64,000 bases of DNA from an uncultured Candidatus Binatia bacterium. Lineage in GTDB: Bacteria; Desulfobacterota; Binatia; Bin18. A program made the translations under genes and the position numbers. Position 1 is the first letter of the stretch; the number at the start of each line of letters is the position of its first letter. Shown here in pieces: positions 1-64,000 of the stretch. The notes below the pieces were generated by a model, which was given only the letters and a program-made list of their open reading frames with translations, did no database searches and was not told the origin of the DNA. The stretch is from positions 827,698 to 891,697 of the forward strand of contig CBDEWE010000003.1 of NCBI GenBank assembly GCA_965243855.1, read 5' to 3'.

Positions 1-95
1 TGGCCCAGAAGCCGCTCTACCTGTTGATCTGAGGCCCAGGGAAAGGCCTTCAGTCGCCGGATCGTCGTCACATTCAGGACAGGTGTACGTACCAT
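1..95 (-). CDS. Partial CDS running off the window edge, possibly the N-terminus of a Crp/Fnr or cNMP-binding protein
   Basis: Manual translation from ATG at 95: MVRTPVLNVTTIRRLKAFPWASDQQVERLLG. This resembles the 'L+xxPxFxxLxxxxLxxL' start of cNMP-binding proteins; only 31 codons are visible. Confidence 0.3.
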   Translation of the reverse strand, partial: MVRTPVLNVTTIRRLKAFPWASDQQVERLLG

Positions 96-175
96 ACGCG
101 CTCTACCACAGGTTAGGCATCGGATAGCTTTATGGTTCACTACCCGAGGGAGATACTGTTTTCATTAGCTTCCCT

Positions 176-201
176 TTTATTGTCACCCAAGTGACAATAA
201 A
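176..201. promoter_or_regulatory. Perfect 11-bp inverted repeat, candidate operator
   Basis: tttattgtcac-ccaa-gtgacaataaa in an AT-rich divergent intergenic region. Confidence 0.5.
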
Positions 202-353
202 GCAAGGCGCCTTTATATTTACTTCACACAACGCTGGGCAAGAATGCGTCCTGCCATCCGTAGACCCAGGCATCTTTTCATTGTAGTATGCCTAGCCTAT
301 AGAAAACACAGTGCGGGACGCTGAGCCCGCTATTCTACGATGGAGGAGGGCGG

Positions 354-791
354 ATGCGAAAAGTATACGCGTATCAGAAGCTATTTTCTTACCTGGTCAT
401 GGCCAGTTGTCTTTTTCTCTGGGCCTGCGGCGAACGGCCTATGGGACAGAAAGAAGAATTGGCGATTCAGCTCATCAAAGCGCATGCGACTGAAGACGGG
501 TTCAGTATTGTTTCCAATATAGAGAAACAGCGGGATATAGCTGGCCGTGCTGGGAACCCGTGGACTCTGGGACCGTGGGAGGCTGGATTACTCTCTCAGG
601 CAGACCGGATCAACGACGAGCTCAGTCAATATTTCAACATCTTCGAGGCTCCAGGAGGCCGGTGGGTCCGCTTTACATACACCGACAAGGATGGGACCCA
701 CGAGGCGCTCTGGGAGACGCATATCTATAAGAAGAACGTTGAAGGGAAGAACGACCTGGCAAAAGAGTTCATGACGTCGTCGCCTGAGTAA
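354..791 (+). CDS. Hypothetical lipoprotein
   Basis: GGAGG RBS; basic N-terminus, hydrophobic stretch and lipobox-like LWAC. Confidence 0.7.
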   Translation: MRKVYAYQKLFSYLVMASCLFLWACGERPMGQKEELAIQLIKAHATEDGFSIVSNIEKQRDIAGRAGNPWTLGPWEAGLLSQADRINDELSQYFNIFEAPGGRWVRFTYTDKDGTHEALWETHIYKKNVEGKNDLAKEFMTSSPE

Positions 792-896
792 GACGCCGGT
801 TTCCTCCGACAAGTCGTTTTTTTATATAACAGCGGCAGCTTGGGGAAGGGCTGAGTTGCCGCTACCGCGTATCCACTCACACACTCTATCCACTTT

Positions 897-1763
897 TCAG
901 GTCTGCGTGTTGTCTTGTGAAGACAAGGCAACTATCAGATGAGGCTCCCGCTCTCGTTTCTGTAAGCGGGAGAGCACGTCTGCCAGAATACGGTAGACCT
1001 GTGGGTTCACGATCAGGCCAATATGGCGGCCGGTGACTTCCCGGTTCTCACGCTCAGGATCGATACTCGCATTCCACTCGACGACTTCATCCTGTTTGGA
1101 GAAGATTGAGGTAAACCCGACCTCTTCCGGCATGGATGAAATAACGCTGCGGTTAAAGTGGCAGTTACAGTGGAGCGTCCCGCACTCGGACGGAAGCTCT
1201 CCGCGCCAGCGCCGAAAGGGTTGCAGGACGCGTGAGGCAAACAACACCAGCGGGCTCACATTATTTGTCCGTTGAATGGGAGAACCCATCGTGACCACAT
1301 GGCGGACCTGGTCGGGAAAATTTGTCCCCAGAAACCGCGCGAGCATGCCGCCGAGACTATGGCCAAAAACAATGAGCGGATGGCCGGTCTCCCGAATGAT
1401 CTGGTTCAGCCGCCAGCGGAGCAAATGTCCTGTCCGATTCGGACAATCGATATTCCAGTCCAGCCCGGAGAAGTACGGATTATAGCCCATGCGGCTCAGC
1501 CAACCGGCTAAGAGTTGCAAGGTCCAGTCGCCGGCAAGAAATCCAGGGATCAGAAGAACGGGCTCTCCTGACGCCTGAGGGACCGGTGGATGACGATAGA
1601 TGTCGTCCCGGAGAAGGGCACATAGTTGACGGTATGAGTCTGGGAAGGCCGCCGTTAACTGCCAGAAAAGCGCACTAAAACGCTCGGTGTCTTCTTGTTC
1701 AGGATATGCATCAGGAAGAAGATTATCCGGTGTCATGTTGTCCGTTCCCTCCCCCAAGGGCAT
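897..1763 (-). CDS. Alpha/beta hydrolase (esterase/lipase)
   Basis: PVLLIPGF oxyanion loop, GHSLGG nucleophile elbow, KQDEVV Asp, GRHIGL His. Confidence 0.85.
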   Translation of the reverse strand: MPLGEGTDNMTPDNLLPDAYPEQEDTERFSALFWQLTAAFPDSYRQLCALLRDDIYRHPPVPQASGEPVLLIPGFLAGDWTLQLLAGWLSRMGYNPYFSGLDWNIDCPNRTGHLLRWRLNQIIRETGHPLIVFGHSLGGMLARFLGTNFPDQVRHVVTMGSPIQRTNNVSPLVLFASRVLQPFRRWRGELPSECGTLHCNCHFNRSVISSMPEEVGFTSIFSKQDEVVEWNASIDPERENREVTGRHIGLIVNPQVYRILADVLSRLQKREREPHLIVALSSQDNTQT

Positions 1764-1776
1764 CGACTAGATTTTT

Positions 1777-1805
1777 GCTTGCAATAGGTGATAACTTTTG
1801 CAAGC
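1777..1805. promoter_or_regulatory. Inverted repeat in the hydrolase/GNAT divergent promoter region
   Basis: gcttgcaa-N13-ttgcaagc. Confidence 0.35.
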
Positions 1806-1884
1806 GTAACAAAAAGCTTGGGAGAAAGAAACCGGATGGTTCTCGCCCAAGTGGTACGATTGATGCGGCTTGAAGGAGGAGTAT

Positions 1885-2472
1885 ATGGCTGAAGCACGGA
1901 TGCACATCGAACGTCCTTACCCTCATACGATTACTCTCCGTGACGGGTCAAGGGTGACGTTACGCTTAATGACGTCCTTTGATGCTGACCGCATTGTGAG
2001 TTTTGCACATAGTTTACCCGCAGACGATCTTCTCCATTTGAGAATTGACATCACGGACCCTGAAATTGTGAAGCAGTGGGTGCGGAATCTTGAAGCCCGT
2101 AAGACCGTGACGATCATTGCCGAAAACGGGGAGGAGATAGCCGGCTATGCCATTCTGCACCATCATGTAGTGACGTGGCAGCGTCATCTTGGAGAAATTC
2201 GTCTCTTGCTCGTCCCGGAGTATCGCTCTCAGGGATTAGGGCGGACGTTGGCAGAGGAAATTATTGCCATTGCCCAGGATTTAGAACTGAGCAAAGTGGT
2301 CGCTCAGATGATGCCAGACCAACCAGGAGCGCGTGCGCTTTTCCTCCGTCTTGGTTTCCAAACCGAGGCGCTCCTACCGGATTTTGTCATTGACCGCTCT
2401 GGACAGACGCGCGACCTGATTATCATGGCCTACGATATGACAGGCCTGTCCGGTCATGTGCATTCCGCCTAG
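1885..2472 (+). CDS. GNAT family N-acetyltransferase
   Basis: TLRDGSRVTLR start; PEYRSQGLGRTL acetyl-CoA motif A; AGGAGGAG RBS before ATG 1885. Confidence 0.85.
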   Translation: MAEARMHIERPYPHTITLRDGSRVTLRLMTSFDADRIVSFAHSLPADDLLHLRIDITDPEIVKQWVRNLEARKTVTIIAENGEEIAGYAILHHHVVTWQRHLGEIRLLLVPEYRSQGLGRTLAEEIIAIAQDLELSKVVAQMMPDQPGARALFLRLGFQTEALLPDFVIDRSGQTRDLIIMAYDMTGLSGHVHSA

Positions 2473-2501
2473 GCGGTCCATTGAGTGGAGAGAGCGGCAG
2501 C

Positions 2502-3971
2502 TTACGCTGCGCTCGTACGGATATCGGCTGGGCTTTTGTCGGCATTGGCGGAACGGTTTGAAAAGCGTTCTGCCGCTTCCCGTAGTTCCCGGAAAGACGC
2601 CTTCAGACAGTCGGCATACTCCCACCCGTCCGGTATAAGTTGCGGATCAAGCGTGACGCCGATCGAGAGCTTCTGATTATAGCTGGCTACCGCATGGAAC
2701 AGGCCTACTCGTTCCGCTAAGGGGCCCATCGGAAAAAATGCGTGTCGCTTATGCCCGGCGAGATACATCGGGACCTGGGGACCAGGAATATTCATGACCA
2801 CCGTATTCGCCAGCGTGCTCATTGAGGGTGCCTGGCCGGCGAGTGCTTGCCAAGCTGGCGGGATGCAGGTCGCCAAGGACTGCAAGGTATGGAAGGTGCC
2901 AGCCTGATCCTGCTCGTACAACTCCTCAATTGTCGATTTTTGTGCGGACAGCCGTAAAATCGGGTCGGTGATACCTACATACAACGGGATTAACATCGTC
3001 GCCGTTCGGTCTGTGGGTCGCCTTCCGCGCCTGATGCGTGGCTCGTGTCGTTTGAGGTTGACGGGAGAAGCAACACGGAGTTCCAGGCCTTCTGTATTGT
3101 GTCCTTTGGCTCGTAAATAGCGTCCAATACCTCCGGCAATAATCGTCAGCACGACATCGTTTACGGTTCCTCTCAGAACCGAACGAATGAAGCGCGCTTC
3201 GGCAAAAGAGAACTCAAGCCACGTCAATTGTCGCTGGCCTGACAGAGTCGCATTAAACGGGGTGCGCGGTACGGGTTGCATGAGGGTTGGAATGAGGCTC
3301 ATCAGCGCGGTACTTAGTCGTTTTGACCGTGAGCCGTGGGGCGGCGAGCGAAAGGCCTGGAAACTCTGATCGGCCCACCACTGCACCACCTCAGTCATGC
3401 GGTCCCGCACCGCCTCTTGCAGAAGCGTCATCGCATCGGGAATGGCTTCAGGCTCCCACGAATCGTGTGGCGGTGAGCCGTGTTCGCTCTCCGGTCTCAG
3501 GTCATGCAGGACAAGCATCAGATCAATGCCTGAGACGCCTTCCAGCATAGCTTGGTGAACGCGGGCCAGGACCATGGTGTCACCGTCCGGACGGCCGTGG
3601 ATGAGCGTCAGTTTCCACAAGGGTCGGTCTCGATCCAATGGCGTGCTAAACACTTGGCTGCATACCTGAGAAATAACCCGATCATCGGCCAGAGGAGGAA
3701 GGGTGACTTCGTCTACATGATAGGTAAGATCGAAATCTGGATCATCCTCCCAGGTAGGATGGGCAATGTTCAGGGGAGCGAAAACAGCCTTCTGGCGATA
3801 CTGGGGTAGGCGGTCAAAACGACTTTCAATTAATGAACAGAGCTCGTCTTTTGAAAGAGTGCCATCATACAGGCTACAGCCCCCAATATGCATGGGGGTG
3901 TGTGGTTTCTCTCTGTAGAGAAAGGCTGCCTCAGTCTGAGTTAAACGTCTATACGTCCTGTCTTGAGCCAT
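2502..3971 (-). CDS. Wax ester synthase/diacylglycerol acyltransferase family protein with a degenerate active site
   Basis: FLYxE..TPMHIG, WEDDPDFDLTYHV, PLDRDRPLW, GTVNDVVL and NIPGP motifs; HHxxxDG reads HQAMLEG. Confidence 0.9.
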   Translation of the reverse strand: MAQDRTYRRLTQTEAAFLYREKPHTPMHIGGCSLYDGTLSKDELCSLIESRFDRLPQYRQKAVFAPLNIAHPTWEDDPDFDLTYHVDEVTLPPLADDRVISQVCSQVFSTPLDRDRPLWKLTLIHGRPDGDTMVLARVHQAMLEGVSGIDLMLVLHDLRPESEHGSPPHDSWEPEAIPDAMTLLQEAVRDRMTEVVQWWADQSFQAFRSPPHGSRSKRLSTALMSLIPTLMQPVPRTPFNATLSGQRQLTWLEFSFAEARFIRSVLRGTVNDVVLTIIAGGIGRYLRAKGHNTEGLELRVASPVNLKRHEPRIRRGRRPTDRTATMLIPLYVGITDPILRLSAQKSTIEELYEQDQAGTFHTLQSLATCIPPAWQALAGQAPSMSTLANTVVMNIPGPQVPMYLAGHKRHAFFPMGPLAERVGLFHAVASYNQKLSIGVTLDPQLIPDGWEYADCLKASFRELREAAERFSNRSANADKSPADIRTSAA

Positions 3972-3999
3972 ATCTGACTTGTTAGAGGATATACAGGGA

Positions 4000-4027
4000 G
4001 AAAAAAAGAGGGACCGCAGTCCCTCTT
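4000..4027 (-). terminator. Intrinsic terminator after the PhaE-like gene
   Basis: Minus strand aagagggac-tgcg-gtccctctt followed by a T-run. Confidence 0.7.
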
Positions 4028-4059
4028 CCTTATGGTTTCAGCGAGTGGGGAAAACCGAA

Positions 4060-4524
4060 CTAGGCTGCTACACGTTTGAGAGGGGTAGCAGGCTGCTCAA
4101 CCTTTGGAGATATCGCTCTGAGACCTGTTTCCCCCCGGAGAGCCGTGACTTCTTCCCTGAGAGCACGAATCTCGGTCTGGAGTGCCCGAGTCTCATTCGC
4201 TGACGGCAGTCCCGCCGCTTGGGTCAACCCAGTCAGAACGGTCTTGGTCAGGGCATTACTGACCTGCTGCCAGCGCAAAAATCCGTCCAGTGCCCGTGCA
4301 GTTGCCTCCGTAAACTGTGGGGTGCGATACAAGTTATCGATGCCCTGAGAGGCCAGTCGGACCATGGCATCATAGCCACCCCAGGCGCTGGTCGTTGTTT
4401 CTTGGTCATCTCCCAAGCCCAAACCCTGCCGTATACCAGCTACGGGCAGGTCGAAGAGCAGGGTCTTATATACTTTCATGGCATCCGTCATCATATTCGC
4501 GACATTAGTCTCTGCCATTGCCAT
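4060..4524 (-). CDS. PhaE-like / PHA-granule-associated protein
   Basis: Helical protein with RTPQF and C-terminal GLPSANETRALQTEIRALREEV coiled coil, typical of PhaE-type C-termini; own RBS and terminator. Confidence 0.5.
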   Translation of the reverse strand: MAMAETNVANMMTDAMKVYKTLLFDLPVAGIRQGLGLGDDQETTTSAWGGYDAMVRLASQGIDNLYRTPQFTEATARALDGFLRWQQVSNALTKTVLTGLTQAAGLPSANETRALQTEIRALREEVTALRGETGLRAISPKVEQPATPLKRVAA

Positions 4525-4931
4525 TCTCCTTCATGTGTTTCGTGTGAACGTTTTCTACTCTACGACGATTGCAGGACCCAACCAAGCAAGCCATCGTCAC
4601 CTATGTGACCTTCGTTTCTGTTTTTTTGAGACTAACTCTTCTTTTTGTCTCCTCGGTGACATCGCCGTGACCTTGCATGAAAAAAGAAGTCAAAGGAATG
4701 AAGCGGCAAATCAGGTGCCATCCTGCTGCATGAGAGATATCCCTGAAAGACAAGGTAAATTTTCTCTCTCAAGGAGCGCGGAGGCAGGAGACTGCCAAAT
4801 TCCCGGGCACCAAGTGTTGACCAGGCAACACAAACCTGCACGGAGCAAGCCAGTTTGCCGTTCGGGGAGCGAGCCTTTATAGTACTCTTCTCCGGCACGT
4901 CTCACGGCCCAAGAAAAAAGGAGAGGGAGAA

Positions 4932-5405
4932 ATGACTCACGAGGAAATGGTTCAAGAACTCTGGGACCGAGAACACATTAAAGAACTGACCTACCAGTAC
5001 GGTTTGGCAATTGAGGCCCAGGATGAGGAAAAAATGGCCAATTTGTTCACCCCGGACGGCTCGGTGGATTTCAGTGCCATGGGCCGAGGCGTGATACAAG
5101 GGACAGACGCTATTAAAGAATTTTACCGCTCAACCTGGCCCCTCAAGGTCAAGCCGTTTTTCACGAATCATGTCATGCAGATTCATGGAGACACTGCGAC
5201 CGGCATCTGTTCGGTTGAGAACCGGGCCACCCGCGGCAGCGAGAGCCTCATTGGCGCGGGCCGCCTGCATGACGAGTACGTCAAGGTGGACGGGGTGTGG
5301 AAATTCAAATCCCGCCGGGTGGATATGTTCTACTTCACTCCTATATCCGAAGGTTGGGCCAAGGTGGATGGTCTCGGAAAATTGGAGGTCGGGCAAGAGT
5401 CCTGA
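4932..5405 (+). CDS. NTF2/SnoaL-like (SnoaL_4) protein
   Basis: DREHIKELTYQYGLAIE..LFTPDG..GRLHDEYVKVDGVWKFKSR pattern. Confidence 0.85.
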   Translation: MTHEEMVQELWDREHIKELTYQYGLAIEAQDEEKMANLFTPDGSVDFSAMGRGVIQGTDAIKEFYRSTWPLKVKPFFTNHVMQIHGDTATGICSVENRATRGSESLIGAGRLHDEYVKVDGVWKFKSRRVDMFYFTPISEGWAKVDGLGKLEVGQES

Positions 5406-5501
5406 GAACAGCACAATAGGGTTGAATATCATAGCTGAAGATGCTAGCGAAAAAGGGTCGACGAAGTTTTGTTAGAGTAACTGTACGAAGGGAGGCTACA
5501 G

Positions 5502-5720
5502 ATGAAGCGTTGGACGATAGTGATGGCATTGGCCCTGGCTATAGGGCTCATTAGTGCTCCTGTCGGTGTGTATGCGGATAGCCACGAGGCAGGAGAAACT
5601 TCTAGCGACAGCGGCGGCGACGGTGGCGGCGATGAGAAAAAGGACGATGGGAACGGTGGTGGAGACGGCGGTGACGGTGCTTGTGGTGGTGGCGATGCGT
5701 CGCATGAGGGCTCACACTAA
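5502..5720 (+). CDS. Small secreted Gly/Asp-rich peptide
   Basis: GGAGG RBS; Sec signal ending VYA; low-complexity mature part; terminator directly downstream. Confidence 0.75.
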   Translation: MKRWTIVMALALAIGLISAPVGVYADSHEAGETSSDSGGDGGGDEKKDDGNGGGDGGDGACGGGDASHEGSH

Positions 5721-5761
5721 GCCCTTGGGCCTTGTATCCCTCACATAGGTAGACAATACGG

Positions 5762-5797
5762 AACGGGGCGTTCTTTTGAAGAACGCCCCGTTTTTTA
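5762..5797 (+). terminator. Intrinsic terminator
   Basis: aacggggcgttctt-ttg-aagaacgccccgtt followed by a T-run. Confidence 0.8.
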
Positions 5798-5882
5798 TAC
5801 AGGAACCTCATCCATAGAAAATATCCTTTTCCGGCTCTATTCCGGTGCTAGGCTAGAGAGCATCACCGGGTTGGGAGAAGTA

Positions 5883-6200
5883 ATGGGGCGGGCCCTACCC
5901 AAGAGCGCTTTCTTTTCGGACGTCACATCGGCTGACATCCAACGCGAAAAAAATCGCGCCCGCGAACTGCGCCGCTCAGCCTGGTGGAAGCGCAAACGTG
6001 CGAGCGGGGTGTGTTACTACTGTCAGCAGCAGTTCCCTCCGGCCGAACTCACCATGGACCATCTTGTTCCTCTCGTCCGGGGTGGGAAGTCAACCAAAGG
6101 TAACCTGGTTGCCGCGTGCAAAGACTGCAATAGTAAAAAAAAGTATGCCTTGCCCTGGGAATGGGAAGTTGAGCAAACGCAGTCCTCGTCTCATGAGTGA
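5883..6200 (+). CDS. HNH endonuclease family protein
   Basis: CYYC..LTMDHLVPLVRGGKSTKGNLVAACKDCNSKK. Confidence 0.85.
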   Translation: MGRALPKSAFFSDVTSADIQREKNRARELRRSAWWKRKRASGVCYYCQQQFPPAELTMDHLVPLVRGGKSTKGNLVAACKDCNSKKKYALPWEWEVEQTQSSSHE

Positions 6201-6204
6201 GCTG

Positions 6205-6588
6205 TTATGAGGGAACCTCGATTTCGAGGGTGTCGCCTGTTCGCCGCACGGGATAAGTCCGAGCTGGCCTGCGAGCAGGGCCGCGGAGGACTGCTCCGGT
6301 TTTCAGATCAAAACGAGCGCCATGCGCTCGGCATATAAGGGTGTGGTCCGTTACGATTCCGGCCGAAAGCGGAACTCGATTATGCGGACAGGCGTTATAC
6401 AGCGCATAGACCTCCTCGCCCAGTCGAAAAATCGCGATTTTTCTTCCAGCAACGACGACAGGCTTGCCTTGGCCGTCGGGAAAATTGTCCAACGCGCCGA
6501 GTGGAACACAGACGGGAGGCGGTGGAGGCAGAGAAGGAGAAGATAGGGAAGGAAAGAAGCGACGAAGAAATTTCTGGTACAGACTCAA
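6205..6588 (-). CDS. Rieske [2Fe-2S] ferredoxin
   Basis: NACPH..ICRAHGARFDLKTG; Pro-rich N-terminal extension. Confidence 0.85.
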   Translation of the reverse strand: MSLYQKFLRRFFPSLSSPSLPPPPPVCVPLGALDNFPDGQGKPVVVAGRKIAIFRLGEEVYALYNACPHNRVPLSAGIVTDHTLICRAHGARFDLKTGAVLRGPARRPARTYPVRRTGDTLEIEVPS

Positions 6589-6624
6589 AACAGACGCCCC
6601 CAGAATACGCTCATCCGGCCGTCG

Positions 6625-6660
6625 AGTCCCCAGTCCCCAACCTCTAACCCCTCATCCTCT
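6625..6660. repeat. Degenerate heptamer tandem repeats
   Basis: agtcccc agtcccc aacctct aacccct catcctct, intergenic. Confidence 0.35.
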
Positions 6661-6665
6661 CCATT

Positions 6666-7790
6666 CTACTCCGCCGGAAAATCATACAGATTGACACAAT
6701 TATCGTGTACGATCTTGCGTGTATCGTCTTCTGGAATAGCAGAAAAATTATTCGCCACCTGCTGGCGCGAGAAGGGCCACACCCCTTCGGTATGGGGATA
6801 ATCTGAGCCCCACATCAGGTGCTCAACACCCATCAACTCGCGGGTGAGCACTCCGGCGCGATCGTCCTCGAACGTGGCATAAAACTGACGATGGAAATAA
6901 GTGCTTGGGTGCTCGGGCAAACGTGGCTCCATCCAGCCCTTATGGTCCTGCCACCAGTGATCCATAAATCCCAGTGCCGCCCCAATCCAGCCGATCCCGC
7001 TTTCGACCAAGGCCCATTTCAACTTGGGGAAACGGATCGGAGCGCCACCCCAAATAAGCTGCTGCAAGGTCTCGTTCATCTCAAACTTCACAATGCCGAT
7101 GATGATGCCACCAGCACCCGGACCATGGGAGCGGCCAAACGGGTCACGACCGCCAATGTGAATGCTGGCAATGAGGTTCATGTCCTGTAGTGCGGCCCAC
7201 AGCGGGTCCCAGTCAGGCAGATTATACGGACGGTCGTCCACCCAGGCCGGTAACATCACACTGACGAGACCCAGCTTGGCGCAGCGCTCCGTTTCCGTAA
7301 TAGCCCATTCAATCGGACCCCGGCACGGCACCATGCCCACCCCTTTAAGCCGGTCCGGATAGGCCGAACAATATTCCGCCAGCCAGTCGTTATACGCCCG
7401 GCAGCAGGCGTACAGGTATTCGGCATCAGGGGCACGCACCAGCGTCAGCCCCACTCCAGGATAGATGACCTCCCCGGACACCCCATCCATGTCCTGGTCT
7501 TTCAGCCGCTCATGCGGGTCCCAGCTCCCAGGACGATTATCCGCATAACGAAAGCCCTTCGGGGCGGGGATATCCATACCCTGGGCCTTGAGGTCCTGCA
7601 TTGGCCCCTCAAACGCCAAGGGACGCGGCCGCAGACCGTCAATGACAATATAATCCCCGCTCTCGTCCAGGGCCTCAATGCGCGGTGCTTTATCCCGCCA
7701 TTTCTTGTCCATCCGCGTCAGCCACAGATCAGCTGGCTCCACAATATGAGAATCGGCTGAGAGGAGGCGTTTGGTATAGGGCTCGGTCAT
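6666..7790 (-). CDS. Amidohydrolase family 2 protein
   Basis: SADSHIVEP, RLKDQDMDGV, SIHIG, LVESGIGW, MWGSDYPH. Confidence 0.9.
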   Translation of the reverse strand: MTEPYTKRLLSADSHIVEPADLWLTRMDKKWRDKAPRIEALDESGDYIVIDGLRPRPLAFEGPMQDLKAQGMDIPAPKGFRYADNRPGSWDPHERLKDQDMDGVSGEVIYPGVGLTLVRAPDAEYLYACCRAYNDWLAEYCSAYPDRLKGVGMVPCRGPIEWAITETERCAKLGLVSVMLPAWVDDRPYNLPDWDPLWAALQDMNLIASIHIGGRDPFGRSHGPGAGGIIIGIVKFEMNETLQQLIWGGAPIRFPKLKWALVESGIGWIGAALGFMDHWWQDHKGWMEPRLPEHPSTYFHRQFYATFEDDRAGVLTRELMGVEHLMWGSDYPHTEGVWPFSRQQVANNFSAIPEDDTRKIVHDNCVNLYDFPAE

Positions 7791-7808
7791 GCTTGCACCC
7801 CGTCTGTC

Positions 7809-8357
7809 TTACTTCTTCGAAGCTCCCGCCTTTTTCACCGTCGTCCTCTTTTTTGCCGTCACTCGCTTCTTGGAGGGCGCCCGTTTTGCCGATGCGGTCC
7901 GTTTTCTCGCGGGCTTGAGCGAAACTTTATTACACGTACACGTCCCGACTTGATGCAACTCGATGATATTATCAAAGGGGTCGCGGACAAACACTTGGTC
8001 TGAATTCTGACCAACGAGGCCCTGGATACCCCAATACCAAATTTTGCGCTTATCGAGCTCTTTCCGCGCGGCCTGAATGTCTTTGACCGCCAGGGCGACA
8101 TGGGGCAGGGTGGGGTCTTCTTTCCTAGAGCGGGCCATCGGCGACTTGCCTTTAGCGCCCATCAGATGAATCTGGGTGGTGTTCTTCCCTTCACCTACAT
8201 ACATCCAAAAACCGGGAATGGATGCAATGTTCGGCCGAGCCGGGTCTGTGTTCAGACCCAAAACATCAGCATAAAACTTCCGTGCTTTTTCCGCATCCTT
8301 TTGGGTGTTGCCGATCCGAATCCCGTGATGATGCAGCTCCACAACTTCAATAGCCAT
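7809..8357 (-). CDS. VOC/glyoxalase family protein with a Lys/Arg/Ala-rich C-terminal tail
   Basis: LHHHGI, QIHL, PHVALAVKDI, FVRDPFDNIIEL. Confidence 0.85.
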   Translation of the reverse strand: MAIEVVELHHHGIRIGNTQKDAEKARKFYADVLGLNTDPARPNIASIPGFWMYVGEGKNTTQIHLMGAKGKSPMARSRKEDPTLPHVALAVKDIQAARKELDKRKIWYWGIQGLVGQNSDQVFVRDPFDNIIELHQVGTCTCNKVSLKPARKRTASAKRAPSKKRVTAKKRTTVKKAGASKK

Positions 8358-8673
8358 ACTCATCCCTCCTTGGAGTAACATTTGCTATCCCCTGGTATAT
8401 AGCACAAGCGGGACAGGAAGGAAAAAGCGTCCTCTCTCTCGGTCGTTCAGCGGTATGCATTCTTCTTTGCACGAGGAGGGATCGTGAGGGCGAGTGACAA
8501 CGGTCTCAAGAATAGTGTAGGGTGCGGATGGAGAGAAGAAGCGCACCTTGCACCCTATCTGAGGAAACTCCATCAATCTCGTTTCCTGGTCACAGAGGTA
8601 TACCCGGAAGACCTGGAAGTGTCACAAGGCAACAGCGCCCGTCTGTTGCGCAAAAAGGAATACTGAGCCGTTT

Positions 8674-9675
8674 ATGTCTTCACAACAACGCACAACGCCG
8701 CCCGCCCGCCTGGAGATTGTGAAAGGCCCATGGACGCCCGTGGCCAAACAGCAGGCGCTCGAGCGAGAAGTGCTGGGGCATTATATCGAATATTTTAACC
8801 GGGCCATGAAAACGCGCAATTGGTCACCGTGGCACGATTTCCCACTTCAAGAGATGCGTCAGTTCGGGGAGCGACTGAGCAAAGAAACGGTCAACCTGCT
8901 AGAGGGCTTCCTCGGCGTGGAAGAATACGTTGCCGACTATGTGATGGCAGGGCTCGAACTCTTTCGTCATAACCGCACCCGACGGAATATGCAGTTACAG
9001 TGGGGGGCAGAAGAATCGCGCCACGGCGTTGCCTGGGAAATCGTGTTGCAGCATTCCGGGGTCCGCACTGAGTCAGAAATCCAAGCCTATCTCACTAAGG
9101 TGCAAGCAGCACGGTGGAAACTAGAACAGCACTCCGGCCTCGATACGCCGCTCGGAAGCACGGTCTACGCCATGGTTCAGGAGCGCGCGGCCTATTTCAA
9201 CTATCAAGAAATGCGAGCGCGCGTTCGTGAAGAATACAGCCTGCCGGTCGCGCCTACGCAGCAAGAGAAGAAACGCGGCTCTGAGATCGGAGCTTCGGAA
9301 GCCGTGCGCGTGGTTGGTCAAGATGAGATCTCCCATCATGGTTTCTTTCTGAAGATTGTCCAGAGCCATATCAAATACTTCCCGTCGCTCACGTTCGAGA
9401 CTATGAACACCGTCTTTCGCGGGTTTGAGATGCCGGCCCTGCGCTTTATTCCGAATGCCCGCAGTTATCTACGCGCTGTCTTGCGGACCAAGCTGTACAG
9501 TGGTGAGATCCACCGTCAACAGGTCCACAACCCCATCTTGAAAGCCCTAGGATTGGAGGGCAACGACGCCTTTGAGAAGGCGGTTCAATCCGCCCGCTGC
9601 CTCCCTGATGATCTCGGTCCGGACGGTATTACACTCAGCCGGACAGGCGAGTGGATTGTCGCCTACCGCGCATAA
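8674..9675 (+). CDS. Acyl-ACP desaturase-like diiron (ferritin-like) protein
   Basis: VEEYVADY, WGAEESRHG, VQERAAYFNY and QDEISHH diiron motifs; FEMP. Confidence 0.8.
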   Translation: MSSQQRTTPPARLEIVKGPWTPVAKQQALEREVLGHYIEYFNRAMKTRNWSPWHDFPLQEMRQFGERLSKETVNLLEGFLGVEEYVADYVMAGLELFRHNRTRRNMQLQWGAEESRHGVAWEIVLQHSGVRTESEIQAYLTKVQAARWKLEQHSGLDTPLGSTVYAMVQERAAYFNYQEMRARVREEYSLPVAPTQQEKKRGSEIGASEAVRVVGQDEISHHGFFLKIVQSHIKYFPSLTFETMNTVFRGFEMPALRFIPNARSYLRAVLRTKLYSGEIHRQQVHNPILKALGLEGNDAFEKAVQSARCLPDDLGPDGITLSRTGEWIVAYRA

Positions 9676-9699
9676 TGAGGCGCCTGAAGCCGGCGCGTC

Positions 9700-10596
9700 T
9701 TAGCGCCGGGCCGCCACCCCAACGCCAATCAACACAATGAGCCCGCCAACCAGATGGGGCAGCGTTAATGCCTCGTCGAGAAAGACATACGCGATCCCAA
9801 TGGCCATGACCGGCACGAGGTTGATAAACACACCCGCGCGGCTCGGCCCCAGGATCTCAACCGCCTGGTAATACCAAAAGTGGGCGAAAGTCCCGAGTGT
9901 GCTTTGATACGCCACCGCCAGCCAGGAATCCCAGCGCGTTTCGGCCACCTGCCAGCTCTCCCATTCGGTCAGCCAGCAGGCAATGAGTAAATACGTTGCG
10001 CCGGCAATATACGCATAGGTCGTTGCCGCCAGCGGAGAGACCACCTGCATGAGGTGGCGACCATAGGTCGTATAGATGCCCCAGGCAAACAGCGTGGCCA
10101 CAATAATCAGATCGCCCGGGTTGTATGCGCTGGCGGTAACGACCTGCCACGAGCCCCGCGAAACAATCACCCCAACGCCAACAATGGAGATAACAATGCC
10201 CAGGAGCATCTTGGCCGACATTTTCTCTCTCAGAAATATGGCTGCCAGGAGCGCAATGGCAATCGGCGACGCTGCATTGAGCAGGGCCGCATTCGTGGCC
10301 GTGGTGAAACGTAGTCCCTGATAACTGCCGCCCACAGACAGCAGATAGCCGGTGAAGCCGAGAAAAAGAAAACTGCCGACTAGACGGGGTGTCCAGCTAA
10401 CCGGCATCTCTTCCGCATCGTTTTTGCGCTGGAGATAGAGAAAGAGGAGCACCGCGCCAATGGTTAGACGAATGGCCGCAAACGTAAAGGGCGGGATGCT
10501 GCGCAGAGCGACTTTCCCGGTGGGAAACAGGCCGGCCCATACCAGGGCCGTCAGGATCATCAGCAGCAGGGCGCGGCGTTGGGGGGATAGGGCCAT
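9700..10596 (-). CDS. DMT/EamA family transporter
   Basis: About ten hydrophobic segments; GPSRAGVFINLVPV, FLREK. Confidence 0.9.
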   Translation of the reverse strand: MALSPQRRALLLMILTALVWAGLFPTGKVALRSIPPFTFAAIRLTIGAVLLFLYLQRKNDAEEMPVSWTPRLVGSFLFLGFTGYLLSVGGSYQGLRFTTATNAALLNAASPIAIALLAAIFLREKMSAKMLLGIVISIVGVGVIVSRGSWQVVTASAYNPGDLIIVATLFAWGIYTTYGRHLMQVVSPLAATTYAYIAGATYLLIACWLTEWESWQVAETRWDSWLAVAYQSTLGTFAHFWYYQAVEILGPSRAGVFINLVPVMAIGIAYVFLDEALTLPHLVGGLIVLIGVGVAARR

Positions 10597-10644
10597 GTGA
10601 ACGCGAGGTAAATCGTAGGCAGTGTCAAATCGAGTGGAATAACG

Positions 10645-11667
10645 CTAGCGCAGGGCTGGCATGATTTCTTTGGCAAACACCCGCACGGCCTCTCGATCGT
10701 ACAGGCCCGGACGACGCAAATTAATAATGAAGTGGGTGACACCAATATCGATATACGTCTGGAGTTGGGCGCGGATCTCAGCCGGTGTGCCGGCGATAAT
10801 AGTCTGGCGTGCCTCTTCTTCAGTCAGACCTCGTATGGTCATGGCGCGTTGCAGCACCTGTTGCAACGCTTCGGGGCTCGGGTTGAGATACATCGGGGTC
10901 AGATAGGAACGTTCAATTTCGCTACAGTCTCGGTTGATATCCTGACAGTATTGCTCAAGCACCTGATTCTTCTTGGCAAACTGGCCGGGCGAAAGAATCG
11001 GCGCGTTCCACATCTGGGCATAGCGGGCGACAATCGGCAGGGTCAGCTTTTCACCGACCCCGCCAATCATAATCGGCGGCATTGGTTGTTGCACCGGCTT
11101 CGGGACAAACGGCGCGTCCACCAGCGAGTAATATTTGCCCGCATGTGACGCGGTCGGGTTGGCTTGCCAGAGCTTGGTGATCACTTGCAGCGCTTCGTCC
11201 AGACGGCGGGCGCGGCCTTTCATCGTGGAGAACTCGACCCCATAGGCTTCGTGCTCACGTTTGAACCAGCCCGAGCCAATACCAAAAATAAGTCGACCGT
11301 TGCTCAGATGATCCACCGTAGTCGCCATTTTTGCCAGGATGGACGGATGGCGAAAGGTATTGCTGGTTACCATACAGCCAATCTGAATTTTTGAGGTGGA
11401 GGCCGCCATCGCCCCGAGCAAGGTCCAAGACTCAAGCATGGCCCCGTCTGACGGACCCACACTGGGCAGCAGGTGATCGTTCACCCATAAAGTATCGAAT
11501 CCCAATGCCTCGGCCTCTTGCCACACGTCCTTGAGTTCCTCGACCGTGGTTTGCTGCTGCGCGACTTGCAGGCCAAAGCGGATGGACGGCTTCTTGTCTT
11601 CGGCTTGCGCCGGAACGCTCAAGAGCACCAGACAGGCAGTCACGAGCCAATACACAGACGTACGCAT
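10645..11667 (-). CDS. LLM class (probably F420-dependent) oxidoreductase with an N-terminal Sec signal peptide
   Basis: GFDTLWVNDH, LAKMATTVDHLSNGR, GSGW..EHEAYG, PPIMIGG; N-terminus MRTSVYWLVTACLVLLSVPAQA. Confidence 0.85.
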   Translation of the reverse strand: MRTSVYWLVTACLVLLSVPAQAEDKKPSIRFGLQVAQQQTTVEELKDVWQEAEALGFDTLWVNDHLLPSVGPSDGAMLESWTLLGAMAASTSKIQIGCMVTSNTFRHPSILAKMATTVDHLSNGRLIFGIGSGWFKREHEAYGVEFSTMKGRARRLDEALQVITKLWQANPTASHAGKYYSLVDAPFVPKPVQQPMPPIMIGGVGEKLTLPIVARYAQMWNAPILSPGQFAKKNQVLEQYCQDINRDCSEIERSYLTPMYLNPSPEALQQVLQRAMTIRGLTEEEARQTIIAGTPAEIRAQLQTYIDIGVTHFIINLRRPGLYDREAVRVFAKEIMPALR

Positions 11668-11764
11668 AAGATATCCTCCTCCCTGGCACGCCTACCAGCT
11701 ATACCGAGACGGCTCAAGTTCCTGGACGTGAGATAGAAGAGGGGAAGAGATACAGAGGAAGGGC

Positions 11765-12775
11765 TTACACTCCATCGTGCACGTCTGCACCCGGCGTGTC
11801 TTCCTGCTCCACCTCAAACCCGGCGGCTTCAACGAGTTGATGGGCGTCCTGAGCCTGCTGACCTGGGGTGGTGAGATAGCCTTCGACAAAAATCGAGTTC
11901 GCCGGATAGAAGGCCAGCCCCGACCATTGGCCGAGATAGAGTTCGCGTCCCGCAGCCATACGAATTTCGCTGCGCGGATTCAGGAAGCGCATCAGACAGA
12001 GTGCCTTAAGCCCCCGGACGGGATCGAAGTCTTTACGCGAACCGAGCGGCGTGCCGTCGATGGGATACAGAAAATTGACTGGTACGGAGTCAATGTTCAG
12101 CGCCCGGACGGCATAGGCTAATTCGACCACGTCCTCGTCTTCCTCCCCCATACCGATAATGCCGCCGCTACACGTGGATAGCCCGGCCCGCTTGACGTTT
12201 TTGACGGTCTCAACCCGGTCCTCATAGGTATGCGTTGAGCAAATCTCCGCGTAAAATTCACGGCTGGTATTGAGGTTGTGGTTGACCCAGCCGACGCCGG
12301 CGTCTTTGAGCGTACGGGCCTGGGGTTCGCTCATGAGTCCCAGAGAGACACAAATCTCCAGGCCGGGGAACTCAGCTTTGATCCGGCGTGTCGCTGCGGT
12401 CAGATGGTCAATATCGCGCGCGTTCGGGCCACGTCCGCTAGCGACCATGCAATAGCGCCGCGCACCGGCTTGGGCGGCCTTGCGCGCGCCGGCAAGCAGT
12501 TCGTCCGTTGAGAGCAGGCGGTATTTGTCAATCGGAGCCTCGGAGATGGAGGACTGTGAACAGTAATTGCAATCTTCCGGGCATAAGCCGCTGCGCGCGT
12601 TTTGTAAAACGCAGATCTTGACTTTTCGCCCAAAGAACTTTTCCCGCACCGTGAAGGCCGCCTGCAGCAGGTCGGATAGCTCCTCATCGGCGGTCTGTAG
12701 AACAGCGAAGGCGTCTTCACGCGACAGTAACTCGCCGGCTAATGATTGGGTCGCGAAGTGCGAGAAGCTATTCAT
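11765..12775 (-). CDS. bioB: Biotin synthase
   Basis: CPEDCNYCSQS radical SAM motif, NHNLNTS, CSGGIIGMGE, ANSIFVEGYLTT. Confidence 0.95.
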   Translation of the reverse strand: MNSFSHFATQSLAGELLSREDAFAVLQTADEELSDLLQAAFTVREKFFGRKVKICVLQNARSGLCPEDCNYCSQSSISEAPIDKYRLLSTDELLAGARKAAQAGARRYCMVASGRGPNARDIDHLTAATRRIKAEFPGLEICVSLGLMSEPQARTLKDAGVGWVNHNLNTSREFYAEICSTHTYEDRVETVKNVKRAGLSTCSGGIIGMGEEDEDVVELAYAVRALNIDSVPVNFLYPIDGTPLGSRKDFDPVRGLKALCLMRFLNPRSEIRMAAGRELYLGQWSGLAFYPANSIFVEGYLTTPGQQAQDAHQLVEAAGFEVEQEDTPGADVHDGV

Positions 12776-12819
12776 ACGGTTTTCCCTTTCCGTCAAAACG
12801 TGCTGCGCAGGACTCTGCT

Positions 12820-13527
12820 CTATCCGAGCAGTCCGGGAAGATCAACTGCTGTGACGAACAGTTCGCTCAGCATCTTGCGGTCCCGGTCGATATCTTCGCT
12901 CAACGCAAGATGAGGAATAATGCCTCGGCACGGCGCGTCGGTCAGGCCGGCCAAGGTCGCCGCGTTGGTTTTGATGGCATCATCTGCGGTCCGGGTCGGA
13001 TGGTTGAGGATATAGCCGGCTAGGGGTAAACCACGGGTCTCCATACAGTGCAGCGTCAGCAAGGTATGATTCAACGCTCCCAGCTTTGAGCCGACTACGA
13101 CGAGAATCGGAATCCCAAGATCGCGAGCCAAGTCGGCAAATGAATAGCGGCCCACGAGCGGCACCAGCAGACCGCCGGCGCCCTCTACCAGCGTCACCTC
13201 GTGCTGGCCGACAATCGACTGAAAAACCTCGACAATCCGATCCGGCCGGATGGTCACACCGGCCTGCTCGGCCGCCACACTCGGGGCGACCGGTGGAGAA
13301 AAACGGTAGGGACACACAGTCTCAAGCGGTAACTTGCTCTGGGCATAGCCAGCCAGACGCATGGCGTCGTCCGGGTACAAAACCCCGTCTCGTCTATCGC
13401 AGCCGGTTTCTGCCGGCTTGAGTACGCCCACCCGTTTGCCTTGGGCGGTCAGGGCCGCGGCAATGCCACAGCCCACCAGAGTTTTGCCAATGCCGGTATC
13501 CGTGCCGGTGATAAACAGGCTGGTCAT
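12820..13527 (-). CDS. bioD: Dethiobiotin synthase
   Basis: FITGTDTGIGKT, KPAETG, VEGAGGLLVP, LGALNHTLLT. Confidence 0.95.
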   Translation of the reverse strand: MTSLFITGTDTGIGKTLVGCGIAAALTAQGKRVGVLKPAETGCDRRDGVLYPDDAMRLAGYAQSKLPLETVCPYRFSPPVAPSVAAEQAGVTIRPDRIVEVFQSIVGQHEVTLVEGAGGLLVPLVGRYSFADLARDLGIPILVVVGSKLGALNHTLLTLHCMETRGLPLAGYILNHPTRTADDAIKTNAATLAGLTDAPCRGIIPHLALSEDIDRDRKMLSELFVTAVDLPGLLG

Positions 13528-14879
13528 GTGACGGTCTGAATGGAGGTGTGGACAACATCGAGCAGGTGTGACAACTCAGCCTCGGTAATACTAAGCGGCG
13601 GCATGAGAATGATGATGCTGCCCAACGGCCGAATCATTACTCCGTGCCTGCGTGCCTCCTGGATGACCCGAATGCCGATCTTCTCAGCAGGATTATAGGC
13701 AACCTTTTTGGCCGGGTCGCGCATCAATTCGATCCCGACCATCATGCCCCACTGTCGAATGTCGGCCACATGGGGGAGGGGAGCGATATCGGTCTGGAGA
13801 CGTTGGGTCAGCAGGGCGATCTTGGGTTGCAAACGCTCAAGGACCCGCTCTTTGGTAAAAACCTCCAGGCTGGCCAAGGCCGCGGCGCAGGCCACGGGAT
13901 TGCCGGTATACGTATGGCCATGAAAGAAGGTTTTGAACTCTTCGTAGGGCGCGAGAAAGGCGGAAAAAATTTCCTCGGTTGCCAGGGTGGCCGCGAGCGG
14001 CAGATAGCCGCCGGTAATGCCCTTGGCCACGCAGAACAAGTCCGGACTGACGTCGGCATGCTCGCAGGCAAACATTTTTCCGGTACGGCCAAACCCGGTG
14101 GCCACCTCGTCACAGATGAAGAGGATGCCATGCTGCCGGGTGAGCTGTCGCAGGGTACGCACATATTCGACCGGATGCGCCCACATCCCGGCCGCACCCT
14201 GCATAAGGGGTTCTATAATCACAGCTGCCATCTCTGAGTGCTGCCGGGCGAGTGTGTGTTCGGCCTCTTCTTGAGCCGCGGCCAGCGCCCGCTCGGTCGA
14301 CATGCCGCGGACAAAGCGAAACACATGCGGTGGGGTCAGCCGGACCGTATCTGCCAAAAGGGGCCGATAAAAATGGTGAAAAAGTTCGGAGTAGCCCACG
14401 CTGACCGCGCCCAGGGTATCGCCGTGGTAGGCTTCGACTAAGGAGGCGAATTTTGTGCGCCGGGTTTCTCCACGCAACTGCCAGTACTGAAACGCCAGTT
14501 TAAGTGCGATTTCCGTGGCAGTGGCTCCCGCGTCCGAATAGAACACGCGGGTCAGCCCGGACGGCGCCAGCTCAACCAGTTTTTTGGCCAGCAGTATGGA
14601 CGGGATATTGGCCAGCCCGAGCATGGTCGAATGCGAGATCCGGTTGACCTGCTCGGTAATGGCGGTGTTGAGGCGGGGATGGGTATGGCCGTGAATGTTG
14701 CACCATAACGAAGAGACTCCGTCCAGATAGCGTTTGCCGCTAACATCAATCACATAATTGCCTTCGCCCCTGGCAATAATAATCGGGTCTTCCTGCAACC
14801 AGTCCTGCATCTGGGTAAACGGGTGCCACACATAGCTATGATCCCAGGCTTTGAGGTCGGCATACGACGGGCTGCTCAT
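13524..14879 (-). CDS. bioA: DAPA aminotransferase
   Basis: VWHPFTQM, DGVSSLWCNIHGH, YHGDT, DEVATGFGRTG, AKGITGGYLPL; ATGA overlap with bioF. Confidence 0.95.
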   Translation of the reverse strand: MSSPSYADLKAWDHSYVWHPFTQMQDWLQEDPIIIARGEGNYVIDVSGKRYLDGVSSLWCNIHGHTHPRLNTAITEQVNRISHSTMLGLANIPSILLAKKLVELAPSGLTRVFYSDAGATATEIALKLAFQYWQLRGETRRTKFASLVEAYHGDTLGAVSVGYSELFHHFYRPLLADTVRLTPPHVFRFVRGMSTERALAAAQEEAEHTLARQHSEMAAVIIEPLMQGAAGMWAHPVEYVRTLRQLTRQHGILFICDEVATGFGRTGKMFACEHADVSPDLFCVAKGITGGYLPLAATLATEEIFSAFLAPYEEFKTFFHGHTYTGNPVACAAALASLEVFTKERVLERLQPKIALLTQRLQTDIAPLPHVADIRQWGMMVGIELMRDPAKKVAYNPAEKIGIRVIQEARRHGVMIRPLGSIIILMPPLSITEAELSHLLDVVHTSIQTVT

Positions 14880-16048
14880 CGAATCCCGACCTCCTTGCCA
14901 GCTGCGGCAAACGTGTCCAGCGTGCGTGACAGATGGTCCTGGGTGTGGGTTGCCATCGGAGTCACGCGAATACGGGAGGTACCTTCCGGAACGGTTGGCG
15001 GGCGGATGCCATGGGCAAAGACGCCACGCTGGAGGATGGCGGCGGCTACGACCATGGTCTCGCGTGCCTCGCCGATGATGACCGGCAGAATCTGCGAGTG
15101 GGTCGCGCCCAGCGTATAGCCGAGCGAACGGAGCCCGTCTGCCAGCACCCGGGTATTCTCCCACAACTGCTGTCGTCGCTCGGGTTCCTGCTCCACGATA
15201 TCGAGGGCGGCGAGGACCGCCGCCGCAACCGCGGGCGGAATCGCCGTGGTATAGATGAAACTCCGCGCCCGATTCACCAGCCAGTCAATCAACTCGTGAC
15301 TGCCGGCCACAAAGGCCCCTACGCAGCCCAGTGCCTTGCCCAAGGTGCCCATCTGGATATCGACCCGCCCGGTCAGGCCGAACTCCTCGACCAAGCCGCT
15401 GCCGTGCGGTCCGAACACGCCGGTTGCGTGGGCCTCATCAACCATCACCCAGGCGTCATACTGTTGGGCTAGGCTGACAATCTCTGCCAGTGGAGCCAGG
15501 TCTCCGTCCATGCTGAACACGCTGTCTGTCACAATCAGGCGCTGGCCGGTCGCTGGGCACGCTTTCAGCAGTTCATCCAGATGCTCGGTGTCGGCGTGAC
15601 GATAGACCCGAGTATCAGCCCGCGACAGGCGACACCCGTCGATGATGCTGGCGTGGTTCAGGCTGTCGCTTAAAATCGTATCGCCCGGTCCCATCAGGGC
15701 GGACAGTACCCCGATATTGGCGTGATAACCTGTCGGAAAAACAAGGGAGGCTTCTGTCTTTTTGAGTGTGGCGAGGCGCTGTTCCAACTCATGATGGACG
15801 GCCATGGAACCGGAAATCAGACGCGAAGCGCCACTGCCGCAGCCGTACTGCGCAATCGCCTCTTGGGCCGCCTGCTTGAGGGCCGGGTGATTGGCCAAAC
15901 CCAAGTAATTATTAGAGGAAAACAGCAACACCTCTTGGCCTTCCAGGACAATGGATGCGTCCTGCGCGCCCTCGACTGCGCGCAAGCGACGATACAAGCC
16001 GTTCTCTTTCACCTCGGCGAGACGAGCCGTGAGTATCTCTTTGCGCAT
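14876..16048 (-). CDS. bioF: 8-amino-7-oxononanoate synthase
   Basis: FSSNNYLGL, GSGASRLISG, NHASIIDG, SVFSMDGD, DEAHATG, GTLGKALG, IRPPTVP. Confidence 0.95.
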   Translation of the reverse strand: MRKEILTARLAEVKENGLYRRLRAVEGAQDASIVLEGQEVLLFSSNNYLGLANHPALKQAAQEAIAQYGCGSGASRLISGSMAVHHELEQRLATLKKTEASLVFPTGYHANIGVLSALMGPGDTILSDSLNHASIIDGCRLSRADTRVYRHADTEHLDELLKACPATGQRLIVTDSVFSMDGDLAPLAEIVSLAQQYDAWVMVDEAHATGVFGPHGSGLVEEFGLTGRVDIQMGTLGKALGCVGAFVAGSHELIDWLVNRARSFIYTTAIPPAVAAAVLAALDIVEQEPERRQQLWENTRVLADGLRSLGYTLGATHSQILPVIIGEARETMVVAAAILQRGVFAHGIRPPTVPEGTSRIRVTPMATHTQDHLSRTLDTFAAAGKEVGIR

Positions 16049-16066
16049 GCGCGCTCATACTGCCGG

Positions 16067-16127
16067 TAAAGAGTAAACGTGTCCAGCATCTCATATCTAT
16101 TGGAGTGGAGGACACGTTTACTCTTTA
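16067..16127. promoter_or_regulatory. Perfect 18-bp inverted repeat upstream of bioF
   Basis: taaagagtaaacgtgtcc-N25-ggacacgtttactcttta. Confidence 0.6.
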
Positions 16128-16169
16128 AATCACCGCAGGTGGCTACCCTTTTGAGAACTCGACCAAAAG

Positions 16170-16628
16170 GTGGTACGAAGAACCATGCTTTCTCCTGTCG
16201 AAAAACTGAATACCGCCCTGCGTCAAAACCGGCCCGAAGACTATGCCACACAAGCGCACCGGGAGATTGGTCTGCGGCCGGTACGGTTCGGTCCTGGTAC
16301 GTCCGAATGGGAATGGGACGCCAGCCACCCCCGCGTGTTGAATCCGTTCGGCTATGTGGCCGGTGGCTATCTGAGCGTTTTTGCTGACGAGTTGCTGAGC
16401 AGCGCCATCGGATCGGTCATGGACGAGGGTGAATTTGCCACGACCGCCGAGCTGAAAATCAGTTTTCTCAAGCCGGTCAAAAAGGGCCTAGTCACAGGGG
16501 TGGGCAAAGTCCTGCGGAAAGGCCAGCGGGTGGCGTTTGTTGAAGCGACCATCCACAATGCACAAGACGAAGTCGTCGCCACGGTGAGCAGTACGTGGAC
16601 CGTGGTGGCAACAAAAGGGGCAAAATAA
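16170..16628 (+). CDS. PaaI family hotdog thioesterase
   Basis: NPFGYVAGGYLSVFADE, TTAELKISFLKPV; start may be ATG 16185. Confidence 0.85.
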   Translation: MVRRTMLSPVEKLNTALRQNRPEDYATQAHREIGLRPVRFGPGTSEWEWDASHPRVLNPFGYVAGGYLSVFADELLSSAIGSVMDEGEFATTAELKISFLKPVKKGLVTGVGKVLRKGQRVAFVEATIHNAQDEVVATVSSTWTVVATKGAK

Positions 16629-16652
16629 CGAACCGAAGAAAAGAGCGTCAAA

Positions 16653-16696
16653 ATCCCCTCTTGGGAGGGGGGCCGCGTAGCGGCGAGGTGGGTTCC
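16653..16696. repeat. REP-like palindromic element
   Basis: atcccctcttgggagggg-ggccgcgtagcggcg-aggtgggttcc; related units at 40167-40256. Confidence 0.65.
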
Positions 16697-16791
16697 TCGT
16701 GTATTCTCACTGAGCGGTGTGATACGGAGATAAAAACCCCCAGCCCAGACTCGTAAGCCAAACTGATCTGGGAAATAAAGGAGATCATCGT

Positions 16792-17238
16792 ATGGGTATT
16801 GTCGAACGGTTCCTTGAATATGCACAAGCTTTTGAAGATGCGTATGACAGCGATGACTGGTCGCTGCTTGAGCCTTATTTTACCGAAGATTCGGTATACG
16901 ATTTCATTGCCGGACCGCCCCTTGGCGCACGGCATGAAAGCCGGGCCACGATCCTGAGCGATTTTCAGGTCGCGGTGAATGGCTTCGACCGTCGCTTTAC
17001 CTCACGTCGCGTTGAATTCGCTGAGGGACCAATGGAAAAGAATGGCGAGGTCTGGATGCGCTGGGTCGCGACTTACACCCTGGACGGTGCGCCCGACTGC
17101 CGCATGGAAGGCGAGGAGCGGGCTGTCTTTGAGGGAGACCGTATCAGTCTGCTGGAAGATAAAGTCTCTGACGAGGAATGCCAACGTCTGGTCGCGTATC
17201 TGGAAGTGCACGGCGGTAAGATGAAACCGGCGGCCTGA
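16792..17238 (+). CDS. SnoaL-like/NTF2 family protein
   Basis: AAGGAG RBS; DDWSLLEPYFTEDSVY..FEGDRISLLED. Confidence 0.7.
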   Translation: MGIVERFLEYAQAFEDAYDSDDWSLLEPYFTEDSVYDFIAGPPLGARHESRATILSDFQVAVNGFDRRFTSRRVEFAEGPMEKNGEVWMRWVATYTLDGAPDCRMEGEERAVFEGDRISLLEDKVSDEECQRLVAYLEVHGGKMKPAA

Positions 17239-17328
17239 GCGACGCCCGAGAAAGTAGAGCGAGAAGACTATAGAGATGAGTTCGCAGGAACTGCGAGTAT
17301 AGGAAGATACACAACAGGAGGATGTGTT

Positions 17329-18417
17329 ATGCAAATCGGGACAATTGCGCTATTTCAACGCTATGGCTATGACGACAGTGTGACGGACAGCCAAGTCTAC
17401 CGGGAAGAGTTGGCTCTGGCCTCGCAGTTAGAGGAACTCGGCTATGACGCGCACTGGTCCGTGGAGCATCACTTTGAGGACTACTCCTTTTGTCCCGATA
17501 ACGCCATTTATCTGGGCCATCTAGCGGCCATTACCACAAGGCTCAAGCTGGCCACCGGCGCGGTGATCGTGCCGTGGAACACGCCACTGCGTTCAGCCGA
17601 GAAGGTTGCACTGTTGGACGAGCTGTCGAACGGTCGGGTGATCTTTGGTATGGGTCGCGGCTTGTCACGCCGGGAGTATGACCAGTTCGGCATTGATATG
17701 GACACCTCGCGGGAGCGTTTTGACGAAGCTGTGCCCATGATTCTCAACGCCCTGGAGACCGGCATTATTGAGGGCAACGGGAAATATTATCAGCAACCAC
17801 GGGCGCCGATTCGTCCCAAGCCCACGCGGACATTCAAGGGACGCACGACCCAGGTGGCGATGTCGCCCGATTCGGCCCTCGAAGCGGCCAAGCACTGCGC
17901 CCAGATGATGGTCTTCACCCAAAAGTCGATTGAGGAGCACAATGCGGATTTTGAACCCTATCGAACTCTGTTTCGCGAACTCCACGGCGTTGATGCTCCT
18001 CCACCCATGATGGCCGGCATGTCTGTCTGCCACGAAGACGCTGGCCGGGCCGAGGAGCTGGCCCACAAATATATCGCGGGTTATCTGCTGTCGGCCATGC
18101 ACCATTACGAACTCATGGGCGATCACTTCAAGAATGCCAAGGGCTACGAAGCTTATGGCGATGCCGTAGACACGCTTCGTGAGTTGGGCCTTGAAGGTAT
18201 GGCCGAGATGTATGTCAACGCGCAGGCATGGGGCACTCCGCAGCAGATTCTGGACAAGCTGTCCCACTGGCGAGAGGTGGTCGGACGGTTTGATCTGATC
18301 TTCGGCTTTCGCGGGGCCGGGATGCCGTTCGAAGATGCCGAGCGCTCCCAGCGTTTAATCGCGCAAAAAGTCATTCCCGAACTCCGGCAGTGGGACGTTG
18401 AAGCAAAAGCGGCCTAG
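17329..18417 (+). CDS. LLM class flavin-dependent oxidoreductase
   Basis: GYDAHWSVEHHF, LLDELSNGR, GMGRG, IRPKP. Confidence 0.9.
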   Translation: MQIGTIALFQRYGYDDSVTDSQVYREELALASQLEELGYDAHWSVEHHFEDYSFCPDNAIYLGHLAAITTRLKLATGAVIVPWNTPLRSAEKVALLDELSNGRVIFGMGRGLSRREYDQFGIDMDTSRERFDEAVPMILNALETGIIEGNGKYYQQPRAPIRPKPTRTFKGRTTQVAMSPDSALEAAKHCAQMMVFTQKSIEEHNADFEPYRTLFRELHGVDAPPPMMAGMSVCHEDAGRAEELAHKYIAGYLLSAMHHYELMGDHFKNAKGYEAYGDAVDTLRELGLEGMAEMYVNAQAWGTPQQILDKLSHWREVVGRFDLIFGFRGAGMPFEDAERSQRLIAQKVIPELRQWDVEAKAA

Positions 18418-18454
18418 GCCATTTGTTTCGTCCGCGTTCCTCCCCACCGCTTCC

Positions 18455-18497
18455 GCCTGGATTCCTGTGAGAGCGGGAATCCGGGCTTCATTTTTTA
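18455..18497 (+). terminator. Intrinsic terminator after the LLM gene
   Basis: gcctggattcctg-loop-cgggaatccgggc followed by ttcatttttt. Confidence 0.6.
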
Positions 18498-18675
18498 TCG
18501 TCCAAATTTTGTCATCCCAGCCCCCACTTTTTGCCCAATTTTGTACTGTTAGGGGCTCAAAAGTCCTTTGAATTCAAAAGGTTAATCGAAACCCCCGCTT
18601 TTTCCCCTATTTGTGCACAAAGTCGGGGTCGAAAATTCCCTTCTCGATTATGGCGGACGGAGGATCGAAAAAGGA

Positions 18676-18704
18676 TTGACATGAAGGACAATGGCTTTTA
18701 TAGT
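18676..18704 (+). promoter_or_regulatory. Sigma70 promoter of the Xre-TM gene
   Basis: TTGACA-N17-TATAGT. Confidence 0.75.
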
Positions 18705-18726
18705 TCCATTTCAACTTACAATGCAA
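18704..18726. promoter_or_regulatory. Palindromic operator, copy 1
   Basis: ttccatttcaacttacaatgcaa; 19/23 identical to 19208-19230; abuts the -10 box. Confidence 0.65.
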
Positions 18727-18750
18727 CATTAAAAAGTCAGGACAGAAGAG

Positions 18751-19146
18751 ATGAAGAAGCCAGTTTCTGAGAAATTAAAAAGAATACAAAAGGCCCTCAA
18801 ACCGCTGGAAATACCGGGCAAGTCGGCGGATGCGCCCGTCAAGCCGGCCCATCTCGCTAAGCTGATGGACGTTGCCCCATCTTCCCTGTCTCGCTGGATG
18901 AAGGACGAGGTCGTACCGAGAGGCCAACAAAAGGAGCGCCTTGATATCTTGTATCGGACAGTCGTTGAGGCCGAGAAAAATGAAGAGGCCAAGAAGATTC
19001 TGAAAAAACTCGTCAGTCCTATACCCACTATCAGTCTGGTGGCTGGTGCCGCTCTCAGTCCCATAGGTTTTGGTTTGTTTGGTGCGATCGCAGCCGCTGG
19101 GTTGGGTTGGCTCCTGTCCGATAAAGAAGATGAAGACGCTAATTAA
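18751..19146 (+). CDS. Xre/Cro-type HTH protein with a C-terminal hydrophobic membrane anchor
   Basis: PAHLAKLMDVAPSSLSRWMKDEVVP HTH; ISLVAGAALSPIGFGLFGAIAAAGLGWLL Gly-rich hydrophobic tail. Confidence 0.75.
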   Translation: MKKPVSEKLKRIQKALKPLEIPGKSADAPVKPAHLAKLMDVAPSSLSRWMKDEVVPRGQQKERLDILYRTVVEAEKNEEAKKILKKLVSPIPTISLVAGAALSPIGFGLFGAIAAAGLGWLLSDKEDEDAN

Positions 19147-19198
19147 GGAGGAATCTGGAAAGAAAGGATGAATTTCAAGGACTTTTGTCATGAAGGGG

Positions 19199-19231
19199 TT
19201 GACTGAATTCCATTGGCACTTACAATGGAAT
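19199..19231 (+). promoter_or_regulatory. Sigma70 promoter overlapped by palindromic operator copy 2
   Basis: TTGACT-N16-TACAAT; attccattg-N7-caatggaat at 19207-19231. Confidence 0.65.
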
Positions 19232-19264
19232 AAATTATGCAACTCAGAAGAGGGGGAAGTTCAA

Positions 19265-19735
19265 ATGACTGAAACGATTATGGCACCTACGGCCCAGCGT
19301 CTATGGGAAAAGTTCACGAGAGGTGCATCCGAAGAGGACTCCCAGCGTATCGAGGAGAAGCTCCCCTTCATGAGAAAAGATCTCATCAAGAAAATCTGGG
19401 GCGAAGTGACACTCTTGGGGAAACTCATTAAGGACCCAAAAGCAGCATGGGGGGCGAAGGCAGCGGCTATTGGTGCTCTCATCTATCTTATCTCCCCGGC
19501 AGACGCAGTACCCGACGTCATACCGGGTGCTGGTCTGCTCGACGATGTGGCCATCATTCTTTTCGTATGTAAAAAGCTCGCTGACGCGCTCAAGGAATAC
19601 ACCGTCGAAGTCGTAAGGGAGGCGGCGGAAATCAAAGCTGAAATAGAAGTCAAAAAGCACTACAAAGTAGTATGGGCATCCGTACTCGGCGCAATAGCTA
19701 TTGCCGGAATCGTTCTTATTCTCAAACTTATATGA
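19265..19735 (+). CDS. YkvA/DUF1232 family membrane protein with an extra C-terminal TM segment
   Basis: AKAAAIGALIYLISPADAVPDVIPGAGLLDD signature; GAGGGGG RBS before ATG 19265. Confidence 0.85.
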   Translation: MTETIMAPTAQRLWEKFTRGASEEDSQRIEEKLPFMRKDLIKKIWGEVTLLGKLIKDPKAAWGAKAAAIGALIYLISPADAVPDVIPGAGLLDDVAIILFVCKKLADALKEYTVEVVREAAEIKAEIEVKKHYKVVWASVLGAIAIAGIVLILKLI

Positions 19736-20001
19736 GTTTTGCCGAGACCGACTTGTTGTTGCCAGCGTATCAGCTAATTCTGCTGTGTGCTGCAATCCCG
19801 ACACTCATTGCTGCGGCCTACGGGGTACGGAAGTGGGTTGCCCGATACCAGCAATTACCGGGGATTTGGCAGCAACCCATCAAGCAGGGGCTCCACTCTG
19901 CGGTCAAACGTTTCACTCGGGAAGAATGGCCAAGGCTAATCGCACTCGCTATTCTCTTGCTCATTCTCGCAGGGCTCACCATTACAATACGGATGATTTA
20001 G
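19732..20001 (+). CDS. Small two-TM hypothetical membrane protein (89 aa)
   Basis: ATGA overlap with the DUF1232 gene; two hydrophobic segments. Confidence 0.6.
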   Translation: MSFAETDLLLPAYQLILLCAAIPTLIAAAYGVRKWVARYQQLPGIWQQPIKQGLHSAVKRFTREEWPRLIALAILLLILAGLTITIRMI

Positions 20002-20032
20002 GGCCGTTCCAGGATTATAAGGATACAACGCG

Positions 20033-21034
20033 ATGAGTCAGAGAAATCTTGGAGAGGATGGCAATCAGATTCTCACTCGTTTCCGAGCTGTTGCGAAAAG
20101 CTATACAGCTCTGTTTCAAGCGCAGCGGGATCACATTCATCAACTTTTGGGTAGCACGCAAAATTATTCAAGTGGAATTTTCCGCGAAAGCCTGCTTCGT
20201 AACTTCCTTACTACAGTATTACCTCGGTCCATTTCCGTAGATTCCGGCTTCGTCTACGGTTTTGAGCAAATTGATAACAGTCGGCAGATCGATATTCTCG
20301 TGTGGGATTCTGGTCGGCACGCAGCAGTATATCAATCTCAAGAGTTTGTCATCGTGCCTCCTGAAGCGGTAATAGCCGCAATCTCGGTAAAGACCACTCT
20401 GAACAAGGCTGATCTAGTTGACTCCTTGGAGAACCTGCTGAGCCTTACACCTCTGGAGCTTGAGTATCGAGTTAGGTTAGACCCAAACTCGAATACGCCT
20501 ATGTTTAGATCAATCACAAAGATTGTTGTCTCGTACGAGGGACCATCGAATCTTGATACAGCCCTGGATACTATAGGAGAGTTTTTTCAGGAGCGGTTTG
20601 CCAGCAATCAGAAAGTAGCAGCCGAGATGATTGATGCTTTTCAGAATTGGAATCCACCCCATCCCGCTCAGGAACAGATTCAGAAAGTTGAACGTGTAAT
20701 CCCAAAATTAATAGCAGTGATTGATAGCGACAATGCTAGTATGATTCAGGGCTGGGGACCGCCAGAAGACGTGCTTGGCACTAATACTTACGGACCAGGA
20801 CTGCGACGATTACCTTATATGTATGTCCAGAAGAACAAACTTACGACTCCCCTTGAGAAGGTTGTTTATCACGTGCTGGAATCTGTCTATCTGGCACTTG
20901 GGACACTCGGCTCTTCGATTGTCTCAGCATGGGGTGAATTTAATCCCAGCACGGAGTCTCGCCTTGGTGATGCCTGGGAAATCGATGAGGAACGAGGTAT
21001 TCAACTTCTCGATCCTGACAGGCTTGCGTCATAG
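20033..21034 (+). CDS. DUF6602-like PD-(D/E)xK fold protein
   Basis: GIFRESLLRNFLTTVLP..SGFV..SRQIDILVWD..PPEAVIAAISVKTTL. Confidence 0.75.
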   Translation: MSQRNLGEDGNQILTRFRAVAKSYTALFQAQRDHIHQLLGSTQNYSSGIFRESLLRNFLTTVLPRSISVDSGFVYGFEQIDNSRQIDILVWDSGRHAAVYQSQEFVIVPPEAVIAAISVKTTLNKADLVDSLENLLSLTPLELEYRVRLDPNSNTPMFRSITKIVVSYEGPSNLDTALDTIGEFFQERFASNQKVAAEMIDAFQNWNPPHPAQEQIQKVERVIPKLIAVIDSDNASMIQGWGPPEDVLGTNTYGPGLRRLPYMYVQKNKLTTPLEKVVYHVLESVYLALGTLGSSIVSAWGEFNPSTESRLGDAWEIDEERGIQLLDPDRLAS

Positions 21035-21085
21035 GATGGTGGAGACAGTCATTTATGACGAGATAATACAAAGGACTGGAACGCA

Positions 21086-21613
21086 ATGAACATCATACCG
21101 GGCAGTACTAAAACTGTGACTCAAATACTTCTTGTCGCTGCATTTACACTCGTTCCAATCGTTCCCGTGTCAGTGTTCGCTGATCCATACAGCCGGCCGT
21201 CTTTCAGCCCCTACCGGAGCCCATCGTATACAAGCCCATCGTTACCGAACTACACGTACAAATCGCAGAGTAAGAGCTATAGCGTGGGCGATTACAGCCG
21301 TCACACCTACAAATACAAAGACAGCCTCGGCAATCGCCACAAGAGCAAGACCCAAGTTCTGCCCAGCGGGACGACCGTAACCAAGGGCAAATACCGCAGT
21401 CCGCGCCCGAGTCCGTTATTACCGAACTATACGTACAAATCACAGAGCCAGAGCTACAGCGTGGGGGATTACAGTCGTCACACCTATAAATACAAAGACA
21501 GCCTCGGCAACCGCTATAAGGGGACAATCGAAGTGTTCCCCGGTGGTGCAGTCAGACACAAAGGCAAAGTCAACGGCAGGAAGTTCAAAAAGACGTATCG
21601 GAACCGGCGATAA
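21086..21613 (+). CDS. Secreted basic Tyr/Ser/Lys-rich protein with an internal duplication
   Basis: Signal peptide ending VFA; two near-identical ~59-aa units containing LPNYTYKSQSxSYSVGDYSRHTYKYKDSLGNR. Confidence 0.7.
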   Translation: MNIIPGSTKTVTQILLVAAFTLVPIVPVSVFADPYSRPSFSPYRSPSYTSPSLPNYTYKSQSKSYSVGDYSRHTYKYKDSLGNRHKSKTQVLPSGTTVTKGKYRSPRPSPLLPNYTYKSQSQSYSVGDYSRHTYKYKDSLGNRYKGTIEVFPGGAVRHKGKVNGRKFKKTYRNRR

Positions 21614-21637
21614 GCTACCTTACCTACCGATTAAGCT

Positions 21638-21907
21638 ATGAACCCGCGAGTCAAAACAGTAACCCCAACAAACGACTACAAATTGTTTCTGACCTTCACC
21701 AATGGAGAGCACGGGATTTATGATTGCTCTTCGTTGCTTGACTTTGGTGTTTTCCAAGAACTCAAGGAGAAAGATTGCTTCCAGCAGGTATCAGTTGTGG
21801 ATGGTACGGTGGCATGGCCACATGACCAGGATATCTGCCCGGATACGCTCTATCTAGACGCACGCAGAGAACAGGTCGCTGCTGTATCCGGGCAGGAATG
21901 TCCTTAG
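21638..21907 (+). CDS. DUF2442 domain protein (putative antitoxin)
   Basis: DYKLFLTFTNGEHGIYD..GVFQELKE..GTVAWPHDQDICPDTLY. Confidence 0.85.
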   Translation: MNPRVKTVTPTNDYKLFLTFTNGEHGIYDCSSLLDFGVFQELKEKDCFQQVSVVDGTVAWPHDQDICPDTLYLDARREQVAAVSGQECP

Positions 21908-21952
21908 AATCCCTATTCTCCCTGCCTATGGGCTGTCTGCAAGGCCGACCTT

Positions 21953-22897
21953 CTAGTATTGGTCTAAACGGCTAATCGCTCTTCGCCAGAAATATTCGGC
22001 TGCTTTCTCAGGGGACATCTCTTCCTCCCATTCTTCTTCCTCCTCTTCTTCTGAGATGAAATACGACATTCCAGAAGCCTTGAGGGCAAGAGCATTGCGC
22101 GTCTCAACAACTCCAAGCCAATCATTCATGGAATTATCCTCGTGATAGTTGAGACTTTGGCCTTCCCAATAGGCGATCTGGTTAGACGATGTGAAGCCGC
22201 CCAACCAGATTTTACAGCGATTGGCTATGTTGCCCTGGATATAGAACGAGCAAACGAATTTGTAACGTTGAATCTCTTCGCAATCCGCTTCGATTCCTGA
22301 ATCGGACTGATTGAGTTGCTCTGTACCTGCTTTGAAATAATCTCTGATGATATCAAAAGCCCCTCTCAAATAGCTATCTTTCTCGCGTTGGGTAAAAGCC
22401 TTTCTGGTATCAGGCATGGGAATATTGAACCGAGGTGACGTTCGAGTACTCTGTTGTGCTTGGATTGCGGAGCCACCTCTCCCTAGCCTAGTTTTCAATT
22501 CCTGAATCACAGGATCGGGTTTTCCACTCCATTCCTGAAAGCGTTTGTCATTGATGAGTGGATATGCAGAAAGAATCTCGCTCCTTTCCTGTTGATTCCC
22601 AACGATGAGCGGTAAGACTCGGACTTCCCCTGAAGAGGATTCGATATTGAGTGCCGCATTCAATTCTCTTTCAGGCCAGTTTTTCGAGACAAAGGACGGA
22701 CTCAGGATAACAATGACGTACCGTGATATCCGGAGTCCTTGGTTTACTTTCTCCGTTATGCTGTCGCCCCATATAATTTCGGCTTCATCGTACCAATATG
22801 TGATACCCGCTTGATTAAAGGCTCTCACGAGGGGAGATACCACCGCCCTCTTATCTTCGCTGGCATGGCACAGAAATACGTCCTTCTGTTTCGTCAC
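21953..22897 (-). CDS. TIR domain protein with an uncharacterised C-terminal domain
   Basis: DVFLCHASEDK, WYDEAEIIWGDSI, SRYVIVILSPSFVSKNWPERELN (catalytic Glu present); GTG start with GGAGGAG RBS. Confidence 0.9.
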   Translation of the reverse strand: MTKQKDVFLCHASEDKRAVVSPLVRAFNQAGITYWYDEAEIIWGDSITEKVNQGLRISRYVIVILSPSFVSKNWPERELNAALNIESSSGEVRVLPLIVGNQQERSEILSAYPLINDKRFQEWSGKPDPVIQELKTRLGRGGSAIQAQQSTRTSPRFNIPMPDTRKAFTQREKDSYLRGAFDIIRDYFKAGTEQLNQSDSGIEADCEEIQRYKFVCSFYIQGNIANRCKIWLGGFTSSNQIAYWEGQSLNYHEDNSMNDWLGVVETRNALALKASGMSYFISEEEEEEEWEEEMSPEKAAEYFWRRAISRLDQY

Positions 22898-22968
22898 AGT
22901 TTTCTCCTCCCTGCGCTATTTCCTTTTGCCGCGTAGAAGATATCGAATCCGGTGGGTATTCGGAAGAT

Positions 22969-22998
22969 GTCGGATTACACACCGTTAATCCGACCTGC
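22969..22998. repeat. REP-like hairpin
   Basis: gtcggatta-cacaccgt-taatccgac-ctgc, with a GCAG/GTAG-type foot on the minus strand. Confidence 0.45.
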
Positions 22999-23026
22999 GG
23001 CTAATAAACATCCTACTCCCTGATTG

Positions 23027-23055
23027 TTGAAATTGTAACATAAAATGTTACAATT
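23027..23055 (+). promoter_or_regulatory. higBA promoter with palindromic operator
   Basis: TTGAAA -35, extended -10 TGtTACAAT; perfect 11-bp arms aattgtaacat-aaa-atgttacaatt. Confidence 0.7.
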
Positions 23056-23059
23056 CGGC

Positions 23060-23335
23060 GTGATCAAAAGCTTCCAGCACAAAGGACTTGCCGAACTATT
23101 TGAACGAGGGCGTAGTCGGAGGGTGTCACCGAATTTACACGCTCGCTGCTTGCGTCGCCTAGAGACTCTAGATCAGGCTGAAACACAGAGAGACTTAAAC
23201 ATTCCGGGATTTAACTTCCATGAACTTCACGGGCTCCCCAAACGTTACAGCATCCATGTGAATGGTCCATGGTGCATAACCTTCGAATGGGAAGAAGGGG
23301 AAGCGGTGAGGGTTAATCTCGAACAATACCACTGA
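23060..23335 (+). CDS. higB: HigB family toxin (RelE/ParE superfamily)
   Basis: IKSFQHKGLAELFE..PGFNFHELHG..YSIHVNGPWCITFEW..VNLEQYH. Confidence 0.9.
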   Translation: MIKSFQHKGLAELFERGRSRRVSPNLHARCLRRLETLDQAETQRDLNIPGFNFHELHGLPKRYSIHVNGPWCITFEWEEGEAVRVNLEQYH

Positions 23336-23344
23336 GGCAGCAGC

Positions 23345-23698
23345 ATGGCAGAGTATACCATCAAGCGTCCGCTAAAACGTCCTCCTGTCCATCCTGGTGA
23401 AGTAGTGCGGGAGGATGTTTTACCAGCCTTGGGCCTTTCCATTAGCGAAGCAGCCCGCCGTCTCAGAGTTTCGCGTCAGCAACTCCACCGAGTACTCGCT
23501 TGTACCCATCCGGTCTCGACTGAGATGGCACTCCGGCTTGGTAAACTTGCCGGCAACGGCCCTGGGCTCTGGCTTCGGATGCAGCAGAACCATGATGTCT
23601 GGCACGCGGAGCAGCGGCTAAAGGACGAATTGAAAAAAATTAAGCCAGGACTTGTGGAGAGAGCAGGGATAGATGTTAACGAATTCCCGTCATCGTGA
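23345..23698 (+). CDS. higA: HigA family antitoxin
   Basis: PPVHPGEVVRED..EMALRLGK..WLRMQQNHD. Confidence 0.9.
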   Translation: MAEYTIKRPLKRPPVHPGEVVREDVLPALGLSISEAARRLRVSRQQLHRVLACTHPVSTEMALRLGKLAGNGPGLWLRMQQNHDVWHAEQRLKDELKKIKPGLVERAGIDVNEFPSS

Positions 23699-23712
23699 AG
23701 GATGTCTTACGC

Positions 23713-25734
23713 TCACCCCATCGTCCGCGGCGTGTACTTATACAAATCCTTCCAATAGTGATCCAACACCGCATCGTCAGCGCAGTCGAGACACTCTAGT
23801 TCTGGGTCGGATACGTCCAGCAGTCCTTTTTTGATTAACGTTTCCGCATACGGCCCGCGGTCGATCAGTTTGACCGGGCCGCGCTCTTCCGCCAGCCGTT
23901 TACGGAGCTGGGCCGTAGCCGATTGATCGACTTCGTGCGTGATCGGGTCCAGGACGACTCCATAATCCCGCTCGGCTCGCTCGGGCGAGACGAGCTTGCG
24001 GACTACATCCATACGAACGGCATCGATGTCGCGCTCCAGAGGGTCGCCCCAGCCTCCACCGCCTGGAGTGGTAAGGCGAATAATATCCCCGGCTTTGACC
24101 GGAATGGCGTCCCGGCTGAAGTAGACCGCCTCTTCCTCCGGGGTGCCGGGGTTCTTGATGGACGAACTTGGCGTACCCCACTTGCCGCCCTTGATGCCTG
24201 TGCAGGCAAAGGCGGTCCGCTCTGTGACTGTCAGATAATGCCCGTCAACCAGCGTCCGTATCTCTTTCTCGTACCCTAGCCCGCCGCGATATTTCCCGGC
24301 TCCGCCCGAATCGGTCGCCAGACCAACGCGCAGGACCTCAACCGGGAAGCGCTGTTCAATGAATTCCGCCGGCAGGTTTTTGGAGTAGGGAACCAGGTCC
24401 ACGGCGTCGGTGCCGTCCGCATATGGCCGTGCGCCCGAACCCGCCCCGAAAATTTCACGCATCAGGAACAATTTGCCCTCAAAGTCCTGCCCATACAGGC
24501 CGTAGATCTGAATGTTCTGCATGTCGGCCACGACCTCTCCGTTAAAGGCTTTGGCCATGGCGACGGTATAGGCGCTGATCATACGCAGCATACAGGTCAT
24601 GCGACTCACTACCGGGGCCGGAAACTTCGGACTCAGAATGGTCCCCTGTGGAATACGACAGCGAAAGACCTGAGTGACGCCTTCGTTAATGATGATGCCG
24701 GGAATCTGCGCCTTGAAGAACGCACCGAGCCATTTTGAGTAATGACGGCCATCAACCGGCCAGTTGATCGGCCCCCTGGCCTGGGGACTGGTACCCGCGA
24801 AATCCAGGATCATCTTGTCCGTATACTTGCGCATGGTGATCTGGAGCTTGACCGGCTTTTCCAAGGTCAGACCATCGTTCTCAATAAAATCTTCCCCGAT
24901 GAACTCCCCATCAGGGAACAGGGGCAGGCCCTTCTCGCGCACCACCTCAGCGCAGCGATCAAGGATTTCATAAAACGCGGCCTCTACCTCATTCCCGCCA
25001 AAACGATCGCATAATTCTGTTACCCGACGGCGGATGACCTCATTCGCGCCAACAAAGGCGTCAATATCGCCTCGCAGGTCCTCGGGGAAACGACTGTTCC
25101 GCAGCAGAACATCGTACAGTCCTTCGTTGAGCTGGCCCTTTTCGTACAGCTTGACCGGCGGACAGATGGTGCCTTCCTCAAAAATACTGGTCGAGGTACT
25201 CGGCCAGGAGCCTGCCATACGGCCGCCCACATCGTTGACATGGCCGAATATCTGCGCAAATCCAATCAGCCGTTCGTCCCAGAAAATGGGAGTGACCACA
25301 CAATAGTCCGGCAGATGGCCGATCGTTCCGGCCGACTGATAAACGTCGTTGTAGATAAACACATCGCCTTCATAGATACGCTCAGCCGGAAACTTCATCC
25401 GAATCGGGTCGGCGGTGGCGGCCCAGGACACGCGCGAGACCGATAGACAGTCGAGCGTGTTGAGTGAGGCCCGGTAGTCGTGCTGTTCGCGGATAATGGT
25501 CGAACGGGCGGTTCGCTCCACTGCGGCTTCGGCTTCCATAATGGCAGCCTCGATCCCGCCGTCCACAATATCGACCAGGATCGGGTCCAGGTCTTTTCTC
25601 AGTGCGTCGATACGGCTGACAACGTCCGGGTCTTGGGCGACCTGGCCGTACCGAAACGGGGCGTAGTCCTGAAAGGCGACGGCCTCATCGGCTTTTTCAT
25701 AATAGGTCTGCGAAAATTGTTTGTGATCGGCCAT
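23713..25734 (-). CDS. Hydantoinase B/oxoprolinase family protein
   Basis: EGDVFIYND..GHLPD, GHVNDVGG, DSGGAGKYRGGLG, TPGGGGWGDPLER. Confidence 0.9.
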   Translation of the reverse strand: MADHKQFSQTYYEKADEAVAFQDYAPFRYGQVAQDPDVVSRIDALRKDLDPILVDIVDGGIEAAIMEAEAAVERTARSTIIREQHDYRASLNTLDCLSVSRVSWAATADPIRMKFPAERIYEGDVFIYNDVYQSAGTIGHLPDYCVVTPIFWDERLIGFAQIFGHVNDVGGRMAGSWPSTSTSIFEEGTICPPVKLYEKGQLNEGLYDVLLRNSRFPEDLRGDIDAFVGANEVIRRRVTELCDRFGGNEVEAAFYEILDRCAEVVREKGLPLFPDGEFIGEDFIENDGLTLEKPVKLQITMRKYTDKMILDFAGTSPQARGPINWPVDGRHYSKWLGAFFKAQIPGIIINEGVTQVFRCRIPQGTILSPKFPAPVVSRMTCMLRMISAYTVAMAKAFNGEVVADMQNIQIYGLYGQDFEGKLFLMREIFGAGSGARPYADGTDAVDLVPYSKNLPAEFIEQRFPVEVLRVGLATDSGGAGKYRGGLGYEKEIRTLVDGHYLTVTERTAFACTGIKGGKWGTPSSSIKNPGTPEEEAVYFSRDAIPVKAGDIIRLTTPGGGGWGDPLERDIDAVRMDVVRKLVSPERAERDYGVVLDPITHEVDQSATAQLRKRLAEERGPVKLIDRGPYAETLIKKGLLDVSDPELECLDCADDAVLDHYWKDLYKYTPRTMG

Positions 25735-25760
25735 GCTGACACCCCGTAGAATGCGTTTTG

Positions 25761-27824
25761 TTATTGCGTTCGCTCGAGCCGCAGCGTCCCCCACTGGTCC
25801 ACCCGGCCACTCCAGCCCGGTTCCACAACCGTGGTGGCATCGTACTGCTGGATGATGGCCGGGCCGCTCAGCTCGTTACCCGTCTGTAACGCGGCCCGAT
25901 TGTACACCGGAGTATCCAGTGTGCTTTTGGAGAAATAGACCGCGGTCTGGCCCGTCCGGGCATGCTCCGGACTCGTGCCTGCCGGCTGCGCTTGCGGCAC
26001 GTGGGGGCGTTTGAGCAGCCCCAGCCCGGTGACACCCACGTTGACCAGTTCAACCAGTTCCTTCCCTGCATAGGAATAGCCGTAGAGGTCCTTATGGCTG
26101 GCGTGAAACTTGGTGATGGCCTGCTGAATGTGAGTCTGAATCTCTGATATTGCCGAATCAATTGAGAGCGGAATCCGAATCTCGTAGGCTTGGCCGGCAT
26201 ACCGCATGTCCACAAAATGATTGAGCCGGGTATCCTGGGTGAGCAAGCCTTCATCCTCCAGACGGGCGGCCACACGGCGTTCAAGATCCTGAATTTCAGC
26301 CGCGATACGGTCCACGTCCAAACGGTCTTCACGCTGGACATCCGTATGCACCAGGTCCACCCGCACATCAGTCAGCAGCAGGCCATACGCCGAAGTCACA
26401 CCTGGGTTGGGCGGGATAATGACGTGCTGCATATCAAGCCAGTCGGCCAGATAACAGGCGTGGAGCGGTCCTGCTCCGCCGAACGCGACCAGAGCATAGC
26501 TGCGCGGGTCGCGCCCGCGTTTCACGGATACCGTCCGAATACCGGCAGCAATATTTTCAACAGCTATGCGCAGAATGCCTTCTGCCGCGGCGATGGTGTC
26601 GAGTTTGAGGCCCGCGGCAAGGTCGGCTACAACCTCAGTTGCCTGACTGAGGTCCAGCGAGACGCTGCCCCCGGCAATGGTTGGTGTGATACGTCCCAGC
26701 ACCAGATTGGCGTCCGTCACCGTCGGCTGGCTGCCGCCCCGGCCATAGCAGGCCGGCCCGGGATTCGCGCCCGCGCTGTCCGGGCCCACTTTCAAACTCC
26801 GCCCGCCCGCCAGCCAGGCAATTGATCCACCACCCGCCCCAACCGTATGCAGCTCGATCATGGGCGTTTTGAGATCATAGATATCGACCTTTCCCTCCGT
26901 CAGCATGCGCGGCTGGCCGCCTTCGACCAGACAAATATCGGCCGAGGTCCCACCCATATCAAAAGTAATAATGTCCTGGTTACCGCTCAGCGTGCCAAAA
27001 TGGGTGGCGGCAATCACCCCTGCGGCCGGACCGGAAAGGGCTGCGGCAATCGGCAAACGGGCGACCTCCTGGGCCTGGGCCAGCCCGCCGCTCGAGCGCA
27101 TGATGTAAAACGGCGCGCTGATGTCCCGCTCGCGTAAGTGCTGTTCAATCCGGGTGTGATACGCTGACAGAAGGGGCATCAGGGCGGTGTTCAAGCAGGT
27201 CGTATTGGTCCGTTCGTACTCGCGGTATTCGCGCAGGATGTCCGACGAGATGGAAATAAAGCAGTCCGGATACACCTCGCGAATAATACGCCTGACTGCT
27301 TCCTCGTGCTCCGGATTACGGTAGGAGTGCAGTAAGGAAACAGCCACGGCCTGAATGCTACGCGCTTTGAAGTCCTGCGCAATGGCCGCCACTTCGTCCC
27401 GGTCCAACTCCTGAGTGATCGTGCCCCGCACGTCCATTCGGGCGCTGATCTCCCGGATGCGTTCGAGCGGCACCACCCGCGGCGGTTTAATCCACCAGGT
27501 AATATCACCAAATTCTCCGGGAACGGTCTGGCGGGCGCACTCCAGGGCTTCCCGGTAGCCGGCGGTAATGATCAGACCGAGTTCTGAATACTTGCGTTCC
27601 AGAATGGCGTTGGTGGCAACGGTCGTGCCGTGAAAGACCACGTTCACCTCATGAGCATCGATCTTCCCGTGCTGGGTGATATGCTCAAGGCCGTTGACAA
27701 AGCCCTGGGCCGGGTCGTCCGGCGTGCTGCGCACCTTTGCCAAATGCAGCGTCCCGCTGCTCTCCTCGAGCGCAACAACATCCGTAAACGTTCCCCCAAT
27801 GTCTACCGCTAACCGCCAGGTCAT
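25761..27824 (-). CDS. Hydantoinase A/oxoprolinase family protein
   Basis: DIGGTFTD, HGTTVATNA, REYERTNTT, SGPAAG, DMGGTSAD, GAGGGS, AFGGAGPLH. Confidence 0.9.
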   Translation of the reverse strand: MTWRLAVDIGGTFTDVVALEESSGTLHLAKVRSTPDDPAQGFVNGLEHITQHGKIDAHEVNVVFHGTTVATNAILERKYSELGLIITAGYREALECARQTVPGEFGDITWWIKPPRVVPLERIREISARMDVRGTITQELDRDEVAAIAQDFKARSIQAVAVSLLHSYRNPEHEEAVRRIIREVYPDCFISISSDILREYREYERTNTTCLNTALMPLLSAYHTRIEQHLRERDISAPFYIMRSSGGLAQAQEVARLPIAAALSGPAAGVIAATHFGTLSGNQDIITFDMGGTSADICLVEGGQPRMLTEGKVDIYDLKTPMIELHTVGAGGGSIAWLAGGRSLKVGPDSAGANPGPACYGRGGSQPTVTDANLVLGRITPTIAGGSVSLDLSQATEVVADLAAGLKLDTIAAAEGILRIAVENIAAGIRTVSVKRGRDPRSYALVAFGGAGPLHACYLADWLDMQHVIIPPNPGVTSAYGLLLTDVRVDLVHTDVQREDRLDVDRIAAEIQDLERRVAARLEDEGLLTQDTRLNHFVDMRYAGQAYEIRIPLSIDSAISEIQTHIQQAITKFHASHKDLYGYSYAGKELVELVNVGVTGLGLLKRPHVPQAQPAGTSPEHARTGQTAVYFSKSTLDTPVYNRAALQTGNELSGPAIIQQYDATTVVEPGWSGRVDQWGTLRLERTQ

Positions 27825-27890
27825 ACTGTCCCTCCTTGAGGCCAATGTAGGGGGCTTGGCCGGACCTGTCTACAGAAAGATGGCTCTCTG

Positions 27891-29243
27891 TTACGTCTTC
27901 TGCGCTGAACGCAGCGTCAAAATCGAAATCTCCGGCGGAATCCCTAGCCGCATGGGATAGCCGTAGAACCCGACGCACCGCGTGACAAACATCTGCATAT
28001 CCGCGCGACGATACAGCCCCTGGTCAGGGATACCGAGCAGGCCGACAACACTCAGCGCCCGGTCTTTTCCCAACTGAATACCCGCGTGCCCACCATGGGT
28101 ATGGCCGGACAACACTAGGTCGGCACAGCGCGCCGGCAGAGTGACAAAGGCGCGCGGGTCGTGGTTGAGCAGAACACGCGGAACCGGCTGCCGTGGACCC
28201 CAGGAGTCGATGATGCGGCTGTAGAGCGCATCTCGCTCAAAACGCTGAAAGAGAAAGTCCAGGCCAGCGAGTTCCAGGGGCTGTCCATCAATCGAGAGTG
28301 CCGTCACCCGATTGCGTAAGGTGGTGACGCCGGACTGGCGCAAATAGCGGACGAGGCGGTTGGGAGCGTCGAAGTCATGGTTACCCAAACAGGCCCACTG
28401 GCCGTACGGCGCCTTGATCCGAGCCAGCGCTTCGTACAGAGGAAGGTCAAAATCGCCGGTCCGATGCGTCAGAAAGTCTCCGGTATGCAACACGATGTCG
28501 GGTCTGGCGGCATTCGTCAGCGCGGCAACGCGCAGCAGCTTGGGGCGGTCCATCTCCCCACCAACATGGATGTCCGACAAATGGGCAACCCGCAACCCGT
28601 CGAGTGCCGTGGGCCAGTCGGGCAGGACGAGGTCTCGCTCCTCAACCCGAAAATCATAGGTGAGCTTGACGCTTGACAGCGAAAAGAGAAAAGGTGCTCC
28701 CGCGCTCATCAAGCCGAGTTGCTGCATGAATTGACGCCGCTCGGGAGAGGGCAGGTTGTCGTGTTGGGTGTGCCGGGCCTTTTGCCTTAGGAACCATGCT
28801 TTCCCGCGCTGTACCAATTGGGTCAATCCTTGGAGAATGCCAAGGCCGGCATAGCCAAACAGGAGGATGCCATAGGCGCTATACCAGAGAGCACCGATCC
28901 AGGAGATGCCAGGTGCATGCAGAAACGGCAGCGGACTGCCGGACCGGGCAGTCAGAATCTGCATCGCCATGATGGCATCGAACATCATTCCGACCACGCT
29001 GAAGAGCCCAAGCGACAGAGAAGACGGTCCAAGCAGGCTGACGCAATGGGCGTGCAAACGTTGCCGGGCATACGAGAAGGGCACGATGGCAATCGGAACC
29101 ATGGCGATCAAATACACCGCCCGCCAGGTAACCCACAGCCACATGGCACCGGCTCCCAAGAGCAGAAAGAGGTTGAGACAGATATGCCAGATGCATTGCG
29201 CGCGGCGGCTGGCCAGGGTGTTGAGTCGAGCGTGGACGGACAT
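27891..29243 (-). CDS. Membrane-bound metallophosphoesterase (YkuE-like)
   Basis: N-terminal TM segments; LSDIH, TGDF, LGNHD, NHDP, SGHTHGG. Confidence 0.85.
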   Translation of the reverse strand: MSVHARLNTLASRRAQCIWHICLNLFLLLGAGAMWLWVTWRAVYLIAMVPIAIVPFSYARQRLHAHCVSLLGPSSLSLGLFSVVGMMFDAIMAMQILTARSGSPLPFLHAPGISWIGALWYSAYGILLFGYAGLGILQGLTQLVQRGKAWFLRQKARHTQHDNLPSPERRQFMQQLGLMSAGAPFLFSLSSVKLTYDFRVEERDLVLPDWPTALDGLRVAHLSDIHVGGEMDRPKLLRVAALTNAARPDIVLHTGDFLTHRTGDFDLPLYEALARIKAPYGQWACLGNHDFDAPNRLVRYLRQSGVTTLRNRVTALSIDGQPLELAGLDFLFQRFERDALYSRIIDSWGPRQPVPRVLLNHDPRAFVTLPARCADLVLSGHTHGGHAGIQLGKDRALSVVGLLGIPDQGLYRRADMQMFVTRCVGFYGYPMRLGIPPEISILTLRSAQKT

Positions 29244-29261
29244 GGAGATAAACGATTCAGC

Positions 29262-31301
29262 CTACCGGACAGGGGCCCGCCTCAAAATCAGCGTGCCAAA
29301 CCGATCAACCGTGGCCTGACAGTCCGGTGGAATGAGTGTGGTGGTATCGTACTGTTCAACCACCGCCGGACCAGTGAGAGCCGCTCCCGCTCCTAAGTGG
29401 GGCCGCGTATAGACCGGACAGGTCAGAAAGTCACGCGATTCAAAAAAGAAGACCGAGCGCGTGGCTATCGGCTGAATGGGGTCGGTCTGTTCGGCAATCG
29501 TGGGCAGCACTGGTTTTGGCCGTGTCACGATGGCAGTTATTCGCAGGGTTGACAGGCTGACCTCCTTTCGGTCCCGAAACGAAAAGCCGTAGAGCTGTTC
29601 GTGCCTATGATGAAACTGGGTGACTGCTTGGTGGAGGATGTCGCCGCTGAGTCTGCCCTGAGGAAGGTCAATAGTGAGATGGGTTGACATATCGACATAG
29701 TGAAAATCCACCGCCCGCCTGAACTGCCTGGACGCGTCCGGCAGGTGTTGCTGGTCCAAGGCAGCCTGGGCTTGGTATTCGAGTTCGGTAAAAAGGTGAG
29801 TCAGCCGCTGGGGATCAAGTGCGGCAGTGTCGAGTGGGGCGGGAGCGGCACAATCCTCCCGGATATCGGCACAGAACAAGCCGAAAGGAGCGGCAAACCC
29901 CGGCCGGGTCGGAACCACGACCGTCGCTATGCCGAGCAGCGCCGCAAGATCGGCGGCGTGTAACGGACCGGCTCCGCCCACGGCCATCAAAGTCGTCTCC
30001 CTGGGATCGAGGCCACGCTGCGTACACACGCGCCGGATGGCTCCACACATGGCGTGATTCACCAATTGGACAATGTCCCGAGCGGTTTCTACGGCGCTCT
30101 TGCGGCGCGACTGTCCGAATGCAAAGAGCGCCTTTTCGGCCGCTTCCCTTGAAAGAGGAATCGCCCCATCGAGCAGAGAAGTGGGCAGGCGATGCAGGAG
30201 GAGATTGGCATCGGTAACCGTCACCTCTGTCCCGCCTTTGCCATAACAGATCGGACCGGGGTCGGCGCCAGCGCTGAGCGGACCAACGCGCCAACGGGTA
30301 TCCGGGTCCACCTGGGCAATGGAACCTCCGCCGGCTCCGATAGAGGTGATGTCGACCATGGGGGTGCGGAGTGGATAGCCGCCGATGTGGCCGTGCGTAA
30401 TGAGCACTGGCTGCCCGGCTTGGACGAGGGTGATATCGGTTGAGGTTCCGCCCATGTCAAACGTGACCAGGTCGGAAAATCCGCTTGCAGCTCCAACGCG
30501 GGCCATGGCGACCGATGCCGCACTCGGCCCCGAGAAAACGGTGGCCAAAGGTCGCTGGCTGACACGCACTCCACTCTGTAGGCCGCCGGACGACTGCATG
30601 ATCAGCGGCGGTCGGTGGATGCCACTTGCCTGCATGCTGTGCCTCACCCGATTGAGATGTTCCCCCATTAATGACTGGAGGGCCGCGTTCAGGCAGGTGC
30701 CCGCGGTGCGCTCATACTCGCGTTGTTCGGGCAGGACGTCAGACGAGAGCAGTACGTCTAAAGAGGGGTCTTCCGCGAGCAGCAGCGTCCTCAGCCGTCT
30801 TTCCGGTTCAGGGTTGCGAGCGCTGTGTAAGAGCGAGACGGCAATGGTCTTCAGGTTTTGGGCATGACACCACACCACGATTGCCCGTATCTCTTCTGCG
30901 GAAATGGGTATTTGCACATTCCCTTGGGCATCAAGACGTTCGGTCACCTCATGGATGTCCTCAAGTGGGACTACCGGCCGGGAAGGAAGGGGCGCAGAGG
31001 ACTCGTCATCTCCCGCTTGCTGGGGCTGGTTCAACTCCAAAATATGGCGGAAGCCAGCGGTGATGAGCAGACCGGTCCGCGGGAGGCTGTGCTGGAGTAA
31101 AGCGTTCGTGGCAATCGTCGTGCTGTAGAGGAGAGCACTCGGGCGCAGATGCTGCGTGTGGAGGGCGGAAAAAGCCGCTCGAAGGCTCTCGGCCGGATCA
31201 GAGGCAGACGGGATTTTCTTGTGAAAGACGGGGCCGCTTTCGTCATGGACGAGGACGTCAGTGAACGTCCCGCCAATATCAATGCCAACGGTCGTCGTCA
31301 T
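29262..31301 (-). CDS. Hydantoinase A/oxoprolinase family protein, second divergent copy
   Basis: DIGGTFTD, STTIATNA, REYERT, SGPSA, DMGGTSTD, GAGGGS, GGAGPLH. Confidence 0.9.
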   Translation of the reverse strand: MTTTVGIDIGGTFTDVLVHDESGPVFHKKIPSASDPAESLRAAFSALHTQHLRPSALLYSTTIATNALLQHSLPRTGLLITAGFRHILELNQPQQAGDDESSAPLPSRPVVPLEDIHEVTERLDAQGNVQIPISAEEIRAIVVWCHAQNLKTIAVSLLHSARNPEPERRLRTLLLAEDPSLDVLLSSDVLPEQREYERTAGTCLNAALQSLMGEHLNRVRHSMQASGIHRPPLIMQSSGGLQSGVRVSQRPLATVFSGPSAASVAMARVGAASGFSDLVTFDMGGTSTDITLVQAGQPVLITHGHIGGYPLRTPMVDITSIGAGGGSIAQVDPDTRWRVGPLSAGADPGPICYGKGGTEVTVTDANLLLHRLPTSLLDGAIPLSREAAEKALFAFGQSRRKSAVETARDIVQLVNHAMCGAIRRVCTQRGLDPRETTLMAVGGAGPLHAADLAALLGIATVVVPTRPGFAAPFGLFCADIREDCAAPAPLDTAALDPQRLTHLFTELEYQAQAALDQQHLPDASRQFRRAVDFHYVDMSTHLTIDLPQGRLSGDILHQAVTQFHHRHEQLYGFSFRDRKEVSLSTLRITAIVTRPKPVLPTIAEQTDPIQPIATRSVFFFESRDFLTCPVYTRPHLGAGAALTGPAVVEQYDTTTLIPPDCQATVDRFGTLILRRAPVR

Positions 31302-31382
31302 TGGTGTATAGAGTATGCGTGCCGCGCTGTCCCTTGTGACTCCGCTGCACGAGAGAGGGCCCCCTGGGAAAGCATAGGCGTT

Positions 31383-32513
31383 CTAATCGGCAAAGCGAGG
31401 CATGACCTTGTTGGCGAACAGGTCAAGCGAGCTGAGCACCTGTTCTCGTTCATGAATCCCTTGCTGGATGAGGAGAAAACACTCTTTAATGGGAAATTTC
31501 TTGCTCGCGGCTTCAATACGGCGAGAAATTGTATCCGGGTCGCCAACCAACAACTCAGGATGTCCCTGGCCAAACGGGGTAAACCAGGTATCCCACATCC
31601 ACATGGGATCGGTCAGCCATTCTTGCGCCGTTGAGGTGTTTTTATGGCAGATCATTGCGCCGCCCCAAGCGGCCTCGTCTCCAGGCTGAACATCATGCCC
31701 GTGTTTTAAAGCCTCGTCGTGATAGCCGGACCACAGCCGCTGACAGAAATCGAGGTCCGAGGCCAGGACAATCGGCTTGCCCCCGTAGCGCGCCCAGAAG
31801 AGCGCGGTGCGCATGCTATGGGTGAAACCGCCGTAGATGGGCGGGTGCGGATCTTGATACGGTTTGGGTGCAATACCAATCTCGCGGATGCGCATATCCG
31901 CATCCACACCTGTTCCATATTGCGTATACACCCCTTGCTGGTGCGGATTGACAAAGTCCTCAGGCGGAATCGTCCAGTATTTGCCCTGATAGCTGAAAGT
32001 GTCTTCTTTTAAAGCGGTGAGCACCACTTCGACGAACTCACGAAAATATTCGCGGTTCATATTGTCGTCTTCCGAATTACGATTCCATTCGCCGACCGCG
32101 TTCAAGTCGGGACGGATACGAAAATTATGCACCCAACGCGCCTGATAGCCGCGCACCATGCCGACCGCCAGGCGGCCTTTGAGCATGTGGTCGAGGGTCG
32201 CAATATACTCTGCCGTGCGAACCGGATTATGCGTCGGTGCGACCCAGCCGACCATATTCACGCGGAGTTTTTTACTATGCTGGCCAATCCACATGGACAA
32301 TAAGCCCGGCTCGTTACTGGCTTCAAAGCCTTCGATTTGAAGATGATGCTCGGGATGCCCAAAGCCGGCATAGCCCACCTCGTCCGCAAACTGGACATAC
32401 TCTGCCACTTCACTGAGCATACGCTGGTAGAGTTCGGGTCGCTTACCCGCCATGCCCGCTTCGAGTTCGTGCCGACGGCCTAAGGTGGCATAGATGAAAA
32501 GGTGAAACTTCAT
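31383..32513 (-). CDS. LLM class flavin-dependent oxidoreductase
   Basis: PEHHLQIEG, ATLDHMLKGR, PKPYQDPHPPI; GGAG RBS before ATG 32513. Confidence 0.85.
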   Translation of the reverse strand: MKFHLFIYATLGRRHELEAGMAGKRPELYQRMLSEVAEYVQFADEVGYAGFGHPEHHLQIEGFEASNEPGLLSMWIGQHSKKLRVNMVGWVAPTHNPVRTAEYIATLDHMLKGRLAVGMVRGYQARWVHNFRIRPDLNAVGEWNRNSEDDNMNREYFREFVEVVLTALKEDTFSYQGKYWTIPPEDFVNPHQQGVYTQYGTGVDADMRIREIGIAPKPYQDPHPPIYGGFTHSMRTALFWARYGGKPIVLASDLDFCQRLWSGYHDEALKHGHDVQPGDEAAWGGAMICHKNTSTAQEWLTDPMWMWDTWFTPFGQGHPELLVGDPDTISRRIEAASKKFPIKECFLLIQQGIHEREQVLSSLDLFANKVMPRFAD

Positions 32514-32646
32514 GTGACAAACTCCCGTATGGTCGAGACGGTACCATGCCTGCGCCGCTATGCTATCGGGTCTGCCAAAGAATGTGAAGCTCAATACGAG
32601 GCGGGCGCGCTCCGGTGAGGCCAGGGGCACGACAGCGTGGGCGCGA

Positions 32647-34452
32647 CTACGACTCGGATACGGGCGGGACGGCGGCTGGGGTCGGCGGAAAGCTCCCCGC
32701 CTGTGCGTCAGATACCGGGGCAGAATCTTCCGTGATGGGGAGTTCCACCCGCACCTCGGTGCCACGACCGTGCTGGCTCTGCACCGAGAAACGCCCGCCA
32801 CAGGAGACGGCCTGCTCGCGCATATAGAGCAGGCCGTAATGGCCGGGAATAGGCTGTTCCGGCTGAAAACCCTGCCCGTCATCTTTAATCATGAGGGACA
32901 CGCCCTTCTGTTCAAAGGTCAGGGCAATCTGCACATGGTTGGCCTTGGCGTGCCGCTGTATGTTGTGAAGGGCCTCTTGAGTAATGCGAAAGAGCGTGCG
33001 GCTCGTTTGGGTCGGAAGAGGCCGGTCCCCATCATCCGCCTGCATGACCACCTCAAAGGGCTCGTGTTCCTGCAAGTCGGTCACATAGGCACGGAGTGCC
33101 TGCACTAGGCCGAAGTCTTCGAGCACCGGCGGTAACAACCCATTGGTAAACTGACGGACGAGCACGAAAATCGTATCCAGTTCAGCGGCAAGCTTGCTAA
33201 AGCGTTCACGACCCGCTGGAGCATGTTGCAGGACGAATTCCTGAAAGCCGTGAAAGTCTTGGAAGATGCGAAAGAGCCGTTCTTCTATCTGGTGATGCCA
33301 TTCGCTGACGATCTGCTGGCGTTCTTCTTCTTGCGCGTTGAGCACGGCGTGCAGGAGACCTCGCAGCTCCCTCACCGACCGGTGGGCCTCGGCAAGTGTG
33401 TAGGCACGCTGCACGACAGGCAGAGCATATTGAGCAATGTCTGCGAGAACCTCGTTGTCCTGGGGGTGGAAACCGCCCCGCTGTTTTCTATCAGACAGGA
33501 GAAAACAGCCGAGTAACGAGTCACTACCAAGCTGATGGATAAGGAGATGTCGTTGCGCCAGTTCTCTTTCGGAGAGCGCTTGCAGACGCGCATATATATC
33601 CTGTGAAGGATTGAGAACATTGAGGCCAAGGTTGAGCGCTGCCCGCAGAGCACCACCTTTGGCAAAGGAACGGTCCCACGTAGAAGGGGCAAGCGTTGGA
33701 AAAGACCCTGTCGTCTTGACCTTGACACACGCCTGGGTGTCTGGGTCAAGAAGAACAACGCACACGCCGCGGCAGGGAATACGTCGCAACACTTCCTCAA
33801 CAAGCTGTTGGAGGAGAGGATCAATTTCCAGGAGCGCGAGTTTCTCTTGAAGGGTCTCGATTTGATTGGCTTGCTGAGGGTCTGAGGACGCTTTCGGTAG
33901 GCTGTCCTGCGAGGGGTGTTGTGCAGAAAAAAGGCCTGCCAGACCGGCAATGCCAAAAAGCAGGGCACAGCGAAAGACGAGGCCGGAGTAGAACCCAGTG
34001 ATTGAGGCAGATGATGGAACAAGGAAGAGCAGCAGCCCTGAGGCGATACTTGCAGCGAGTGCCATACCAAAGCCGGCCTGCCAACCAAAGCGGAGTGCTG
34101 CGATCAGGGTCAGTCCATACAAATAGACAAACAACGGGCTCAACAGGCCGCCACTGACGCTACATAGCACGGTGACAAAGACCACATCACTCAACCCAAT
34201 GGGAAAGAGTAGAGGCGTCCCTTTATAGTGACGGTAGGCAAAATATTGACCGAAGAGACAATACAGGACGCCGCCAAGAAGACAGTATTGCGTGACGGCT
34301 TGGAAAAGAGCAGGCGGATTGAACCAGAGAACCCCCACTCCGACCCCTAATGCAAGCCAGCGCAGCCGTGCCAGAACTTTCTCGCTCGGCGTGTGATGGG
34401 CTACCGTCCCTTGTAGGGGAGGAGCCCAGAACGCACTAGATATTGTTGCCAT
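32647..34452 (-). CDS. Membrane sensor histidine kinase (GAF-like, HisKA_3, HATPase)
   Basis: N-terminal TM block; AQEEERQQI, LLPPVLEDFGL, QEALHNIQRHA, DDGQGF, YGLLYMRE. Confidence 0.85.
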   Translation of the reverse strand: MATISSAFWAPPLQGTVAHHTPSEKVLARLRWLALGVGVGVLWFNPPALFQAVTQYCLLGGVLYCLFGQYFAYRHYKGTPLLFPIGLSDVVFVTVLCSVSGGLLSPLFVYLYGLTLIAALRFGWQAGFGMALAASIASGLLLFLVPSSASITGFYSGLVFRCALLFGIAGLAGLFSAQHPSQDSLPKASSDPQQANQIETLQEKLALLEIDPLLQQLVEEVLRRIPCRGVCVVLLDPDTQACVKVKTTGSFPTLAPSTWDRSFAKGGALRAALNLGLNVLNPSQDIYARLQALSERELAQRHLLIHQLGSDSLLGCFLLSDRKQRGGFHPQDNEVLADIAQYALPVVQRAYTLAEAHRSVRELRGLLHAVLNAQEEERQQIVSEWHHQIEERLFRIFQDFHGFQEFVLQHAPAGRERFSKLAAELDTIFVLVRQFTNGLLPPVLEDFGLVQALRAYVTDLQEHEPFEVVMQADDGDRPLPTQTSRTLFRITQEALHNIQRHAKANHVQIALTFEQKGVSLMIKDDGQGFQPEQPIPGHYGLLYMREQAVSCGGRFSVQSQHGRGTEVRVELPITEDSAPVSDAQAGSFPPTPAAVPPVSES

Positions 34453-34611
34453 AAGGGTAGATACACCATACCTGATACCGCGTCATTTTGTCCACTGTTC
34501 GCGGAAAATATGGGTCCATGTGAAGCCATGAGTGAGATATATTTGACGAATGCAGAGGAGGTCGGCTATAGGTCGTGTCAACGTATTGCACACGACAGAA
34601 AGGAGACCGTT

Positions 34612-34932
34612 ATGCTTCTCATGTTCAAAGCGAGAATTAACAAGCCTGCCGACATGTCGAATAAAGACTTTTATACCGTCTGGCGGAAAGAGTCCGAAGC
34701 TGCCCTGGGGGCGAAGGAAGCCGGCGTCATTCAAGGGATTTGGAAGGTTGCGGGCAAACCCGAGGTGCTGGTGGTCATGGATGTGGAGTCAGGCGATATG
34801 CTTGATCAAGCGATCAATGAGCTGCCGATCTGGAAGCTTGGCTACGCGCATATTGTCTCAGACGTGGAAATACTGCCCCTGCGTCCATACGAAAACTGGG
34901 CCGAAGATCTGAAGACCTTGTCCCAAGGTTAG
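34612..34932 (+). CDS. Muconolactone delta-isomerase family protein
   Basis: AAGGAG RBS; GVIQGIWKVAG..LDQAINELPI..VEILPL. Confidence 0.7.
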   Translation: MLLMFKARINKPADMSNKDFYTVWRKESEAALGAKEAGVIQGIWKVAGKPEVLVVMDVESGDMLDQAINELPIWKLGYAHIVSDVEILPLRPYENWAEDLKTLSQG

Positions 34933-34998
34933 GCCGTGCAGAGGAAGAGCAGCGCCGTCTCAGCCATCGCGTTACTCTTCCCCTGTTGTCTTTTCTGC

Positions 34999-35892
34999 TT
35001 AGTCCTCTTGTTTCACCTCAACTCCAGCGAGTTGTTCCAAGACCTTGACTAATGCTTGTGTTCCCTCGTCTCCAGCCCCCTGGCTTTCAAGGGCATGAAA
35101 GAGATGGTGGACGAGGCTGGTGGCGGGCAGGGACAGTTTCAGCCGGTCGGCCTCTTGCAGCACGAGCCGCAGGTCTTTTTGTTGGAGCTTGACCATAAAA
35201 CCAGGGGCAAAGTCCCGCTCCAGAACACGGGGGGCGAGGTTCGAGAGTTGCCATGAACCCGCGGCTCCGCCCTGAATGGCGTTTTGCATTTTCTTCAAGT
35301 CCAGCCCGGACTTCGCTCCAAAGATCAAGGCTTCGCTCATCGCCAGATTGGTCACCGCTACCGCGATCTGGTTGCAGAGTTTGGTGAGCTGGCCCGCCCC
35401 GCTCTGACCGACATGCACGATGTTTTTTCCCAGGGTTTCGAAGATGGGTAAGCACCGATTGAAGACGTCCTCCTCCCCACCAACCATGATAGAGAGTGCT
35501 CCCGCGATGGCCCCTCCCTCTCCGCCACTGACCGGAGCGTCGAGCATAGACGCACCTTTTTCTTGAACGGTGCTCGCTATTGCCCGGGTTGCTGTGGGAG
35601 AGATCGTACTCATGTCAATAACAACAGCGCCTTGCGCAATGGTGTGTATGACACCGTTCTCCCCGAGGAGCACCTGCTGCACATCGGGAGTGTCCGTGAC
35701 GATGGTGACAACGACATCCGCATTTGCCGCCACTGCTTGGGGCGATGCTGCCGCGGTGGCTCCTGCAGCGACTAACTCCTCAACCGGACCATCGCTCCGA
35801 TTATAAACGGTCAGCGAGTAGCCCGCTTTGAGGAGATTGTGGGCCATGGGCTTGCCCATAATTCCCAGTCCGATGAAACCAATCCGTTCCAT
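34999..35892 (-). CDS. garR: 2-hydroxy-3-oxopropionate reductase / beta-hydroxyacid dehydrogenase
   Basis: [39 protein letters not shown]. Confidence 0.8.
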
Positions 35893-35915
35893 ATCGTGCC
35901 TCCTCTCTTCTCCCT

Positions 35916-36101
35916 ATGGTCAAACGCTACATCAAGCCGGACCAGCAGCAGGGCGGCATTGTTGAAAAAGAGGCGCCGTTGCATATCTCAAACGTCATGC
36001 CGCTCGACCCCGAGGACGGTCGCCCGACCCGGGTCGGATTCAGGGTCGTTGGGGGTAAGAAGGTACGCGTCAGCAAACGGACCGGCAAGGTGCTCGACTA
36101 A
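35916..36101 (+). pseudogene. rplX: C-terminal half of ribosomal protein uL24
   Basis: [48 protein letters not shown]; the N-terminal KOW part is absent and there is no RBS. Confidence 0.75.
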
Positions 36102-36121
36102 GCGGGCTACCCACCGACAGC

Positions 36122-36162
36122 ACAACAAAAAGGCCGACATGCACTGTCGGCCTTTTTGTTGT
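36122..36162. terminator. Bidirectional intrinsic terminator
   Basis: acaacaaaaaggccgaca-tgcac-tgtcggcctttttgttgt. Confidence 0.85.
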
Positions 36163-36176
36163 AGGCTGGAGCGTCG

Positions 36177-36332
36177 CTATTTCAGGCGGGTTTCTTTGTA
36201 AATGACGTGTTTGCGCGCCACCGGATCGTATTTTTTGAGTTCGAGCTTGTCCGTCATGGTCTTTTTGTTCTTGGTTGCAATGTAGAAGTGGCCGGTTCCG
36301 GCTGACGATTCCAGTTTGATCTTTTCACGCAT
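36177..36332 (-). CDS. rpmG: 50S ribosomal protein bL33, zinc-free type
   Basis: Not in the ORF track; manual translation [51 protein letters not shown]; GGAGG RBS. Confidence 0.95.
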
Positions 36333-36359
36333 CGCTCGTCCTCCCCTGGTCAAGTCGGT

Positions 36360-36596
36360 CTACACTTTGATGCCGCGCTGGCGCATGTCTTTCAACACCT
36401 GCTCAATGCCCAGCTTATCAATCATCCGAATCCCGCGTGCGCTCAGACGCAGACGTATCCAGCGTTTTTCGCTCGCCAGCCAGAACTTGTGGGTTTGCAT
36501 GTTTGGAAGAAAACGCCGTTTTGTTTTATTGTTGGCGTGGGACACATTGTTCCCGGTGCGTGGGCGTCTGCCAGTGACTGGACACAGTCTCGACAT
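36360..36596 (-). CDS. rpmB: 50S ribosomal protein bL28
   Basis: [36 protein letters not shown]. Confidence 0.95.
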
Positions 36597-36642
36597 GAAA
36601 AAGTCTCCTCGGTGTTATCTTGTCGCCAGATGCAGAGTAGCC

Positions 36643-36671
36643 CTTATAGCATAGCCAATGGCGGGGGCCAA
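36643..36671 (-). promoter_or_regulatory. Probable sigma70 promoter of rpmBG
   Basis: Minus strand TTGGCC-N17-TATAAG with an extended TG. Confidence 0.45.
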
Positions 36672-36889
36672 GGTGGAGGTATTTTTGGACGGGTAGGGCT
36701 GATGGCTAGTCAGGCTGTCAGTTTTTCATACTCGGCTATAGTCTTTGCACACGCCTGTGTGTGACCCGCTTACGGTAGGGCTCCTTGAAAAACTGAGCGA
36801 CAGTCGTGTGAAGCGTATACAAAAAAGGACACCCACTTCAGAGTATCATTTTTCCTTTCCTACGTGTCGAGTGCGTTGACGCGTAGGAC

Positions 36890-37510
36890 TTATGAAACGT
36901 CCTGTGTCTCCTCAACGTCGTCCAGATCATCGAGCAGTTCCTCAGTGTGGCCGGCCACAGGCTCCGTCTCTTGTGGGGCTGGGGGCCGTTTGGTGCGACC
37001 ACGTATCGGCATCCGATTGCGGACTTCACGCCAGTGAAAACTACTCGGCGGACTCTGGAGACGTTCAAAGCTTGCCAGCAGCAGGTCCTTGCTATCCGCC
37101 CGCCCAAAGCAATGGTCACCAATCCACATTTCCCAGCCGGGACGGATACTCCCATCCGGTCCGGTCAGATCTCGCTTCACAAAGACCGGAGATGCTGCGG
37201 ACAATGACGATTCCTCTTCGAGTCCCTGATCGGACGCTTGGGGGGAGGAGACCGGAGGAGCGACGGGCTCTGGTGGAGGAGGGGGAGGGGGGGGAGACAC
37301 CGTTTTTACTTCTGCAGGCTCCGGAGGGACTATCTTGGCGGCTGCTTTGGTCGGTGTTGTTTTCTTGGCTGCCGTTTTGCCCTTTTTCGCACCTGCTTCT
37401 TTCCTGGCAGAGGCTCCGACCGATTTTTTCACTGGTTTTTTTGCAGATTTCGCCGCCGTCGTACTTTTCGTCTTTTTCTTGGCAGGCTTTTCAGACGGGC
37501 GGCTCTTCAT
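36890..37510 (-). CDS. Hypothetical protein with a Lys/Ala-rich N-terminus, poly-Pro linker and small globular domain
   Basis: GAGAGG RBS; KPAKKKTK.. repeats, PPPPPPPP, GWEMWIGDHCFGRADS. Confidence 0.65.
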   Translation of the reverse strand: MKSRPSEKPAKKKTKSTTAAKSAKKPVKKSVGASARKEAGAKKGKTAAKKTTPTKAAAKIVPPEPAEVKTVSPPPPPPPPEPVAPPVSSPQASDQGLEEESSLSAASPVFVKRDLTGPDGSIRPGWEMWIGDHCFGRADSKDLLLASFERLQSPPSSFHWREVRNRMPIRGRTKRPPAPQETEPVAGHTEELLDDLDDVEETQDVS

Positions 37511-37631
37511 GGTGGCGTTCCTCTCAGCTGTCGGCCTAGAGTGCCATTTTCCTTAGGAAAATTCAATCCCCTCCCTGCCCAGAGCCCTGTATTGGAGCGG
37601 TTTTTCTCGACCAGAATGAATGATGCACGGG

Positions 37632-38129
37632 TCATGCCGGTCGATGGGAGGGTGATGTTCTGACGTAGGTGCCGCTTTTTCCACCGCTTTTGTGTTTGAG
37701 GCTGATGTCTAAGATGACCATGTCCTTTTCTACGGCCTTACACATGTCATAGATGGTCAGTGCAGTAACGGAAACCGCAGTCAGGGCTTCCATTTCCACC
37801 CCGGTTTGTCCGTTGACTTTGACCCGCGCCTCAATAGCAATGCGGCCGTTTGCTTCGTCCGGCGTACATTCAACACGCACCGAGGAGATGAGCAGCGGGT
37901 GACACAGCGGAATGAGTTCCGGCGTTTTCTTAGCCGCCATGATACCGGCGACGCGCGCGACGGCGAGCGTATCGCCTTTGGGTATCTGACCGGTGGTAAT
38001 GAGGCGCAGCGTCTCCGGGCGCATCTGGATAGTCCCGGTCGCGACGGCCTCCCGCTCAGTCGCTGATTTTGCGCCCACATCAACCATCCCAGCTCGACCC
38101 TGAGCGTCCGTATGACTCAGTTTTTTCAT
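37632..38129 (-). CDS. moaC: Cyclic pyranopterin monophosphate synthase
   Basis: [53 protein letters not shown]. Confidence 0.95.
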
Positions 38130-38137
38130 GCCGGTGC

Positions 38138-39433
38138 CTACACGAATCGAAGCATCCGGTCTGCCCGGAGCAGTTTGGCCTGAATCGGAATCCCGTGCGG
38201 GCAGGCGCTTTCGCACGGGGCGCGACAGTCAACACACTGAGAGGCGTTCCGGGCGAGTGAAAGCTTGGCATATTCTTCCATGCCCACCCGCTGCTGGCCG
38301 TAGTTTTCATAATACATGGCGTAGCGCAGGATATCATCGACCGGCACGTCGGATGGACAGGAGGACAAGCACTCGCCACAGCCCGGCGGACAATAGTCGT
38401 TCGCAACGAGCCGGTCGTATTTTTCGAGCAGCGCAAGGTCGGCCTGCTGAAACGGCTGTCCCGAGGCATGCAGGTATTCGTCTATGTGATGAAATGAACC
38501 GATCGTGACCACGAGCCCACTCACGTCAGGATTGGAGAGCACCCACTTAAAGGCCGCCTGAGCAAACGATTCCCGTTCGGTTGGGCTAAAGTCCGACAAC
38601 GCACTATGGCGCGCTCCTTTGAGGGTCTTCATGGCTACCACGCCGACCCCCTTCCGCTTGGCATCGTGAAAAATATTCGTCAGCTCAGGCCAGTTGCGGA
38701 AATTATAGGCGACCATGATGACATCGAAGCGGTCGCTATCTACAGCGTGGCGCATGACTTCTTCGAGCCGCGGGGTATGGGACGAGACTCCGAGAAAACG
38801 GAGCTTCCCCTGTTCTTTGAGGCGGTCAAAGGCTTCGTGGATATTCGGATTCATGAGCCGTTCAATAGAATTGCAGGCATGAATATGGGCCAGATCAAGA
38901 TAGTCCGTTCCGATTCTTTGCAGACTGGATTCAACCGCGGCAATGACATCTTTGACCGGAGTGGTATCGCTCAGATGACCCCGCGGCGTGCAAAACTTGG
39001 AAACGATAAAGAGCTTATCGCGCTGATAACCTTGAATGCCTTGGCCGAGGGTTCTTTCCGACCCGGCCCGTGAATAATCCGGGGACGTATCAAAATAATT
39101 GATACCCCGATCAATAGCCCGCCGCACGACATCCGCGCTATCGAGGCCGGAGCAGCCGAACGAGATATCAGATATCTTCATTCCGGTGCGACCCAATGGC
39201 CGATAGCTACGCACGCGAGCTTCCTGCCAGTCCGGGCTTTTTTCCTCTGCTTCGGTTTCAGGCCGGCTCAACAGAAACAGTTGGGTTTTATACTCACAGC
39301 CGGCTGCCAGAGCCGCACCGCCGCCGACCGCACCCAGCGCGGCATTTCTCAGAAACGTGCGCCGACTCGTCGGCGTTCTACCCTGCTCATCCTGCTGGGA
39401 AGAGAGGTGAGCCTTTGACTGTTGCTTACGCAT
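38138..39433 (-). CDS. Aldo/keto reductase with a Tat signal and a C-terminal 4Fe-4S dicluster domain
   Basis: SRRTFL..LAAGC; [24 protein letters not shown]; [13 protein letters not shown] and [13 protein letters not shown]. Confidence 0.85.
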
Positions 39434-39512
39434 GGCGGGCGGCCTCCTTTTTTCGTGTCGTCATAACAGGTGTCAACGGATCACCTGGACCCAGACACAA
39501 GTGCGCCCGAAT

Positions 39513-40091
39513 TCAGGTCAACGTGACTCGATGAATCGTTCCTTCTCTCGTCTGAGTATCAAACAGCGCATACGCTCCCCGCCGGTCTTGGTCTCGTGGC
39601 TGCGAACACGAGCCCGGATTGATGACGATCACGTCGCCAGCTTGATGCACCAGCGGCACATGGGTGTGCCCGAAGCAGACCATATCATAGGGTAGGGAGG
39701 CGAACTCGTCCAATCGCTTGCTGCCCGGATAAATATATTCCTCATAGGGTTCCCACGGACTGGCGTGGACCATGAGAATCCGCAGGCCATCGCACTCAAA
39801 CTCCTGGCTGAGCGGGGCGTCAGCCAGAAAGGCGAGCGACGCTGCCGGGAAGGTCTCCTGACATTTTTTCAGGTACGCAGGATTCCGGCCACCAAAAAGA
39901 ACGATCTCGTGATTGCCCTGAATGCAGTGCACGTCTGCCTCTTGCAGCAGAGAGATCGTGTCCGGGCAGAAACGGTATTCACTCACCGCGTCTCCGGGAC
40001 ACAACAACAAATCAGTGGTGGGCATGTCGTTGAGCACGCGCCGAAGGGCCTGCGCGTCGGCGTGGATATCAGAGACGATTCCAATTTTCAT
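39513..40091 (-). CDS. YfcE-like metallophosphoesterase
   Basis: SDIH, GD, GNHE, HASP, FGHTH, NPGS..PRD. Confidence 0.85.
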   Translation of the reverse strand: MKIGIVSDIHADAQALRRVLNDMPTTDLLLCPGDAVSEYRFCPDTISLLQEADVHCIQGNHEIVLFGGRNPAYLKKCQETFPAASLAFLADAPLSQEFECDGLRILMVHASPWEPYEEYIYPGSKRLDEFASLPYDMVCFGHTHVPLVHQAGDVIVINPGSCSQPRDQDRRGAYALFDTQTREGTIHRVTLT

Positions 40092-40096
40092 ATTGC

Positions 40097-40160
40097 AGTC
40101 TGTTGAGTCTGTTGGGTCGTTGAGTCTGTTGGGTCGTTGAGTCTGTTGGGTCGTTGAGTC
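40097..40160. repeat. 17-bp tandem repeat, three full copies plus partials
   Basis: agtctgttgggtcgttg at 40106, 40123 and 40140. Confidence 0.9.
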
Positions 40161-40166
40161 ACAAGG

Positions 40167-40256
40167 AACCCACCCCGGCCTTCGGCCATCCCTCCCAAGA
40201 GGGGATGTGTTCCGCTCCCCTCCCTGGAGGGGTGCCGCGTAGCGGCGGGGTGGGTT
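40167..40256. repeat. REP-like doublet (two inverted units)
   Basis: Termini aacccaccccg...cggggtgggtt; each half is related to 16653-16696. Confidence 0.7.
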
Positions 40257-40346
40257 ATCCCCTATGAGATACTATTCCGCAGCCTCGTTGAGTCAATGTG
40301 TATGGTTTTCGGCACTCATGCAAGAGGGACGATACCGCGCCGCCTG

Positions 40347-40889
40347 CTATGCGATGCTTTGTTCCTCTATATACTCGCCAGCCAGCAGCAGTCCGTCGAG
40401 TGTTACGTCCAGGCCGCACGCCCGCGCCAGGACCGTCAGCAGGAGGTCGCTGACGACCCGTTCTTCTCCCTGCCGATCTCGTGCGCCTTTGGTCAACGTG
40501 CACGAATAGACCCGGGTTTCCGCCGCGGTACTGGCGCCGATGTGCGCACGATGGGCCCCCTTTTTGAGGCGGTCCGTCGCCAGCGCGGCCGTGCAGGCGA
40601 CACCAACCAGAGGGTCCTCTGCAGCGTGTAATACGACAGCACGCTTATAGGCCTCCCGTGCCAGGGCGGCCGCGGTTTCCACGCTCACGGCCTGGTGCGG
40701 GCTAGCTCCCAGAAATTCGGTGAGCGCCGCTTCACTATAGGGAACGACCACTTCAAGCACAGTCCGTGAGGCACCCGGAATAGCCAGCAAATCCGCGACT
40801 GCCTGGGTTCCACCGCCCGTCACCACAAGCACGGCCCTGAGAGAGCTGGCATGAATCCGGGCAATGCTTGTGGTGTAGACAGCTGCCAT
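40347..40889 (-). CDS. CinA-like domain protein
   Basis: TGGG..LLAIPGASRTVLEVVVPYS..AVSVETAAALA..GVACTAALAT. Confidence 0.7.
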   Translation of the reverse strand: MAAVYTTSIARIHASSLRAVLVVTGGGTQAVADLLAIPGASRTVLEVVVPYSEAALTEFLGASPHQAVSVETAAALAREAYKRAVVLHAAEDPLVGVACTAALATDRLKKGAHRAHIGASTAAETRVYSCTLTKGARDRQGEERVVSDLLLTVLARACGLDVTLDGLLLAGEYIEEQSIA

Positions 40890-40891
40890 GA

Positions 40892-41758
40892 CTAGGCTTC
40901 TATGATGGCCCGCGCCTCGTCCGGTGTCGCCACCTCGTGACCCATAGCGGTAATGGTTGCCACAGCACGCTCGACGAGTTGCGGATTTGTTGGCTGCCCT
41001 TCTTGCGCATAATGGTGGTCTTCCAAGCCAAGCCGGACATGGCCACCCAGACTGATGATCTGCGGGATAAACGGGAGATTATCTCCGCCGAGCGTAGCCG
41101 CAAACCAATTGCAGCGCACGCTTTGTAGCATATCCAGATAGGCTTCCAGGCTCTTGAGGGAAGGGGGCAGGCCGAACGGCAGCTCCGGTCCACCAAAATA
41201 GAACTTGAGCAACAACGGTTCGGTCAGCAATCCCTGGTCAAGAAAGACCAGCACGGCCCGAAGAAAGCTGGGATCAAAAATTTGGAGGGTCGGTCTCACC
41301 CCGCACGCCCGCGACTGTTCCAGAAAATAGCGATTGGCATCATACGAATTCTGATAGATGAAGTTCCCGCCCAAGAGCGTTTTTGTGCTCGCATCATACG
41401 AAACCAGGTTGACCGAGCCCGGATCGGCCCAGCCCAGGTCCGGTTTTGTGACCGGGTCTTTGGCGAGTTCCAGAAAATGGGCAAACCGTTCAACCGGGTC
41501 GTCGCCAAACGGAAAGGTAGGCCAGAGAATGGGGTTGCACTGTTCGCGCGTTCGCCGGAATACCTCGCTATAATACCCAACGTCCTGCACCCATTCGCCC
41601 GTGTCCGGCTCCCTGACATGAAAATGAACCGCCGCCGCCCCGGCCTGACAGGTCGCGATGGCATCGTTAGCGATATCTTCCGGACTGTAGGCAATATGGG
41701 GATTCCGGGCTTTGTCGGAATTGCCGTTGATGGCTGCCTCAATCATGATCTTGGCCAT
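40892..41758 (-). CDS. Beta-keto acid cleavage enzyme (Kce/DUF849)
   Basis: IEAAING..NPHIAYSPEDIA..AGAAAVHFHVR..GGHVRLGLED. Confidence 0.9.
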   Translation of the reverse strand: MAKIMIEAAINGNSDKARNPHIAYSPEDIANDAIATCQAGAAAVHFHVREPDTGEWVQDVGYYSEVFRRTREQCNPILWPTFPFGDDPVERFAHFLELAKDPVTKPDLGWADPGSVNLVSYDASTKTLLGGNFIYQNSYDANRYFLEQSRACGVRPTLQIFDPSFLRAVLVFLDQGLLTEPLLLKFYFGGPELPFGLPPSLKSLEAYLDMLQSVRCNWFAATLGGDNLPFIPQIISLGGHVRLGLEDHHYAQEGQPTNPQLVERAVATITAMGHEVATPDEARAIIEA

Positions 41759-41782
41759 AGTTCCTCCTTTGGATCGTCTGAT

Positions 41783-42565
41783 TTACCCCTGATGATCCGA
41801 GAGCCGCACCCGCACCCCGCGCTCATCCAGGAAACGCTTGCACTCCTGAATGGAGTGTTCCTGGTAGTGAAAGATCGAGGCGGCCAGCGCGGCGTCGGCC
41901 TTGCCGGTGGTGAGTCCCTCATAAATATGCTGTAAATTTCCAACCCCACCCGAAGCAATGACCGGAATCGTCACTGCTTCGGCGATCGCGCAGGTGAGCT
42001 CGATATCATAGCCAGCCTTGGTGCCGTCTCGGTCCATACTCGTCAGCAGGAGTTCACCCGAGCCATACGCTTCCATCCGTTGCGCCCATTCGATGGCGTC
42101 AATACCGGTCGGAGTGCGGCCGCCGTGAATAAAGACCTCCCAGCCGGACGATTCGGAGGCCACCCTCCGCTTGGCATCAATCGCCACCACGATGCACTGG
42201 CTCCCAAAGCGTTCGGCTGCTTCTTTGACAAACTCGGGCCGATTGACGGCCGCAGTGTTGATGGAGACTTTATCTGCACCGGCATTAAGCAGGTTGCGAA
42301 TATCCTGGTTCTCCCGTACCCCGCCGCCAACGGTCAGCGGCATGAAAACGGTTTCCGCCGTTTTGCGGACAACATCGAGAATAATCCGCCGCCGTTCGTG
42401 CGAGGCCGTAATATCGAGAAACGTCAGCTCGTCCGCACCTTCTGCGTCATACCGCTGCGCGACTGCAACCGGGTCTCCGGCATCGCGCAGATCGACAAAA
42501 TTCACTCCCTTTACCACGCGGCCTTCTTTCACATCCAGGCACGGAATGATGCGTTTGCTCAGCAT
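41783..42565 (-). CDS. hisF: Imidazole glycerol phosphate synthase, cyclase subunit
   Basis: [49 protein letters not shown]. Confidence 0.97.
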
Positions 42566-42615
42566 GCGCGCAGTGTCAGGCGTTTCCAGAAAACTGTCAA
42601 GAGAGGCGAAAGCGC

Positions 42616-43593
42616 TCAACTGGCCCGACCCTGGACAGACGGCACTGAGGAGACCGGGGAAGCGGCGAGGTCTGGCTGCGCTGACGCGGCCGGCGCTGCG
42701 GTGTGGGCCTGGGCTTCGTCAGCAACGCTGTCTTCGGCCCAGATGATATTCCGATAGTCGAGCCGCTGCGAACCGATGATATTGAATTTAATCGCATGGA
42801 AATAAGGCGACAGATCAAAATCGCGCGGGGTAATCAGGGTAGGGTGTCGCCGTCGAAAGACCGGTCGCCCGCGCGTGTCCTGTTCCTTGGCGAAGAAGCG
42901 GCGGTAAAAGGGCGGATGCGTCTCCTGAGAGTCGGGGGTGGACTCGACGTGGGGCAGAATGGGAAAGCGGGCTTTACCAAAGGCCGAGGCAATCATGCTG
43001 GAACAGATGACCTGGGTTGGCAGCCCACTCCCAAAAGAGAGCGCCCGCCGCCGGAACCGGCGTGGAACCAGACTGACCGGCAGGAAATAGCGTCCCAGGT
43101 CAAGGATATTCTGGAGATCATACGTATAGCCGAGCTGATTAATCACATCGTCCAAAATAACCTGGCAGTCCTGAGGCTGGAGGTTGTACGGGCGACACAG
43201 GCGGATGTTGTACTCGACGTATTTCGACAGGGTGGACAGCACGACCCCTTCCTCAACCAGCGCTTCCACCAACAGGAACCGGGCGTCGTCGCCAAAAGCG
43301 GTCCGGGCCTGCTCTGCCAGCGGATGGTTGCCGCGAATCAGCTCATCGCCAATGTAGATGGCCGAGTGCGACCAGGAACTCTGGGTGAGATATTTAACGA
43401 CCTCGCTAATGCGTTGAGAGCCCTCCACCAGCAGGACATCCCCTTTGCGTATCTGGCTCTTGAGCGCATCCAGATTGTTCGGAAAACGGACCGCATAGTT
43501 GTTGAGGGGTTTGGTGAGCAGGGCGACGAACTGCTTGATGATCGCTTGGCGGAGGCGCCGAAGTGGATGAAATGTGGGTATCGCTTGTGCCAT
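42616..43593 (-). CDS. Permuted NlpC/P60 (YiiX/YebB-like) cysteine hydrolase
   Basis: [23 protein letters not shown] (His) precedes [10 protein letters not shown] (Cys); [12 protein letters not shown]. Confidence 0.8.
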
Positions 43594-43723
43594 CCCCTGC
43601 GTTCCCTCTCTATATTGTAGAGGAAGCGAGCCGGAGACGACAAGGGAAGCGTGTCTATGCCCGGCACTTCGATTGTATGCTAGGATTACGTGGTGTGAAA
43701 ACGCCCAGACGGAGCATGGTCTT

Positions 43724-44167
43724 ATGGCAGCCCAGACAACGTATCCGCGACAGGTCAAAGAGGTGATGACCCGAGACGTGGTTGCGCTCAGGCCGCAGCA
43801 ACCGTTTGCGCAGGCATTAGCGCTCCTCGCCCAGTATCGATTCCGGCATTTGCTGGTGACGGATGACAATGCCCGTTTGGCCGGAGTGATCTCTGACCGT
43901 GATCTGCTCCGCTGCATGAGCCGGGAGGCCGACCTTGGGCGGGTCACGGTCGCCGACATTATGGGGTCTGCCGTGGTGACCGTGCAACCGGACACCACGC
44001 TGTCCGAAGCCGCCGCCCAGATGCTGAGCCGTCGTATTAACTGTCTGCCGGTGGTCGAGAACGGCCGGGTCTGCGGTATTCTGACTTCGACCGACCTGCT
44101 CCAGGCCTTTCACAACCTCCAAACGCATATTGAACAGGAAGCTGTCCCGGACGCGCCACAGGAATGA
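43724..44167 (+). CDS. CBS domain pair protein
   Basis: VKEVMTRDVV..RHLLVTD..GVISDRDL..VADIM..LPVVENGRVCGILTSTDL. Confidence 0.85.
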   Translation: MAAQTTYPRQVKEVMTRDVVALRPQQPFAQALALLAQYRFRHLLVTDDNARLAGVISDRDLLRCMSREADLGRVTVADIMGSAVVTVQPDTTLSEAAAQMLSRRINCLPVVENGRVCGILTSTDLLQAFHNLQTHIEQEAVPDAPQE

Positions 44168-44193
44168 ACGCACGGGCCGCCACAAGGTGGCTC

Positions 44194-44925
44194 TTATACC
44201 TGGGAAGTGCCCAGCCGAATCGCCTCTCCCAACTGCACCCCGCCGGTGTAAAGCGCCCGCCCGATAATCACCCCCATGACCCCAAACGGTTCAAGAGGCA
44301 GGAGACGCTGAATATCGGCGGTACTCGCCACCCCGCCCGAGGCAATGACCGGGACGGAGACTGCCTGGGCCAGGGCGCCTGTGGCCTCATGATTCACGCC
44401 CTGCTGGGTCCCGTCGCGGCTGATATCCGTATAGACGATCTCACTCACCCCCTGGTTCTGACAGCGGAGCGCCAACTCGGCCGCATCCAGGTTGGTTGTT
44501 TCCGTCCAGCCCTGGACCGCCACCCGCCCGCCCAGGGCGTCAATGCCGACCGTAATCCGGCCGGGGAACTTGGCACAGGCTTCCGTCACCAGCGCCGGTT
44601 GACGATGGGCTACCGTCCCCAGGATCGCGCGACTGACTCCAAGAGAGAGGAGGCGTTCGAGCGTGGCCAGACTGCGGATACCACCCCCGACCTGAACCGG
44701 AATGCTCAGAGCCTGACAGATGCGCTCAATCGGACTGGTATTGACTACGGTGCCGCTAACCGCCGCATCAAGGTCCACCACGTGCAGCCGCTGGGCTCCT
44801 TCCCGTTGCCAGCGCAGCGCGGTGTCAACCGGGTCGTCCGAGTAGACCGTGGCCCGGTCCATATCCCCCTGATAGAGGCGGACGCACTGCCCGGCTTTCA
44901 GGTCAATGGCAGGAATAATCAGCAT
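44194..44925 (-). CDS. hisA: ProFAR isomerase
   Basis: IIPAIDLKAGQCVRLYQGD, LHVVDLD, QVGGGIR, TDISRDG, IIGRALY. Confidence 0.97.
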   Translation of the reverse strand: MLIIPAIDLKAGQCVRLYQGDMDRATVYSDDPVDTALRWQREGAQRLHVVDLDAAVSGTVVNTSPIERICQALSIPVQVGGGIRSLATLERLLSLGVSRAILGTVAHRQPALVTEACAKFPGRITVGIDALGGRVAVQGWTETTNLDAAELALRCQNQGVSEIVYTDISRDGTQQGVNHEATGALAQAVSVPVIASGGVASTADIQRLLPLEPFGVMGVIIGRALYTGGVQLGEAIRLGTSQV

Positions 44926-45590
44926 GACGACACGGAGACCGACGAGGCGCGGGGCAGGCTGCCTGAGCGCTGCTCGCGAACGAGCTGTCCGAAATTGGCC
45001 AGAATTTGCAGGCCAATCGCCTGACTTTTTTCCGGATGAAACTGCGTAGCAAAGACATTCCCCGCCCACACACTGGAGGCAAACGGTCGCCCATACTCCG
45101 TGGTCGTAGCAATAATCGCGGGGTCATCCGGGACCGGATAGTACGAATGCACGAAATACACGCTTGCGCCCTCGGCCACGCCGTCGAGATGGGGAGGGCG
45201 GTGTTTCACCTGGAGCTGATTCCAGCCCATGTGCGGAATTTTCTGCCCGACCAGGGTGGTCGGATCAAACCGCACAATCTTGCCTTTGAGAATATCCAGC
45301 CCCCGGACCCGACCAAACTCGACACTCTCCGAAAACAGAATCTGCATCCCCACACAAATACCGAGAAACGGCGTGCCCCGCTCAACCACCCGGTGGACGG
45401 TATCGATCAGACCGCATTCGGCCAGGCCGTCCATGCATGCTCCAAACGCGCCCACCCCCGGCAGGACAACACCGCTGGCGGCCTCAATTTGCGCCGCATC
45501 CCGGGTGACGGTCGCCGCATGGCCCATCTTTACAAAGCCCTTTTGGACACTGCGCAGATTGCCCATACCGTAATCAATAATCGCGATCAT
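44919..45590 (-). CDS. hisH: Imidazole glycerol phosphate synthase, glutaminase subunit
   Basis: IDYGMGNLRSV, LPGVGAF, GICVGMQ, PHMGWN, YFVHSY, QFHPEKS. Confidence 0.97.
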   Translation of the reverse strand: MIAIIDYGMGNLRSVQKGFVKMGHAATVTRDAAQIEAASGVVLPGVGAFGACMDGLAECGLIDTVHRVVERGTPFLGICVGMQILFSESVEFGRVRGLDILKGKIVRFDPTTLVGQKIPHMGWNQLQVKHRPPHLDGVAEGASVYFVHSYYPVPDDPAIIATTTEYGRPFASSVWAGNVFATQFHPEKSQAIGLQILANFGQLVREQRSGSLPRASSVSVSSC

Positions 45591-45753
45591 CGTGGACCGT
45601 CATTATTCCTGCGGGATGGGCGGGAATCAAGGGAGAGTCACAGCCTTGGGCCACCGCGTATTCATCATAGGAGAACTCTGGCCTTGAGGCTCCGGGCGAA
45701 AACCGATAGGTGTTCATCCAGCCCGCAGGAGCGGGAACTGAAGGAGGAAGCCT

Positions 45754-46830
45754 ATGAAAGCCGGAGTCTTTATGATGCCCTCACATCCACCTGAAAGAGA
45801 CCTCTACGAGGGCCATGCGTGGGACTTGCAACACCTGGAGTTTGTCGATCGTGTCGGCTTTCACGAGGCATGGATAGGTGAGCACTTCACCGCTCCCTGG
45901 GAGCCCAACCCCGCCCCGGATTTGCTTATTGCCCAGGCACTCCTGCGCACCCAGCGTATAAAACTCTGTCCCGGTGCCCATCTCCTGCCGTACCATCATC
46001 CGGTTGAGCTGGCCCACCGGGTGGCTTTTCTGGATCATATGGCCCAGGGCCGTTTCATGCTGGGGGTCGGAACGAGTGGCCTGCCGAGCGACTGGAAGCT
46101 GTTCAATGTGGACGGTGCGGCCGGAGAAAATCGGCGTATGACGCTGGAAGCGCTCAATATCATGCTCCGGCTGTGGCAGAGCGAAGAACCGTTTGAGTAT
46201 CAGGGCGAATTCTGGTCGTTCAATCGGATTGATACCATGCTCGACTCCCTCAAGTTTCACCTCAAACCTTTCCAAAGCCCTCACCCGCCGATCGGTATCG
46301 CCGGCCTCACCCCAGGTTCGGATACCCTGAAATTCGCCGGTGAGAACGGCTTCCTGCCCCTCAGCATTGCGCTGAGCAACAGCTATCTCAACACCCATTG
46401 GCAGGCCGTGGTCGAGGGTGCCGAGCGGTCCGGTGTCACGCCGTCTCGGAGTGACTGGCGCATCTCGCGTGAGGTCTATATTGCCGAGACCGACCAGGAG
46501 GCGCGCGACCAGGCTCTGAACGGGATGCTGGGTCGGGTGTGGGGCGAGTATCTACTGCCGCTCTTCAAGTCGTTTGAGATGATGAGCTTGTTCAAGCACC
46601 ATCCCGAAGTCCCGGATTCAGACGTGACGCTGGAATATCTGGCCGACTATGTATGGCTGGTCGGATCACCACAAACCGTAACCCAAAAGCTGGGCGATAT
46701 GTACGAACAAACCGGTGGCTTCGGTTGCCTGCTGGCCCTGACCTTCGATCAGTCGGAAAACAACGAGGCCTGGGAAAACTCGCAGCGCATGCTGATTGAA
46801 GACGTGCTGCCCCACTTTGCAGATGCGTAA
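45754..46830 (+). CDS. LLM class flavin monooxygenase (diketocamphane/limonene monooxygenase-like)
   Basis: GFHEAWIGEHFTAPWEPNPAP, HLLPYHHP, LDHMAQGR. Confidence 0.85.
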   Translation: MKAGVFMMPSHPPERDLYEGHAWDLQHLEFVDRVGFHEAWIGEHFTAPWEPNPAPDLLIAQALLRTQRIKLCPGAHLLPYHHPVELAHRVAFLDHMAQGRFMLGVGTSGLPSDWKLFNVDGAAGENRRMTLEALNIMLRLWQSEEPFEYQGEFWSFNRIDTMLDSLKFHLKPFQSPHPPIGIAGLTPGSDTLKFAGENGFLPLSIALSNSYLNTHWQAVVEGAERSGVTPSRSDWRISREVYIAETDQEARDQALNGMLGRVWGEYLLPLFKSFEMMSLFKHHPEVPDSDVTLEYLADYVWLVGSPQTVTQKLGDMYEQTGGFGCLLALTFDQSENNEAWENSQRMLIEDVLPHFADA

Positions 46831-46833
46831 CTG

Positions 46834-47688
46834 ATGCTCACTGATTCGACCCCGACGATCGACTCGCAGGTCCATGCCTATGAACGTGACCGCCCGGAGC
46901 GGCCGTGGAAGAGGACCTTACCTGGTCCAGCCGAGGTCACGGGTGATGACATGGTGGCGGCGATGGATGCCGTTGGTGTTGACGGGGCCCTGTTGGTCTC
47001 GCCGTGGACCCTGTACCGTTTCGATGCGAGTTATGTGCTTGAAGTATATGCCAGGCATCCCGACCGGTTCGGCCTGATCAAACCGTTCGATCCCCGGATA
47101 GAAACCGTTGGCGACGAGATTGCCGAATGGGCGGCAACGCCGGGCGTGGTTGGGGCGCGCATCATGCTGATGGGTGACGCGACCGCCGACGATCCGGGGC
47201 TGAACCGGATATTGGCGGCTGGCGCACGGCACGATCTCCCGGTGAACGTGCTGTGTTGGGGCAAACTCCCGCTCTTGGGTGAACTGGCTCGCAGGAACCC
47301 GAACACCCAGGTAGTTGTGGATCACGTGGGCCTCTGGCAACCCTTCGAGCCTCCCGCTCCGCCAGAGCCCTTTGCCGATCTCGGCAAGGTCATCGCCCTG
47401 GCCGAGTACGACAATGTCGCCATCAAGATTTCCGGGGCGTGCACCCTGTCGCACGAGCCATTCCCCTACGCCGACATTTGGGAGCCCCTGGGACAGATCT
47501 TTGAAGCGTACGGCTTTGAGCGCTGCCTGTGGGGCACGGACTGGACCCGGGCAGTCGGGTTGCTGACCTACGAGCAAGGTGTCGAGGCGTTCCGGGTCAC
47601 CGACCAATTGTCCGACTCCGAGCGCGCCGCGCTCATGGGCGGCAGCCTCGCCCGCATCTATAACTGGTCACCCACGGCCACGGGCTGA
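46834..47688 (+). CDS. Amidohydrolase family 2 protein (lactonase-like)
   Basis: IDSQVH, VVDHVG, IKISG, LWGTDW. Confidence 0.85.
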   Translation: MLTDSTPTIDSQVHAYERDRPERPWKRTLPGPAEVTGDDMVAAMDAVGVDGALLVSPWTLYRFDASYVLEVYARHPDRFGLIKPFDPRIETVGDEIAEWAATPGVVGARIMLMGDATADDPGLNRILAAGARHDLPVNVLCWGKLPLLGELARRNPNTQVVVDHVGLWQPFEPPAPPEPFADLGKVIALAEYDNVAIKISGACTLSHEPFPYADIWEPLGQIFEAYGFERCLWGTDWTRAVGLLTYEQGVEAFRVTDQLSDSERAALMGGSLARIYNWSPTATG

Positions 47689-47740
47689 TCAGTCCCATCA
47701 CGCATGCTCTGAAAAACCATTCCAAAGAAAAGGAGAAGAT

Positions 47741-48595
47741 ATGGCAGAAAACAGTACGTACACACCGCCGAAAGTCTGGCAGTGGGACAAAGAAAGTGGG
47801 GGGCGTTTTGCAAACATCAACAGACCTGTCGCAGGCGCGACGCACGACAAAGAACTGCCTGTAGGTGAACACGACCTACAGCTCTATTCGCTTGCCACGC
47901 CCAATGGCGTCAAGGTGACCGTCCTGCTGGAGGAACTCCTTGAACTTGGCATCAAGGAGGCCGAGTACGATGCCTACCTCATCAACATCGGTGAGGGTGA
48001 TCAATTCAGCAGCGGCTTTGTGGCCATTAACCCCAACTCTAAAATCCCGGCGCTGCTTGACCGTAGCACCAACCCACCGACCCGCGTCTTTGAGTCAGGT
48101 GCCATGCTCGTCTATCTGGCGGAAAAATTCGGTGCCTTTCTGCCGACCGAGCCGTCAGCCCGCGCAGAATGTCTGTCGTGGCTGTTCTTTCAGATGGGCA
48201 GTGCTCCCTACATAGGCGGCGGATTTGGGCATTTTTATGCCTACGCGCCGGAAAAGTTCGAGTACCCCATCAATCGCTACGCCATGGAGACGAAACGCCT
48301 CCTCGATGTGTTGAATCGTCATCTCAGCGACCGGCCGTATTTGTGTGGTGACGAGTACACCATCGCGGATATAGCGAACTACGCCTGGTACGGTGCTTTA
48401 GTCGGACAAAATATCTATGAAGCCGCTGAGTTTCTTGATGTTCAATCGTACACGCATGTGATCCGATGGACGCAAGAAATTGAAGCCCGGCCCGCCGTCC
48501 AACGCGGCCGCCGCGTGAACAAATCCTGGGGACCAGAGGAAGAGCGGCTCATCGAACGACACAGTGCCAGCGATTTCGATGCGCCGGCTAGCTAA
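47741..48595 (+). CDS. yghU: Glutathione-dependent disulfide oxidoreductase (nu-class GST)
   Basis: YTPPKVW, FANINRPVAGATH, QLYSLATPNGVKV, NPNSKIPAL, ERHSASDF. Confidence 0.9.
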   Translation: MAENSTYTPPKVWQWDKESGGRFANINRPVAGATHDKELPVGEHDLQLYSLATPNGVKVTVLLEELLELGIKEAEYDAYLINIGEGDQFSSGFVAINPNSKIPALLDRSTNPPTRVFESGAMLVYLAEKFGAFLPTEPSARAECLSWLFFQMGSAPYIGGGFGHFYAYAPEKFEYPINRYAMETKRLLDVLNRHLSDRPYLCGDEYTIADIANYAWYGALVGQNIYEAAEFLDVQSYTHVIRWTQEIEARPAVQRGRRVNKSWGPEEERLIERHSASDFDAPAS

Positions 48596-48604
48596 GCGGA
48601 TATA

Positions 48605-48639
48605 CCCCGACCCCTCTCCCTGAGTGAGAGGGAACTCGG
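48605..48639. repeat. Palindromic intergenic element (REP-like or terminator)
   Basis: ccccga-cccctctc..gagaggg-aac-tcgggg. Confidence 0.4.
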
Positions 48640-48878
48640 GGCAGCCCTCAAAGATTGTTTGAAAATTCACTCTGAAGCTAAAGCCCGTACGAAAACGCCC
48701 TAACCTAGGCGCCCGAAGCAGCCAGATTCGGTGTGATACGGCGATAGAGGGAAGCGGCAACGATTCGAGAAACATTAATGCCCAAGATGAGGGCTAGGTT
48801 CTCTTGACTTCTGCGAAGCACAGGGCGCATAAAAAGCAAAGAGTTTCCGGTAAGGCCCGAAAAGAAGCAGGAGGTCGC

Positions 48879-49997
48879 ATGTCTCGCATCTTTACCTGCA
48901 CATGGTCTCCCACTACCCTGGCTGTGCCACAGCTGCTCAAAGGGCAAGAGCGATCGTTAGACGTGGTGACACCTAACCTTCAGGGGGCTGCCTTAGGTGA
49001 GCAGCTCATCTCCCAGGTGCGAAACGCCGAGGCGCTGGGTATCGATTATCTCCTGTGTGGACAACGCTGGTGGGGCAGCGGCCAAGAGATCGAAGGCTCC
49101 ACCTACGACTGCATGGCGATGACGGCCTTCTATGCCGCCCAGACTGAACGTATCCATTTTGTCACGGCGATCCATCCTGGTTTTTTCCTGCCCGCCCCGA
49201 TTGCCAAATGGGGCGCGACCATCGATCGCCTGAGTGGGGGGCGATGGTCCATCAACGTGACCTCAGGCTGGCATCTGGCAGAATTCGGTATGTACGGGGC
49301 GCAACTCCTGGAGCATGATGAACGGTATGCGCGGTCGCGTGAATTTATTGAGATTCTGCGGGGGGCGTGGGCTCAAGAGGAGTTCAGCTACAAGGGGCGG
49401 TTCTATCAGGTAGAGGGGCTGCGGTTGGAACCGCGGCCGATAGCGCCGCAGCTCGAAGTGTTTCAAGGCGGACAGTCGCCAGCGGCGATGGAGATGGCCG
49501 CGCAGCATTCGGATTGGATGTTTCTGAACGGCGGTCCGCTGGAGAAGATCCGGCGGATTATCGAGTCCGTGCGAGCACGGACGGCCAGAACCGGCCGGCA
49601 GGTACGGTTTGTCCTGTATGCGATTCCGGTGTGTCGGGAGACGGATGCTGAAGCCGAGGAAGAGGTCGCGGCAATGGTCGAAGCCATCGACGAGGCAATG
49701 ATAGCGCGACGGAAGGTCTCTGTGGGCGGCGCCCAAGGAATGTGGTCGTCGGCTGACGACAAGCTCACGTTGCTCGATACCAACGAGGGCTATGCCAGTC
49801 GCTTGATTGGGAGTCCCCAAACGATTTTGCAGCGTATGCTCGCATTCCATCACCTGGGCGTGGACTGTTTCCATCTCACCCTCGACGATGAGCGCTTCAA
49901 TCGAGAGGTTTTGCCTCTGCTGCGTGCGCTTGACCATGCCCACCAGGAGGCGCCCGCGCTAGGAGAACCTCAGAGGACGGTCCAGGCTGGTCTCTAA
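48879..49997 (+). CDS. LLM class monooxygenase (SsuD/SfnG-like)
   Basis: TAIHPG..AKWGATIDRLSGGRWSINVTSGW..EHDERYARSREF, FQGGQS. Confidence 0.85.
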   Translation: MSRIFTCTWSPTTLAVPQLLKGQERSLDVVTPNLQGAALGEQLISQVRNAEALGIDYLLCGQRWWGSGQEIEGSTYDCMAMTAFYAAQTERIHFVTAIHPGFFLPAPIAKWGATIDRLSGGRWSINVTSGWHLAEFGMYGAQLLEHDERYARSREFIEILRGAWAQEEFSYKGRFYQVEGLRLEPRPIAPQLEVFQGGQSPAAMEMAAQHSDWMFLNGGPLEKIRRIIESVRARTARTGRQVRFVLYAIPVCRETDAEAEEEVAAMVEAIDEAMIARRKVSVGGAQGMWSSADDKLTLLDTNEGYASRLIGSPQTILQRMLAFHHLGVDCFHLTLDDERFNREVLPLLRALDHAHQEAPALGEPQRTVQAGL

Positions 49998-50031
49998 GAG
50001 TGCGCCCAGCGCGGAATTTACAGACAGTCTC

Positions 50032-50225
50032 TCAAGTCAGCGAACCCAAAAAATCGACCGTACGCTCGAATACATCAGCTTCGGCCTGAAAGACAAAGCC
50101 ACACAAATCCGTCACGCCGAGGTCTTCGAGCCGTTTGATGTCTGCGGAAACCGTTGCAGCATCCTTTAGGAAAAAACTTCTCTCGTAGTCAGCCCACCAC
50201 ACCAGGGCGGAAGGGATAGTATCGT
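50032..50225 (-). pseudogene. Probable C-terminal remnant of an LLM-type oxidoreductase
   Basis: FFLKDAATVSADIKRLEDLGVTDLCGFVF resembles LLM C-termini; no credible start. Confidence 0.35.
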
Positions 50226-50332
50226 ACCTTCCAGAGATGCTACGCCTAGGGAAACCGCTGCATTTTTTTACCATAGCGCCTGTCGAGGCCCTTTCTGCCC
50301 GACCGGGCCGACGTTCAAAGGAGGAGAGACGC

Positions 50333-51166
50333 ATGAGTACGAAGACTGACGAACGACCGAACGCACGAGAGAGGGAACAACGCCTGGGGTTTGTGGGCCG
50401 ACCGCGGTTCGAGGACTACCAGGAGAAATACGCCACATACTTTAACATGGAGCGCCGTGACGGCATCCTTCAGGTGCACATGCACACCGAGGGAGGCCCC
50501 GTTATTTACGGCCTGCCGATTCACAACGCCTGGTCCCAGCTGTGGCTCGACATCGGCAACGACCCCGACAATGAGGTGCTGATCTTCAGCGGCACGGGGG
50601 ATAAGTGGATTGCTGGGTTTGATCCGGAAATGTCCAAACTGCCCTTCCATGAGATGTCCGCAGACGTGTTCTACGATCAGATCTACGCGGACGCGACCAA
50701 GCTGCTGGAGGCATTCATCTTCAATATCGATATTCCCACGATTGCCTGCATCAACGGCTCAGGTTTGCACACGGAATTCGCCCTGCTATGCGACATTACA
50801 CTGTGCGCGGAGCACGCGGAGCTGTTCGATCCGCACTTCAAGTTTAACCTGGTGCCTGGGGACGGCCAGGGGTTGACGTTCCAAGAGTTGATGGGGCTGA
50901 AGCGCGCCGCGTATTTTCTGTACACCAGCGATACGATCGACGCGCAGACGGCCAAGGAACTGGGCTTGGTCAACGAGGTACTGCCACTCGACGATTTACA
51001 ACCACGGGCATGGGAGATTGCCGAAAAGATTATGCAGAAGCCGCGTGCGATCCGGCGTATGACGAGTGCGGTGCTGCGGCGACAGTGGAAGCAGCGGCTG
51101 GTGCAGGATCTGGGGTTCCATATCGCGCATGAGCTGCTCGGCATGCATCTCAACAAACCGGAGTAG
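50333..51166 (+). CDS. Crotonase superfamily protein, 6-oxocamphor hydrolase (CamK)-like
   Basis: FEDYQEKY, HTEGG, IHNA, LHTE, DPHF..VPGDG, IAHE match the beta-diketone hydrolase pattern. Confidence 0.8.
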   Translation: MSTKTDERPNAREREQRLGFVGRPRFEDYQEKYATYFNMERRDGILQVHMHTEGGPVIYGLPIHNAWSQLWLDIGNDPDNEVLIFSGTGDKWIAGFDPEMSKLPFHEMSADVFYDQIYADATKLLEAFIFNIDIPTIACINGSGLHTEFALLCDITLCAEHAELFDPHFKFNLVPGDGQGLTFQELMGLKRAAYFLYTSDTIDAQTAKELGLVNEVLPLDDLQPRAWEIAEKIMQKPRAIRRMTSAVLRRQWKQRLVQDLGFHIAHELLGMHLNKPE

Positions 51167-51198
51167 CCCACGCAACTCAGGTCCTGGGGAGGACCGGT

Positions 51199-52071
51199 AT
51201 GCAGCGAGGGCACAGAAGTGTCACGGCAGAATTTTCAGCTGTCTTACGTGCCATCCATATGGTTCTGGATCCGAGACCAAGTATCTTCGTCGATCATGTT
51301 GCGCAGCCGCTGCTGAAGCTCGATCGGCAGGTGTTAGAAACGGCTCTGCAGGAACAGCAGGCAACCGCGGCACAATATGGCGACCCGCAGTACGCTGTGC
51401 GGGTCGCTGCAAGTTTACGAATGTTCACCGTCCTGCGCTCGCGTTTCACCAGCGATAAATTTTTCGAGAGCGGCCTCAAACAGATTGTGTTGCTTGGAGC
51501 CGGCTTGGACCTATCCCTTGCCTTCGAGACAAACGTTCCGGTCTTTGCCGTGGATCATCCTGACACGTCGAGATGGACCCGCAGCCTTTTTGCTGATGCT
51601 GGTTTGCCGATTGTTAACAATCTACACTTCGTCGAGATAGACTTTGCCGAAGGACCGGATTTGCTGTTAGCCACGCTTGCGGAGCACGGGTTTCAGCGGA
51701 GAAACCCCGCTTTCTTTGTCTGGCTTGGCGTCCAGCCCTACCTCACGATTGAACACGTACTTGAGACAGCTCGTATCGTGGGGAGCTGTCCAGCCGGGAC
51801 GCAACTCGCCACCGACTTTCTGACGCCGGATACAAGCTGGAGTGGTCTCGGCGAGCGCGCAGGAAAGCTGCTGCAGGACTCGCCGCACCGTCAACTAGAA
51901 CCGTTCAGGAGCTATTCGGATCCCGCAGAACTCAAGAAGCAGTTATTGTCATGCGGCTTTACAACAGCACGAAGCGTCGAAGCAGAAGAGGCAGACGCTC
52001 TGTACTGTAGTGAACGGACCGATGCGCTCAGTTACCCCAATTGCGCCGCGATGATGCTTGCTCAGGTATAA
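51199..52071 (+). CDS. Class I SAM-dependent methyltransferase (LCM/TIGR00027-like)
   Basis: TA..RA.H, RSRF, QIVLLGAGLD, VDHPDT, WLGVQPYL. Confidence 0.85.
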   Translation: MQRGHRSVTAEFSAVLRAIHMVLDPRPSIFVDHVAQPLLKLDRQVLETALQEQQATAAQYGDPQYAVRVAASLRMFTVLRSRFTSDKFFESGLKQIVLLGAGLDLSLAFETNVPVFAVDHPDTSRWTRSLFADAGLPIVNNLHFVEIDFAEGPDLLLATLAEHGFQRRNPAFFVWLGVQPYLTIEHVLETARIVGSCPAGTQLATDFLTPDTSWSGLGERAGKLLQDSPHRQLEPFRSYSDPAELKKQLLSCGFTTARSVEAEEADALYCSERTDALSYPNCAAMMLAQV

Positions 52072-52114
52072 TAATCGACCTCAGACCAATGACTCGCCGA
52101 TTACCCAGTCTAGG

Positions 52115-53332
52115 TCATGTCTGGGAAATCCAGTGTGGCTCAATCACTGGAGTAACGCGGAGTTCGGATGGAATATTCTCGACCCCGATGATCTCATCGA
52201 CAGCTTGATGCCAGTGATACAGGCGTGCTTCTTGATAGTTCAGCGGTACCCCACCAAAAGCGTAGGACTCGACTCCCTTCTGAATGCCGTTACCGAACTG
52301 CGTATCCTCTCCAACAATCATATTGAAATAGTCAATATACGTATCCCAGCTGCGCGGTTTGGGAGCCTCGCCCCAATCCTCTCCAAACCACCACAGCTCC
52401 AGCGTTGTAGTGTTGATGCTAGTGGGCCAGAAGGCAAAGATCGGCAGCCCCTTTTCGTTCATGGGTGAGACGAGATTGGGCACGATATTAAACGACACAA
52501 TACAGGTTCGTGGTATTTCACCAACAGTTTCAATATCCGGCCGGTCATCATCGATCTCGGCAGTCTCCGTATGGTTCTGCACCTTGAGGGGGGCGATCAT
52601 ACGCCCATGTCCACCCGGGTAGAGCGTATTCACATTTCCGCGATGATCCAACATAGGTGAAACGGTTTGCGGATGAATCGAGCGGACATGATAGACTTCC
52701 ATGTTGGATTCCATAGCGATCTTCCAGTTGCAGTTCAGGTTAAAGGAGTCTTTGTGTACAAAACGTAAGCGGTCGAACTGAAACTGCCCCCACTGTGGGA
52801 GCAGCGGCGCAAACTCTTGTGTCATCGGGCGGGCGTCTGGGTCGAAGTTCGCGAACAGGAACTTCCCAAGGCGTTCGAGACGGACGGGATACAGGGACCG
52901 ACAGGAAAGATCGAGATCGACAAAATCGCGCTTATCGCGAAGACTGATCAGTTCGCCGTCGTGATTATAGGTCCAGCCATGATACCCACAGGTGAGACGG
53001 TCGGCTTTGCCTGTGGTCTCCCGGACGAGCGGTGCCCCTCGGTGGCGGCAGGTATTGTAATACGCCCGGACTTCGCCGGTGCGCGTATGGAGAATAACAA
53101 CCGGCTGCCCTGCCGTTCCCCACAGCTTAAAACAGCCCGGCTCTGGTATTTCATCCATATGTCCGGCAAACAGCCACGATTTGCGCCACAGCTGCTGCTT
53201 TTCCAAGTCATAAAAACGTTGATCAGTGTAGCGTTTGCCCGGCAGGTCCGGGAATTGCGGGAAGCCTTCCGGCGGGCCTTTACGGTCGGTTTCGTAATTG
53301 ATCTGAGTACGGATTGATTGGGGATCTTCCAT
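52115..53332 (-). CDS. Rieske non-heme iron oxygenase alpha subunit
   Basis: NTCRHRG..CGYHGW; NWKIAMESNMEVYHVRSIH; ED. Confidence 0.9.
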   Translation of the reverse strand: MEDPQSIRTQINYETDRKGPPEGFPQFPDLPGKRYTDQRFYDLEKQQLWRKSWLFAGHMDEIPEPGCFKLWGTAGQPVVILHTRTGEVRAYYNTCRHRGAPLVRETTGKADRLTCGYHGWTYNHDGELISLRDKRDFVDLDLSCRSLYPVRLERLGKFLFANFDPDARPMTQEFAPLLPQWGQFQFDRLRFVHKDSFNLNCNWKIAMESNMEVYHVRSIHPQTVSPMLDHRGNVNTLYPGGHGRMIAPLKVQNHTETAEIDDDRPDIETVGEIPRTCIVSFNIVPNLVSPMNEKGLPIFAFWPTSINTTTLELWWFGEDWGEAPKPRSWDTYIDYFNMIVGEDTQFGNGIQKGVESYAFGGVPLNYQEARLYHWHQAVDEIIGVENIPSELRVTPVIEPHWISQT

Positions 53333-53356
53333 GGCGCCTCTCTATGAGATGCTCCT

Positions 53357-53515
53357 TCAATACAGAATCACACTGCGCGCCACTTCGCCCTTCTCCAGCC
53401 AGTCAAACGCGGTGTTGATATCTTCCAGGGTGATCCGCCGTGACACGAGCGCATCAATCTGGATCTCTTCGACTATCAGGGGCGCATTGTGCTCGTAAAA
53501 GACGGCGGCTTTCAT
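53357..53515 (-). pseudogene. Zn-dependent alcohol dehydrogenase reduced to 52 aa by an in-frame internal deletion
   Basis: Manual translation MKAAVFYEHNAPLIVEEIQ-IDALVSRRITLEDINTAFDWLEKGEVARSVILY, i.e. the extreme N- and C-termini of an MDR ADH. Confidence 0.8.
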
Positions 53516-53551
53516 GGGCTGGCCCTCTTTGAAAAGCTAGCCTTTTCGGAT

Positions 53552-54142
53552 TTACAGGCTGCCTTTTGTGGATAGGACACCCTGAACCCGTGGGTCATGC
53601 TCGACCGCGCTGCTGAGCGCCCGGGCAAAAGCCTTGAAGCCAGCCTCGATAATGTGGTGAGGGTTCCGGCCCTGGGCCATATTCAGGTGCAGGTTCATGC
53701 CGACCTGATTCGTCAGGGCCAGAAAAAAGTCGTGGATCAGTTCTGTTGAAAAGTTTCCCACCCTTTCCTGCCGAATCTCCAGATTGTAGGCCAGAAACGG
53801 CCGCCCACTCAGGTCAACTACACACGAGACCAGGGCCTCATCCAGCGGCACGCTGGCCTCACCGAAGCGGCGAATACCGTGTTTGTCGTCCAAGGCTTCC
53901 CGGAGCGCTTGGCCGAGTGCCAGACCGACATCTTCGACCGTATGATGGTCGTCCACCGCAATATCGCCGCTCGCCTGCACACTGAGATCAAAAAAGCCGT
54001 GCCGGGCAAACAGTTCCAGCATATGGTCAAGAAAGGGAACCCCGGTCGAGACCTCGTACTTCCCTTCGCCTTCGAGTTGGACGCTCAGACGGATATCGGT
54101 TTCATTGGTCTTTCGCTGGACATCAGCTTTGCGTGCGGCCAT
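53552..54142 (-). CDS. hisB: Imidazoleglycerol-phosphate dehydratase
   Basis: RKTNETDI, FLDHML, DDHHTVED, PLDEAL, NPHHIIEAGFKA. Confidence 0.97.
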   Translation of the reverse strand: MAARKADVQRKTNETDIRLSVQLEGEGKYEVSTGVPFLDHMLELFARHGFFDLSVQASGDIAVDDHHTVEDVGLALGQALREALDDKHGIRRFGEASVPLDEALVSCVVDLSGRPFLAYNLEIRQERVGNFSTELIHDFFLALTNQVGMNLHLNMAQGRNPHHIIEAGFKAFARALSSAVEHDPRVQGVLSTKGSL

Positions 54143-55463
54143 GCCTGCCTCCGTCTAAACGATATTGCACGGCTCGGGCGTGGGCCTCAAGTCCCTCAAG
54201 CTCGGCCAGCCGGACCACTTCGGGACCCAGGCTGGACAGGGCCTGCGACGACGCCCGTATCACGCTGGTGCGTTTCAAGAAGTCGTATACGCCCAGAGGA
54301 GAGGAAAACCGAGCCGTCCCGCCGGTCGGCAGCACGTGATTGGGCCCGGCGATATAATCGCCAAACGGTTCGGTCGAAAGATGCCCCAGAAAAATCGCTC
54401 CGGTGTGCCGAATATCCTTGACCCAGGTCTGCGGGTCTTTGACGGCCAGTTCCAGATGTTCAGGGGCAATCGCATTGGCCAGTTCCACGACCTCTTGACG
54501 ATGTCGGGCGAGAATAATCGCGCCGAAGCGCCGTAAGGAGGCCGCCGCGATGGTACGCCGGGGAAGCCGGGCAAGCTGTTCGGTGAGTTCTTGGACCACT
54601 GCCTGTCCCAGGCGCCGGGATGTTGTCAGACACAATGGGGCGGCCAGGGTGTCATGTTCCGCCTGGGAGAGCATATCGGCCGCAATATAGTCGGGCCTGG
54701 CGGTTTGGTCGGCGATCACCAGAATCTCGCTCGGCCCGGCAATCATGTCGATATCAACCCGGCCAAAGACGAGCCGTTTGGCTGTGGCAACATAGATATT
54801 GCCCGGTCCGACGATTTTATCGACGCGCGGAATCGTCCGGGTACCGTACGCCAGGGCGGCCACGGCCTGAGCTCCGCCGATCCGAAAAAAGGCGTCTGCG
54901 CCCGCAATGTGGGCCGCAGCCAGCAGGGCGGGATTGTCTCCTTCAGGCGACGGCGGGGAGACCACGATAACTTTTTTGACACCGGCAACCTTCGCCGGGA
55001 TCACATTCATAAGCACAGAGGACGGATAGGCTGCGGTTCCACCGGGAACATACACTCCGACCCGTTCAAGCGGAGCTATTTTCTGACCCAGAGTGACTCC
55101 AAGCGCGTCACGGTAGGTCCAGGATGACTGGCGCTGCTTGCGGTGAAAGCGGCGGATACGTTGGGCTGCGGCGCGTAGCGCTTTTCTGATGGGTGGGGCG
55201 AGGCTCTTGAGCGCGTGTTCCATCTCGGCCTGGGTCGCACCCAACTCATGAGGCGAGAATGAGACCTGATCGAATTTTTTGGTGAGGGCTATAAGCGCTC
55301 GATCGCCGCGTTTGTGAACATCGTGCAAAATAGAGCGGACTGCGGCTTCAACCTGGGTACTGGCGTTCTCGCCCCGCGACAGCAGTTTGTCCAGGTGCCG
55401 CTGGCAAGCCGCATCCGTTGTAGAGAGCAGCGGAACCAGGGCTTTTGTTGCGGAGCGTGTCAT
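54123..55463 (-). CDS. hisD: Histidinol dehydrogenase
   Basis: GVYVPGG, GGAQAVAALAYGT, IDMIAGPSE, LSQAEHD, APEHLE, GPNHVLPT. Confidence 0.97.
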   Translation of the reverse strand: MTRSATKALVPLLSTTDAACQRHLDKLLSRGENASTQVEAAVRSILHDVHKRGDRALIALTKKFDQVSFSPHELGATQAEMEHALKSLAPPIRKALRAAAQRIRRFHRKQRQSSWTYRDALGVTLGQKIAPLERVGVYVPGGTAAYPSSVLMNVIPAKVAGVKKVIVVSPPSPEGDNPALLAAAHIAGADAFFRIGGAQAVAALAYGTRTIPRVDKIVGPGNIYVATAKRLVFGRVDIDMIAGPSEILVIADQTARPDYIAADMLSQAEHDTLAAPLCLTTSRRLGQAVVQELTEQLARLPRRTIAAASLRRFGAIILARHRQEVVELANAIAPEHLELAVKDPQTWVKDIRHTGAIFLGHLSTEPFGDYIAGPNHVLPTGGTARFSSPLGVYDFLKRTSVIRASSQALSSLGPEVVRLAELEGLEAHARAVQYRLDGGRHGRTQS

Positions 55464-56728
55464 TGGACAGGCCGATGTGTTTGGCGCTGGATTTTCGCTC
55501 CAAGCTGAGACAGCTTGGCTTCGATGTGTTCATAGCCGCGATCAAGATGGTAAATACGGGAGACCTCCGTCTCACCGCGGGCTGCCAGTCCGGCCAGGAC
55601 CAGCGACACGCTGGCTCGCAAGTCGGTCGCCATGACGGGTGCACCGCTTAAAAATGCGACGCCCTGAATGGTTGCAGTATGGCCTTGGACATGCACGTCC
55701 GCGCCTAAACGGACGAGTTCTTGGGCGTGCATAAAGCGATTCTCGAAAATCGTTTCGGTGATGCTGCTCTGCTCTTCACCCAGGGTCAGCAGCACCATCA
55801 TTTGCGCTTGCAGGTCGGTTGGAAAACCTGGGTAGGGCTGGGTACTGAACTGGACGCCGGTCGGCCGCCCGTTACCCTGGACCCGAATCCCTTCCGGTTC
55901 GTGGCTAACGGTGACGCCTGCGCGCTGCAGGGTATCCAGAAAGCTGGTGAGATGATCAGCACGAGCACCCTGAACCAGAATGTTGCCTGACGTGATTGCA
56001 CCGGCAATAAGAAAAGTCCCGGCCTCGACACGGTCAGGAATAACCTGGTGGCTGACACCGTGCAGTGCATCAACACCCTCAATCACGATTGTCCGACTCC
56101 CCGCCCCATGAATACGAGCACCCATCGCAATAAGCATGGCTGCCAGGTCTTCAATTTCGGGTTCACGCGCGGCATTGTCCAGGACGGTCGTCCCTGTGGC
56201 TAAGGTGGCCGCCATCATGAGGTTCTCTGTCGCGCCGACGGAAGGGAAATCGAGGGTGATGTGCGCCCCTGTCAGCCGGCTGGCCTGCGCTTCGACATAG
56301 CCTTGCCGAATCCGTATAGATGCGCCGAGCTGCTGCAAGCCCGCCAGATGAATATTGACCGGACGGGTACCAATGGCACAGCCGCCCGGTGTTGAGACGC
56401 GAGCTCTGCCAAAGCGGGCTAACAGTGGGCCCAGCACCAAAAACGATGCCCGCATGGTCTTGACCAATTCATACGGCGCTTCAAATTGATCGACCCGCTT
56501 GGCATCGAGCACCACCTCATTTGTACTGAGCCAATCGGCCCGCACCCCGAGTTCGGTCAGCAAGCCCAAGGCGGTCTGGATATCGACCAGACGCGGCACG
56601 CCGCGCAGGGTGCATTCCTCGTGGGTCAAAAGAGAGGTGAAGAGTAGCGGTAAGGCGGCATTTTTCGCGCCGCTGACCGTTACTTCCCCATGCAGGGGAA
56701 TACCGCCTTGAATGAGAATCGTATCCAT
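55460..56728 (-). CDS. murA: UDP-N-acetylglucosamine 1-carboxyvinyltransferase
   Basis: [43 protein letters not shown]. Confidence 0.97.
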
Positions 56729-56763
56729 AGAGCCCGTCCCGCTACCTCACCACTCACTACTAC

Positions 56764-57720
56764 TCAACCAGCGGTCTTTTGGAAGACAACCACCCGGTCC
56801 CGGCCAGCGTAGTCCTGCCTGCACGTCCGGAAACGCAGGCGGCGCTGCTTGTGTCCGAGTTGCACCACAGCGTCTTTTTGCGTCTCCCCAATCTCCGCGA
56901 CGAGCCAGCCGCCAGACCATATGTAGTCCGGACTGTCGTACAACAGACGGCCGTAAAAATCGAGCCCGTCCGCTCCGCCGTCCAGGGCGCCCCGCGGCTC
57001 CCATGCTCGGACCTCGGGCTGAAGCGTGTCGAGCACCTGCGAGGCGATATATGGGGGATTGGTCACGAGCAGGTCAAAGAACGGCGCGCCAGGCGGCACG
57101 GGAGCGAGCAGGTCTCCACAGGCAAAGGTGATGCGGTGACCGACCTGATACGTCTGAGCATTCTTTTGGGCAATGGACAGGATTGCTTGTGTCCTATCGA
57201 CCGCCCAAATATGTGCATGCGGCAATTCAGTCGCGAGGGTAACGGCAATGCAGCCGCTGCCTGTCCCCATATCGAGGATGCGTGGGGCGGTTATCCGCGA
57301 CGATGCCAGCAGGCGTATGGCCGTCTCAACGACGACCTCCGTATCGGGACGCGGAATAAGCACGCAGGGGTTGACCTGGAACTCCAGCGACCAGAATTCC
57401 TGGCGGCCGGTGATATAGGCTACCGGCTCGTGTTGGGTCCGGCGGACCACGCTCTGTTGGAAGTTGGTTTTCTGAGAGTCGGTAACTGTCTCTTGGAGCC
57501 GACTGTACAGGCAAGACTTGCTGATGTGAAGCGTATGCGCCAGCAGGACTTCCGCGTCCAAGCGAGGCGTGTCAATATCGGCCGTCTTGAGTCTATTTTC
57601 GGCCCAGGCCACAAGCTGGGCAACCGTCTCAGCACAGGATAAAGAATCCGGCTGGAGATGTGGAGGAATTGTGAGAGGGGTAGGGCGGGTCCGCGCGTTC
57701 TTCACCGGAGACAACCCCAT
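56764..57720 (-). CDS. prmC: Release factor glutamine methyltransferase
   Basis: EPVAYITG, LIPRPDTE, LDMGTGSG, NPPY; follows prfA; start uncertain. Confidence 0.92.
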   Translation of the reverse strand: MGLSPVKNARTRPTPLTIPPHLQPDSLSCAETVAQLVAWAENRLKTADIDTPRLDAEVLLAHTLHISKSCLYSRLQETVTDSQKTNFQQSVVRRTQHEPVAYITGRQEFWSLEFQVNPCVLIPRPDTEVVVETAIRLLASSRITAPRILDMGTGSGCIAVTLATELPHAHIWAVDRTQAILSIAQKNAQTYQVGHRITFACGDLLAPVPPGAPFFDLLVTNPPYIASQVLDTLQPEVRAWEPRGALDGGADGLDFYGRLLYDSPDYIWSGGWLVAEIGETQKDAVVQLGHKQRRLRFRTCRQDYAGRDRVVVFQKTAG

Positions 57721-57730
57721 CGGGCCGAAT

Positions 57731-58813
57731 TCAGTTCGCAGCCTTGAGCATTTCGGCCTGATGCGAAGTGACGAGGGCATCCACAACCGGGTCGAGCTCC
57801 CCATCAAGAACGCGCTCAAGGGTGTGGAGCGTCATATTGATCCGATGGTCCGTCATGCGCGACTGGGGGAAATTATAGGTGCGTATCCGCTCGGAGCGAT
57901 CTCCCGAGCCGACCATGCTCCGCCGTGAAGCCGTGATCTCACTCTGTTGTTCTTCTTGCGCCCGTTCGAGCAGCCGGGAACGCAGAATTTTAAGCGCCTT
58001 GGCTTTGTTTTTGTGCTGCGACTTCTCATCCTGGCAGGAGACCACCAGGTTGGTTGGCAGATGCGTAATGCGGACGGCCGAATCCGTGGTGTTGACACTC
58101 TGCCCGCCCGGACCGGAGGACCGAAAAACATCGATACGGAGATCTTTTTCGTCAATGGCGATATCGACCTCATCGGCTTCAGGCAGGACTGCAACTGTGA
58201 CGGCCGAGGTATGAATCCGTCCAGAAGCCTCCGTCTCGGGAACCCGCTGGACGCGATGTACCCCGCCCTCGAATTTGAGACGGCTGTAGGCATTCTTGCC
58301 CGTGACCATGCTGATGATTTCCTTAAACCCACCCAGACCGGTTGGGCTTGAACTCAACACCTCCATGCGCCAGTTGCGCTGTTCGGCATAATGCGAATAC
58401 ATCCGAAACAGGTTGGCGGCAAACAGACTCGCCTCCTCACCTCCGGTGCCGGCCCGGATTTCAAGAATCACGTTTTTCTCGTCAAGCGGATCTTTGGGAA
58501 GCAGCAGGAGATGGAGTTGGTCTTCAAGCCGGGTCGCCCGTTGGCTCAGCCCTTCGATCTCTTCTTGTGCCAGATCGCGCACCTCCGGGTCGCTATCATC
58601 AAGCAGGGCTCTGCTGCCTTCGAGCTCCTCATGGACTTTGCGCCATTTCCGAAAGCACGTAACGACCTCTTCCAGAGCGGCATGCTCCTTGGCCAGCTTG
58701 GCATACTCCTTGGCGTCACTGGCAACCTCGGGACGGCCTAGCGTGCGTTCTACTTCTTCGTAACGCTTCTCAACCTCAGAGAGTTTTTCGCGCAACGCAA
58801 CGGCTTCACTCAT
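57731..58813 (-). CDS. prfA: Peptide chain release factor 1
   Basis: [21 protein letters not shown] (PxT), [15 protein letters not shown]. Confidence 0.97.
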
Positions 58814-58841
58814 AATCGTAACTGGGGGCCAGAGCGGAGAC

Positions 58842-58874
58842 AAATATAATAAGGGGCGGTAGAAAACCGCCCCT
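58842..58874 (-). terminator. Intrinsic terminator after rpmE2
   Basis: Minus strand aggggcggt-tttct-accgcccct-tattatattt. Confidence 0.6.
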
Positions 58875-58909
58875 CCGCTCGGTCTTGCTCTGCGTCCGTC
58901 CGACGCAGG

Positions 58910-59185
58910 CTATGCGTCTTCTTCTTTCTTCTTCGGGTCTTGCAACCCATATCTCCGGCGAAAGCGTTCAACTCGTCCTGCTGTATCAACAATGCGTTGT
59001 TTCCCGGTGTAGAACGGATGGGACGCGCTCGAAATATCGAGTTTATACAACGGATAGGTCTTGCCGTCTTCCCACTCAATCGTTTCGTCCGTCTCGATAC
59101 ACGCCCGCGTGAGGAAGGCGAAGTTCGCCGAGGTGTCCTGAAAGACGACATCTCGGTACGTTTCTGGATGAATTCCTGCTTTCAT
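58910..59185 (-). CDS. rpmE2: 50S ribosomal protein bL31 type B
   Basis: [44 protein letters not shown]. Confidence 0.95.
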
Positions 59186-59249
59186 TCTCAACCTCCAGCG
59201 GCTAGTATTACCATCTCGTCAGATGGGCCGCAACTCAAGCGAGGAGGAT

Positions 59250-60422
59250 ATGGACGCAGACCGCTTGCACGAGATTCAGCACGCATTGCAAGAGGAAACG
59301 CTCGACGGGTGGCTGTTTTATGATTTTCGGGGCAGTGACCCGCTCGCCTACCGCATTCTCGGGCTGGATGAAGCTGAGCTGTCGACGCGACGCTGGTATT
59401 ACTTCATTCCGGCCGAGGGTGTGCCAATCGGACTCGTTTCCAGCATTGAGCCGTATCGTCTGGATAGCCTGCCCGGACCAAAGCTGCCGTTTTTTACCTG
59501 GCAGCAGCACGCAGAACGCTTAGCCGAGCTGCTGCGCAATCGGCGACGCATTGCCATGCAGTATTCGCCGGGGAATGCCATCCCGTATATCTCGCGTGTT
59601 GACGCCGGCACAATTGAAACTATCCGTCAACTTGGGGTCGAGGTGGTCTCATCCGCGGACCTGGTACAGCGTTTTGAAGCGGTCTGGACCCCAGAGCAAT
59701 GGCAGAGTCATCGCCGCGCGGCCACGGTGGTCCGCCAAACGGTTGATGCCGCCTTTGGCTATTTGAGCGATAACGCGCCGGTGTCTGAATATCAGGTGCA
59801 GCAATTCATCCTGGATTGCTTTGCCCAGCACGGACTGACGACCTACTATCCGCCTGTGGTGGCTGCCAACGCCCATAGCGCGGACCCGCACTACACGCCC
59901 ACGGCCGGGCAGACGGCGCTTATTCAGCCCGGTGACTTTGTGCTGATTGATCTCTGGGCCAAGGAACCGGACGGGGTGTATGCCGATATCACCTGGACCG
60001 GCTTTATGGGCAAGGTTGTCCCCGAGCGCTACCAGGAGATATTTCAACTCGTTCGTGAGGCGCGTGATGCCGCGCTGGCCTTTGTGAAAGAGCGCGTGGC
60101 CAGCGGCCAGACGTTTTTCGGTCATGAAGTTGATGCCGCGTCCCGAAGCGTCATTACCAATGCCGGCTATGGCGACCAGTTTTTTCATCGAACCGGCCAC
60201 TCTATCGGCACGGAAGTCCACGGTAACGGCGCGAATATGGATGGTGTTGAGACCCGTGATACGCGCCGGGTGCTGCCCCATACCTGTTTCTCGGTCGAGC
60301 CTGGTATTTATTTGGCCGGAGACTTTGGGGTGCGCAGTGAGGTTGACGTCTATATTACCGAGAATGAAGCGATTGTGACCGGCGATCCGGTCCAAACAGA
60401 AGTCATCCCCATTCTCACATAA
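59250..60422 (+). CDS. M24 family Xaa-Pro peptidase
   Basis: DGWLFYDFRG, LIDLW..YADITW, HRTGHSIG, SVEPGIY, GVRSE. Confidence 0.9.
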   Translation: MDADRLHEIQHALQEETLDGWLFYDFRGSDPLAYRILGLDEAELSTRRWYYFIPAEGVPIGLVSSIEPYRLDSLPGPKLPFFTWQQHAERLAELLRNRRRIAMQYSPGNAIPYISRVDAGTIETIRQLGVEVVSSADLVQRFEAVWTPEQWQSHRRAATVVRQTVDAAFGYLSDNAPVSEYQVQQFILDCFAQHGLTTYYPPVVAANAHSADPHYTPTAGQTALIQPGDFVLIDLWAKEPDGVYADITWTGFMGKVVPERYQEIFQLVREARDAALAFVKERVASGQTFFGHEVDAASRSVITNAGYGDQFFHRTGHSIGTEVHGNGANMDGVETRDTRRVLPHTCFSVEPGIYLAGDFGVRSEVDVYITENEAIVTGDPVQTEVIPILT

Positions 60423-60436
60423 AGAAAGCTGAGCCT

Positions 60437-60757
60437 ATGGCAAAAGTGTGGTTTATCCGACAGCAAAATCGGTTGATCGCCGTTGGCGGCAAGCCGGCCT
60501 ATGAGCGACCTTTTGAGAGCATTCAGTGGCCCTTGGACATTGGCGTCCATCGGTTTCATACGAACCAGGCTCCCGCGCTTGACTCTAGCCTGCCGACTCA
60601 AAACGTGTCGTCCGCCGATATGGTGCTGGTCGAACTGCAAGGGAGTGATGTTGCTGCCGGGTCGAGCTACAAGGTGGGTTTCTACTCGTCTCCGTATTCT
60701 CCCCACGCAGTTGCCGAGCGGCTCGGCCAACCCTGGGCCGAGGGCTCCACGGCCTAA
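60437..60757 (+). CDS. Hypothetical protein
   Basis: Fills the gap directly after the peptidase; converges with the globin gene. Confidence 0.55.
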   Translation: MAKVWFIRQQNRLIAVGGKPAYERPFESIQWPLDIGVHRFHTNQAPALDSSLPTQNVSSADMVLVELQGSDVAAGSSYKVGFYSSPYSPHAVAERLGQPWAEGSTA

Positions 60758-61194
60758 TCCCGCGTCCGGCACCGTTCCGCGGGAATCGCCAACTGTGCGA
60801 TCAGATACGCCTTGAAGCTTGCAGCGTAGGGCTGTTGCTCCAGCGCCTGTTGCATACAGGACAGCCAGGCGTCACGCTGTTTCGTCCCGATGTGCAGATG
60901 GGCATGCGCGCTCGGAATCCTGATCGGGCCGTATTTTTCGCGATACAGCTTCGGCCCGCCTAACCAGCCGCATAAAAATCGGGCCAGTTTGTCTCGGGAC
61001 TGGGTGAGATCAGCAGGGTGCAGGTCCCGAATTTCCTGGGTTTCGGGCAGCCGTTCCATCAAATCGTAAAAATCATCGACTAACCGCCGAATACCCTTCA
61101 CACCGCCGGCGGCCTGAAAGGAGGCACCGCCGTCGCCAAAGGAGGCACCGCCGTCGCCATAGCCGGGTTTTTCTGTGTGCCTGTGTGCCGTCAT
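60754..61194 (-). CDS. Group II truncated hemoglobin
   Basis: AGG..IRRLVDDFY..FLCGWLGGPKLY..AHAHLHI..RDAWLSCM. Confidence 0.9.
   Translation of the reverse strand: MTAHRHTEKPGYGDGGASFGDGGASFQAAGGVKGIRRLVDDFYDLMERLPETQEIRDLHPADLTQSRDKLARFLCGWLGGPKLYREKYGPIRIPSAHAHLHIGTKQRDAWLSCMQQALEQQPYAASFKAYLIAQLAIPAERCRTRD
61117..61158. repeat. Exact 21-bp in-frame tandem duplication in the globin gene
   Basis: aaaggaggcaccgccgtcgcc x2, encoding GDGGASF x2. Confidence 0.9.
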
Positions 61195-61263
61195 GTCCTC
61201 AGCCCGGATCTTCTGGTATGCTCCCTCGCCTGAGATATATGCCGTTCGGAAAGGATAGTCACC

Positions 61264-62082
61264 ATGTCAGACTTTGATCTCCGTATTTTTTCTTATCTTC
61301 CCAACCCGCGTATTTGGAAGGCCACCATTGCGGCCCGCCTGTGCGATCTCCGCATTGATATCCGAGGCAGTACGCCTCCCGACTTGCAGAACTGGCTGTG
61401 GGATTTTGAGGCTCGCCCGCTGACCGAAGAAGAAAAGACCGCTCCTCAGGAGACGGAACGGCAGGCCCGGGCCGGTTTTTCCGGCCGTTTGTTCAAGACG
61501 GATGCCTTTCTCGAAGCGCATCCGTTTGGGACGGTTCCGGCAGCCTTCAGTCCTGACGGCCAGACCGGGATTTTTGAATCGAACAGTATCATGCGCGCGG
61601 TCGGGCGTTTGGGGCAGGAGACCTATCCGGTGTATGGAACGGATGCGTACTCGGCTGCTCGTATTGATAGTTTTCTGGACGCCAGCCTGGTCTTTGCGCG
61701 CGACTCGCAGATTTATCTCCTGGCCTTAATGGGCGGCAAGCTGACGGCGGATATTCATGCCAGGGCGAACGATGCCTTTGGGATTTATCTCTCCGGCATT
61801 GAGCGGGGACTGACCCCGAACCGGGACTATCTCGTTGGTGAGAGCGTTACCCTGGCAGATATCTGCTTTGTGGCAGAAACTGCTCTGTTCTCCAACGAAA
61901 AGGCCCAGGAAAAGCTATTGGCCGAGAATGGGCTCGACCTGATATTCCATGCCGATGTAGAAGCCGAATATCCGCGAGCGCTGGCGCATTTTACCAAGCT
62001 GTCCGAGCACGAGGCGTTCGCGCCGGATGTCCAACCCTATATGGAGAAGCTGCACAGGCGGATTGAGCGGCAGAGCGCCTAG
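61264..62082 (+). CDS. Glutathione S-transferase family protein (EF1B-gamma-like)
   Basis: SYLPNPR, HPFGTVPA, IFESNSI, YLVGESVTLADI. Confidence 0.85.
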   Translation: MSDFDLRIFSYLPNPRIWKATIAARLCDLRIDIRGSTPPDLQNWLWDFEARPLTEEEKTAPQETERQARAGFSGRLFKTDAFLEAHPFGTVPAAFSPDGQTGIFESNSIMRAVGRLGQETYPVYGTDAYSAARIDSFLDASLVFARDSQIYLLALMGGKLTADIHARANDAFGIYLSGIERGLTPNRDYLVGESVTLADICFVAETALFSNEKAQEKLLAENGLDLIFHADVEAEYPRALAHFTKLSEHEAFAPDVQPYMEKLHRRIERQSA

Positions 62083-62105
62083 GCGAGGAAAAGGAGCCTT
62101 TACGG

Positions 62106-62966
62106 CTATGTCTCCTCGGCCTGTCTCCGACTGTTTCGGTTCAGGGAGACACTTTCAGCCGTCAGGGTTACTAATCTCTTCTTATACAGCGCTCCCAAGG
62201 CTTTTTTATACGTTTTCTTGCTCACCCCGAACCACTGACGGATACACTCGGGCGTACTCCGGTCGGTGACGGGAATCTGTCCGCCGTGTTGTTCCAACGC
62301 ATCCAGAATGGTCGCGCTGATATCCTGGACTTTCGCATACCCCGGCTTATGCAGACAGACGTCAATCTTCCCGTCCGCTCGCACGGTTTTGACAAAGCCG
62401 GTCAGCCGTTGTCCTGTGTGCAGCGGCTGAAAGATATCGCTGGAATGTAACAGCCCCCAGTGTGCACGATTGATAATGACCTTGCGGCCCAGCGTCGTCT
62501 GGGTACAGACGAAGAGGTCAACTTCCTGACCGACGTGGAGATCGGTCGCGGTATCGGACAGAAAGCGGTCGAGTTTTGCCGAGGCGACGACACGCTGACT
62601 CCGCTCATCCAGATAAACTCTGACAATATAGGAGCGCCCCTTTTTCATCGGCGTGTTTTGTTCTCGAAAAGGAACCAGCAGGTCCTTGGGTAAACCCCAA
62701 TCGAGAAAAGCGCCGACCGGTGTCTCAGCGACGACCTTGAGTCGCGCAAAGTCGCCGACCATGGCCAAAGGCGGTTGCGTGGTGGCAATCGGACGGTCCT
62801 CGGAATCCGTGTAGAGAAAAACAGTCAGGCGTTCACCCGTTTGGCAATGAGTGGGAACATATTGCTGGGGGAGTAGTATTTCGCCAAGTTCTCCCGCGTC
62901 GAGATAGACTCCGCTGTAGGTTTCTTTGATGACCCGGAGTTCATTCAACGTGCCGATGTGTACCAT
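62106..62966 (-). CDS. CvfB-like S1 RNA-binding protein
   Basis: EILLP, VFLYTDSEDR, GAFLDWGLPKDLLVPFREQ, FGVSKKTYKKALGALYK. Confidence 0.9.
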   Translation of the reverse strand: MVHIGTLNELRVIKETYSGVYLDAGELGEILLPQQYVPTHCQTGERLTVFLYTDSEDRPIATTQPPLAMVGDFARLKVVAETPVGAFLDWGLPKDLLVPFREQNTPMKKGRSYIVRVYLDERSQRVVASAKLDRFLSDTATDLHVGQEVDLFVCTQTTLGRKVIINRAHWGLLHSSDIFQPLHTGQRLTGFVKTVRADGKIDVCLHKPGYAKVQDISATILDALEQHGGQIPVTDRSTPECIRQWFGVSKKTYKKALGALYKKRLVTLTAESVSLNRNSRRQAEET

Positions 62967-62984
62967 GTGTGGAGAGTCTTCACT

Positions 62985-63968
62985 CTAGCGGGACACAAAC
63001 TCGGGCATGACGTTCTTAACGAAGAGTGCCTGCGTATCAGCGGAGGTCGCTATGAAAACGAAATACGTGATGCCCAGGTCTTCAATGCGCGTAGTGAGGT
63101 CACGCCTGACCTCGTCCGGAGTCCCCATACAGAGCAGCGGTGAGCGGCGCGCCGTCTCCACATCAGGAAAACCCAGGCGGGACGCGATTTTGCCGAACCG
63201 GGGATCGTCTACCGTATTGGACAGACACAGCATGACCATACCTCCGAGCTCGATGCTCTGCGGGTCACGGCCGACTTCACCGACATATTTGCGGAACATG
63301 TCAATCCGCCGTTTGAGTTGGGCCATGTCAAAGGCGACGGTGGCGACCGGGTCGTTCACAAAGTCTTTGCCGTTAAAAATGGGGGGGATGATATTGAGGA
63401 TGTCGGCCTCGGCCGCGGCGATTTTGAGCAGTCCGCTCCCCGAGCCGCCCAGCATGAGCGGCGGACGGGGCTGTTGCACGGGTCTCGGATTATTATACGC
63501 CTTATCGATTGCGTAATACTGACCGTGAAATGTGGGTTCTGCCTGGGTCCACATGGCTTTGAGCACCTGAATAGCCTCGGCCATTTGGGCCAGGCGTTCC
63601 GCGTTGGAGGGATAGGCATAGCCATGGGCGTCGTATTCCGACTGCTGCCAGCCGGCTCCCAAGCCCAGGGTCAGCCGCCCATTACTGACTTGATCCAGGG
63701 TGGACGTAATCTTGGCCAGCAGCGGAGGCGGACGAAACGAGGCGGCGGTGACCGTGGGGGTCAGACGGATGCGGCTGGTCACGGCGGCAACAGCGGTCAG
63801 GGTGGTGAAGCACTCCAACTGCGGGACCTGCGGCGTGCCCAACGGAGAGAAAAAATGATCGTTAAGCGACACCGAATAAAAGTCGTCGTTCTCGGCTTGC
63901 AGCGCAACCTGCTTTGCCGCGGCAAAATCGCCAGTGGGTAAGAACAAACCAAATTTGACATCGTGCAT
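62985..63968 (-). CDS. LLM class (probably F420-dependent) oxidoreductase
   Basis: SLNDHF, RPPPLLAKITSTLDQVSNGR, GAGW..EYDAHG, PVQQPRPPLMLGGSG. Confidence 0.9.
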   Translation of the reverse strand: MHDVKFGLFLPTGDFAAAKQVALQAENDDFYSVSLNDHFFSPLGTPQVPQLECFTTLTAVAAVTSRIRLTPTVTAASFRPPPLLAKITSTLDQVSNGRLTLGLGAGWQQSEYDAHGYAYPSNAERLAQMAEAIQVLKAMWTQAEPTFHGQYYAIDKAYNNPRPVQQPRPPLMLGGSGSGLLKIAAAEADILNIIPPIFNGKDFVNDPVATVAFDMAQLKRRIDMFRKYVGEVGRDPQSIELGGMVMLCLSNTVDDPRFGKIASRLGFPDVETARRSPLLCMGTPDEVRRDLTTRIEDLGITYFVFIATSADTQALFVKNVMPEFVSR

Positions 63969-64000
63969 GCGTCTCTCCTCTGCCTCCCTCTGCCATCTCT

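Follow-up and report, generated by a model that had tools for sequence, protein, structure and literature searches.

The 64,000-nucleotide window, part of the 4,964,356-base (4.96 Mb) genome of an uncultured Binatia, contains a short locus in which a promoter with its operator-like palindrome seems to have been copied from the gene of a putative autorepressor to the front of a pair of membrane-protein genes (Table 1). The first-pass annotation had proposed a single four-gene system, with a membrane-tethered Xre regulator acting on a DUF1232 protein, a two-transmembrane (two-TM) protein and a nuclease-like gene. Comparison with sister genomes, also uncultured Binatia (27 other genomes of the genus, 28 including the source genome), and with metagenome contigs from four runs of three studies suggests that this system should be split into three layers, namely gene 1, promoter 2 with the DUF1232/two-TM pair, and a DUF6602 gene as cargo. 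Gene 1 is probably an orphaned antitoxin-type protein and putative autorepressor. That it also gates the membrane pair, the nuclease being a separate cargo, is an explanation to which, taken as a whole, we give about an even chance of being right.

Table 1 Features of the four-gene locus, in positions of the window
Feature	Positions	Strand	Description
Promoter 1, of gene 1	18676..18704	+	TTGACA 18676-18681, N17, TATAGT 18699-18704; 11/12 consensus matches
Site 1	18704-18726		TTCCATTTCAACTTACAATGCAA; imperfect palindrome TTCCATTT-N7-CAATGCAA
Gene 1	18751..19146	+	131 aa, lambda-repressor-like HTH, conserved Gly-rich hydrophobic segment, acidic tail
Promoter 2	19199..19226	+	TTGACT 19199-19204, N16, TACAAT 19221-19226; 10/12 consensus matches
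Site 2, perfect palindrome	19207..19231		ATTCCATTG-N7-CAATGGAAT; covers promoter 2 spacer and -10
Site 2	19208-19230		TTCCATTGGCACTTACAATGGAA
Gene 2, DUF1232 membrane protein	19265..19735	+	156 aa, N-terminal extension, C-terminal TM
Gene 3, two-TM protein	19732..20001	+	89 aa; ATGA overlap with gene 2
Gene 4, DUF6602 / NucC-like PD-(D/E)xK nuclease	20033..21034	+	333 aa

The four genes point in one direction with little space between them, and a promoter and terminator scan found no terminator-like site within 18487-22000. They sit in a low-GC variable islet flanked by two core genes, which comparison of the sister loci shows to be a recombination hotspot with numerous broken genes. A TIR/ThsB-like gene and HigBA were also found within the islet by Pfam and PADLOC searches. 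No tRNA gene was detected at the islet and no integrase among the proteins scanned from it, and it is not an obvious integrative element. The exact layout is known from two whole genomes, the source and the sister genome L019, and from metagenome contigs, all of them kin. Co-occurrence of the Xre gene with DUF1232 elsewhere, which the first-pass annotation had put forward as a check, was found in L019 and in contigs of all four runs, where the unit of gene 1, promoter 2, DUF1232 and two-TM gene recurs. Contigs of 4/4 runs bridge gene 1, promoter 2 and the DUF1232 gene, and those of runs X6 and X8 extend on through the two-TM gene.

Both promoters described for the locus, the site adjoining the first and the site overlapping the second (19/23 positions identical, 83%) are present in the window, and site 2 with its flanks indeed makes a perfect palindrome, more perfect than that of site 1. 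The two promoters rank best among eight promoter-like sites in 18300-22000 (shuffle control, mean 3.7 sites, sd 2.2). Site 1 begins on the final base of the -10 hexamer and spans the probable transcription start, and the positions of both sites are compatible with occlusion of RNA polymerase. A 20-nt motif, TTCCATTNNNNCTTACAATG, has two matches in the window at up to two mismatches, both of them exact (0.02 expected; 0/100 shuffles reached two matches). Throughout the 4,964,356 bases of the genome the exact matches are these same two, with one further site at two mismatches 1.18 Mb away, and the reversed pattern used as a control gave no match in the whole genome. The regions of promoters 1 and 2 align locally with a score of 42, the maximum among shuffles being 30 (z 7.9, 0/300 shuffles), and this alignment identifies the two promoters as paralogues, promoter 2 being the copy, so that the duplication itself accounts in part for the match between the sites. 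To see the paralogy takes local alignment with shuffles; blastn-short of the promoter 1 regions against all loci gave a sole match of 13 nt. The duplication as such had been missed in the first-pass annotation.

The promoter 1 region upstream of gene 1 is kept in the sister loci that carry the same allele class of gene 1 (class A). Site 1 is kept with one change in L019 and L020, both of class A, and occurs as variants in L021, L022 and L023. L019 has the same layout as the window and retains both sites; its counterpart of site 2 reads TTTATTCCATT-N9-AATGGAATAAA, with arms identical to those of the window (8 and 9 nt) and a spacer that differs at 5 of 8 positions, and the synonymous divergence of the adjoining genes in this comparison is pS 0.43-0.48. 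The contigs of 4/4 runs have listed changes in site 2 at 19215, 19217 and 19231 only. Conservation of the palindrome, which had been suggested as a further check, is therefore seen in site 2, whose arms L019 and the contigs of all four runs retain while the spacer changes. The promoter copy that precedes DUF1232 in L028 (class B) has no intact palindrome, so that control by gene 1 would not be constant for the DUF1232 pair.

The motif tracks the allele class of gene 1 and not the other HTH gene of the islet, as HigA is 95.6% identical in L024, yet L024 is without the motif. At the own promoter of gene 1, class A has the palindrome TTCCATT..AATGGAA together with the recognition helix PSSLSRW, and class B has CTCCCA-N14-TGGGAG together with QSSIFRW. 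Class-C loci have the recognition helix of class A, yet a search of them for TTCCATT with up to three mismatches allowed gave nothing, which weakens the covariation argument. We infer from these data that the gene 1 product probably serves both sites, binding them as a repressor. Of the earlier proposal that gene 1 represses itself and the downstream unit, the link to both sites is thus backed by the uniqueness of the motif, the allele class and the kept arms, and the extension to a four-gene unit is not borne out.

Gene 1 had been described as an Xre HTH with a Gly-rich hydrophobic tail. The tail was recovered (Kyte-Doolittle maximum in a 19-residue window 1.85), and the HTH part falls below curated cut-offs, none of the HTH models of Pfam and NCBIfam being matched above its cut-off: Pfam HTH_31 gave E 0.041 (14.6 bits versus 27), P22_Cro E 0.085 and NCBIfam DicA 17.2 bits versus 101. 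A profile of gene 1 found P22 C2 in the PDB at E 0.15-0.2. The AF2 model has a mean pLDDT of 69, with blocks over residues 31-90 scoring 75-90 and helices at 5-16, 32-38, 43-50, 58-74 and 78-88. Its top fold matches by Foldseek are nearly all of Xre/Cro type (P22 C2, HigA, ImmR, SinR), all at E of at least 0.24; among them P22 C2 (1adr) has a probability of 0.99 and an rmsd of 2.2 over 69 columns, and 3jxb and 2r1j have TMt 0.67-0.68. Residues 91-131 are modelled at pLDDT < 50 and mostly without helix. The Kyte-Doolittle value reaches at least 1.6 in 18 of 22 family members (4 are below), some members interrupt the hydrophobic segment with R, E, K or H, and a crude Hessa-scale sum for the tail ranges over the family from -0.7 to +6.6; G108, G117 and W120 are invariant. 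Insertion of the tail and membrane tethering of the gene 1 product are plausible, and the trigger previously proposed, its release upon stress to the envelope or entry of a phage, is speculation. Against L019 and L020, dN/dS is 0.14-0.15, indicating purifying selection. The family is rare, with 40 clusters among 1.84 billion representatives. In 401 genomes of the phylum a wide gene 1 alignment profile matched generic HTH parts only (positions ~5-81 of 118), with no full-length family member outside the genus, and scans of metagenome contigs and of viral contigs with the gene 1 alignment gave no relatives.

Of the 13 loci with gene 1 in the genus, 11 have directly behind it a gene of 89 aa (p89), intact in eight and disrupted in three. 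In the window p89 is missing from this place, and a search of the source genome gave no p89 either. DUF4258 is the top Pfam match for all 21 members of p89, with a best E of 3.8e-5 that stays below the cut-off (16.5 bits versus a cut-off of 25 for the first member). The p89 model has a pLDDT of 90, and BECR RNase toxins are among its top fold matches (E 0.47-2.5, TM 0.4-0.5). DUF4258 is presented as a BECR toxin family, with the gene order antitoxin then toxin, in the account of PMC11980606. We consider p89 a putative toxin-type protein, DUF4258-like and of predicted BECR fold, and its pairing with gene 1 would then be of toxin-antitoxin nature. Prediction of a complex between gene 1 (L020 allele) and its cognate p89 scored 0.00, which gives no verdict and is neutral on binding. 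The pairing had been overlooked in the earlier annotation. Gene 1 heads many further cargos in other loci, the tails behind this head including a YaaW-like gene with one for a 320-aa protein, a 322-aa protein with a DUF726 hydrolase, ankyrin, SCP2, and DUF1232 with the two-TM gene.

The membrane pair agrees with its first description, both in the extra TM of the DUF1232 protein and in the ATGA coupling to the two-TM gene. Gene 2 matches Pfam PF06803 over the full profile (1-37) at E 3.4e-12 (46.3 bits versus a gathering score of 23) and phrog_14750 at E 2.5e-13, and its extra C-terminal hydrophobic segment has a Kyte-Doolittle maximum of 2.68. Orthologues in L019 and L028 are 72-74% identical, with dN/dS 0.19-0.28; the scan of metagenome contigs with gene 2 gave no relatives and tblastn against the phage collection no match. 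Gene 3 has no match in Pfam, PADLOC, NCBIfam or PHROG. It has 15 homologues (72-100% identity) and a dN/dS of 0.25-0.27, and is restricted to the genus, where it is found in 4/28 genomes, in one of them as a remnant.

Gene 4 was likewise confirmed as a DUF6602 gene, 31 nt past the two-TM gene. It matches DUF6602 (PF20247) at E 7.3e-18 (64.8 bits versus a gathering score of 27), the PADLOC models PD_DExK at 3.8e-22 and NucC at 4.6e-12, and NucC chains at E from 1.7e-5 (Serratia NucC, 7zgv) to 0.023 over residues 42-137, the C-terminal half of the 333-aa protein staying unassigned; tblastn found no match in the phage collection. PADLOC found no cyclase among the seven neighbouring proteins, and the sole SMODS match in the genome is 2.68 Mb from gene 4. 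Because no terminator intervenes, transcription from promoter 2 probably runs on into gene 4, which is thus probably co-transcribed with the upstream genes.

All four genes could form one defence system, in which damage to the envelope or the entry of a phage would be sensed by a tethered repressor, whose release would switch on membrane effectors along with the DUF6602 nuclease. The tight, co-directional and terminator-free arrangement and the presence of the TIR/ThsB-like gene and HigBA in the islet would suit such a system and, furthermore, a remnant of the start-codon region of gene 4 behind gene 3 in L019 indicates that the link to the nuclease is older than the source genome. We nevertheless find it quite improbable, since no DUF6602 orthologue was found in 27/27 other genomes of the genus, in L019 and L028 other genes occupy the position behind the two-TM gene, and homology with L028 and with contigs of runs X6 and X8 stops at ~20016, where the contigs run into unlike sequence (the loose ends of these contigs at 20016 are what is used here, and run coverage, absent over most of gene 4, is given no weight). 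In addition, the DUF6602 proteins on the two plasmids inspected have no DUF1232, two-TM or gene 1-like neighbour, and gene 1 itself heads many different cargos. Judged by this distribution, gene 4 is a separate, swappable single-gene cargo outside the conserved unit, so that the four-gene unit first proposed is not sustained.

A regulatory link might also be missing altogether, with gene 1 a decaying orphan antitoxin, promoter 2 a scar of recombination and the DUF1232/two-TM pair constitutively expressed, ordinary membrane proteins. The duplicated promoter, the hotspot character of the islet with its many broken genes, the degraded operator counterpart in L028 and the DUF1232 proteins of the same build that stand alone in Lutibacter and Fusibacter would all fit, and what makes us doubtful of this reading is the purifying selection on gene 1 though p89 is missing (dN/dS 0.14), with a conserved tail, and the greater perfection of site 2, whose arms are kept in L019 and the four runs while the spacer drifts. 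Site 2 could instead act as RNA, as a hairpin in read-through from promoter 1 that stabilises, processes or attenuates the gene 1-DUF1232 message. The segment 19195-19245 does fold at -16.2 kcal/mol (z -4.4, 0/200 shuffles) and no terminator lies between gene 1 and the hairpin, but site 1 has the motif without the fold (-2.7 kcal/mol, z 0.08), the hairpin has no T-run behind it, and the element lies exactly over a good -35/-10 pair. As the arms are invariant, there is no compensatory change backing RNA pairing, and we regard a role as RNA as highly improbable.

The orphaned autorepressor that also gates the membrane pair, which is the explanation that we prefer, would work as follows. The product of gene 1, a member of a rare family, would be a small HTH protein of lambda-repressor type, acting as a dimer, whose gene usually comes first, in antitoxin position, paired with the 89-aa DUF4258-like (BECR-fold) toxin-type protein. 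It would bind the palindrome that covers the -10 hexamer and the transcription start (half-site ~TTCCATTG, with inner ATTG/CAAT centres 11 bp apart) and so turn its own promoter off. In the lineage of the window the toxin-type gene would have given way to a duplicate of promoter and operator, driving the DUF1232 protein and the translationally coupled two-TM protein. With the operator copied before the membrane pair, gene 1 is therefore proposed to repress both itself and the DUF1232/two-TM pair. Loss of the repressor, through proteolysis as in antitoxins or through a membrane event transmitted by the hydrophobic tail, would turn both promoters on. The DUF6602 nuclease would be an independent single-gene cargo, akin to NucC and Damona, that occupies an exchangeable position in the low-GC islet and is probably served by read-through.

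A more ambitious version, which we think unlikely, would make gene 1 the founder of a family, so far undescribed, of HTH repressor/antitoxins that are anchored by a Gly-zipper tail and stand at the front of cassettes of constant head and variable tail, with the state of the membrane coupled to derepression. The head (promoter-operator, gene 1 and DUF4258-like gene) would remain constant while tails are swapped, new ones being wired in through copying of the promoter-operator, and the membrane-embedded tail, by coupling derepression to membrane state, would make a compact sensor for membrane-active cargo.

If gene 1 binds both sites, the locus gives a clear-cut natural example of regulatory rewiring, in which an antitoxin-type autorepressor would have outlived the loss of its toxin because the promoter-operator copy put new genes under it. 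It would also provide the first regulatory handle on DUF1232, a family that is widespread but has no function assigned to it (none of the literature found under the term DUF1232 deals with function), and a very small, possibly tail-anchored addition to the membrane-bound transcription factors. For the discovery of defence systems it is a caution, as the nuclease that suggested a new system appears to be a passenger.

Among known systems, gene 1 is like the antitoxins of type II toxin-antitoxin pairs (HTH Xre/HigA antitoxin with BECR RelE/ParE toxin, DUF4258), as described in PMC11980606, in being a small upstream HTH gene with a palindrome at its own promoter. The likeness extends to the small basic protein downstream in the sister loci, with its weak DUF4258 matches and BECR-like model, to the order antitoxin then toxin, to the frequent decay of the toxin gene and to the location of the pair in a variable islet. 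The window differs in having no toxin-type gene and in the second operator copy that fronts other genes. Gene 1 also differs in its conserved Gly-rich hydrophobic segment, and we know of no comparable segment in HigA-type antitoxins. The regulator BcrR combines an Xre-type HTH with four TM helices. It is described as a transmembrane transcription regulator of Enterococcus faecalis (PMC10269533), and gene 1 resembles it in the N-terminal (cytoplasmic) DNA-binding domain followed by a hydrophobic segment and in the adjoining putative target genes for membrane proteins. Gene 1 has, however, a single marginal C-terminal segment by prediction, with an acidic tail of only 6-12 residues outside, so that it would have no sensor domain. 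For the DUF1232/YkvA protein (PF06803), the same build of N-terminal extension, DUF1232 and C-terminal TM is found in Lutibacter and Fusibacter at 44-52% identity, but these relatives have no two-TM partner and no gene 1-like neighbour. The nuclease core of gene 4 (residues 42-137) can be aligned with NucC (PDB 7zgv, 6uxf, 6p7o), differing in S-V-K where Serratia and Vibrio NucC have the E of the E-V-K motif and, from the NucC of CBASS or type III CRISPR systems, which is encoded beside the cyclase (CD-NTase or Cas10) that makes its activator, in having no cyclase match among the neighbouring proteins scanned. Finally, by domain and by the description given for it, gene 4 can be likened to Damona, a single-gene anti-phage DUF6602 cassette of the Vibrio cholerae chromosomal integron (bioRxiv 10.1101/2024.07.02.601686), with which it shares the DUF6602 domain and the character of a stand-alone, swappable gene.

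The HTH protein encoded by gene 1 probably autoregulates and controls the adjacent DUF1232/2TM pair (genes 2 and 3) through a duplicated promoter-operator, judging from sequence comparison. The first-pass annotation had extended this control to gene 4, a DUF6602 nuclease. The putative control of gene 1 and of the pair stands, but the nuclease is not in the unit. The promoters, the two matching candidate operators (sites 1 and 2) and the palindrome that it described are all present. Promoters 1 and 2 were the top two among 8 promoter-like sites between 18300 and 22000 (shuffles 3.7 +/- 2.2). The motif common to both sites, TTCCATTNNNNCTTACAATG, has two exact matches in the window against 0.02 expected (two were reached in 0/100 shuffles), and in the 4.96-Mb genome these are the only exact matches, together with one far-off site with 2 mismatches. 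Site 2 and its flanks form the perfect palindrome ATTCCATTG-N7-CAATGGAAT. A near-palindrome, CCTTTGAATTCAAAAGG, lies ~100 nt upstream of promoter 1 and similar palindromes are found upstream of gene 1 in the sister loci L022 and L024; it is either a second shared element or else a piece of the duplicated segment.

Coordinates of the features (window positions, except for the L019 genes)
Feature	Position	Strand	Remarks
Luciferase-like monooxygenase gene	17329-18417		Islet flank
Terminator-like site	18455-18486		Behind upstream core gene; sole one of scanned region
CCTTTGAATTCAAAAGG near-palindrome	18558-18581		
Promoter 1	18676-18704		TTGACA-N17-TATAGT
Site 1	18704-18726		Begins on last base of promoter 1 -10 hexamer
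Gene 1	18751-19146		HTH protein
Inverted near-palindrome copy	19169-19187		17/19; immediately upstream of promoter 2
Promoter 2	19199-19226		TTGACT-N16-TACAAT
Site 2	19208-19230		Over spacer and -10 of promoter 2
Gene 2	19265-19735		DUF1232, E 3.4e-12
Gene 3	19732-20001		ATGA overlap with gene 2; two strong hydrophobic segments; no family
Gene 4	20033-21034		DUF6602 E 7.3e-18; PADLOC PD_DExK 3.8e-22, NucC 4.6e-12
Secreted repeat protein gene	21086-21613	+	175 aa
TIR-domain protein gene	21953-22897	-	314 aa; Pfam TIR_2 2e-22; PADLOC PDC-S66 3.4e-35, ThsB 4.2e-24
HigB/HigA pair	23045-23698	+	Islet far end
Hydantoinase B-type gene	23713-25794	-	Islet flank
189-aa protein and DUF4258 genes of L019	4230-4550 and 4557-5126	- (both)	

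The ~90 nt upstream of gene 1 could be aligned over nearly their full length with the spacer between gene 1 and the DUF1232 gene, from the -35 hexamer through the motif to the CAGAAGAG leader. Since the alignment score is 42, whereas shuffles reached 30 at most (z 7.9, 0/300 shuffles), promoter 2 is a duplicate of promoter 1, and the likeness of the two sites is in part inherited. Three lines nevertheless point to function: conservation in L019, conservation in other strains and a link to the gene 1 class. The sister locus L019 has the same layout as the window, without p89 (an 89-aa gene behind gene 1 elsewhere). Its site 1 carries a single change and its site 2 reads TTTATTCCATT-N9-AATGGAATAAA, with arms (8 and 9 nt) identical to those of the window and a spacer that differs at 5/8 positions; in the adjoining genes 43-48% of the synonymous sites differ. 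The arms of the palindrome, whose conservation had been proposed as a check, are also kept in contigs of all four aligned metagenome runs (3 studies, 80-95+% identity to the window). These contigs run from gene 1 across promoter 2 into DUF1232 without an intervening p89, continuing through the 2TM gene in two runs (X6 and X8), and among the best-supported rows listed they differ within site 2 only at 19215 (innermost arm base), 19217 (spacer) and 19231 (outermost base).

As to the third line, loci with class-B alleles of gene 1 (recognition helix QSSIFRW) carry CTCCCA-N14-TGGGAG at the same place in their own promoter. Class-C alleles count against the link, since they lack the motif in spite of a helix, PSSLSRW, that they have in common with class A. 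The class-B locus L028, which contains both p89 and DUF1232-2TM, has a class-B promoter copy before its DUF1232 gene (z 11.6 against promoter 1 of L027, 0/300 shuffles), but the palindrome of this copy is degraded, which counts against operator function. The sites might alternatively work as RNA, and a hairpin is indeed predicted for site 2 (-16.2 kcal/mol, z -4.4); however, no fold was predicted for site 1 (z 0.08), so that an RNA role cannot explain the motif common to both. HigA from the same islet was ruled out as the factor binding the motif, because L024 keeps a HigA 95.6% identical to that of the window and TTCCATT was not found there at up to 3 mismatches. The likely binding factor is the gene 1 protein.

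Gene 1 matched curated HTH models below cut-offs only. Its AF2 model (26 homologues) has confident helices within residues 5-88, and nearly all its Foldseek matches are Xre/Cro-type, such as P22 C2 (prob 0.99, rmsd 2.2 over 69 columns), others being HigA, ImmR, SinR and P2 C. The model is consistent with an Xre/Cro-type fold, statistically not a strong assignment because E-values range from 0.24 to 2.7. The family is small and includes 65 proteins among 152 candidates of a 5.8-billion set, all 65 devoid of Pfam domain and name, and 40 representative clusters at E <= 1e-3 among 1.84 billion. Distant members (29-42% identity) share the same build, an HTH, a G-x-x-G-x-[LVI]-[IL]-A-x-G-[LVM]-x-W pattern and a short, mostly acidic end, with G108, G117 and W120 invariant. 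The Gly-pattern segment reaches at least 1.6 on the Kyte-Doolittle scale in 18/22 members. The segment, borderline by a crude insertion scale, includes R, E, K or H in a few members and is modelled at pLDDT below 50, so that a single C-terminal membrane anchor is putative, though plausible. PADLOC gave nothing for genes 1-3 save one chance-level match for gene 1.

Searches of the 27 other genus genomes found gene 1 in 11 and a more distant copy in a twelfth, and the comparison set consisted of 13 loci (12 sister loci and the window). In 11 of these a monooxygenase orthologue (protein identity 96.7-98.1%) is present 0.3-3.1 kb upstream, whereas gene 1 is 71-81% (class A) or 46-48% (classes B and C) identical to that of the window, so divergence is far greater in the islet genes than in the core flanks. 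Behind gene 1, 11/13 loci have p89, a basic protein (MYTAHAKVRMQQRAIP...) with a tight ribosome-binding site, intact in 8 loci (once as an in-frame fusion to the next gene) and disrupted in 3. It is not present in the window or L019, nor was it found elsewhere in the window's own genome. p89, which has no Pfam annotation, has 38 close homologues; DUF4258 was the top Pfam match in 21/21 members, always sub-cut-off (best E 3.8e-5). In the available text of PMC11980606, DUF4258 is listed among the BECR-fold toxin families, with unknown activity and the order antitoxin -> toxin. The AF2 model of p89 is confident (pLDDT 90) and matches CdiA-CT, colicin E5/D-type, YafQ, RelE, BrnT and YoeB RNase toxins at TM 0.4-0.5, together with unrelated chains, all at E >= 0.25. 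On the simplest reading, gene 1 and p89 form a putative toxin-antitoxin-like pair, and the regulator of the window is an orphan, a predicted antitoxin-type protein.

Genes 1-4 stand at the start of an islet (~18.5 to 23.7 kb) with a GC of 47-50% versus 56-62% in the flanking windows; no tRNA gene was found in the window. Behind gene 1 and p89 the tails were a YaaW/PRK10236-like plus a ~320-aa protein (6/13 loci, one with remnants only), DUF1232 plus 2TM (3/13, the window, L019 and L028, so that the proposed co-occurrence with gene 1 was found twice more), a 322-aa protein plus a DUF726-type hydrolase (2/13), an ankyrin-repeat protein (1/13) and an SCP2 protein (1/13). In the database protein P0120 a gene 1-like N-terminus is fused to a YaaW-like domain. 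In genus genomes without gene 1 the stretch between these core genes is filled differently, in one of them by p89 alone and in another with a gene 3 remnant. Because of this variation the locus is a recombination hotspot, in which the head (promoter-operator, gene 1, p89) is fairly constant and the tails are swappable.

The recurrent four-gene YaaW module, made up of gene 1, p89 and the two tail genes, is found in L022, L026, L027, L029 and L030, with remnants in L020. Its YaaW/PRK10236-like protein (~220 aa) matches NCBIfam NF007593, labelled 'acidic protein MsyB', below cut-off (E 4e-15), and its ~320-aa protein has no Pfam match. In L027 a 342-aa ORF joins p89 to the YaaW-like domain, a second fusion linking module parts beside P0120. 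The islet further contains a DUF2442 protein, a TIR protein also found in L024 and L044 (92-94% identity), and a secreted protein with two Tyr/Ser/Lys-rich repeat copies (PNYTYKSQS..YSVGDYSRHTYKYKDSLGNR) and no family match, which is present in 17/19 compared sister loci and delimits the far side of the swappable slot. The HigB/HigA pair is decaying in sister genomes (L019-L046): HigA is often retained without HigB, and in several loci it is split or truncated. A different HigBA-like pair (27-28% identity) is found in L045 and L046.

Genes 2 and 3 are real genes: across three genomes their dN/dS is 0.19-0.28, and they retain the ATGA coupling. The 15 homologues of gene 3 are all at least 72% identical and confined to the genus, where it occurs in 4/28 genomes (one a remnant). 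Relatives of gene 2 with the same build occur in Lutibacter and Fusibacter without such neighbours, and it matches phrog_14750, a phage family of unknown function (E 2.5e-13). The window's genome has a second DUF1232 gene (L069, G000:C3:4091693-4091803, E 5.7e-11).

Gene 4 is probably separate cargo, and the proposed four-gene unit reduces to three genes. In none of the 27 other genus genomes was an orthologue found; two have DUF6602 domain matches at 31-33% identity elsewhere in the genome. Beyond gene 3, L028 matches the window for 16 nt before diverging, and contigs of the metagenome runs X6 and X8 depart at 20016 into one common unlike sequence. L019 (genome G015) shares ~50 nt, including degraded first bases of gene 4, so some ancestor had gene 4 there, since replaced by a 189-aa protein without family followed by a canonical DUF4258 gene (E 1.1e-23), perhaps a further toxin-type pair occupying this slot. 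DUF6602 proteins with less than 60% identity were found on 31 plasmid records, and the two plasmids inspected had no DUF1232, 2TM or gene 1-like neighbour. Only its neighbourhood suggests a defence role for the locus. No cyclase was found near gene 4; the only SMODS/CD-NTase-type gene of the genome lies 2.68 Mb off (L070, G000:C3:3528073-3528492, E 1.7e-11). Among known systems, Damona, a DUF6602 protein, is presented in the available text of its preprint as a single-gene anti-phage cassette (bioRxiv 10.1101/2024.07.02.601686), and the nuclease core of gene 4 aligns with that of NucC, including the QID..D and (S/E)-V-K stretches.
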